In this document: piece after piece, positions 1 to 53,447 of the stretch
Layout of the letters: each line of letters begins with the position of its first letter
Numbering within the stretch: position 1 is the first letter of the stretch
Origin: Octopus sinensis
Lineage: Eukaryota
DNA: 53,447 nucleotides
Assembly: GCF_006345805.1 (NCBI RefSeq)
Contig: NW_021833882.1
Location: 1 to 53,447, forward strand
Direction: 5' to 3'
Notes under the pieces: model-generated
The model's database searches: none
Told to the model about the DNA's origin: nothing
What the model saw: only the letters and a program-made list of their open reading frames with translations
Position numbers and translations under genes: made by a program

Positions 1-24
1 ACCCACATATGCGTGTTGTGGTAC

Positions 25-92
<68 letters not shown>

Positions 93-161
93 AGAGAGAG
101 AGAGAGGGGGAGAGGGGGGGGGAGAGGACAGAGCGAGCTAGCTAGATAGCTAGAGAGAAGC

Positions 162-225
<64 letters not shown>
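25..225. repeat. Compound microsatellite (TA)n-(GA)n-(GATA)n
   Basis: Directly visible; explains the ORF at 142..396. Confidence 0.95.
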
Positions 226-226
<1 letters not shown>

Positions 227-704
227 GTGGTGTCTGCGCGCGCGTGTAATTGAAATTTCCAGAAAAGCAAAATACGAAGACAGATGTGTAAACAACAAGC
301 AGATGTAGTAGTTTGGCGCTCAGGAAGGTTAGAAAGGAAAGCGAGGAAATAAACAGAGAAAGAATAATAAAAAAAACTTGTCGATTTAGCGGTCAATCAT
401 GGGCAATATATATAAATATATATATATATATATAACTATATATATATATATATATCATATATTATTATTTATTGAACGCGTCGCCTCCACTACTAGTATA
501 TATCTATAATATATATATATATGTTAATAAATATATGCATATATATAAAAACATATATGTACGTACCTACCTCTACATGTACATATACACGCATATATGT
601 GACAGGACACCAAAAAGACGTCGAACACATAGAGAGACGAAAAACATAGACACAAACCAAGGAAACAAGAAAGCAAAAAAAAGAGTACAGGACAATAAGC
701 ACAA

Positions 705-742
<38 letters not shown>

Positions 743-867
743 TATAATTTGTATGTGTGGTATATTATATAACATTGATATAGATATATATATGTGTGTG
801 TATGTATTGTATGTTGTTATGTATGTATGTATGTGTGTGTGTGTGTGTATGTATATTTACTTTAATT

Positions 868-1055
868 CCTTTATTCTTTTGCTTGTTTCAGTCTGCACAG
901 CCCTTAGTCGAGAAAATCGACCCCATGACTTATTCTTTGTAACCCTAGTACTTATTCTATCGGTCTCTTTTGCTGAACCGCTAAGTTATGGGGACGTAAG
1001 CATACCAACATCGGCTGTCGAGTGATGGTGGGGGACAAACACAGACATACAAGCA
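868..1055 (-). mobile_element. 3' half of tRNA-derived SINE family A
   Basis: Reverse complement matches the 3' body (cttagcggttc.gcaaaagagaccgatagaataagtact) of the full copies at 5435, 18053, 22998 and 39329. Confidence 0.8.
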
Positions 1056-1148
1056 GCCACACACACACATGCATACTCACACAAATATATAACTTAGCGG
1101 TTCAGCAAAAGAGACCGATAGAATAAGTACTAAGCTTACACAAACTGT

Positions 1149-1197
<49 letters not shown>

Positions 1198-1207
1198 AAA
1201 ACATATG

Positions 1208-1555
1208 TATGTATTGGGTTATTACAGGTAAGTTCGCTGCCATCAGTTCATCGTATCCCGACGGGCTTTTTTTCAGATTCCGTCTACCAAATACCATGTC
1301 TGGTAATTTTACCGTCATCAGTTCATCGCAGGCAAAGTTCACCGTAAGGAATGTTCACTGTACGTTCTGATCTCCATTACTTTCGCTTTTTCGTTTCAAT
1401 GAAATAGTTTTAGATTATTTATGGTGAGATACTATGAATATACATTCTCGGTAAACTTTCCTCGCGGTGAACTTTCTTCACGGTCAATTGATGGCGGTGA
1501 TCTCTCCCGCGAAGAACTGATGGCAATGAACTTACCTGTAATCATCCAATACATA
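1208..1555. mobile_element. MITE-like element with ~45-bp imperfect terminal inverted repeats
   Basis: atgtattgggttattacaggtaagttcgctgccatcagttc at the left end pairs with gaactgatggcaatgaacttacctgtaatcatccaatacat at the right end; short internal repeats gttcatcg/gttcaccg; no coding capacity. Confidence 0.7.
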
Positions 1556-1631
1556 TGTTTATGGTTGTGTGGATGGGTGGGGCGTGTGTGCACAATTTGT
1601 GTTGGTTGTACAGTTGGTTATTTTGTTGTTG

Positions 1632-1829
1632 GGATCTTTTCGGTTTGAACGGCAGTTTTCAACACAATTTCTAGTTAACTAAACACTTTTAAACTTCGTA
1701 TACTGGTAGAATGTGTCAAAATAAAACATTTTTTTCTCTTGGCTTTCTTGAGAAAATTGTAATTTGTAAGTTTAACGTAGTTTAATTTTTCGAATTTTAA
1801 CCAATCCTATGCCCTCTTTTGAGCTAAAA

Positions 1830-1830
<1 letters not shown>
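1632..1830 (+). mobile_element. Truncated copy of the GGATC-terminated MITE family
   Basis: Starts ggatcttttcggtttgaacggcagtttt like the copies at 9857, 10700 and 41446; ends at an (ATT)n tract. Confidence 0.8.
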
Positions 1831-1890
<60 letters not shown>

Positions 1891-1895
<5 letters not shown>

Positions 1896-2174
1896 TGTTG
1901 TGTCTGGGGAGAGTCATTTTCTTTTAGTGCCTTATTATGTAACACACTCACCGGTAAAATTTCCACATTTTTCTTATTTTTATTGTCCTAAAATTTTCGT
2001 TGCGTCTTGCAACCTTTTCAGTAGTTTTGAAATAGAGACAAAAGTAATGAAAAGGTTGCAAGACGCAACGAAAATTTTAGGACAATAAAAATAAGAAAAA
2101 TGTGGAAATTTTACCGGTGAGTGTGTTACATAATAAGGCACAAAAAAATGACTCTCCCCAAACACAACAGAATA
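1891..2174. repeat. Long near-perfect inverted repeat (~130-bp arms, 27-bp spacer) between (ATT)n tracts
   Basis: 1891-2020 is the reverse complement of 2048-2174, which yields the mirrored ORFs 1772/2102 and 1900/1980. Confidence 0.9.
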
Positions 2175-2198
2175 TGCTTCAACACACGAACTCACATA

Positions 2199-2245
<47 letters not shown>

Positions 2246-2252
<7 letters not shown>

Positions 2253-3313
2253 TCCGCCTTAGCGAAGGCGGAGGTATTGTTTTCAGTCGTGTTTGTTCGT
2301 CTGTTTGTTTGTCCGTGGACAAGATATCTCAAGAACCGTTGGATGGATTCGGATGAAAGTTTCAGGGATGTTTGACCTCGTGACTGGTACGAATTCATTA
2401 GATTTTGGGATCGATCCGGTGCCGGACAAGGATTCTGGATTATTTGTTATATTTACTTTACTTTACCTGAAGTATTACGATCTTACGTTGACTTTCAAGT
2501 CTTTCTCTGATTATCTCCCTCGAAAGCATGTTCACGGTTTCCACGTAAGTTATGGCGGTGTTGCTATTTCTAAAGTTTTATTTTAGTTTCTCTATTATTA
2601 ATTTCACTCACGTCTCTATCTTAGTAGAAACTGATGGATAAAGAAATCAAACTACATAAACAAACGGCAGCAAAACCGTTCAGAAATTAAATAACACTAA
2701 CATGTTCAGTAACAATAATAGATTTAATTTATCCTTGACAATTTTTAGTTTTACCAATTTTAAATATATCGCTCCTGTTTAAAACTGCTTACCCACGTGA
2801 CAATTGCATTTCTAGCTCTGCCTTGAAGGAAGCTTTACTTCTTGGACTCCTGTTTTTGTGCGCAACGATGTTGTTAAACTTCTGTTAACAGCACCGTATG
2901 CAGGTCTTTTCCATTTACTTTAATGCAATGATAAATTTTTCACTATTGAGTTAATGGTCGTAAAGGCACTAAATAAGTGGATAGACTAAAAAAGGCCTTC
3001 GTAGAGAAAACTATCCCTGTTCCTACTGCAGACGACACACACACACAGCATTACAAACATGGCCTTCACACCCTCCTTCACATTCCATGACTACCATTGG
3101 AATCAATCAGGTACCGGACAAAGATTCTAAATTATTTTTCCGTTTTTTTTTACTTAATTTTTAAGAGCAGTCAGATTCATTCTTAGTATTCTTGTTTGTG
3201 AGAGCAGTCAAGTTTATTTCAGATATTCTCATTTTAAAAATCATCCCCGGCTAATCTTTGAGAGGATATTGGTACTGCCTTAGCGGAGGTTTGCGTTCTC
3301 TGAGTGCTCTTGT
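2246..3313 (+). mobile_element. DINE-1/HINE-like non-autonomous Helentron derivative (long copy)
   Basis: 5' acctccgcc with adjacent inverted ggcggaggt, GTYY microsatellite (gtttgttcgtctgtttgtttgtccgt), 3' agcggaggt followed by hairpin gcgttctctgagtgc. An internal block near 2408-2446 recurs near 3100-3138. Homologous to 6652-7043. Confidence 0.7.
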
Positions 3314-3337
3314 TGTTGTTGTTGTTATTATTATTAC

Positions 3338-3378
<41 letters not shown>

Positions 3379-3429
3379 ATTATTATTATATTATTATTAT
3401 TATTATTTTATTATATTATTATTATTATT

Positions 3430-3849
3430 CAGTAGTTTTATTTTTATAGCGTGCTTTCACTTCACTACCGAGCGCAGCTCTGTGTGCCTTGGTATGTGCT
3501 GTGATTTGTTGTGATGCTCTGATGGTTATTGTATGGAAAGTGTTCTGCGTAGGATGTGTGCAGTGCCTAGTAGTGCAATTTTCTGTATGTTATATGTGTT
3601 TGTAAGTCCTGGTGTTTTTGTTATGTATTTGTCTGAATATTTTTTATCATGCCTAATGCACCTACTATGATAGGAATTGTTTCTGTTTTCAGATTCCACG
3701 TTCTGGTTACCACTATTCCAGGTCTTTGTATTTGAGAGTTTCTCCATTTCTTTTAGAGACACGTTGTCATCAGCCGGTATTGATACATCAATTAGAAAGC
3801 ATTTTTTTTCTTCATGATCTCTGACAACTATATCTGGTCTGTTGGCCTA
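3430..3849 (-). mobile_element. 3' end of R4/Dong-like RLE LINE (endonuclease domain + 3'UTR) in (TAA)n
   Basis: Minus strand reads RPDIVVRDHEEKKCFLIDVSIP...KEMEKLS...IQKIALLGTAHILRRTLS; near-identical to 19581-19986; flanked by TAA repeats. Confidence 0.85.
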
Positions 3850-3870
3850 TTATTATTATTATTATTATTA

Positions 3871-3946
<76 letters not shown>

Positions 3947-3989
3947 CATGTAAGGCGTCTAGCTGACAGGAATCGTTAGCACCTACACT

Positions 3990-5370
3990 TATATGTTTCA
4001 TCTGAGTTATACAGATATTCTTTATTCCTTATCGAGTTTGTGTTTACTGCTTGATCCTGAGCAGCCACCACCAAACTTTCTGTTTCTTTCTTAAGATCAC
4101 TTTATGTCAACCAGTTCCATGAGGATTCTGCTTTTATTCCTTTCGTTTGTCTTTCGAATTGATCATGAAATTCCATACCGTCCCTCGTGCTCATGTTTCT
4201 CAGCTAACCGTCTCTGTTTATAATTTTCTTTACTTTCAATAAGTTCAATGCATCTGCTTTTGGCAACACACCTTACAAGTTCTTTTCTTCTACAGGCCAA
4301 ATACAAATCTAAACACCTGCCTTCATTAGGCGAACGACCTTTCACACTTATAACTCCTCGACCGCCTCTGTTCAACCGTGTACATAGCCTTGTGACAATT
4401 GCCTTTGGCTGCAACGCACCATTGTCAACCATTTTCTTTCGCGTTAACCTATCTTACTTCTTTATCTCTTCTTTGGTCCAATTCAAAATAGCCGCAGTAT
4501 ATCTAATAACCGAGACTGCCCAGACTTTGGTAGCACTAACCAATTTCTTCGCAATCAATTTCATTTTCAGGAGCAGTTCCAACCCGTTTAGATAGGCCTC
4601 CTCCACATTTCCTTTTTTCTTCTCATTTAGAAGGTAGTCCAGCTCCAAAATGTCTAAATATTTGTACCCCAGAGTGGTTACCGATTGACTCTCAATCGGA
4701 TAATTCAATCCCACTATTGCACACACACACACCTACCTCTTTTCATAGTCAGCGTGGCACATTTTGCAAGACCAAACTCCATCTCGATGGTTTTACAGCA
4801 TCGGTGAACCAGCCTGTAATTCATTCTTGCCAAAGTGCTTCAGATCATCCATGAGAAGTAAATGATTGATCATAGGTCTTCTGTTTTCAATCTGATTGCC
4901 AATATCTGTCACCTGTTCATCGATAATGGAATTATTAGAGCAATAATGCGAATGAATCTCCTTGGCATATTCCTTATCTTATATTGACCACTCCTAGGTG
5001 GTTTATTTCCTGCATACGTATTTGTCTTTCACAAAGGCTAGTTTCACTTATTTTAATAACGCAATATGCTGCCCCAAACATTCTCAAACACCTCAGTACT
5101 CACAAATACGGGACCATGCCAAAGGATTTTTTAAAAGTCTATCCAACCCATGCATAAATTCTTTAGGCGTCTTCTGCAATTATTCATGGTCACCTTGTCA
5201 ATTGCAAGATGGCCGTTCGTTTGATTTCTTTCTCTACACTCCTTCTGCTCTGCAGGTTATATCTCATTCTGGAACATGTGATCATAGACTTTTGCAGCAA
5301 ACATATCTGTCAACAGCTTCCAAACACTTTCCGGTGGTTTAGACGAGGAACAATGGCAAAAAACAGAGTC
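3990..5370 (-). pseudogene. Decayed RT region of an R4/Dong-like LINE
   Basis: Remnant motifs NHLLLMDDLKHF, GYKYLDILE, WAVSVIRYTAAILNWTKEEI and NRGGRG; many stops and frameshifts. Confidence 0.75.
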
Positions 5371-5434
5371 TTTATCGGCCGGAAGAATCATATAAATATA
5401 AAGGAAAGAAATACGAAGAAACTGCAAAGAAATA

Positions 5435-5848
5435 GGTGCCGGAGTGGCTGTGTGGTAAGTAGCTTGCTAACCAACCACATGGTTCCGGGTTCAGTCCCAC
5501 TGCGTGGCACCTTGGGCAAGTGTCTTCTGCTATAGCCTCGGGCCGACCAATGTCTTGTGAGTGGATTTGGTAGATGGAAACTGAAAGAAGCCTGTCGTAT
5601 ATATGTATATATATATATATATATATGTGTGTTTGTGTATGTGTGTTTGTCCCCCTAGCATTGCTTGACAACCGATGCTGGTGTGTTTACGTCCCCGTTA
5701 CTTAGCGGTTCGGCAAAAGAGACCGATAGAATAAGTACTGGGCTTACAAAGATTAAGTCCCGGGGTCGATCTGCTCGATTAAAGATGATGCTCCATCATG
5801 GCCGCAGTCAAATGACTGAAACAAGTAAAAGAGTAATAGAGTAAAGAG
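5435..5848 (+). mobile_element. tRNA-derived SINE family A, full length, internal (TA)/(TG) microsatellite
   Basis: A-box-like tggctgtgtgg, B-box-like ggttcagtccc, conserved body, gagtaaaa-type tail; at least 5 near-identical copies in the window. Confidence 0.9.
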
Positions 5849-6283
5849 AGCGATTATATAAGTACATAGCAGTGTTTGAAAAGACGGCTTACTGGTTGGC
5901 AAACAAGTGGAAATAGAAGGGATCAAAGAAAGACGTACATACGCATATATACATGTATGTGTATGTGTATATATATACACACACGCACACACAATTATGT
6001 ACAGACATACACATAAACACTCACACACATGCACACATGCATGTACGTGCATGCATACATTTATACATATGGATCCGTAATTGCACGCAAGACTGTGTGT
6101 AACAACGACGTGTCTGAACGTGTCCCTTTTAGGGCCACGATGAGGAATTATTACAGATGAACGGATAATTTGAAAGAAAGAAGTTTGAATATTTCGAGCA
6201 AGTCTTTATCAACCAAACAGTTCCCTCATAATTCAACCACAGTCTGGCTGGATTACAACAGTTCATACTGAACAACATTAGAT

Positions 6284-6593
6284 TGTTGTTTGTGTGTTCC
6301 TTCTCGAGCCATGCCTGGCTCATAAAGGCCGGTTTTCCGGTTTCTTCGCGTATAGGCTCCCTACCTGGACGGGACGCCGGTCCATCGCAGGTGAGCTGTA
6401 AGATGCAGGAGGAAAGAGTGAGAGAAAGTTGTGGCGAAAGAGTCAGCAGAAGTTTCGCCATTACCTTCTGCCAGAGCCACGTGGAGCTTAGGTGTTTCGC
6501 TCATAAACACACACATCGCCCGGTCTGAGATTCGAACCCGCGACCCCTCGACCGCGAGTCCGCTGCTCTAACTACTAGGCCATGTGCCTCCAC
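6284..6593 (-). mobile_element. tRNA-derived SINE family B
   Basis: Head ggaggcacatggcctagtagttagagcagcggactcgcggtcgaggggtcgcgggttcgaatc with A/B boxes; degenerate TSD aacaacattagat / aacaatactagat. Confidence 0.85.
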
Positions 6594-6651
6594 AACAATA
6601 CTAGATACGTTCTATTATGTGGAATTACAATGTTTTACTTAAGGAAAACAA

Positions 6652-7043
6652 TTATTACCTCCGCAAAGGAAGGAGTTTATGTTTTCATTGGCGTTGGTTT
6701 GTCCGTCTGTGTGCAAAATAACTCAAAAAGTTGTGAACGGTATTTGATGAAATTTGCAGGAAAAGTTGGTAATGACACAAGGAAGAGATGATGAAATTTT
6801 GGTAATGATCTGGGAATTTTTATAGATTCTTGAAGAATTTTTCATTTGTTATATTTACTTTACATGAAGTATTACAATGTTACGTTCTTTGATTATCTCC
6901 CCTGAAAACACGTTCATCGTTTCCACGTAACCTATGGTGGCGTTGCTGTTTCCAAAGTTTATTTTCGATTGTAATTTTAGTCGCGTATCTATCTTAAAAT
7001 GAGCTGCTTGGCGGAGGTCTGCGCTCTCCGAGTGCTTTTCTAG
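6652..7043 (+). mobile_element. DINE-1/HINE-like element (short copy)
   Basis: ttattacctccgc...ggcggaggt plus 3' hairpin gcgctctccgagtgc; internal sequence homologous to 2246-2640. Confidence 0.7.
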
Positions 7044-7197
7044 TTGCTGTTTAATCTTAGTTCAGCAGTGATCAGTGAAATTTATGATGAAAATCATTTC
7101 ATCTGTACCTATCTCACTTATTTAGGTTTATCTAGAACTATATTATCAAGTGTGTCTCTGAGGCTGTGTGGTAAGTATAAAAGAATGAAAGAGTATA

Positions 7198-7585
7198 TAG
7201 GTGAGGGCGAGATTGTGTGGTTCCTGACCCTGTGGTTCCAGGTTCAGTCCCACAGCGTGACCACTTGGGCAAGTGTCTTATACTATAGCCTCAATGGGGT
7301 CGACCAAAGCCTTGAGTGGATTTGGTTGACGGAAACTGAAAGAAGCCCGATGTTCATATATGTGTGTGTAGGTGTGAGTGTTTATGTCTGTGTTTGCCCC
7401 CACCCTTTCACCGCTTGTTGGTGCGTTTATGTTCTCGTGACTTAGAGGTTCGGCAAAAGGAGCTCGATATAATAAGTACCAAGCTGAAAGAAAACAAAAA
7501 GACTGGGGTCGATTCATTTGACAAAAAGGTTTTCAAGGCGGTGTTCTAGCATGGCCGCAGCCTAATAACTGAAACAGATAAAAGT
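7198..7585 (+). mobile_element. Diverged SINE family A copy
   Basis: ggttcagtccc...ttgggcaagtgtctt...gaaactgaaagaagcc...catggccgcag. Confidence 0.75.
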
Positions 7586-7640
7586 TATGTGTGCATATAT
7601 ATATATGTGTGTGTGTATGTGTGTGTGTGTATGTATGTAT

Positions 7641-7772
7641 ATACAAAATTAAGAGGAATAACCACTAAAGTGGAGTCCTAATATGCTAAACATAGACGTC
7701 AAATGGCGATTTGACGTCTATGTTTAGCATGTTAGGTGTCCACTTTAGTGGTTATTCCTCTAAATTTTGTAT
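7641..7772. repeat. Palindrome (64-bp arms, 4-nt spacer) of a Penelope-like terminal-repeat fragment
   Basis: 7641-7704 is an imperfect reverse complement of 7709-7772; the motif gtgtccactttagtgg is shared with the hammerhead-bearing element at 17630-17940. Confidence 0.75.
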
Positions 7773-7859
7773 GTAACAATTTTTAATCTTCGGATTTTTA
7801 AATATGCTAAGCCACTGGTTTTAATTGATTAACATCAATTTCTACCCTTATTATTTAAT

Positions 7860-7907
7860 ATATAATATATATATGCATGTATGTATATATATGTATGTAT
7901 ATGCATA

Positions 7908-7998
<91 letters not shown>

Positions 7999-8108
7999 GT
8001 GTGTATATATATATGTATGTATGTATGTATATATATGTATGTATATGTATATATATGTATATATATATATTATATATATATGTATATATATATATATGTA
8101 TATATATG

Positions 8109-8177
<69 letters not shown>

Positions 8178-8180
8178 TAT
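7860..8180. repeat. (TA)n/(TATG)n microsatellite
   Basis: Directly visible. Confidence 0.95.
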
Positions 8181-8214
8181 ACTTTATTTTCAGCAGCAGA
8201 AAATTCAACAAAAT

Positions 8215-8252
8215 CTGTTACTCTGAGTTTCTCGTTGCCGTTCATCAGACAG
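8215..8252 (-). ncRNA. Identical minimal hammerhead motif on the opposite strand (left arm)
   Basis: Exact reverse complement of 8269-8306. Confidence 0.7.
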
Positions 8253-8268
8253 TTTTTGCTAGCAAAAA

Positions 8269-8306
8269 CTGTCTGATGAACGGCAACGAGAAACTCAGAG
8301 TAACAG
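8269..8306 (+). ncRNA. Minimal type-I hammerhead ribozyme motif (right arm of palindrome 8182-8339)
   Basis: ctgt-CTGATGA-a-cg(gcaa)cg-a-GAAA-ctcagag-TA-acag: stem I ctgt/acag; stem III ACTC(A)GAGT is self-complementary; predicted GUA cleavage after 8302; stem II is weak. Confidence 0.7.
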
Positions 8307-8407
8307 ATTTTGTTGAATTTTCTGCTGCTTAAAATAAAGCATATTACTCTACCACTGGTATTTGAGTACTCTTTTTCCACCTTGTTTCACATTTATGTGT
8401 TTACTCC

Positions 8408-8471
<64 letters not shown>

Positions 8472-9016
8472 ATATATAAAAGATGCTACAGTGTGATTTG
8501 GGGAAGATTTTGTTCCTATTTCCCTTCTGATCCGGTGGTCTTGGTTTAAAGGAGCCAGTCCTTTTGTAGTGCTATCCCTATAGATAACCCGGGTACCCAT
8601 ATTCTTTATAGTTTCTTTTTCGGTAAGCTGGGGACAACAAGAACACCAACCTGATGCCGAGCCTTCATCGATGCCGTAGAACGGAGTTCAGACTTTTTGT
8701 ACGGTTTGAAGATAACCGCCCACTATTTCGTCCCGCCGGTGACGGGGACCTTAAACAGGATCATAGGTTCATAGGGTAACGAGGTCGTGGGGTCATGGCT
8801 ATGCTCTTCTTTCTTTCCTAAACACAAAAAGGAACACTCTTCATCTGAGCAGTGCATTGTCACAGGACACAGGGACAGATTTTGGTCATGTGCATCTACT
8901 TGATTATGGACAAGATCGCTGTAAGGGATCACTATAGGGGAATGTCAACCAAAGCTCTGTCCCTCTAGGTTGGTGGACCTTAGAAATAGCATGAGATTGA
9001 TGCGGACGCCTTCTGA

Positions 9017-9172
9017 TGGTGGTGGAGGCGGAGACAGTGATAGTGGTGGTGGTGGTGGTGGTGGTGGTGGTGGTGGTGGTAGTGGTAGTGGTAGTGGTAG
9101 CGGTGGTGGTGGTGGTGGTGGTGGTGGGGATAGTGGTGGTGATAGTGGTTGTGGTGGTAGTGGTGGTGGTGT
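9017..9172. repeat. (GGT)n trinucleotide repeat
   Basis: Directly visible; explains the poly-Pro/Gly/His ORFs. Confidence 0.95.
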
Positions 9173-9731
9173 GACAAGGAAAAAGGACAAATGACGTGAT
9201 AAGAGAGAAAGTTGTGTATAAGAAATGGAGACATCAATAGCTAATGGTTATTTACCAATAAATCGATAGATCACAAGGTGTTTATTCCTTCGGTATTAAT
9301 AGTAAACATTGCAGGGGGATGTGGAGAGGAAGTCGGAATTAGTCAGAACGATGGAAATCAAAGAGCTTTACATCGATCCTCAAATTGAACACCTCCACCT
9401 CAAGCAATACCACGTGACCAAGCAATGTGGTCACCTCACATGCTAGAAATAATAATGAAATCTGTCTGAAACCACACCAAATGATTTTTATAAAAGAGGA
9501 ACAACATCTTCGTTAATATAGTTCCCAATATAGAGGGGATTAAAAAAAAATAAACGAGGGATGCTCGTGGCTAGGAAGCCCCTTCACGGGGTCTGGACGG
9601 GGTTTACACAACAACAGCAAAAATAACAACTACTACTACTACAATAACTACTACTACAACAACTACAACAACAACAGAAGCAGCAACAGCAGATGTTTTA
9701 ATTAACTATCACGTTTCTCTCTATCTATCTA

Positions 9732-9779
<48 letters not shown>

Positions 9780-9809
9780 TACATAAAAGTTTAGAATGAG
9801 AAAGCAAAA

Positions 9810-10593
9810 CAATGTTATTCCAAAAGCTGGAGCTGTTTGAATGAGGAACGGTGCCTGGATCTTTTCGGTTTGACCGGCAGTTTGTAACATAATTTCTAGG
9901 TAACTAATCACTTTTAAACTTCGTATACTGGTAGAATGTGTTTATAAAACATCTTTTTCTTTTGGCTTTATTGAGAAAATTCTATAGTTTGTAAGATATT
10001 TGTTTTTTTTTTCTTCAATTTCTGCAACTTCAACCAATCAATGACGTCCATTGAGGTAAAAAAACATTCTGTGCCGTATGAATATGTCCCTCGTTTAAGA
10101 AACAGATTGGGTTTATTTACATTTGTGAAGAAAAAAAATATACCCTTCCCCCCACCCCTAACCCTAACCCTAGCTAACCCTAACCCTAAAACAGATTGAA
10201 ATGCGATAGATCAATACTAGGGTCATAATTATGGGTGACAATTTCATATGACACCGCTAGAAAAAACTGCCGTTCAAACCGAAAAGATCCCGGTGCCCCA
10301 CCCACCATATTCGCCGGATATCGCCCCATCTGATTATCAATTTATTCTGCAATCTTCAAAATCATTTGGACGGAAAAAATATGAATTCTGTAGACGAGGT
10401 CAGAACAGTAGTGGAGGAGTATTTTCGTCACAAACAAGTGAATTTTGGAAGGGGAGCCATGCAAGTCTACTAAATAAATGGAAGAGCATTGTAGAAAATG
10501 AAGGAGAGTATATTTTAGATTAAAAAAGAACTTTATCTTAATTTTGAAAAATAAAAATATAAAAAACTGCATTATTTATGGGATGACCCAGTA
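9810..10593 (+). pseudogene. 3' part of a mariner transposase fossil, interrupted by a MITE
   Basis: QKLELFE*GTVP | PHPPYSPDIAPSDY ...KWKSIVENEGEYILD; ends in TIR-like ttatttatgggatgacccag-ta. Confidence 0.85.
9857..10290 (+). mobile_element. Complete MITE with ~25-bp TIRs (GGATCTTTTCGGTTTGA.CGGCAG) and 8-bp TSD; Merlin-like
   Basis: TSD cggtgcct (9849-9856) / cggtgccc (10291-10298); internal (CCCTAA)-like tract. Confidence 0.85.
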
Positions 10594-10699
10594 AATAATG
10601 TATAATTATAGTCATTATTAAAAAGGATCTACGTGTGTCGCTCTTCTCTTATATATATTGTATGGTAATGCTTCAACACGGAGAAAACACTCGATCGTC

Positions 10700-11129
10700 A
10701 GAACTTTTCGGTTTGAACGGCAGTTTTTTAAAATAATTTCCACGAAACTAAACACTTTTAAACTTCGTATACTGGTAGAATGTGTTTATAAAATATCTTT
10801 TTCTATTGGCTTATTGAGAAAATTCTATAGTTTGTAAGATATTTGTTGTTTTTTCTTCAATTTCTGCAATTTCAACCAATCAATGACGTCTATTGAGGTG
10901 AAAAAATTCTGTGACGTATGAAAATGTCCCTCGTTTAAGAAACAGATTGGGTTTATTTACATTTCTGAAGAAAAAAAGATACCCTTCCCCGCACCCCTAA
11001 CTCTAACCCTAACTAACCCTAGCCCTAAAACAGATTGAAATGCAATAGATCGATACTAGGGTCATAATTATGGGTGACAATTTTATATGACACCGCTAGA
11101 AAAAACTGCCGTTCAAATTGAAAAGATCC
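10700..11129 (+). mobile_element. Second full-length copy of the same MITE
   Basis: High identity to 9857-10290; TSD not evident. Confidence 0.85.
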
Positions 11130-11371
11130 CCAAATAGCAACCCAGGGTCTCCTGGTCAAAATAATAATTTATTCCGCCATTTATCAAGCTGAAGCAAGAC
11201 TATTTGCCAGTTTTTTAATTTTTTTTTTTAGCAGATAACGTTTAAACAAGAGACGCTTGAAAGAAGTCAACGAGGAAAAACTCAAGGGAGATCATCAACG
11301 TTACAATAATTCGATATCAAGCAGGTGTAAACCGGATGTTAAAAGCTTATTAAGTGTCCGGTGGTCTACTT

Positions 11372-11560
11372 TTAAATTCGACAAGATGTATTTTTTGAAA
11401 TATGGACATAAAAAAATCTCGTTCCTTGAATTGTGTATTCGATCGAGGTTCTCAAGTGTTTTAATAGATATAGTTTTTCAAGCGAACACAATGAGCATTT
11501 TTTAGACCCGTTAATATAGGGTCTACATTTAGAGGGGATTTTCCATTTTGTGTGCATTTA
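11372..11560 (-). pseudogene. Penelope-like element, C-terminal GIY-YIG endonuclease region
   Basis: KWKIPSKCRPYINGSKKCSLCSLEKLYLL resembles the Penelope C-terminal WxI..PY..G.K.C.LC..EK pattern. Confidence 0.7.
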
Positions 11561-11609
11561 TGCACATTTGAACGATTTTATATATGATCTTATCAAAGCT
11601 ATTTAAAAA

Positions 11610-11880
11610 ATTTTTTTATTTTTTTATTTTATCTAGTTTCAGCTCACGAGCTGTGAACATGCTGGGGCACCGCCATTCGGTATTGCTACATGATTTTACT
11701 TTACGAATGCTTTTTAGCAATTGGTGCATGAGAGATTTTGATGTAGCTGTCCTCATCTGCACCTCCTGCTGTAAAGTTGGTTCATCTGGTACACCTGACA
11801 GGAAGAGATCCAGATTTATTTTAAAGACATCTGCATCCACCCCATGCAGGTCTCTCAGGTCCTTCGGGAGGATATTGTTG
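11610..11880 (-). pseudogene. 3' end of a CR1/L2-group LINE ORF2 with A-rich tail
   Basis: NILPKDLRDLHGVDADVFKINLDLFLSGVPDEP resembles the LINE ORF2 C-terminal N.LP...FK..LD.FL pattern. Confidence 0.6.
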
Positions 11881-12212
11881 ACTAGGATAATGTTGACTAG
11901 GATAAGAAAGTAAGTAGTAAATTTGAGTCAGCTTCTCTCTTCTTTTACATTTGACCGTTTCATTAAAGTAAAGGGTGCGAGGTATTCTTTATAGACCTAT
12001 TTAGGAAGATAGAAGTGTAATTTAATACATTCTTTGTCCAAGCATGCCAGGCAGTTAGTTTAATATAAAACACCAGTATCAAGCTTCTGCCACTCCTATA
12101 TTTTTACTGACCAAACCCTGAAAAATGAGATCGTAAGGTATGGTGAAATAAAACTATTCAGTCGATTTATTATTCAGGTCAAATGCAATTCAAATTTTAT
12201 CAGTAACATCTA

Positions 12213-12243
<31 letters not shown>

Positions 12244-12368
12244 TACTCAAAGAAATTCCAACTTTGATTTTCACGTTTTATTTACAATCTTATAATAATA
12301 TAATACATAATATAATATAATATAAGATAATATAGTGAAATGATAGAATATGAAATGTCCATTCTGAT

Positions 12369-12413
12369 TGAACTAGTACTTTCATGCATTAAGCTATGCA
12401 GTCTTCAGGTTCA
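12369..12413 (-). ncRNA. Minimal type-I hammerhead ribozyme motif with intact core
   Basis: Minus strand: tgaac-CTGAAGA-c-tgcat(agctta)atgca-t-GAAA-gtac-TA-gttca; 5-bp stem I, 5-bp stem II, palindromic AGTACT stem III. Confidence 0.8.
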
Positions 12414-12789
12414 TGTAGTAGTGGTGACTGTTATGATTTACAATTTACAACTGTAGTGAGTTGGCTTGAAACCTATACAAATGTATTTAATACATTTGTA
12501 TAGGTTTCAGAATGTTAATTTTTGCAACCTGTATACTGACCAATCAGTGTGCGATTTTACTAAATTACATAAGTTGAATGGTGTTTGGTTTAGGCGTCAC
12601 GGTTTTTTGAACATGTCAAGAGACTTGTATTTTGACCCTGGCCAAAGCAGTTATTGTTGGGCTAATTTTAGAAATGTTGTAAACAACATTTCCCAGGAAT
12701 TTTTATATTTCAATTATCATCATCATCATTATCATCTCCTTCATTATTGTTGTCGGTGTTGTTGTTGTTGGTGGTGGTGGTGGTGGTAG

Positions 12790-13000
12790 GAGTAGTTGTG
12801 GTAAATGCCTAGTGGTATTTCGTCTGTCTTTACGTTCTGAGTTCAAATTCCACCGAGGTCGACTTTGCTTTTCATCCTTTCGGGGTCGATTAATTAAGTA
12901 CCAGTTACGCACTGGGGTCGATGTAATCGACTTAATTCGTTTGTCTGTGCATGTTTCTTCCTTCTATGTTTAGCCCCTTGTGGGCAATGAAGAAGTAAGA
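12790..13000 (+). mobile_element. SINE family C (B-box gagttcaaattc; gcctttcatcctttcggggtcgata core resembling the Meta domain)
   Basis: Homologous to 33791, 44824 and the array units; the Meta-domain similarity is recalled, not computed. Confidence 0.8.
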
Positions 13001-13759
13001 ACTTTAAACCCCAAAATAAGATAATTTTTACTGACATTTCTCTTAACTTAGCTAGTATTTTCTCACTATAATCATAATGATTGTTGTTGTTGTTAGTGGT
13101 AGTGAGCGTAGCAGTAGAAATAGTACCTCTAAATATTAGTATTATTCTTTATTCAGCTTCGGTTACAATTTATTAATAAAGTTCTTTTCTCTGATTTTTC
13201 TTTCAATTTCACTCGGATTGTGTAGTTTGTAGAATGGAAATATTATAAATATTTTCCGACTGCATGTTGCTAGATGGTGACTCAAAGGTATCTGACGGAC
13301 ATCTGGTTCGCTAATTTGCTGCCGGTGCACACATGAACGTTCTGATAGTGCATTTCCATCTGACCTACTTATAGTTCTTCACAATTTGGGCATTTGTGTG
13401 TGTGTGGGTGTGTGTGTATTATATATAGAGGGCATTACTATACATAAATGCCACACGCTAGAAGGGACTCTTAAAGTCAAAACTACCAAAATGAATAAAC
13501 ACATCGTATCGAATGCGAGGGAATGCTTCTTTCGAAGCGAGCCTTTTAAAAACAGAATTCAGCTGCAAATCATATGATTTCATAATTAGTGCAGGAATGC
13601 ACTTTTTAATCGTCAGTGCGAGCATAAATGAAGATTATAACGAATGAATAAAAATCAACGTATCAGATGAACTACTCGTAACTACTTGAAAAATTCTTAT
13701 AAACATTTTATCCTATTTTAAAATTATATATATATATATATATATGATATTTTCATTCT

Positions 13760-14120
13760 ACAGAGAAATGGCTAAATATTTACGCAGTTTATAAATATAC
13801 CATATGTTGCATATTTATTACATCATACCTTGATACTGTGTAAACTAAGATCCCCGTTGACAGGCCGCTGGTATTTATAGAGTGTTAAATACTTTCGGCG
13901 TGCAAATTAGGGATCCTTCATAGAGTAACTGCTGCATTTGCTGAGTATATAAACAGTTTAGTTGTTTCTCAAGAGACTGTCAGAATGATGTAGACGCCCC
14001 TGGTGAGAACCCGATAAGGTTCGAAAATCGATTAAGGTTGTCCATCATTTTTTTCAGTCTACGTAGAAATGGCTAAAAATTTGCCCTGTTTATAATCATA
14101 CCACTTGTTACATGTATATG
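13760..14120 (+). mobile_element. Penelope-like terminal repeat with partial tandem duplication and degenerate hammerhead (13993-14042)
   Basis: ~50-bp imperfect direct repeat agaaatggctaaa.attt...tttataa at ~13764 and ~14066; CTGGTGA-gaacc(cgataa)ggttc-GAAA-atcgat-TA. Confidence 0.6.
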
Positions 14121-14686
14121 TAACATATATATGGCAGGTTGGATTAATGAGAACACTCTATTACACCTTAAAATACCATATACTTTTATGAATAATTATA
14201 TTTCAATTTAAGATAGATCAGATAAAGCAATTTATGAATGTAGATTAAAATTCTAAATAAAAGAGACTAAATTAAATCCGAGACTACATATTCAAATTGA
14301 TATTTTTGTTTTAATTAGTTTCTCAAGCACATCAGTAAGTTAATTCTCAAACGTATATACTATATCGTAAAATTTAAAAAGCTAGAAATTAAACTCAAAG
14401 ATTAAGAAATTGAAAGATTAAAAAAACTAAAAAATTAAAAAGTTAAATATTTTATTTAAAATATAAAAGATAGTTTTAAAATGATAATTATAAAAAATAA
14501 TCATTTAAAAATAATAAAAAATAATAATTAAAGTACTTAAAACTATAGGAAGAAATTTAAAGAATTAAGAAAATTAAAAAAGTTTAATTAAAAATAATTA
14601 AAAAGTAATTAAGAAGTAATAGTTAGAAGATTAGAACAATGAAATTAATTAAAAACGATATAACTGTATGTACCAATTTATACTAA

Positions 14687-14914
14687 CTATACTAAATATA
14701 CTAGACAAGAACAAGTATATGCTGCATTAATTTGAATTATTTTATTAGGGAAGTTTTTGAAGGTTCTCCTGTATGAATGTGTACAACGTAATAATAATTC
14801 ATCTCTTGTATTCAATGCATTAGATTTGGATGTAAGGATATGCAGCATCTTCTCAAGGCATAAGTTACACTTTAGTTTCCCTCCTTGATATTGTAGCGCG
14901 CTACCTAATATCAT
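14687..14914 (-). pseudogene. Penelope-like GIY-YIG C-terminal fragment
   Basis: ILGSALQYQGGKLKCNLCLEKMLHIL...LNTRDELLLRCTH. Confidence 0.7.
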
Positions 14915-15322
14915 ACCTCGTATTGCTTGCTTTAGCGCTCCAGATAGATTCGCTTAAAGAGGTAAAGTTTTCAATTGTTTTCTAAATATAAACGAAACTA
15001 TGATAATATAAAGCTTGTTTTTATAATTGTCCTAGCACCTATATAACAATATTTTCTCATAATCTTACCGAGCATTTATAACCTCTTTTATCTTAAGCAC
15101 TGGTTATTCAAAGGACAAGTAAGACGGCCTCTGTAATTACAAAACCGGTTAAGCTTATCATTGGATGATTGTCAGTTCGAAAGATTTATATCCCTATATA
15201 TTGTCAGTGTTAGATATTGAATCAGAAACATCCTATATATTAAGATATGATATATTTGATATACACATGGAATCTCTTATCTAAACACTGGATATCTCAA
15301 ACTCACTATGTATTACCCTAGG

Positions 15323-15461
<139 letters not shown>

Positions 15462-15469
15462 CATTGTCA

Positions 15470-16087
15470 TTTACTTTTAATCTGCACGTGTGATGCAATC
15501 ACTTGCCGGGGCACACCCAGCGCCCTAGGGCAAGTGAAGGTTAAGAGTTGTTGAAATATAGTTGAAAGCTTGGGGAGGGAAAGTAGAGATATATCTCCAT
15601 GTAATACAAACACAAACATTTACATTGATAGGGTTTTTCTAAGGATGTGGGCAGTACTTGTTAGCACAATCTTTTGGATTTCCTTGAGACATGGTTCTCC
15701 AGGGATATTGTCTAGGTGTTTCTGACATCCCTTTTTTATCATACCTAGGGCACCTACAATAACAGGAACAGTTTTTGTTTTAAGATTCCACATCTTTTGT
15801 ATTTCGATTTCCAGGTCCTTATATTTACTAAGTTTGTCAAATTCCTTTACAGATACATTTTTATCAGTGGGGACGCTTACCTCTATTAGTCTGCAGGTAT
15901 TTTCTTCCCTGTCTTTAACAATTATGTCTGGTCGATTAGCCTTGATCGTTCTGTCAGTGTTGACTGGAAAATCCCAGAGGATGGTGACATCCTTACCTTC
16001 AACAACTGGCTGAGGATGGTGTTCATACCAGTTAGCAGGAGTGTCGAATTTGTAGTATTTACATATCTTCCAATGTATATACTGTCC

Positions 16088-16090
<3 letters not shown>
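15470..16090 (-). mobile_element. 3' end of a second R4/Dong-like RLE LINE lineage between TAA tracts
   Basis: Minus strand: ILWDFPVNTDRTIKANRPDIIVKDREENTCRLIEVSVPTDKNVSVKEFDKLSKYKDLEIEIQKMWDLKTKTVPVIVGALGMIKKG, then 3'UTR. Confidence 0.85.
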
Positions 16091-16147
<57 letters not shown>

Positions 16148-16253
16148 GTTATTATTATTATTGTTTTTGTTATTATCATTATCATTATCCTTATTATTAT
16201 TATTATTATTATCATTATTATCATCATTACTATTACTATTGTCATTTCCATTT

Positions 16254-16316
<63 letters not shown>

Positions 16317-16375
16317 GTTTATGAATTTGCTTTGCAAGTTTCGTGTTATAAAATCGTGTGTTGAAAAACATCTTG

Positions 16376-16488
16376 TTATATTTGGGGATGGTCATTTTTT
16401 TTTACCAAATAAACACCCACATTGTATATTACTGCATTGGTGCGTGTGTTTATCTGGCGACGAAAAAAATGACCATCTCGAAATATAA
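16376..16488. repeat. Imperfect inverted repeat / hairpin
   Basis: ttatatttggggatggtcatttttt..ccaaataaacac pairs with gtgtttatctgg..aaaaaaatgaccatctcgaaatataa. Confidence 0.6.
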
Positions 16489-16716
16489 AAGTAAATTATG
16501 CATGTAAATGAGTGTGTGAGTGTCTGAGTGTGCGTGTGTATACATATATTTATATATGTTTATATGTATGTGCGTATATATATCTGCTCTTAAAGGATTC
16601 CGTTCTATATATGCTGTTCTAACAGCATCTACGCGTTGAAAAATGTCTTTCTACTTCTTCGACAATACATTTCAACGCTTCAAAAACAAGTTTGTTTACA
16701 TATGACGTAATATATC

Positions 16717-16831
16717 CGCAGGAGTGGCTGTGTGGTAAGTAGCTTGCTTACCAACCACATGGTCCCGGGTTCAGTTCCACTGCGTGGTACCTTGGGCAAG
16801 TGTCTTCTACTATAACCTCGGGCCGACCAAA
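16717..16831 (+). mobile_element. 5' part of SINE family A, abutting a truncated mariner
   Basis: gcaggagtggctgtgtggtaagtagcttgc...gggccgaccaaag, then mariner sequence. Confidence 0.85.
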
Positions 16832-17582
16832 GGTGGATGAAGATCTTGTTTCACGCGCGGTCTCGCTTGTTTACTGGGGCTAAACCATTCCTTACGCTAC
16901 TTCATATCGATGTACAGGCACCATTTTTCGTCGCCAGTAACGATTCAGTAAAGAAATCGTTACTTGAGCCCATGCGTTGAGCGGTGACGAGCAAGGATAA
17001 CAGCGGAGATTGTGGCTCGTTGATTTTTGTAGTTGTCACTTAAAGCATGCGGAACCCATGCTCCATACTTCTGAACCTTTCCCATCGAGTGAAGATGCTT
17101 CTCTATTGCAGTGTGGGAGCATTCCATTTCCTCTACCAGTTCCCATGTTGTTTGACGAGAATTTTCGTGCAAAAGTTGGTTTAATAACTCTTCATCGAAC
17201 TCAACTGGACGGCCAGAACGAGGTGCATCTTTGAGGTCAAAATTTGCATTTTTGAACTTGGCATACCAATCACGAGCGGTTCTTTCAGCTATGGCACCCT
17301 CTCCCTATACAGCACAAATGTCGCGAGCAGCTTTTGCGGTCTTAGAACCTTGATTAAAGGCAAAAAGAAGGAGGTATCGAAAATGCTCGTTTTCCTTAAC
17401 TTGACATTCCATTTTAATGATCTGGAAATAAACAAAAATTAGCTAAAATTAATTAGAAAGAAAAAGATTCCAAAATGATTCAAAAATAGAATTCTCGAAA
17501 AGAAAAATAGATCCCAAAATTTAAAAACGCAATAAATTCCAAAATTTAAAAAAACCGCGGTAACTTAGTTGTCAACTCAATA
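16832..17582 (-). pseudogene. Mariner transposon 5' portion (TIR plus N-terminal transposase with stops)
   Basis: ATG at 17412; MECQVKENEHFRYLLLFAFNQG...RSGRP...WVPHAL...IVTGDEKW; in-frame stops; TIR ta-ttgagttgacaactaagtt near 17560-17582. Confidence 0.9.
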
Positions 17583-17743
17583 TATATATATATGTGTGTG
17601 TGTGTGCATATATATATGTGTATATATCAAAATGAGGGTGAAAAAATTGTATATTAATTTAATAACATCAATTTAACACCAGTGGTTTAGCGCATAAAAA
17701 ACTGAGATTCAGTAAATATTATTAATACACATATGAGAGAGAA

Positions 17744-17816
17744 TCCACTGATGATCTGCAAATTAATTGTGTAAGTAAAATTGCATAATTTATTAACAGA
17801 GAAACAATTGTATGGG
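17744..17816 (+). ncRNA. Type-I hammerhead ribozyme motif within a Penelope-like terminal repeat (~17630-17940)
   Basis: tcca-CTGATGA-tctg...caga-GAAA-caattg-TA-tggg; palindromic ACAATTGT stem III; predicted cleavage after 17812. Confidence 0.8.
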
Positions 17817-18000
17817 GTTAATCTATATTTTTGCTATTTTTCATTTGTCCTGCTCGCTTACGTTCTTGGTGTACTAAGTTTTTCTTGAGAACAATTTTTA
17901 GTGGTTAGCGTAGGGGTGTCCACTTTAGTGGATTCTCTCATATGTGTATATGTATATATATATATGTATATGTATATATATGTATATATGTATATATATA

Positions 18001-18052
<52 letters not shown>

Positions 18053-18055
<3 letters not shown>

Positions 18056-18473
18056 CGTAGGAGTGGCTGTGTGGTAAGTAGCTTGCTTACCAACCACATG
18101 GTTCCGGGTTCAGTCCCACTGCGTGGCATCTTGGGCAAGTGTCTTCTGCTATAGCCCCGGGCCGACCAATGCCTTGTGAGTGGATTTGGTAGACGGAAAT
18201 TGAAAGAAGCCTGTCGTATATATGTATATATTTATATATGTATATATGCATGTGTGTATATGTTTGTGTGTCTGTGTTTGTTCCCCTAGCATTGCTTGAC
18301 AACCGATGCTGGTGTGTTTACGTCCCCGTCACTTAGCGGTTCGGCAAAAGAGACCGATAGAATTAGTACTGGGCTTACAAAGAATAAGTCCTGGGGTCGA
18401 TTTGCTCGACTAAAGGTGGTGCTCCAGCATGGCCGCAGTCAAATGACTGAAACAAGTAAAAGAGTAAAAGAGT
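18053..18473 (+). mobile_element. SINE family A, full length, in (TA)n
   Basis: Near-identical to 5435 and 22998. Confidence 0.9.
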
Positions 18474-19443
18474 ATATATATATATATATATATATACTGC
18501 CTTGTAGAAATCAAGAACTCGTATCCGTGTTGTGAATTTCCTGGTTGATGCCATTAAAAGTCCTCAAAGAAGAGACAACGATCAATTGAGGGGTTGCTGA
18601 TCAGGTCCAGAACTAAGCAAGTCCTGTCTAAATTTCGATCTCCTTTTAAGTAGGTGTTTTTAATTAAGTGCTTTCCGGCGTGACCTCTTGGAAAAGGTCA
18701 TTCAATTGCGCGGTGCCACTGAATCTCTCCATTTCCGTTGTATAGAAAAAGAGAGAGACCCAACCCACCAACATACAATTCCATATTGGTTCAACTGGTC
18801 AAGCCTTTGTCTTCCGCTACTAATCATCAATACAGGACTTTGTGAGAGATCCATTGTAGTTTTACAGGAAGTTCCTACTGAATCCAGTGTGCTCAGAACT
18901 GATTTTCTGAAAGAACAGATTTCTGTCCTCCGGCTCATATAACAACAACAACAACAACAACAACAACAGCAGCAGCAGCTGCAGCAACAACAAGAACAAC
19001 AACAACAACAACGATAATAATAATGATAATAATAATAATAATAAATGCAGACTGTGGAAAGAGTGTGGAAAATGTGACCCACTTAGAAAGTGGACGTGAG
19101 AGCCTTGCATCAGTGGCAACTAGCCGAACCGAATACCAGACATAAAATCAGTCAAACCGATATAGAATAGTACTTTTAAATGTGCATAATAGCCAACATT
19201 TTCTACAGTCATTTTTACATCACACTGTCATCTTATAATCTCATAATCTTATAATCTTTTAAAACGAACTTCTGATTTTCTCAGACATTCTCTAGAACAA
19301 TACTTTGTGCAAAACCAAAAAGATATGGCACCCTAGTCGTAACACCAACTTGAACTTCTAACCTGTTGTCTCCTGTGGTCTCTGGGTGAGTCAACTTGTA
19401 CAAATACAAAGGAAAAGCCAAAATACATAATAATAATAATAAT

Positions 19444-19474
<31 letters not shown>

Positions 19475-19497
19475 TACAATAACAATAACAATAAAAC

Positions 19498-19533
<36 letters not shown>

Positions 19534-19540
19534 AATAATG

Positions 19541-19580
<40 letters not shown>

Positions 19581-19984
19581 GATATAGTTGTCAGAGATCA
19601 TGAAGAAAAAAAATGCTTTCTAATTGATGTATCAATACCGTCAGATAACAACGTGTCTCTAAAAGAAATGGAGAAACTTTCAAAATACAAAGACCTGGAA
19701 ATAGAGGTAACCAGAATGTGGAATCTAAAAACAGAAACAATTCCTATCATAGTAGGTGCATTAGGCATGATAAAAAAATATTCAGACTAATACATAACAA
19801 AAACACCAGGACTTACAAACACATATAACATACACAAAATTGCACTACTAGGCACTGCACACATCCTACGTAGAACACTTTCCATACAATAACCATCAGA
19901 GCATCACAACAAATCACAGCACATACCAAAGGCACACAGAGCTGCGCTCGGTAGTGAAGTGAAAGCACGCTATAAAAATAAAAC

Positions 19985-19986
<2 letters not shown>
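19581..19986 (+). mobile_element. 5'-truncated R4/Dong-like LINE 3' end in (TAA)n
   Basis: DIVVRDHEEKKCFLIDVSIPSDNNVSLKEMEKLSKYKDLEIEVTRMWNLKTETIPIIVGALGMIKK; same family as 3430-3849. Confidence 0.85.
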
Positions 19987-20053
<67 letters not shown>

Positions 20054-20061
20054 TAATAATA

Positions 20062-20470
20062 AGCCTTTCTACTATATGCACAAAGCCTAAAATTTGGCGG
20101 GGAGGGGTAAGTCGAATACATCGACCCCATTGCTCAACTGGTACTTAATTTATCAACCTCGAAAGGATGAAAGGCAAAGTCAACCTCAGCAGAATTTGAA
20201 CTAAAAATGTAGCGGCAGACGAAATACCTATTTCTTTATTACCCACAAGGGGCTAAACACAGACGGGACAAACAAGGACGAACAAACGGATAAAGTCGAT
20301 TACATCGACCCCAGTGCGTAACTGGTACTTCAAACCTTTGGTATCGAACCCGAACGGATGAAGGCAAAGTCGAACTCGACGGAATAACAATTGAATCAGA
20401 ACGTACGGCAGGCGAAAAATGGCTACGCATTTCGCCCGGCGTGCTAACGATTCTGCCACTCGCCGCCTTA
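20062..20470 (-). mobile_element. SINE family C, head plus two body units (dimer)
   Basis: Head aaggcggcgag.ggcagaatcgttagcacgccgggcg on the minus strand; body repeated twice across a gaaatacctattt junction. Confidence 0.75.
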
Positions 20471-20670
20471 ATAACAACAACAACAGCAACAAAACAACAA
20501 CGACGACGACGACGACATATAATAGAATAATAATAATAATAATAATAATCATAAGAAGAAGAAGAAGAAGAGAAGAAGAAGAAGAAGAAGAAGAAGAAGA
20601 GAAGAAGAAGAAGAAGAAGAAGAGAAGAAGAAGAACGAGAAAAAGAAGAACTACAACAACAATAATAATA

Positions 20671-21133
20671 AATGTCTTGACGCAGTACTAGACAGTGGCT
20701 CTCATGGCTTCTGATCTTAACTGATTGGAAGTGTTATCATGTACATTGTATTGTCTTGGTATAAAAAGATGGGCTATGGCAAATATTCTGCTCAATGCCA
20801 CAGATTTGCTTGTCAGTTGTTTGACCTTAACCAGTTGAGCATGTCCCTTAGTGACTGACGATATGTGCATCTCTGATCACGAGTGGAAGTAGTGGGGGAG
20901 CATCATAGCCATGTGTTGAGAGGGATTCTTTGGGGTTTTAATAATTCACCTCTGGAAACAGCTGCAAGGTCATGTGCTGTTTATCTTGATATAAAATCAC
21001 CATGTCGCGCACATATGGTTGTGATGCATGTGCCTGGTGTACCCTTATCAGACGGGTAGTCATGATGGGTATATTGGGCTTCGTATAATTGTACCCCAGT
21101 GTCACTTTGATGGCTTGCACTGCTCTCTCACTC
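20671..21133. mobile_element. Non-coding interspersed element embedded in (TAA)n; possible non-autonomous partner of Dong-like LINEs
   Basis: Discrete ~460-bp higher-GC block bounded by TAA repeats; class is inferred only. Confidence 0.35.
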
Positions 21134-21188
<55 letters not shown>

Positions 21189-21229
21189 TTAATAATAATA
21201 ATAATAATAATAATAATGATTATGATGGA

Positions 21230-22542
21230 TAAATTGATGGAGAAAGAAATGACAGAAAATATTAAGGTGGAGTACTTGCGCAGACTGAGACTGATTCTTA
21301 ATTCAAAATTAAATGGACGTAATAAGATTGAAGCTATCAACACCTGGGCGGTTTCACTCCTTAGATGTGAAGCAGGTGTAATTGCATAAACAATAGACGA
21401 TCTAAACAGCTTAGACAGAAAGACAAGGGAGTTGCTGACTAGACATGGGATACTCCACCGAAAAAGTGACACAGACACACTGTATGTACCAAGAAAAAGA
21501 GGGGGAAGAGGACTTATTGGATGCGAACACAGCATAAGAGCAGAAGAAAACAACATAGCATGGTATGTAAAAAATACCATACAACTGCTATTGTTGGAAG
21601 TAAGAAGGTCAGGCCTATGTAGGATGGAAGATTTCAAAGATAAAGCACTGTTCAAGCACTTGAAAATGAATGAAACTGAAAATACATGGATAAAGTAAGG
21701 AATGCATGGACAATTTCTTATGGATATTGAAGATAAGACAGACAGAGAAAAAAGATGGATGACTAAAAGTGATTTAAAACCGGAGACGGAAAGCTCTAAT
21801 CTCTGCTGCCCAAGAGCAGGCACTAAGGACCAATTTCATCAAATACAGAACAGGCAACACATCAGAAAGGGATTAGTGCAGAATTTGTAGACAAAATAGT
21901 GAAACCGTATGGCATATGACCAGTCAATGTACGCCACCACTATCCCAGAAAGAATATAAGAGACGTCATGACAATATAGCAAGGATTGTCCATTGGACAA
22001 TTTGCAGCATGTATGGACTTGACAGAACAAAAAGATGGTGCGAACGTAAACCCGAAAGCATAGTTGAAAACGATAATGCAAAGATCCTATGGGATTTTAT
22101 GATTCAGTACGACCATAAGATAGAGAATAGTGTTAATTGTGAAAGAAAGCAAGCGATGCTGTATCATAGATACAGCATGCTGTATCATAGATACAGCATG
22201 CCCAGCTGACAACAAGGTATGCGATAAGCAAGAAAGAAAAGTCGATAGATATAACAGGTTAGCTTGGGAGGTTAAGCAGCTGTGGTCGCTGAAAAAGGTG
22301 GTAGTAGTAACAGTAATTGTTGGAGCCCTGGGAATAGTGAGTAAAAATCTTGAGAAGTATATGCAACAAATAGGGGCTGCAATAAGGATGGGGCACTTGC
22401 AGAAAACAGCACTGCTTGGAACCGCTCGGATTCTCCGGATGGTGCTCGAAAATTAGGGGCTGCGACCTTAGTTCACTGGTAGTGAACAGCTGACACCATA
22501 GTACATCTCCAGCGTTAGATGCTGTGCAAAGGCAATAAAACG
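21230..22542 (+). pseudogene. R4/Dong-like RLE LINE (RT thumb, zinc-knuckle region, RLE, 3'UTR), 5'-truncated, in (TAA)n
   Basis: LYVPRKRGGRGLIG, MHGQFL, EYKRRHDNIARIVHW, KILWDF, VIVGALG, LQKTALLGTARILR; stops and frameshifts; TAA flanks on both sides. Confidence 0.9.
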
Positions 22543-22609
<67 letters not shown>

Positions 22610-22878
22610 TAATAATAATCCTTTCAATTAAAAGCACAAAACCTGAATTTTCTTGTTTTATTTTGGTGGGGGGGGGGCAACTGAGCAAATAGTAGTAGTA
22701 GTGGTGGTGGTGGTGGTGGTTGTGGTGGTGGTGGTGGTAACGATTTCGAATTTTGCCGCAAGTGCAGCAATCTTGAGGGTCGACCAGTTGATTACATCGA
22801 CCCCCCCAGTGCTTAACTGGTACTTACTTTAACAACACCAAATTGATGAGAGGCAAAGTTGTAATAATATTCTCTCAT

Positions 22879-22913
<35 letters not shown>

Positions 22914-22997
22914 CTCTCTTTCTTTCTTTCTTTCTTTCTCTCTCACATACACACATACTCTCTCACATACACACTGTTCTATTACTGGTTACTAAAT

Positions 22998-23163
22998 AGG
23001 CGCAGGAGTGGCTGTGTGGTAAGTAGCTTGCTAACCAACCACATGGTTCCGGGTTCAGTCCCACTGCGTGGCATCTTGGGCAAGTGTCTTCTGCTATAGC
23101 CCCGGGCCGACCAATACCTTGTTAGTGGATTTGGTAGACGGAAACTGAAAGAAGCCTGTCGTA

Positions 23164-23228
<65 letters not shown>

Positions 23229-23432
23229 TTGTGTGTCTGTCCCCCTAGCATTGCTTGACAACCGATGCTGGTGTGTTTACGTCCCCGTCACTTAGCGGTT
23301 CGGCAAAAGAGACCGAAAGAATAAGTACTGGGCTTACAAAGAATAAGTCCCGGGGTCGAGTTGCTCGACTAAAAGCGGTGCTCCAGCATGGCCGCAGTCA
23401 AATGACTGAAACAAGTAAAAGAGTAAAAGAGT
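22998..23432 (+). mobile_element. SINE family A, full length
   Basis: Family match; bracketed together with 145 extra bp by a 27-bp direct repeat. Confidence 0.9.
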
Positions 23433-23465
23433 ATATACATACAAGAGCCCTGGTTTCCGTACACC

Positions 23466-23499
<34 letters not shown>

Positions 23500-23756
23500 G
23501 CACATTTCATACGCATATACCCTCTCATATTCATAACAATCGTTATTCAAACTTGAGTTGTCCTCATGAGCAAGTCAACACTGTTCTATTACTGGTTACT
23601 AAATCTATCTATTGTTCGCACAATAGCCACAATGTGAAGCATAGAGGAAACACTGGACGATGTTTGCACAGCTACTCTTTTCAACTTTGTATCATTTCTC
23701 AAAAGGCACAACTTTATATGGTCTGTTACCTGTAAACATTCACCTCTCATGGTATA

Positions 23757-23788
<32 letters not shown>

Positions 23789-23955
23789 TATTATATATAT
23801 CATCTTGATCACTTGACCGACCAGTCCGTCAGGTGTCCATTTGATACGCTGGTCACAGCACGCTGCCCACTCCTCTCTGGATCGCGCCTTTCTCAATATA
23901 TATATACTATATATACATATATACATACATACATGCATGAGAATATGTATGATAT

Positions 23956-24004
<49 letters not shown>

Positions 24005-24107
24005 ATATATATATATATATATTATATGAATGTATTTATGTATATATATGTATATATATGTATATAATATATATAATATATGTATATTATATATATATAT
24101 ATATTAC

Positions 24108-24145
<38 letters not shown>

Positions 24146-24255
24146 GAATGTATTTATGTATATATATGTATATATATATGTGTGTATATATAGATATATA
24201 TATATAATATATATAATATATATTGATAGATAGATAGATAGATAAGACAGACAGG

Positions 24256-24327
<72 letters not shown>

Positions 24328-24329
24328 CA

Positions 24330-24685
24330 GACAGGCTTGCAGGAGTGAGTGTACTCGCGCCATGCAGCCTGCCCGAAGGCGTTTATGCATCCGTATCTGT
24401 TAACAGTTATTTTTAATTCTTTTCTCGCTGGATTGCGTGTTCGTTTCTCTTTTAGCCATATGTGATTTTATTTTTGGTCTTTTATATAAATGAAGATATT
24501 TCCTCCGTCTGGCTGCTTTTCTTTCTACAAAAACGGAAAGTTACATTGCGGAACAGTCATTTTAACGAGTTGTATTTATTTATCACCCGACGAGATACAT
24601 CTACACCACCGGATGCTCCTGAACCAGTTGTTGGGTGTCCCACCCATGAGAAATCGATACTAGATGTGTCAAAACAATCATCGTT
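24330..24685 (+). mobile_element. Penelope-like terminal-repeat family copy with degenerate long-stem-II hammerhead
   Basis: Homologous to 38690-38934 (-) and 39255-40000 (+); atcac-CCGACGA-gatacatcta...tagatgtgtc-aAAA-caatca-TC. Confidence 0.6.
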
Positions 24686-24700
24686 TATATATATATACAT

Positions 24701-25101
24701 AGCAATAATAAATCTCTGAACGAGATGTAAACAGTAACCGCTCGACAACGTAAAGTATATTAGCCATCTCAATATGGCTAACCACAAAGGGTGGGTGTTA
24801 CTGTAGCTTTTAACCCCAGGAGATCATCGTCTTCAGCTGGCTTTAGGCACACTATCTGTGCCCTTATGGTATTTGCAAAGGGAGGTCATCCCTCTCTCGT
24901 AAGCCTAAGTGATACGCACGGACCGCAGTTTCGAGGTAGTTGCCTCTTGTCAACGGGCGGTAATCACCGGTTTACGATGAAAAGGAAGACCTATATGCTA
25001 ATACTTATAGGTTTTTCTAGTAACTTCCGTCACTGATTTCGAAAAACTGTTTGCAAGCAATAATAAATCTCTGAACGAGATGTAAACAGTAACCGCTCGA
25101 C
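24701..25101. repeat. Element with exact 46-bp terminal direct repeat (355-bp period)
   Basis: agcaataataaatctctgaacgagatgtaaacagtaaccgctcgac at 24701-24746 and 25056-25101. Confidence 0.8.
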
Positions 25102-25194
25102 GTAAAGTTGAAATTTACATAAAGCATAAGACGAAGACAAGTGTGTAAACAACAAACAGGTGTATTAGTTTAACATTCGGGAAGTTGAAAAAGT

Positions 25195-25430
25195 CTTTTA
25201 CGTTTCGAGCCTACGCCCTTCAACAGAAAGGAACACGAAGAAATAAATTGATAGAGAATAAAAAACTGTTGGAGCTAGCGGTTAATCAAGGACAAAGGTA
25301 ATATATATATACATTTTTAAAATGTAACCACATGTGAATCGTTGACAATTTTTTCCCTCCGTCTTCCTTTTCTATTGGACTTTCCTCAGGCAACTGTTTT
25401 TGAAGAAGAGCTTTGCTCGAAACGTAAAAC
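25195..25430. ncRNA. Two degenerate minimal hammerheads: 25195-25230 (-) and 25396-25430 (+)
   Basis: (-) cttt-CTGTTGA-a-gggc(gtag)gctc-GAAA-cg-TA-aaag; (+) gttt-TTGAAGA-a-gagc(ttt)gctc-GAAA-cg-TA-aaac; one core substitution each; ACGT palindromic stem III. Confidence 0.6.
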
Positions 25431-25728
25431 TATCTTTCTTTCTTGCCCTGAGCGTCTGGTAATACTTTACCTGTACTACGTACTCGCGTTGTTGCCTTTT
25501 TGTGTTTGCTCTTCGTTTTTTTGGGGTGGGGTGGGGGGTGGATTTTCTATATATATATATATATCGTGAAGTATGTTTGCCACTTAAATGTGGGTAACAT
25601 CTTGGAGTGGATGCTACTGTAGCTTGTAGCCCCAGGAAGACATCTCCTCCAGCAAGGGTTAGCCACATTTAAGTGGCAAATATACTTCACGATGTCGTGC
25701 AGCTACTCTGTATACCTCGCTCGAGATT

Positions 25729-25955
<227 letters not shown>

Positions 25956-26422
25956 TACATATAGATATATATATAAGCAAAAATGCTAGTTCTAAAATTT
26001 CTCTTAGGGATCAACGTAGTAGTTGTACTGACAAGTAATATTCGTAGCCACTTTAACATGGCTCACTTTAACGGACTCAGCTGCGTTTTTTAACCCTAAG
26101 AGGGCATCTCCCCTAGCTGGTTAACGATGCACACCCACATCCGATAAATTGCGATCGAATCCCTACCACCTCATACCGACAGAACCAGTAGACCAGTTCT
26201 AATTTCGGGTTATTTCTGCCACTCCGTCGCTAGAAGGTGGTAAGGGTTCGCTCTCCTGCTCACAATTTATCGGATGCAGCTGTGCCTCGTTATAGTTACT
26301 GCTTTCATCTTTTATAGAGTTTTCTAACTAGCTAATTTGCTTGTTATATATATATAATATTAGTAGACCCTTTAACATGACTGTCCGTTCGAACAGACTC
26401 TACTGCGTTTTTTAACCCCCAA

Positions 26423-26480
<58 letters not shown>

Positions 26481-27062
26481 TAGCGACATAAGCACCTTTT
26501 GTAATGAATATTAACTAGTGCATCCAATCTAGCCACGGTGTGTTGCTTACAATGCCTTAGACTGCTGTAAACGTCCCGAAAGATCATTCTATGCAGGCGA
26601 TAAATGTTATTAACGGTTGACGAAATACACCCGCTCACCAGCGGATGGCACAACCGTATCGCGTGATTTTATCGTCTCGCGGATCATCGGTGACAGCTAA
26701 CCGAGCTGAATGCCAGACACAAAATCAATCAAACCGATATCGAATAATACCGGCCAAACAGCTAGTGGTGTCGCAAGAAGCTGGTAGGCTGAGTGTATAT
26801 TAGCTATTAACGACAGAAGCAGTTTTTGTGACGAATATTAATTAGCGCATCCAATTTTATCAAATGTCTAACAATGAAGAAGTAGAATTGGACCCGTGCG
26901 TGTGTTATTATTGGCGTAATGATGCCCACAAGACAACAGGGTTCAGTCAATAAATCGACTCAACTTCCCTTTATTCTTTGAATGACAAGATTTTTTCGTG
27001 GACCTTTTAACATACTACTGCGTTTCCCCACTTTTGCTTGCATTAACTCCTTAAAATATCAT

Positions 27063-27105
27063 ATGGATCCCCTGGGGGTCATAGGGACCTCGGTTGAGAA
27101 CCACT
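27063..27105 (-). mobile_element. hAT-type MITE terminus
   Basis: Reverse complement begins cagtggttctcaacc, resembling hAT/Charlie termini; partner end not found. Confidence 0.4.
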
Positions 27106-27263
27106 GATGCAGAGATTGAGGATTGCAAAGGATTCAGTTTCTACATCGGATGTTTGTTGTGGGAGACGTATGAGAGCCCCACGAGGAGTTGAAAGTGTTA
27201 AAGTATTGACTACGCATGTGCAGACACATACACTACAGATACATACATACATACAAAAATACA

Positions 27264-27295
<32 letters not shown>

Positions 27296-27339
27296 AATAC
27301 ATACATACATATACATACATATAAATATATATAGTATAA

Positions 27340-27391
<52 letters not shown>

Positions 27392-27488
27392 AATATATAA
27401 TATGTATATATGTATGTATTCTGCATATTGTATATGTATATATATTAATATTGTATATATATTTAATATATAATATATATATATATAT

Positions 27489-27544
<56 letters not shown>

Positions 27545-27802
27545 ATAAATATATAATATAATTTGTTGAAATAGAAAGATGAATTTCTTGTTACAGATTA
27601 TTCAAAAGTTTAACCGGTACCTGGGTAGCAAAAATCACAGCAGAAAATACACGGTTGGAGATAAGACCATTTGGTGTTGCAACCGTGCGTTGGTGCGGAT
27701 AATTGAAGCTTAATATTATTATTGAATGGAAGAAATGGAGTTGAACGAAGATGTACAGGAATTCTGTACAATCTTCGTTCAACTCTATTTCTTCCATTCA
27801 AT

Positions 27803-27892
<90 letters not shown>

Positions 27893-27937
27893 ATAATATA
27901 TATATATATAATATGTATATACGCATAGATATATATG

Positions 27938-27969
<32 letters not shown>

Positions 27970-28439
27970 TGCATGTTCATATGCTTACATGTGCGTGTAT
28001 CGATGTGAGTAAATGTATATATACGCGGTGGGTGGGGGGGGGTGCTCGCGTGTATAGAAATGTAAACATTAAAAAATATGCGTATATATCATGGGCATGT
28101 CACATTTTGTATATACACACACACAACCATCCCCATTCTCAGTCGTTTGCAAAACACATACACACACACATGCACACACACACACATGCACACACACACA
28201 CATGCACACACACACACATGCACAATCATGCTGGTGTCAATATGCAATATTATTGCCAACTGCACAAGCTGCAGAAAGCTGCATATTATATTGCATACAG
28301 GTCTGTGTGGGGTTGGGTGGTTGGTGTGGGTGATGAAATTGGTCGGTGGTTGTGGTGGGAGTAAGAGTGACAGAGAAGGGCGGGGGGAAGGAAAATTGTG
28401 GTGTGGGGGAGGGGATGACTTGATTAAACACGTGGTGTG

Positions 28440-28925
28440 GCGGAAGTGAAGGCGGTAGTTGTGGTCCTGTCGGTGGTGGTTGTGGTTGTAGTAGGGGTGG
28501 TGGTGGTCGTCGTCGTCGTCGTCGTGGAGGTGGTGGTGGTGGTGGTGGTAGTGGTAGTGGTGGTGGTGGTGGTGGTGGTGGTTGTAGTAGGAGTGGTGGT
28601 GGTGGTGGTTGTGGTTGTAGTAGGGGTTGTGGTTGTGTGGTTGTGGTGGTGGTTGTGGTGGTGGTTGTGGTGGTGGTTGTGGTGGAGGTGGTGGTGGAGG
28701 GTGGTTGTTGTTGGTGGCGGTGGTGGTAGTGGTGTTGGTGGTGTTGGTGGTGGAGGTGTTGGTGGTGTTGGAGGTGGTGTTGGTGGTGTTGGTGGTGGTG
28801 GTGGTAGTGGAGGTGGTGGTAGTGAAGGTGGTGGTGGTGGTGGTGGTGGTATTGTTTCTGATGGTGTTGGTAGTAGTTTTGATTGTAGTATGGGTGGTAG
28901 TGGTATGCTATGGTAATGGTGGTGC
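28440..28925. repeat. Degenerate (GGT)n repeat
   Basis: Directly visible; source of the poly-P/T/V/G ORFs. Confidence 0.95.
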
Positions 28926-29173
28926 CGGTTGATCAAAGCCATTGTTAGGTAGACGTTCTTGCAAAAATGCAACAATTTTGGCTCGTTTTCTTGTTGCCAT
29001 TGTTGCGGTTGCTGTTGTTGTTGTTGTTGTTGTTGTTAACTCAGTTTTCTGACGCCATTTTGTACTGTCTTTGTTGGCCTTTTGCTGGTTTAACTGCTAA
29101 AATGTTTCTGTTGATGACAATGATAATGATGATGATGATGATGATGATGATTATCTCAAATCCATATATATTG

Positions 29174-29208
<35 letters not shown>

Positions 29209-29386
29209 ATTTATATATATATATATGTGTGTGTGTGTTTATATATATATGTGTGTGTGTGTGTGTTTACATATATATATGTATGCGTGTGTGTACATAT
29301 GGGTTGTGTGTATATATGTATATATGTATATATATATATACGCACATTATTATATGCATTATACATATATACATATACATATATAC

Positions 29387-29433
<47 letters not shown>

Positions 29434-29455
29434 CATGCACGCACATACACACACA

Positions 29456-29505
<50 letters not shown>

Positions 29506-29524
29506 GCATTGACACGGGCGCACG

Positions 29525-29564
<40 letters not shown>

Positions 29565-29744
29565 ACACACACACACATATATATATATATGCATGCACAC
29601 GGGCGCACGCACGCACACACACACATATTTGCGTGCTTGCATCTCGTCAGCTTCGCCAGTCATTGAATGTTGTTACTATGATATTGATGTCTCGGGAAAC
29701 TCACTTCAGAATAGGAAGCAAGTCAAAATTCTAGTCTACTTCAT

Positions 29745-30642
29745 GTTTGTACGTACGTATGTATGTGTGTATGTATGTATGTGTGTATGTATGTATGAAT
29801 GTATGTTTGTATGTATGTATGAATGTATGTTTGTATGTATGTATATATGTATGTGTGTATGTATGTATGAATGTATGTATCTATGTATATATGTATGAAT
29901 GTATGTTTGTATGTATATATGAATGTATGTTTGTATGTATGTATATATGTATGTGTGTGCGTATATATATATATATGTATGTATGTATGTATGCATGTAT
30001 GTATGTATGTATGTATGTATGTATGTATGTGTATGTGTGTATGTATGTATGTGTGTATGTTTGTATGCATGTATGTATGTAAGTATGTATGTATGTATGT
30101 ATGCATGTATGTATGTATGTAAGTATGTATGTATGCATGTATGTATGTATGTATGTATGTATGCATGTATGTATGTATGTATGTATGTGTGTATGTATGC
30201 ATGTATGTGTGTATGTATGTATGTATGTATGTATGTATGCACGTATGTATGTATGTATGTATGCATGTATGTATGTATGTATGTGCGTGTGTATGTATGT
30301 ATGTATGTATGTATGTGTGTGCGTGTGTATGTATGTATATATGTATGTATGCATGTATGTATGTATGTATGTATGTATGTATGTATGTATGTATGTATGC
30401 ATGTATGTATGTATGTATGTATGTATGTAAGTATGTATGTATGCACATATGTATGTATGCATGTATGTATGCATGCATGCATGTATGTATGTATGTATGT
30501 ATGTATGTATGTATGTATGATTGTATGTATGTATGATTGTATGTATGTATGTATGTATGTATGTATGTATGTATGTATGTATGTATGTATGCATGCATGT
30601 ATGTATGTATGCATATATGTATGTATCCATGTATGTATGTAT
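29745..30642. repeat. ~900-bp (ATGT)n microsatellite
   Basis: Directly visible; source of the 255-309 aa HTYI/MYVC ORFs. Confidence 0.97.
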
Positions 30643-30957
30643 AGACACAGTCGTATAAATTTCACGAGAGAGACAAAGAGGACTCAGTACCAGATAAAGG
30701 GAAAAATGTGATTAGTATCGTCTGTTTTTACCAAATGGTGACTTAATATCACCGAAGGAGATGGTCCTAAGGATCATCAAATGATCAAAATACGCGCTTG
30801 TTTTCCTTTAAGTGGCCATCTTGAAACTGTTTGTTTCTGTTATGTAACAGCAAGATGGAGCGGATAAGAGTACTACTGCTCCGGCGTCACAAAACTGGAC
30901 GAAAAGGAAACGCATCAATTTGTTGATATATGCATCCCACTTCTGCTGCTGCTGCGG

Positions 30958-31202
30958 TTCTTCTTTTTCTTCTTCTTCTTCTTCTTCTTCTTCTTCTTCT
31001 TCTCCTTCTTCTTCTTCTTCTGCTACTCTTCTTCCTATTCTTTTTCTTCTACTTCTCCTTCTTCTTCTTCGTCTCCTTCTTTTTCTTCTACTTCTCCTTC
31101 TTCTTCTTCTTCTTCTCCTCCTCCTCCTCCTTCTTCTTCTTCTTCTTCTTCTTCTTCTTCTTCTTCTTCTTCTTCTTCTTCTTCTTCTTCTTCTTCTTCT
31201 TC
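30958..31202. repeat. (CTT)n repeat
   Basis: Directly visible. Confidence 0.95.
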
Positions 31203-31665
31203 CAATCAGGACTCACGCCACAAAGAATAATCTCTGATTCGCGCCTACTCTAAGCTGCTAAGAATGTGTGTGGCAACTTGAAGATCCACCCACCACACGC
31301 CATAGACTGGTGGTTTCACGGGCGCGAAAGCTACGTTGTTATTCTCATTCCGTAAACGGTGGCTTTTAACGGGTGGAGAGCTGAACCATCCTGGGGTACA
31401 GAGGATTCGCAATCTAGACTAGGGTTTGAAAGTTTACCACACCAAAGTGGGTTACACCATTGTTCCTCTGCTTTGTGGCAGAAGAGTGAGAAAAATTTGT
31501 GGTGAAAGAGTACTGTGGCGTTCACCTCACCACCCGCCGGAACATCGTGGAACTTAAGTGTTTTTGCTCAATAAACACTCACTATGCCCTGTCTGGGAAT
31601 CGAAACAGCGTTCCTACGACCGTGAGTCCGTTACCCTAACCTCCACTCTGCTGCTGTTGATGTTT

Positions 31666-32033
31666 GTTTGTTTGTTGAGCGAAGCGGTCTTTGTCCTAGA
31701 TGTAGTGGGAGAAGTCCGAAACGTGGTCCTTTGCTATTCCTAAGACCCGCAGAAGAGAAAGTAGGTCAACCCCCGACAACGAGAGCATCGACGGATGAAT
31801 GCGCATCCAGGCTCAGCGGTTGAGTAGGAAGTCGGGGACAAGAAACAGGAAGAAAGAGTGAGAGAAAGTTGGAGCGAAAGAGTACAACAGGGGTCGCCAC
31901 CATCCCCTGTCGGGGCCTCGTGGAGCTTTAGGTGTTTTCGCTCAATAAACACACACAACGCTCGGACCGAGAATCGAAACTGCGATCCTCCGACCGCAAG
32001 TCCGCTGCCCTAACCACTGGACCATTGCGCCTC
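31666..32033 (-). mobile_element. SINE family B with 15-bp TSD
   Basis: TSD ctgctgttgatgttt at 31651-31665 and 32034-32048; tRNA-like head; an older diverged copy is adjacent at ~31300-31645. Confidence 0.88.
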
Positions 32034-32915
32034 CTGCTGTTGATGTTTTGTGAGTTATGATGTTCTTCATGCTGCGGCTGCAACAATAACTCAGCTTAAA
32101 ACAGATTCTGAGGCCGTTGATGAGTTTTTGTTTTTCTTTTATCTTCCAGTGTCAGGGAGATTTTAGTTGCGTTCGTCTTTACTTTCAAACGATTTGGGGA
32201 CTGTGAACAAGAGAACATCGCAGAATTGCTCTTATTTCGATAAGATAGTGTACTACGTATATGTTTGAAGCCACTATTCATTAAAATATTATATGGCGCT
32301 GTTTTGCCGGTGATATCTCTTTGTTAGAGAGGAGTTAACGAAGATTATTCTGCTAATGCTATTGAATAGATTTTTGATTACGTATGTGGGGTGGGATGAC
32401 CAGATTTAGAGTTAAAATCGATCAATATTAATATAGATTAGATTAGATTGAATTTGTTATGGTACTCTGTTTATGTGGTTGCATCTAAAATGTGTCTGCA
32501 AATTTTAGACCTGCGGCAACTGCATTCGTGCATTTTGGTCGTCTCATGGCCCTTCTGTCCCTTACATTTATACACCCTTCTGGGATTCTACATAACCATT
32601 TGAGGGGACACCATATAACGACCTTATCTTATCGCTAGACCAAGTAGAAAAAGGATCACCTTAGGGGATAGTTTAAAGAAAAAAGAACATCAAAGCCTCC
32701 TACAATATATAAAAGATTAGGGTTAAGAAAACATTGTATTGTCCTGCAGGCCCGTGGGGGAGGGGAATTAAATGCTGAGTGTTAATTCTAATAGATTAGC
32801 CAGTGGACGTGTATTCAATACCTGGATCGGTCACATATATACATATACATACATATGTACATGTGTGTGTGTGTATGTATGTTTGTATGTATGTATGTAT
32901 GTATGTGTGTATGTA

Positions 32916-32948
<33 letters not shown>

Positions 32949-33049
32949 ATGTATGCAAGTATGTATGTATGTATGTTTGTATGTATAGTGTAGGAACCAC
33001 AAGCAGGTGTACTGTGGTTGAAACGATCGCAAGTTGTAGAATTAATAAT

Positions 33050-33265
33050 CCTTTCTACTCTAGGCACAATGCCTGGAATTTTGAAGGGAGAGGGGCAAGT
33101 CCTTTACATCGACCCCAGTGCTCAACTGTACTTATTTTATCGCCCCTGAAAGGACGAAAGGCAAAGTCGAGCTCGTCGGAATTTGAACTCAGAACGTAAA
33201 AACAGACGAAGCTCCGTTATACATTTTGCCCGTCGTTCTAACGACTCTGCCAGCTCATCGCCCTT
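33050..33265 (-). mobile_element. Diverged SINE family C
   Basis: gagctggcagagtcgttag...gagttcaaattcc; flanking gaattaataat repeats. Confidence 0.75.
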
Positions 33266-33790
33266 GCTGTTGAATTAATAATAAGAGAATATCCTTGTTA
33301 TGGACAAAGGAATGGGGGGAGATATAGACCTCATCATAGCAGTTGTACACGCCGCTAATGTCACGACGCCCTGATGATAATTCTACGAAAACCTAGAAAC
33401 GTCGTTGATGGATTTAGGAAGGTTATGGCTTCAGACGAACTTTGTACATCTATGCATATCTGCTTAGCAATCTGAAACTGATTATCAAAGGACGATGAGT
33501 TTGTTATTTTATATGAAAAACTGAAGAAATCTGTTATCCACATCCAATTGTTTGATACATCCAAGTGTTTGACACATCTGTTTGACACGTTCAACTCACA
33601 CAAAGTAAGTCGAAATCTATTTCATTCTTAAATATAAATTTAGATCGAAATTAGCAGATGTAATCAAATTCTAATTTCTTAACCTTACCTCTCTCTGCTT
33701 CCCGTGGAACATCGGGTGACGAAGGAGCTCAACTCGGCACCGTTGCAAACCCCGTCGTGAGCCTGCTTCCATGCAAGGGCTATACCTGCT

Positions 33791-34208
33791 AAGGCGGCGA
33801 GCTGGCAGAAACGTTAGCGCGCCGGGCGAAATGCGTAGCCGTATTTCGTCTGCCGTTACGTTCTGAGTTCAAATTCTGCCGAGGTCGACTTTGCCTTTCA
33901 TCCTTTCGGGGTCGATAAATTAAGTACCTGTTACGCACTGGGGTCGATCTAATCGACTTAATTCCTTTGTCTGTCCTTGTTTGTCCTCTCTGTGTTTAGC
34001 CCCTTGTGGGTAGTAAAAAATAGGTATTTCGTCTGCCGTTACGTTCTGAGTTCAAATTCGGCCGAGGTCGACTTTGCCTTTCATCCTTTCGGAGTCAATA
34101 AATTAAGTACCAGTTACGCACTGGGGTCGATCTAATCGACTTAATCCCTTTGTCTGTCCTTGTTTGTCCCCTCTATGTTTAGCCCCTTGTGGCCAATAAA
34201 GAAATATA
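33791..34208 (+). mobile_element. SINE family C, head plus 2 x 183-bp body, with TSD
   Basis: TSD tatacctgct (33781-33790) / tataccagct (34209-34218); units start gtatttcgtc at 33841 and 34024. Confidence 0.9.
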
Positions 34209-34482
34209 TATACCAGCTGAATTATCCTCCATAGTCCATAACTAGTTAGTGTCGCCTCTTACGCTCCAGCTCTAGACTCCTGTCAACATAAGCTTTCATT
34301 GGTCTCTTTCTGAACAACTTTTCTTGAACGTCTTCCACCATCTCTCGGGGACCGTATCCTGCGTGTCACTCAAACTGGTCTTTTCTCTGACTTCGACAGT
34401 CGCATCACCAAATTCATAATACAGTTCTAAGGCGACATCCTTGGAAGACATCTGCCATTTCTATAGATTCTGTAATTCTGTA

Positions 34483-34797
34483 GGTTGCATGGCTCAGTGG
34501 TTAGAGCGTTGAGCTTACGATCGTGAGGTTGTGAGCTCGAATCCTGGACCCGGCTGCGTGCTGTGTTCTTGAGCAAGACACTTTATTTCACGTTGCTCCA
34601 GTTCACTCAGCTGTAGAAATGAGTTGCGACATCACAGGTGTCTTTCCCTTGGATAACACTGGCGGTGTGGAGAGGGGAGGCCAGTATGCATGGGCGACAG
34701 CTGGTCTTCCATAAACAACCTTGCCCGGACTTGTGCCTGAGAGGGTAATTTTCTATGTGCAATCCCATGGTCAGTGTCGTGACTGAAGGGGGTCTCA
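34483..34797 (+). mobile_element. tRNA-derived SINE family D
   Basis: tggctcagtggttagagcg...gctcgaatcc head; cttgagcaagacactttatttcacgttgctccag core shared with 35281. Confidence 0.85.
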
Positions 34798-35280
34798 GTA
34801 GGTTCTATAATTCTATATATTCTGCTGGTCTTTTACACGTCTCACGGGCTTAAGTCGCTGTCAACATTACGATTGATGTATATAGATGGAATTTAGTATC
34901 TTGGCTGATGGATAAGTTGGACTATACAGGCTTCAGTTGGTAGAAGACCACCGATTCGCCGAGTCTCCAAATCACTTTCCAAAGTTTTATCGTTAGTTAT
35001 CTTACTGTCCTGGGACGTGAACGAATCAGTGGTCCCCAGAGTTTGGCCCTCCAGCCCGACATGTTGCTACTGTGCTTCCTTAATAATCTTTACTTCCGTT
35101 TTTTCATTATTGGGGTGGGGTGGAGTCGTATCTTATACTTGCGTAGATGTGGCACAAGGAGTCCCAGACCTGTATGTATGTATGTATGTATGTATGTATG
35201 TATGTATGTATGTATGTATGTATGTACGTATGTATGTATGTGTGTATGTATGTATGTATGTATGTATGTATGTATGTGAA

Positions 35281-35597
35281 GGCGCGTGGCTTAGTGGTTA
35301 GGGCATTCGGCTCACGATTGTAAGGTCGTGAGTTCAATTCTCGGCAACGCGTTGTGTCCTTGAGCAAGACACTTTATTTCACGTTGCTCCAGTCCACTCA
35401 GCTGGCAAAGATGAGTTGTACCTGTATTTCAAAGGGTCAGTCTTGTCATGCTCTGTGTCCCGCTGAACCTCCCCGAGAACTACGTTAGGGGTACACGTGT
35501 CTGTGGAATGCTCAGCCACTTGCACGTTAATTTCACGAGCAGGCTGTTCCGTTGATCGTATCAGCTGGGACTCTCGTCGTCGCAACTGACGGAGTGC
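35281..35597 (+). mobile_element. tRNA-derived SINE family D variant in (ATGT)n
   Basis: ggcgcgtggcttagtggttagggc...gagttcaattc; same core as 34483 but a different tail. Confidence 0.85.
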
Positions 35598-35710
35598 TCC
35601 TATGTATGAATGTATGTATGTATGTATGTATGTATGTGTGAGTGAGTGTGTGTATACGTGTTTATATGTGCATGTATGTATAACAGGACACATACACGCG
35701 CACACGCACG

Positions 35711-35761
<51 letters not shown>

Positions 35762-35878
35762 AAGGTTTCAAGAGAGAATCAGGTACTTAAATGGTAGGCA
35801 CCAAGTTGGGTCGAATTAACTTGTAAACGCCACCTTTAGTCGAATAAACTATGGAGGATAATTCAGCTGGTATATATA

Positions 35879-38117
35879 TTTCTTTATTGGCCACAAGGGG
35901 CTAAACATAGAGGGGACAAACAAGGACAGACAAAGGGATTAATCGATTAGATCGACCCCAGAGCGTAACAGGTACTTAATTTATCGACCCCGAAAGGATG
36001 AAAGGCAAAGTCGACCTCGGCAGAATTTGAACTCAGAACGTAACGGCAGACGAAATACCTATTTTTTACTACCCACAAGGGGCTAAACACAGAGGGGACA
36101 AACAAGGACAAACAAAGGGATTAATCGATTAGATCGACCCCAGAGCGTAACAGGTACTTAATTTATCGACCCCGAAAGGATGAAAGGCAATGTCGACCTC
36201 GGCAGAATTTGAACTCAGAACGTAACGGCAGACGAAATACCTATTTTTTACTACCCACAAGGGGCTAAACACAGAGAGGACAAACAAGGACAGACAAAGG
36301 AATTAAGTCGATTAGATCGACCCCAGTGTGTAAGAGGTACTTAATTTATCGACCCCGAAAGGATGAAAGGCAAAGTCGACCTCGGCAGAATTTGAACTCA
36401 GAACGTAACGGCAGACGAAATACCTATTTTTTACTACCCACAAGGGGCTAAACACAGAGGGGACAAACAAGGACAGACAAAGGAATTAAGTCGATTAGAT
36501 CGACCCCAGTGCGTAACTGGTACTTAATTTATCGACCCCGAAAGGATGAAAGGCAAAGTCGACCTCGGCAGAATTTGAACTCAGAACGTAACGGCAGACG
36601 AAATACCTATTTTTTACTACCCACAAGGGGCTAAACACAGAGAGGACAAACAAGGACAGACAAAGGAATTAAGTCGATTAGATCGACCCCAGTGCGTAAC
36701 TGGTACTTAATTTATCGACCCCGAAAGGATGAAAGGCAAAGTCGACCTCGGCAGAATTTGAACTCAGAACGTAACGGCAGACGAAATACCTATTTTTTAC
36801 TACCCACAAGGGGCTAAACACAGAGAGGACAAACAAGGACAGACAAAGGAATTAAGTCGATTAGATCGACCCCAGTGCGTAACTGGTACTTAATTTATCG
36901 ACCCCGAAAGGATGAAAGGCAAAGTCGACCTCGGCAGAATTTGAACTCAGAACGTAACGGCAGACGAAATACCTATTTTTTACTACCCACAAGGGGCTAA
37001 ACACAGAGAGGACAAACAAGGACAGACAAGGAATTAAGTCGATTAGATCGACCCCAGTGCGTAAATGGTACTTAATTTATCGACCCCGAAAGGATGAAAG
37101 GCAAAGTCGAACTCGGCAGAATTTGAACTCAGAACGTAACGGCAGACGAAATACCTATTTTTTACTACCCACAAGGGGCTAAACACAGAGAGGACAAACA
37201 AGGACAGACAAAGGAATTAAGTCGATTAGATCGACCCCAGTGCGTAAGAGGTACTTAATTTATCGACCCCGAAAGGATAAAAGGCAAAGTCGACCTCGGC
37301 CGAATTTGAACTCAGAACGTAACGGCAGACGAAATACCTATTTTTTACTACCCACAAGGGGCTAAACACAGAGGGGACAAACAAGGACAGACAAAGGAAT
37401 TAAGTCGATTAGATCGACCCCAGTGCGTAACTGGTACTTAATTTATTGACTCCGAAAGGATGAAAGGCAAAGTCGACCCCGGCAGAATTTGAACTCAGAA
37501 CGTAACGGCAGACGAAATACCTATTTTTACTACCCACAAGGGGCTAAACACAGAGAGGACAAACAAGGACAGACAAAGGAATTAAGTCGATTAGATCGAC
37601 CCCAGTGCGTAACAGGTACTTAATTTATCGACCCCGAAAGGATGAAAGGCAAAGTCGACCTCGGCCGAATTTGAACTCAGAACGTAACGGCAGACGAAAT
37701 ACCTATTTTTTACTACCCACAAGGGGCTAAACACAGAGAGGACAAACAAGGACAGACAAAGGAATTAAGTCGATTAGATCGACCCCAGTGCGTAACTGGT
37801 ACTTAATTTATCGACCCCGAAAGGATGAAAGGCAAAGTCGACCTAGGCCGAATTTGAACTCAGAACGTAACGGCAGACGAAATACCTATTTTTTACTACC
37901 CACAAGGGGCTAAACACAGAGAGGACAAACAAGGACAGACAAAGGAATTAAGTCGATTAGATCGACCCCAGTGCGTAACTGGTACTTAATTTATCGACCC
38001 CGAAAGGATGAAAGGCAAAGTCGACCTCGGCAGAATTTGAACTCAGAACGTAACGGCAGACGAAATACGGCTACGCATTTCGCCCGGCGCGCTAACGTTT
38101 CTGCCAGCTCGCCGCCT
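35879..38117 (-). repeat. Tandem array of 12 x ~183-bp SINE family C bodies behind one tRNA-like head
   Basis: The gaaatacctattttt junction recurs every ~183 bp from ~36052 to ~37879 (11 junctions); single head at 38068-38117. Confidence 0.95.
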
Positions 38118-38297
38118 CAGCAGGTACTGAGGTACATCCTGTGAAATATTCAGAAGGGCTACTGCAAAACCTATGTCGTGTTGGTTGCACGATATCCGAC
38201 GGGTGGGGAATCCCTCTCGGTGGATTTTGAGCAAATAAATTAAATACATAAATAACAAACGACGGATAAGTGACCTTTACCCACCGCTTGTTACTTA

Positions 38298-38668
38298 CTC
38301 TCTTTTACTGGTTTCAGTCATTTGACTGCGGCCATGCTGGAGCACAGCCTTTAGTCGAACAAATCGACCCCGGGACTTATTCTATGTAAGCCTAGTACTT
38401 ATTCTATCGGGCTCTTTTGCCGAACCGCTAAGTTACGGGGACATAAACACACCAGCATCTGTTGTCATGCGATGCTGGGGAGACAAACACACACACACAC
38501 ACACATAGGGCTTCTTTTAGTTTCCGTCTACAAAATCCACTCATAAGGCTTTGGACAGCCCGAGGCTATAGTAGACGACACTTGCCCAAGGTTCCACGCA
38601 GTGGGACTGAACCCGGAACCATGTGGTTGGTAAGCAAGCTCCTTACCACACAGCCACTCCTGCGCCTA
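38298..38668 (-). mobile_element. SINE family A with 9-bp TSD
   Basis: tgttactta at 38289-38297 and 38669-38677. Confidence 0.88.
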
Positions 38669-38934
38669 TGTTACTTATATACAAATATAGTAAATGAAAG
38701 ACGGAAGATGGAATATACGATACTTTTTTTTTAATCACGACAGTTGTTTCGACACATCAAGTATCGATCCCTCACGGGTGGGACACTTAACAACTGGTTC
38801 AGGAGCATCCGGTGGTACAGATGTGTCGCTTTGGGTGGTTAACAGATATAACTCGTTAAAATAACAGTTCCACATTGTATATTCTCATTTCGCATAAAAG
38901 AAAGCAGCGAAACAAAGGATATATCTTCATTTAT

Positions 38935-39226
38935 CACGTGATCACGTGACCAACCAGACCATCAGATGTTGTTACACATCGCTGGTCACAATGCGTTCGC
39001 ATTGTTTTAGCCTTCGAATGACGCCATCCGCTGGCTAAGCGAGCAGGCCAACAGAAGAAAGAGTGGTGAAAGAGTACAGCAGGGATCACCACCCCCTGCC
39101 GGAGTCTCATGGAGCTTTTAGGTGTTTTCGCTCAATAAACACTCACAACGCCCGGTCTGGGAATCGAAACCGCAATCCTGCGACCGCGAGTCCGCTGCCC
39201 TAACCACTAGGCCATTGCGCCTCCAC
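38935..39226 (-). mobile_element. SINE family B with exact 14-bp TSD
   Basis: atatcttcatttat at 38921-38934 and 39227-39240. Confidence 0.92.
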
Positions 39227-39328
39227 ATATCTTCATTTATATAGAAGTATTTTTCTTTCTGTATTGCGTGTTCGTTTCTTTTTTTGCATCTGTTATTTTA
39301 TTTTAGATCTATATAAACGAAGATATAT

Positions 39329-39762
39329 AGGCGTAGGAGTGGCTGTGTGGTAAGTAGCTTGCTTACCAACCACATGGTTCCGGGTTCAGTCCCACTGCGT
39401 GGCACCATGGGCAAGTGTCTTCTACTATAGCCTCGGGCCGACCAAAGCCTTGTGAGTGCATTTGGTAGACGGAAACTGAAAGAAGCCTGTCGTATATATA
39501 TGTATACATATATGTACATATGTATATGTGTGTGTGTTTATATACGTTTGTGTGTCTGTGTTTGTCCCCCCCCCCCAACATCGCTTGAAAACCGATGCTG
39601 GTGTGTTTACGTCCCCGTAACTTAGCAGTTTGGCAAAAGAGACCGATAGAATAAGTACTAGGCTTACAAAGAATAAGTCCTGGGCTCGATTTGCTCGACT
39701 AAAGGCGGTGCTCCGGCATGGCCACAGTCAAATGACTGAAACAAATAAAAGAGTAAAAGAGT
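39329..39762 (+). mobile_element. SINE family A, full length
   Basis: Family match. Confidence 0.9.
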
Positions 39763-39847
39763 ATATATCCCTTGTTTTGCTGCTTTTGTTTCTACGAAAT
39801 GAGATAATACATTGCTGGACTGTTACTTTACCGAGTTACATCTATTT

Positions 39848-39953
39848 ATCACCCGAAGAGACACGTCTACACCGCCGGATGCTCCTGAACCAGTTGTTAA
39901 GTGTCCCAACCGTGAGGGATCGATGCTAGATTTGTCGAAACAATTGTCGTCAT
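39848..39953 (+). ncRNA. Hammerhead-like motif with CCGAAGA core and ~77-nt stem II domain
   Basis: atcac-CCGAAGA-gacacgtcta...tagatttgtc-GAAA-caattg-TC-gtcat. Confidence 0.55.
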
Positions 39954-40214
39954 TTATATAAATTCTCGTATCTTCCATCTTCCGTCCTTCGTTTGCCATT
40001 TGCCATAACGAATACTGTGAAAGTGACCGTGCTTTACCAGTAAGCAACCAGGTATAAACCATTCGTTTTATTACCTGATATATAATTACGTACATACATA
40101 CATACATATAAATTCATATATGCACACACACATGCATGCATACACACACACATACATACATACATACATACATACATACATACATACATACATACATGCA
40201 TGCATGCATGCATG

Positions 40215-40752
40215 CATGGTGGCTGCCCCCTCGTTATCGAGTATGGCCATTGCACAAAGCTTAATCAATGTTGTTATCGTGCAATGCCTGTGCAAGAAGA
40301 TTTTTTTAAAGTGAGGAAAGGCTGTGCACTGAGTCAATCCCACTCACTAATCAATAGCAGCCATAATCCGAAAAGAAGAACAAGTCAACATCATCGGTAA
40401 CCACCGAGCCGCAGGTTTTATGTCGGAGTTATCCCAGTTACCTTCTCCTAGAAGGATGCCCTAACAAAGGCTAGGAGTCCTTCACTCCCAATGGTTTAAC
40501 CGCGCGATCGGGTATTCAGTCCGATTATTTCTATGTCCCTGCGCATGATACAGCCTTAAGACATTTATTGGATGGCCGTTGACTCTCAAGAGTTCCTCCG
40601 CCCTTTGACGGGTTTTGTTTTTCATCCCGCAGGGTGTCTAATAAACAGCCTCCTCACTTGGTGGGGTTGCCGGTTTAGTCGCCGACGACCCGACCATGCA
40701 ACAGGTTGTACTGGGTTACATGTTACCAGTAGCACTCGAAAGTGACCTGACA
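40215..40752 (-). mobile_element. Probable non-autonomous RTE derivative (5'UTR joined to 3' end)
   Basis: Minus strand has gggcatccttctaggagaaggtaact (RTE 5'UTR-like) and ends atggccatactcgataacgagggggcagcc (RTE 3'-end-like) before a short-repeat tail; similarity recalled, not computed. Confidence 0.5.
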
Positions 40753-40789
40753 TGCATGCATACATACATACATACATACATACATACAT

Positions 40790-40832
<43 letters not shown>

Positions 40833-40949
40833 AAGAGACAGAGAGAGAGTGAGTGAGTAAGAGACTGAGAGAGTAATTGAGAGAAGAAGAAAGTGACTGA
40901 GAAGAGATCGAAGGTTGACGTTTTTTGATGAGAATAATATGAAGGATAT

Positions 40950-41081
40950 CCTGCCGGAGCCTCGAGGAGCTTTAGGTGTTTTTCGCTCAATAAACACTCA
41001 CAACGCCCGGTCTGGGAATCGAAACCGCGATACTACGACCGCGAGTCCGCTGCCCTAACCACTGGGCCATTGCGCCTCCAC
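40950..41081 (-). mobile_element. SINE family B, head and start of body only
   Basis: gtggaggcgcaatggcccagtggttagggcagcggactcgcgg... Confidence 0.85.
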
Positions 41082-41445
41082 TAAATTAGTTTGCTATAGC
41101 ACAGACAAATCTGGTAGCTAATAAGGAAAACACCAGCTTGGCAGAAAAGTATCGCTTGTTTACAAACTTCACATACGTTGCCCCAACCATTTCCCCCAAG
41201 ACCATTGCGATTCTTCTGACAGAGTGACTTATGTGGATACTTGTATTGTTTGGAGATAAGACCATTTTGCAGAAACCTTGCGACGGAATGGTTTGATTAT
41301 TTTACACTCATTGCTGCTGCAGTCACTAATCTTGACAGACTTACCTGTTATCTTCGATACTGCCATTGAAAAACACACCAATACCTGGTCTACAATCCTC
41401 ATACGTGTAACTGAAAGTAGAATGATTGTCACTAATAAATATTTC

Positions 41446-41871
41446 GGATCTTTTCGGTTTGACCGGCAGCTTTTAAAATAATTTCCACGTAACTAAACAC
41501 TTTTAAACTTCGTATACTGGTAGAATGTGTTTATAAAACATCTTTTTCTCTTGGCTTTATTGAAAAAATTCTAGAGTTTGTAAGATATTTGTTGGTTTTT
41601 TTTCTTCAATTTCTGCAATTTCAACCAATCACTGACGTCTATTGAGGTAAAAAACATTCTGGGCCGTGAATATGTCCCTCGTTTAAGAAACAGATTGGGT
41701 TTATTTACATTTCTGAAGAAAAAAAAGATAGCCTTCCCCCCACCCCTAACCGTAACTAACCCTAACCCTAAAACAGATTGAAATGCAATAGATCGATACT
41801 AGGGTCATAATTATGGGTGACAATTTCATATGACACCGCTAGAAAATCTGCCGTTTAAACCGAAATGATCC
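41446..41871 (+). mobile_element. Complete Merlin-like MITE with exact 8-bp TSD
   Basis: aatatttc at 41438-41445 and 41872-41879; GGATC...GATCC termini. Confidence 0.9.
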
Positions 41872-42120
41872 AATATTTCAAAGGGAATATTCCATGGCTC
41901 ATTCAGTGCTTCTATTTATTTTGCATCTAAATTCAGTGTTTTCTTTCACAAAAATCCACTGGTTATATGCTAGGGTCTACAACAGTTAGAGATATTAATG
42001 TAACCTCGAACTTCTTTGGAGATAATCTAAAGATCTATGCTTGAAATATTTACAATGCTGAGGAGCAGGATTTACTGGCATTCACTCTTGATGCACAGAC
42101 GAAACTTGGCCAAAAGATAT

Positions 42121-43147
42121 TGTTACGGAACCACCCGTCGTCGCCCGTCCCGAACGGCTCACACAAGTTCCGCCACGGAACCCAAAGAGGCGGAGAGAGG
42201 AGATACAGATAGATACTGCCACAACCTCAACAGCACAGAGATACAGAGGCACAATCCGAGATACAACCCAAAGAGGCAAGGCAACAACTGGCAACACTGG
42301 CTTATATTCAAACAACAGTTTATACGACAATTACAATTGTTACAACATCAAGATACATCAAAGCATGCACGTGACTACTCAATACATAATACAACAGCAT
42401 TTCAAGAGTACAACTCAAAGCATAATACAACATCATGTAACAATTCAAGAGTACACGTCCAAGACAACAGTTCTTTAAGTCTCTTCCTAAACATCACAAT
42501 CAACAAGTCCTTTACTCTTCTTCTTCACAATGTCCTTTATCGACCACATCGACAGAGTCCTTGACTGTTCTTTTCACTGTTCAATACACCGTGACACATA
42601 TCAATGCACAAACACATACCTCAATTCCTAATTGAATCTGCCAGTGTCCCATTCCTCTCAATACTGCTAATTCCCTTCTGTGCCGCCAAGCTTTCTCGCA
42701 TCCAACTTGCTCCTAAGAATTCCAACGCTTGCTCCTTAAATCCAAGGTCCGTCTGTCTTCTTCGAGGACCGGCCAGCGACTGCCCTTCTTGACGACCAAC
42801 TGCGAACTACCAGACCTCACTTCGTCTCTGTCCTTCTTCCACTCCCCTCATCTCCCTCTGTCTATATCGCCTGCTGTCTCTTAGCCTCTCCATCCGTCCC
42901 CTACTGCTTATACCCTATCTCTATTTGCTCTCAGCCCTTAATCTGTCCCTTTTCTCTTACTGTCAATACCCTCTCCATCTGCTCTTAGATTCCCTTAATC
43001 TGTCTTCCTCTTTCACATTCTCACTGACCCTCTTATCAACCACACGAGGTCACAGGTCATTCCAAAACCCATCAGTCCTCCATTAGACAAAGAACCCGTC
43101 ACATTTCACCAGACATCATGGTGCCATTATTCCTATGTGGGTCACCA
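42121..43147. mobile_element. Solo LTR (~1.03 kb), TG...CA
   Basis: tgttac...gtcacca with near-TSD gatat/gaaat; sharp compositional boundaries; no internal retroelement ORF. Confidence 0.65.
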
Positions 43148-43804
43148 GAAATGCACCTAGCCAACCGTAACAATATATTCAAATTGATAATTAAATGTAG
43201 AGAAACTCTTCCCTACAAACCCTACAACAATAGTCTCTTTCCTTCTCTCCTTTTGCACACAATGAATGCTATAAACATCTAAATATTGATGAAAACATGA
43301 AACAAAAGTGCTGTCAAGAAAAAATGACAAATATAGTAGTTGGAGCTTTCCCCTTACAGCAAGAAAATAACCCACAATTCATTGCGGTAACAGCATTGAT
43401 AGCAACATTTGAGATACTTGACTGGTCTACTGAAGAAATCCTTTCTATAGTTCTTGAAGCCCACCAGATCCTGACATTAACTGCAAACTTCACAGAAACA
43501 GTGATCTCGACAAACTCTATTTTAGAAGGAAAATGTCAAGAAGATCAGTGCAGACGGCTTTTGAGTGTCGTCTGGTACCGCTCAGACAGCATCTGCTAAA
43601 CAATAGCAGCAAAAATGAACCACTAAGTCCTCAAAAGTTTAGTAAATAGCATCCCACACGTCGGTAGTAAACGGCTTAACAAATACCTACTTCTCGGTGA
43701 CATCTCATGAAAACCCTGGATTACTTTTTCTCAACAAAACTGAAAGATACTTTGCACACCACAGAAAGGTTCCCATAAACTTCACGACGATGATAATATT
43801 GATG

Positions 43805-44247
43805 TCAAATTTTGGCCCGAGGGTAGCAATTTCTGGGGAAGGATAAGTCGATTATATCGACCCCAGTGTTCGACTGGTACTTATTTTATCGGCGTCGAAA
43901 GGATGAAAGGCAAAGTCGATCCTGACGGTATTTGAACTCAGAACGTAAAGTCGGACGAAACATCACTAAACATTTTGTCCGGCATGCTAACGATTCTGCC
44001 AGCTCACCACCTTAATGAGGAGGATAATATTAATATGGAGTGTAAGGTGGTGAGCTTGTAGAATCGTTAGCACGCCGGGGAAAATTCTAAGCGGTTTTTC
44101 GTCCGACTTTACGTTCTGAGTTCAAATTCCATCGAGTGCAACTTTGCCTTTCATCCTTTCGTGGTCAACAAAATTAAGCACTAGGAGCGATGTATTCGAC
44201 TTTACCCCTTCCCCTAACTTGCTGGCCTTGTGCTAAAATCTGAAGCC
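43805..44247. mobile_element. Two head-to-head SINE family C copies: 43805-44013 (-) and 44044-44247 (+)
   Basis: Family match; the right copy has TSD aatattaatatgga at 44026-44039 and 44248-44261. Confidence 0.8.
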
Positions 44248-44289
44248 AATATTAATATGGAATATAACCTCAATAAGATTCATGACAAC

Positions 44290-45160
44290 TACATTACATG
44301 ACATCTCGAAGGTTATACTTTTCCAAGCCGAGAATAGTAAGAAATCACTACGAAATATCTAATGGACAAAAGAGATAAAGAAAAACCCTTCCCCACTCCC
44401 AAGATACGCCCGAAAATATTGATTACGTCCCTCGTCCATGGAAGACATTGCATGTGCGATCAGCAACTGTCCAAAAGTGTTATTAAGGTACCACCTTTTA
44501 TTGCGATATGATGTTGTTGCAAAAACAATATGCAATGCTAATATTAGAAAAGACTGTCCTGAAATAAACATAGGCAATGCCTCTGCTATTGAATGAATAC
44601 ATATCGTCAGAAGGAATATTGATGGAACAGTCTCAAAACTTTCTCTGGGGAATATAACAGGCATGATATAGTTATTTTGGATAGAAAGAAAAACATCATG
44701 TACATTCATAAAGGTCAACGGCTTGTGGATAAAGAACTACTTCCAAAATCCGTGAAAAGGAAAATATTTCTGGTCAACTGTTTCGAAACCTGCAGCTACT
44801 CTATCCTGGTTATATATTCACATTAAAGGCGGCGAGCTGGCAGACACGTTAGCGCGCCGAGCGGAATGCTTAGCGGTGTTTTGTCTGTCGTTACGTTCTG
44901 AGTTCAAATTCCGCCGAGATCGACTTTGCCTTTCATCCCTTCGGGATCGATAAATAAAAGTACCAGTTTCGCACTGGGGTCGATGTAATCGACTTAATCC
45001 CTTAGTCTGTCCTTGTTTGTCCTCTCTATGTTTTGCCCCTTGTGGGCAATAAAGAAATATATATTCACATGTATACTAATAATTATTGGTACACTGAGTA
45101 AGTGCTTAAGGGACAACCTAGAAAGGTTAGGATTTTCAAGTAAAGAAAATATTCAGCTAA
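44290..45160 (+). pseudogene. Decayed RLE-LINE zinc-knuckle/endonuclease region interrupted by a SINE
   Basis: MEDIACAISNCPKVLLRYHLLLRYDVVAKTICN resembles the E...H....C...Y..RHD motif; later IIIGTL. Confidence 0.5.
44824..45057 (+). mobile_element. SINE family C monomer with exact 13-bp TSD
   Basis: tatatattcacat at 44811-44823 and 45058-45070; defines the monomeric form. Confidence 0.92.
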
Positions 45161-45179
45161 CACCTGCTTCATAAAAACT

Positions 45180-46555
45180 GTCTTTAATCAGAACAAACTG
45201 CACAGGTTCTTCCTATTGTTTCACTTCAGCTTTGGTTCGGACGCCTGAAACCCATCGCATATAATACTTAATTAGGCGAGTTTCTTACCTGTGACAGCTC
45301 ACCTTTGCCATCGCTCTGTATCATAGGTCAAAGTTTTCCAACTGGTGTTTAATAAACGTCTTGAGCACTTCTGGCGCAACCTCTCTCATGTATTTTGATG
45401 TGTCATCGACACAAGGCCCGTGTCTCGGTTGAACAGGATAGGAATGTGATGACGCAAGCAGTATGAAATGCAAAACTTAGAGTAAAGTTCCTCTCTGACC
45501 CGACTTGCTTTTCTTCTGTCGTTGAAGCCTTCTCAATACTTGGGATACATTTCTGGAAACAGAGCTGCTCCCAACACACACACGAAAGAACGAACTTCAT
45601 CAAGTTCTGTTCCTGGACAAATACATTCGGTTCCACTCTGCAGCAGATGGAAACCATCATAGTATTTTTATGGCTTATTGTATGTCCAAAAGAAGTACAT
45701 GTGGAATAAACGTTCGCTATTTTTAAATATCTCGCTTCGAATGAGCCACAACATCACAACCTTCTATATAGCGCTACTCACGAGCAAAAGGTCTTTCATT
45801 TAGCGTTGAAATAATTCCGATAAACAATTTATTTGTTATTCAATAATGGACAAAGATACCGAGATAACAGTCCCAAAACGTAGAAGTTATCTTTATATAT
45901 AAAAGTTTAACCAAAACCGGGTATCTTATAGTCGTGATTCATATCGAACCCTTCTGGGTATTAGCGCGCGTCTACGATGAGTCTACGATGAGTCTACGAT
46001 GAGTCTACGATTTAAAAAATAATTTACCATCATTTTTTTCCATTTTAATGCATTTTTTCGCTATTATATAAGGAAAGTAACTCTCTAAAAATGTCTACGA
46101 TGAGTCAACGATTTAAAAAAATTTACCATCATTTTTTTTCCATTTTCAATGCATTTTTTGATATTTTTTGGCTATAACTCTCTAAAAATGCTTATATAGT
46201 TATTTCCCTTACAAACCCGAGCAACGCCGGGCGATACTGCTAGTTATAACTAAAATATAAAGTTGCTGCATTTAAATTTTCTTGTTTAAAACCAATGTCC
46301 ACTACAATCGGTTCTCACATCGCATAATTTGAGTTGCAACAGGCCTTCATACCAATCGTTGGACTAAACATACCTACAACCTAAGGTGGGCACCTCAACT
46401 TTCTGAAGATTCTCTGCAGTACCCACAGGACAAAGAACTTCGTTAGATCAACGAAAACTTGGTTAAAGAGGCGTCTGTCTATGTTCTATGCACTTCTCTT
46501 GCACTAAAGATCGTATCAGTGGTACCTCTCCCAGATCTAAAAACCACACCGGTAA
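45180..46555 (-). pseudogene. Decayed RTE-clade reverse transcriptase, interrupted by a Helitron
   Basis: CGFRSGRGTTDTIFSARE / QEKCIEH / VFVDLTK...; downstream QKCSRRLLNTSWK. Confidence 0.7.
45890..46243 (+). mobile_element. Non-autonomous Helitron (354 bp)
   Basis: A|TC 5' end, 3' hairpin cccgagcaacgccggg, CTAG|T end, no TSD; internal 11-bp tandem gtctacgatga x ~4. Confidence 0.85.
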
Positions 46556-46574
46556 TTGTACAACAATGAACGGA

Positions 46575-46613
<39 letters not shown>

Positions 46614-46656
46614 GATTATGTGTGTATTATATATTATATTATATATATATTTATAG

Positions 46657-46719
<63 letters not shown>

Positions 46720-47048
46720 GCAATATATTATATATATATACATATACATATATATAGACATATATATACATATACATATATATATATATATACATATACA
46801 CACACATATATACATATATACACACACACACACACATATATATATATACATACATACACACATATATGTGCATGTATAGATATGTACGGTTTTCGTGTGT
46901 ATGTGTATGTGTGTGTGTGTGTGTGCGTATGTATTAGAAGCACGTATAAAGAATTTACATGAATACTGACACAACGCAACACACACACACACACACAGAC
47001 ATACACATACGCGCGCGCGCTTATGTATATATTTAAGCTGCACATATA

Positions 47049-47081
<33 letters not shown>

Positions 47082-47581
47082 ACATCAATGTGCGTGTATT
47101 TAATCTAGGCGCTGCCAAAGTGCTCTGTTAACAAATGAGCTAGAGCTAATTACATACTTGCATTTATACATACATACACACACATACGCATATATATATA
47201 TATATATACTATATATATATATATACATTCAATCATACGTGCTTACATACACACACGTAGACACACATGCATATTTGCTTCTGTTGGTGTCAATTACTGA
47301 GTGTATGTATGTATATGAATGTATGCGTATGTGTGTGTGTGTTTTGTGTAGTGTGTATGAGAACTTCTTTGCAAAGAGAGGTGAAGTGTGCGCTATAAGT
47401 GCTTTCGATGAGTATGTGTGTGTGTGCGTGTGTGCGCGTGTGTATGTACATGTATATGTGTGGGTGTATATGTGTATGTATGTTGTGTTTGTGCAATTTC
47501 GCTTTGTGTGGATGTCAAGCTAATTGTTCAGTGTCTGAGGAGGGTGTGTGTGTGTATATACATGCGCATATAAGTGGGCGC

Positions 47582-47613
<32 letters not shown>

Positions 47614-47641
47614 CATACATACACACACACATATATATATA

Positions 47642-47686
<45 letters not shown>

Positions 47687-47931
47687 GTGTGTGTGTGTGT
47701 GTGTGTATATAAATGCGTATGTATGTGTGTATGTGCGTGTGTATCTGTGTGTGTGAATAACGAAAAATGTGTCAGTGAATGAATATGTATGTGATCTTGT
47801 CCTCTAATTTAAAAGTACAATGTACTGTATTAGTCTCAGTGGAGTGAAAGACGTGTGTGCGTGTATATATATATGTGTGTATGTGAGTGTGTATAGGTAT
47901 ATGTATATATGTATGTATATATATATATCTA

Positions 47932-47970
<39 letters not shown>

Positions 47971-48623
47971 CATACGCACACACGCACATATACATATATA
48001 TATACAGACATATCCGCACAAATATATATATATATGTATATACACATGTATATGTATGAAGATGTGTGTATGCATATACATGAGCGCGCGTGCACACGCA
48101 CGTGTACGTATGTGGCGAAGTTAAGACGTATTTACGCATGTGTGCGAACATCCCTACACGTCTCTTGTGCGAGTGCACACTCGCACTCATCGCTGAGTGC
48201 GAGTGCGCGCTCATCTTCAATAACGAGACTCCACGTATTTGTATAGAACAACAAATATAAATTTAGATCAAACGTGTGTGGCGCTAGTTGCGTGCGTGCC
48301 TGTGTGTATCCGTGGGTGTATATACACGCGCATGTGTGTGTATGTGTGTTGTGTGTCTATGTATGAATACGTGTATGTCTATGTATAAGAGTGTGTGAAT
48401 TTATGTGTATGTCATGCGGGTGTGCGAATGTGTGTATGTGTCTATGTATGCATGAATGTGTATGTGTGCCTCTGTGTCTGTATGCATGTATGCACATATG
48501 TTAGTCTGATTGCATATACACCCGTTTGTATCTCACTACGGGTGTGACTGAATAACTGTGTGTGTATGTTGTTATACTATGTATGTAAATAATTCGTATA
48601 TATCACACAGATACATGCACACA

Positions 48624-48702
<79 letters not shown>

Positions 48703-50011
48703 GCACACAAATTTATGTATGTACGTGCGTATGTATGTATGTATGTATATATGATGTATGATGTGTGTATGTATGTATGTATTATATGTATGTTGGTATG
48801 TGTGTATGGATGTATGTATGCATGTATGTATGAGTATGTATGTATTATGTATGCATGTTATGTGTGTATGTATGTATGTATGTATGTATGTGGATTATGT
48901 AGGTATGTGTGTATGTATGTATGTATGTATGTATGTATGTATGTGTGTATGTATGTATGTGTGTATGTATTTATGTATGTATGCATGTATGCATGTATGT
49001 ATGTATGTATGTATGTATATATATATGTGTGTGTAGAGAGAGAATGAGAGAAGGAGTAAGCGAATATGAATGTGAATGACTATCTGAGCGTGATGGTGGA
49101 ATGGTATGGGTCCGGGGGGGTATATAGGTAGGGAGTAGTAGTAGTAGTAGTAAAATTGTAGTAATATAGCAGTAGTAGAACGAGGGAGGAGGAGGAGGAG
49201 GAGGAGTAGTGGGGAAGTGGAGAAATTGATGGGGGAGGTGGAGGTGAGGGTAGTGGTGGCAGGTGTTCAATAGGAGGGAGAGAGTGGGGTGGGGTGAGGG
49301 GTGGGCCATACCCGAGATAATATTTTGTGTTTTTTTATATATAAATATGAAAGTCTCATACATTAAGAAGAATCAAACTTCAATCTTTTAAACGCACACA
49401 TACACACACATATACACACATGCATACACACATAAACACAGAAACGCACGGTTATACACACACACATTCATACATATATAGACACTCGCATACATACACA
49501 CACATCCATACACACGCATACACACACACACATTCATACACATATAGACACACGCATACATACACACAGATACACATATAGTCACACGCACACATACACA
49601 CACGGTTATACACACACATTCATACACATATAGACACACGCACACATACACACAGATACATATACACACATAGACACATCCACACACACACACACATGCA
49701 CAAACATACAGATACGACACGTACATCTTAATACGCACACACACACATATACATATTAATACACGCACACACGTCTATATATACACACACATATATATAT
49801 ATACGCATACACATCCACCCACCCACATATGTACGTATATATATATATATATATCCATAGACATACACACAGATACATATTTATAGAATTACACAGCGCA
49901 CCTGCTCCATCATCACCCTTACTACCTTAACAGTGTAGGTGATAGTGGTGGTGGTGGTGGTGGCAGTGGTGGTGATGGTGGTGATGGTGGTGGTGGCGGC
50001 GCTGAGTGAGG

Positions 50012-50040
50012 CCTTATAAGGCGGATATACAGTGACGTCA
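50012..50040. promoter_or_regulatory. Candidate CArG box (CCTTATAAGG) + Ets-like CGGAT + CRE (TGACGTCA)
   Basis: Exact CC(A/T)6GG match at 50012-50021 and TGACGTCA at 50033-50040; function not shown. Confidence 0.4.
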
Positions 50041-50988
50041 TAAGCATGGTAGCATGGCACACGCTTGCTCCTTCAGTGCGTTAGCGTAAAGGGGAAAACA
50101 CATACGCGCACACATATACACACATACACACACACAAATACATACGCATACACACACCCACAAATACATACACACACACACAGAGATTAATAGATGTGTA
50201 CATATATCTATACATATACACAACACCCCCCGCGAATAAATACGTATGTATACACCTAAATATATATATGTATACGCGTTAATATATATATATATATGTA
50301 TTTATACATTTAATGCAACACACATATACACACATCAATACTAACGTATTTATACACACACACACGCACACACATGCACATATACATAGTCCTAAGCACA
50401 CACGCACACACGCACACATATAGCGCGCACTCTAAAAATGGTGGAACCAGCGAAAGAAAAAGAATTTCTTCGAAAGAAATATCGCGTGGAAGAAGTGCTG
50501 AAGAAAAAGTTTAAGATGTGTGATGGAGGTTTATTCGAAGGTAAGTGTGGTGTCGATGAGTTTTTGTGGAGTGAGAGAGGGGCGTTGTGGTCAGGGCTTT
50601 CGTTGTTGAACTACAAGACGTGAAGGGAAGGGGGGGGAGCACACCACAAATACAGAGCTGTATGCGTGTGTGTGTGTGTGTGTGTATGTATTTCATGGGT
50701 GGATGTAAGGATATCATGTCTGTGTAGTAGTACATGTATATATATATATATATACATACATGTATGTATACATACATGTATGTATACTGTGTGTGTCTCT
50801 GTATGTATGTATATACAGACACACATATATATATATATATACTTATTTGTGTATACACATGCGTGTATGTCTCTAGTGCTTTTTTCTTATCTTTTATACA
50901 TACATGACTTATACATACACTTTCTCTCTCTGTCTCTCTTGGTATATATGTATGTACTGAGAAATACAAATATATATATATGTGCGTG

Positions 50989-51036
<48 letters not shown>

Positions 51037-51369
51037 TACATATACCCACCCAATATAATGCAACCTGTTTAAAGATATGCGTATGCGAGAATGCATGTGT
51101 ATATTATTAATGTGTGCATCTATATATGCGAGTGTATTTGTATATGTGTGTGTATGTATGTATGTGTTAAGCAATATACACAACTTCACAATAATTTTAA
51201 ACTGAAGAATAAATTTCGTGTACATGAATCTGAAACACGTCTATCGCTAGCCGGGTATTATACATATATATAAAATATATATATATATTTATTTATATAC
51301 GGGCATTACTGTACATAATTCTATAAACATTTTATCTATTTTAAAATTTTATAACATATATATATATAT

Positions 51370-51421
<52 letters not shown>

Positions 51422-51548
51422 TTATGTATTATGTATACACATACACCGGGTACATCTACACCCGTGTTTGTCGTTTTTATAGAGATACCTATGTGTGCAT
51501 TACACGTGTACATAAGTATGTAACGCATGTCTGTAAATTCTCTCAGTG

Positions 51549-51585
<37 letters not shown>

Positions 51586-52143
51586 ATATATATACGTATG
51601 TATGTTTCCATGTTTAGTGCGTGTTTGTGTATTTATAACACTAATATTATGCCTATGTAGTGTTAATGCAACAACATACCGTATTATTCTCTGTATAGAA
51701 TATATAATATATATATACACTCTCTCTCTCACACACAACACACCACTTACTCATACACACATTTGAATTTATGAAAATTGACGTGTGTTTGACTTGTGGT
51801 TTACAAAGGAAATATAATATTCATGTTTATGTGTGTGAATATAGATAACACCATAAACATACAGTATATTTATGTGTGTTATGTGTGTACACATATATAC
51901 ACGTGTGTATTATACGTGTTGTAGATGGTGATTTGTGTATGAAGGATCGTGTGCTCCGACCGTGGAATGGCAATGTCGCAATGAGACATCCACCCGACAG
52001 CTTGTTTGTGAAGTCGGGTGGCACAGAAATAATTAGATTGCTCTGTCTTACTAATATCTTCGCTGCTATTCTTCCTACCCACCCACCCTCCATACATATA
52101 CCTACTTACATTTCCACCCACCTACACATCTATCTACCCACCC

Positions 52144-52177
<34 letters not shown>

Positions 52178-52853
52178 TTACATACATATGTACATATGTA
52201 CTTTCTACCTGCCTACTTACCTACCCACACACACGTACAAAAATCCATCCATTTTGTGCTGCTACAGGATTTCTACCCTTGGGTACCTGAAATATTTTTC
52301 ACCCAGCACATCCATCCCTTTTATACCATAAGTCTGGCATAGAAGTTGATGTTGCTTTCAGCTCCATTCAAGTGTTTCGCCCCTGTTTGGTAAGCATTGT
52401 CGTGGTACCCTCTCCATCTCGGGTTGCCTTTGGCTGTCAAGGAACCCACCCGACCCACATTTAATCCTCATTTAAATAAAAAAAAAATCTAACTGGCTGC
52501 CCACCCACCTTTCTCTGGACAGTGGGGACGAGTTTAGTTACCCACCACTGGACCATGAACAACTAGTACGTAACCATGGGGTTACCAGTAGCAAATGTCC
52601 ATCGGCCTGGCTAGGCATTCACACACACACACACACCACACACATGCCTACCTACTTTCACCCCTACATCATGGTATTCCTACATACCCCCTCACCTACC
52701 AATCTACCAAATCTACCCACATATCCACCTAACTACTACCTCTCTACATATTTACTCACCTACTTACCAAATTACCTACATACCTACCTGGCTAAATGCC
52801 TGCCTATCTACCCGTTACACCCTAGGTGGTGATCTCTCTGTCTTGTTGGGTAT

Positions 52854-52908
52854 GGACTATTGCGGGTGGAAGCGGACTATTGCGGGTGGAAGCGGACTAT
52901 TGCGGGTG
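52854..52908. repeat. 20-bp minisatellite x ~2.75 (ggactattgcgggtggaagc)
   Basis: Directly visible. Confidence 0.9.
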
Positions 52909-52945
52909 CTTGTGGACTTTTACTCCACATGTTCGTGTATATTAC

Positions 52946-52981
<36 letters not shown>

Positions 52982-53447
52982 ATCCGTGTATCACTCTCTC
53001 TCTCTTGCCCTCTCTGTCTATCTCTCCCTCTCTCTGTATATATATATGCATGTGTGTATGTATGTATATATGTGTGTATGTATATATGTATGCGTCTGTG
53101 TGTGTGTGTGTGTGTATAATTCTAGAGCGAGAGAACGGAGAGAGTGAATCTGTGTCAGGTATATATATCACTCTCTCTCTATCTACACACACACATAAAC
53201 AGACATATAATTATAGTATATATGAGAATGTGTCACATTTGTGTTGTTGTGTGTGTAGAAGAATGAATATTTTGAGATCTTAATGATATTGTTTTCTCTT
53301 TTTTTTTCAGTGTGTGTGTATGTACGTGTGTGTGTGTGGTGGTGTGTGTGTGTATGTACGTGTGTGTGTGTGTGTGTGTACGTGATAAATTTTCTTACGC
53401 GTACGTGACACAGATTCCGCTTTACATATAGTGACATATAGAATCGC

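What the first reader, a model, noticed from the sequence alone, without database searches (positions are those of the whole stretch)
33781..38127. 12-unit SINE-body array is an inverted, flank-carrying counterpart of a 2-unit SINE 1.6 kb away
Seen: the SINE at 33791-34208 (head + 2 x 183 bp, with TSD, inside an RTE remnant) reappears inverted at 35848-38127 with 12 body units. The copy carries the same non-SINE flanks: ~28 bp of RTE sequence (tataccagctgaattatcctccatagt) on one side and tacctgct on the other. It also shares the gtggccaataaag end variant, whereas the copies near 12980 and 45042 have gtgggcaat. Array units mix variants that distinguish donor unit 1 (gtacctgtt) from unit 2 (ggagtcaata, ttcggccgag). 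Inference: ordinary retrotransposition would not copy both flanks. This looks like a local templated inverted duplication with iterative template switching or rolling-circle copying of the 183-bp unit, i.e. a SINE becoming satellite DNA. Each unit keeps a Pol III B-box.
Basis: partly seen in the sequence, partly recalled or inferred. Interest (0 to 1): 0.72.

Follow-up and report, generated by a model that had tools for sequence, protein, structure and literature searches.

The report
Backwards local copy grown into array
A short jumping-gene relic, together with a few bases of its neighbouring DNA, appears again backwards 1.6 kb away as a 12-unit chain; it was likely pasted there by a DNA copying or repair slip and likely grew afterwards, joining two known processes in one clean example with no sign of a function.

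Summary
A 2-unit SINE (33791-34208, 10-bp target-site duplication, inside a LINE remnant) recurs inverted at 35848-38126 with 12 units, 28 bp of its 3' flank and 8 bp of its 5' flank; the flank junction occurs only at these two places in the 2.72-Gb assembly. New evidence: six paralogues of the target repeat show that the array replaced 7 bp, with no target-site duplication and 4-bp and 1-bp microhomologies, the signature of a DNA-templated (MMBIR/template-switch) insertion. Short-read contigs of two samples imply both junctions; two others show no branch, one of them the donor flank and an empty target. But multi-unit arrays are a family trait: 16,817 tandem joints genome-wide; 12 sampled arrays of 4-10 units, none with an inverted flank-carrying partner. 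Variants shared among array units but absent from the donor point to growth in several steps. The fine mosaic of donor units 1 and 2 (8 patterns; 32 switches if one pass) is the open, interesting part. The scan earlier found such arrays in this genome and inverted local copies in other genomes.

The parts
33781..33790 (+). 5' target-site duplication of the donor SINE (10 bp; 1 mismatch to the 3' copy)
33791..33840 (+). donor SINE head (tRNA-like, A-box-like motif at 33803; no Rfam match)
   Evidence: tRNA origin is recalled family knowledge
33841..34023 (+). donor body unit D1 (internal-type end, 6-A joint variant)
34024..34208 (+). donor body unit D2 (terminal type, rare GGCCAATAAAG end) and tail
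34209..34235 (+). 3' TSD (34209-34218) plus 17 bp of host LINE remnant: the part carried into the copy
33680..35050 (-). degenerate LINE-like host element, interrupted by the donor SINE and another SINE; RTE-like by recalled motifs, no Pfam hit
35757..35848 (+). left half of the target repeat (dispersed family); 35848 is a 1-bp microhomology
35848..35875 (-). copied 28-bp donor 3' flank, 100% identical
   Evidence: branch and doubled depth
35876..38068 (-). 12 body units A12..A01, mosaic of D1 and D2 states plus 15 cells with states absent from the donor
38069..38118 (-). copied SINE head (single)
38119..38126 (-). copied 8 bp of the donor's 5' TSD; the last 4 bp (38123-38126) are a microhomology with the target
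38123..38270 (+). right half of the target repeat; 7 bp between the halves in all 6 paralogues are missing here

Best explanation
The block at 35848-38126 is an inverted copy of the neighbouring SINE with its flanks that replaced 7 bp of another repeat, likely made by a microhomology-primed template switch during DNA repair or replication, and likely expanded to 12 units afterwards. Steps: (1, shown) a head+2-unit SINE sits in a LINE remnant with a 10-bp TSD; (2, shown) the copy spans 33783-34235 of the donor, is inverted, lacks a TSD, removes 7 bp and has 4-bp and 1-bp microhomologies; (3, inferred) a stalled or broken 3' end at about 35850 annealed by the 4-bp match at the donor's 5' TSD, copied through the SINE and 28 bp beyond, and rejoined; (4, inferred) the two-unit copy then gained units by misaligned exchange between 183-bp units, as arrays of this family do genome-wide, while short conversion tracts from the inverted donor arm or between units shuffled D1 and D2 variants.
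For: Private shared flanks and rare shared states. Empty-site structure in 6 of 6 paralogues matching both flanks in register. Polarity: in run X3 the contig over the shared flank continues into the donor's LINE flank with no branch, and contigs over the target run past 35848 into sequence like the right flank; X16 also shows no branch; X1 and X15 show a contig ending at 35877 and a shared contig at about twice the depth of single target-family contigs (103 against about 50; 70 against about 40), as expected if both junctions exist (inferred from k=31 graph logic). Every donor state is found in the array (0 donor-only), and C89, T96 and a deletion are each shared by two array units but not the donor. 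Arrays without partner are common. Random contraction of the array to two units left them different at all 7 diagnostic columns in at most 0.22% of 100,000 trials per setting (biased, since the columns were defined by the donor). Signature matches MMB-TI as described in PMC8421209 (passages read).
Against: A toy model of unequal exchange alone never gave the 8 unit patterns seen (maximum 7, in 16 of 20,000 runs), so extra conversion or switching has to be invoked and is not shown. The template is 1.6 kb away and at least 453 bp long, whereas PMC8421209 searched templates within 100 bp. The junction-spanning contig itself was not among the pieces listed, so the read support is indirect; one of X1/X15 may be the assembly's own source; X16 is shallow (depth about 7). 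The right junction and the unit count were not tested with reads. The microhomology is read from paralogues (79-86% identical on the left flank; found by a pattern that fixed 3 of the 4 bases), not from the true empty allele.
Confidence: 0.58

Rival explanations
1. One event: the polymerase that made the inverted copy slipped back repeatedly between donor units 2 and 1 (iterative template switching or rolling-circle-like copying) and laid down all 12 mosaic units at once.
For: All multi-unit polymorphism except three sites is D1/D2 variation; 8 distinct patterns exceed what simple later unequal exchange gave; multi-template MMB-TIs are described (up to five templates, PMC8421209 passage).
Against: Needs 32 switches in 2.2 kb from today's donor; a true rolling circle would give identical or strictly alternating units; variants shared by A05/A10 and A11/A12 but absent from the donor need re-copying of new mutations; arrays form elsewhere with no inverted partner (0 of 12).
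Confidence: 0.15
2. The donor was itself a long array when it was copied; the copy kept the length and the donor later shrank to two units, perhaps because long inverted arms are unstable.
For: TSD-flanked arrays of 7-10 units exist; two order-preserving deletions plus 2 mismatches turn the array into the donor.
Against: The unit order fits no better than shuffled orders (p=0.66, 3,000 shuffles); random contraction rarely keeps both states at all 7 columns (biased test); no simulated contraction matched the donor exactly.
Confidence: 0.15
3. RNA route: a read-through Pol III transcript of the donor (starting in the TSD, running past the tail) was reverse-transcribed into a break without endonuclease, as in non-classical SINE insertions (recalled).
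For: No run of four T's in the donor until 34319, so read-through past the 28-bp flank is possible; after the 4-bp microhomology only 4 bases upstream of the head are donor-specific.
Against: Landing within 2 kb of the source in 2.72 Gb is about a one-in-a-million coincidence for a diffusible RNA (inference); the copy ends with no tail and at no terminator; no TSD.
Confidence: 0.04
4. Assembly or polishing artefact: the array, its unit count or the mosaic is wrong in this unplaced 53-kb contig.
For: The window is a whole small unplaced contig; long reads were not available; two 1-bp deletions in homopolymers look like residual errors.
Against: Branch at the predicted base and doubled depth in two samples from two studies; the target halves are in register with paralogues; both flanks are single-copy in the assembly as far as searched; errors would not recreate rare donor states in blocks.
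Confidence: 0.08

Closest known systems
Microhomology-mediated templated insertions (MMB-TI / MMBIR; PMC8421209, passages read) and short-range template switches (PMC7954356, abstract only)
   Same: Insertion near and inverted to its template, flanked by microhomology, germline variant; multi-template events occur.
   Different: Template is 1.6 kb away and at least 453 bp long (that study searched within 100 bp); the template is a tandem SINE and the product has 12 units against the template's 2.
TSD1-(SINE)n-TSD1 arrays of the blood clam Scapharca broughtonii (PMC11481361, passages read)
   Same: One complete head, repeated head-less units, a last unit with complete tail; 4-15 units.
   Different: This array has no TSD of its own: it carries the donor's TSD bases and flank and sits inverted beside its source. 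Other arrays in this genome do fit that structure (5 of 12 with TSD of 10 or more matched bases).
SINE-derived satellites sSat1-3 of squamates (PMC10702118, parts 3 and 4 of 5 of the text read)
   Same: Tandem repeats of a SINE part, unit near 150-180 bp, minor variants keeping both SINE termini, unit number variable between orthologues.
   Different: 12 units only; no higher-order spread shown; the parts read describe no inverted flank-carrying partner.
Octopus tRNA-derived SINEs of Ohshima and Okada 1994 (cited in PMC4758252, passage; names OK/OR1/OR2 partly recalled)
   Same: Very abundant tRNA-like head (29,370 exact 20-mers) with body variants; sequence recalled as octopus-type.
   Different: Family assignment was not tested against a reference sequence; no Rfam match.

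Membership tests
MMB-TI / template-switch insertion | Insertion inverted relative to a nearby template | tested here: met
   arms 33783-34235 and 35848-38126, 1,612 bp apart
MMB-TI / template-switch insertion | Microhomology at the junctions | tested here: met
   4 bp at 38123-38126 (5 of 6 paralogues) and 1 bp at 35848 (6 of 6); read from paralogues
MMB-TI / template-switch insertion | No TSD; small loss at the target | tested here: met
   7 bp absent against 6 of 6 paralogues and loose-end consensus in X1, X3
MMB-TI / template-switch insertion | Template within 100 bp (operational limit of MMBSearch) | tested here: not met
MMB-TI / template-switch insertion | Dependence on break-repair polymerases | not testable with these tools
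   needs genetics
Ordinary SINE retrotransposition (TPRT) | New TSD around the copy | tested here: not met
   Apparent TSD is the donor's, internal to the copy; target lost 7 bp
Ordinary SINE retrotransposition (TPRT) | Copy ends at the SINE tail | tested here: not met
   Copy runs 28 bp into donor flank and ends without a tail
TSD1-(SINE)n-TSD1 array | One head, head-less internal units, terminal unit with full tail | tested here: met
TSD1-(SINE)n-TSD1 array | Own TSD flanking the array | tested here: not met
SINE-derived satellite | Tandem units derived from a SINE part, homogeneous within the locus | tested here: met
   12 units, mean identity 0.970 against a median of about 0.91 to family units
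SINE-derived satellite | Long arrays, subtelomeric or heterochromatic location | not testable with these tools
   unplaced contig; longest other array sampled had 10 units
Pol III type 2 promoter per unit | A-box and strict B-box in each unit | tested here: not met
   0 of 12 strict B-box matches; one A-box-like motif, in the head only (motifs recalled)
RTE-clade LINE (host) | RT or RTE-associated domain | tested here: inconclusive
   No Pfam hit; collinear coding-like homologues elsewhere

The most novel reading that the evidence does not exclude
Break repair itself seeded the array: one microhomology-primed synthesis event cycled about ten times through a two-unit SINE, switching between its units, and turned a dimer into a 12-mer in one step; the inverted donor then keeps feeding variants into the array by conversion. 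That would be a DNA-repair route from SINE to satellite, caught with its template still beside it.
Probability: 0.15. Interest if true: 0.62.

Novelty: new member of a known kind. Interest (0 to 1): 0.33.

Why it matters
Both parts are known: nearby inverted templated insertions, and SINE-body arrays. The locus is useful because source, copy, empty site and carriers versus non-carriers are all at hand, so the open question of how a SINE dimer becomes an array (one burst, stepwise exchange, or conversion from a paired arm) could be read directly from population long reads. I found no paper describing this combination in four searches, which is weak evidence of absence. There is no sign of function.

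Tried and rejected
Shared flank as subfamily consensus: rejected (2 hits genome-wide; 5' motif is a TSD in 2 of 3 outside copies). Haplotig duplicate of a chromosome locus: no near-identical second copy of either flank tested (the search skips common words). First read lay (35757-35990) was swamped by 20,000-45,000 SINE contigs per run and gave no junction; the narrower lay was used. No contig spanning the junction was listed in any run; the tool filters records and cuts tables, so this is no evidence either way. A genome-wide count of arrays with three or more joints could not be run, so array sizes come from 60 stretches chosen around listed joints, 58 of them on one contig and enriched for clustered joints and the 6-A variant: not a random sample. 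Of 190 flank probes, the 20 hits outside the window were own TSDs, adjacent SINE pieces, one self-palindrome and one direct duplication (L057) (classed by eye). Order test for donor contraction: not significant. Rfam on the donor: 0 matches. Pfam on host LINE and relatives: nothing relevant. No credible gene among long open frames in the window (by eye). Look-up of earlier findings by sequence: none.

Full report
Setting. The window is a whole unplaced contig of 53,447 bp in a 2.72-Gb assembly, rich in microsatellites and SINEs. That it is an octopus rests on my recall of the SINE sequence and on earlier scan notes, not on a direct test.

Observation. A SINE head and two 183-bp body units lie at 33791-34208 within a 10-bp TSD with one mismatch. 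The same head and 12 units lie inverted at 35848-38126. The inverted block carries 28 of 28 identical bases of the donor's 3' flank and 8 bases of its 5' TSD. The 29-mer across tail and flank occurs twice in the genome, both times here. The 5' flank+head motif occurs 5 times; in two of the three outside copies it is visibly their own TSD. Among 213 family units from 60 other stretches, states shared by donor and array are rare: T88 1, C108 3, G36 0, GGCCAATAAAG 0. The 6-A joint has 67 exact hits, 11 in this contig, against 16,817 for the common joint. Common local origin is therefore shown. The host is a degenerate coding-like repeat, collinear across the SINE with copies elsewhere; Pfam gave no support for 'RTE'. 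The per-unit 'B-box' fails the strict motif in 12 of 12 units, and the only A-box-like motif is in the head.

The insertion site. Both flanks of the array belong to one dispersed repeat. Six paralogues match the left flank (79-86%) and the right flank in register and have 7 bases between them that are missing here. There is no TSD. The right junction has a 4-base match between target and donor in 5 of 6 paralogues (the search pattern fixed 3 of these 4 bases), the left junction 1 base in 6 of 6. Inversion, proximity, microhomology and a small loss are the described signature of microhomology-mediated templated insertions (PMC8421209, passages; PMC7954356, abstract), though that study looked only within 100 bp.

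Independent data. Four of 24 listed runs were laid on 35757-35882. In X1 and X15, from two studies, one contig over the shared flank ends at 35877 and another continues at about twice the depth of single target-family contigs (103 against about 50; 70 against about 40). With 31-base words, that is the pattern expected when the shared flank has two different neighbours, the donor's LINE and the target repeat; this is inference, as the junction-spanning contig was not listed. X3 has one unbranched contig whose loose end is the donor's LINE flank, and its target contigs, including two overlapping ones at single-copy depth with few differences, run past 35848; the consensus of six loose ends there resembles the right flank. 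X16 also has no branch but is shallow. So the donor is likely older and the inverted copy absent from some animals. One of X1 and X15 may be the assembly's source. The right junction and the unit count were not tested.

Is the array tied to the copying? Arrays are a family trait. In 60 stretches chosen around listed joints (not random) there were 102 elements with at least one full unit, 12 of them with 4-10 units; 5 of those 12 had a TSD of 10 or more matched bases by a crude script, and none had an inverted flank-carrying partner within about 5 kb. One stretch (L057) holds a direct, flank-carrying duplication. Earlier scan notes report 11- and 13-unit arrays inside a TSD in this genome (unreviewed). 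The same architecture is in print for the blood clam (PMC11481361, passages), and SINE-derived satellites for squamates (PMC10702118, parts 3-4 of 5). PMC13282606 (passages) does not discuss SINE arrays in the passages holding 'SINE' or 'tandem'; its supplements were not read.

The mosaic. At 7 body columns that separate D1 from D2 the 12 units show 8 patterns. Every donor state occurs in the array; 15 cells hold states absent from the donor, and three of these states are shared by two units (C89 in A05 and A10; T96 and a deletion in A11 and A12), which needs copying after new mutation. A single pass over today's donor needs 32 switches. Shrinking the array to the donor needs 2 deletions and 2 mismatches, but the order is no better than shuffled (p=0.66), and random contraction kept both states at all 7 columns in at most 0.22% of trials (biased by how columns were chosen). 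Against my own reading, a toy model of unequal exchange alone reached at most 7 patterns, in 16 of 20,000 runs, so conversion from the paired donor arm, or more switching during the original event, is needed. This is the unresolved part.

Verdict. A real, locus-specific inverted templated insertion (about 0.9 for that step) whose cargo belongs to a SINE family that forms arrays anyway. Most likely history: copy as a dimer, then stepwise growth with conversion (0.58); one-burst synthesis (0.15) and donor contraction (0.15) remain open. Four paper searches showed no description of this exact combination, but each part is known, and the scan has noted inverted local copies at SINEs in other genomes. 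Interest 0.33.

Noticed in passing
L057:4355-6026 (G000:C1 about 24,702,650-24,704,330): Three SINE elements (3, 2 and 2 units) in direct orientation share 5' and 3' flanks; a 958-bp stretch is duplicated at 95.6% identity: a direct, flank-carrying local duplication of the same family.
   Followed up: partly
window 38113-38132: The right junction forms a perfect 6-bp hairpin with a 6-base loop; it is perfect only through one change against the donor and one against the paralogue consensus, which may be a quasi-palindrome correction.
   Followed up: no
L045, L049, L052, L099; window array: In many arrays internal units end with one joint type and the last unit with another, consistent with the earlier notes' idea that young copies insert at a fixed spot in older ones.
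   Followed up: partly
L036, L038; window 33781-33790: Two unrelated copies have TSDs ending in the same 6-8 bases as the donor's; selected by my pattern, so a target preference is untested.
   Followed up: no
L047:4333-5393, L055:5993-6310: SINE bodies joined directly to an inverted piece of the same family.
   Followed up: no
window 38300-38933 and 39573-39962: Two different repeats recur inverted about 0.8-1.1 kb apart at 91% and 83% identity; probably independent insertions of common families.
   Followed up: partly
window 20108-20470: A two-unit copy whose second unit ends in a different tail type, as do many genomic copies: the family mixes two body endings behind one head.
   Followed up: no
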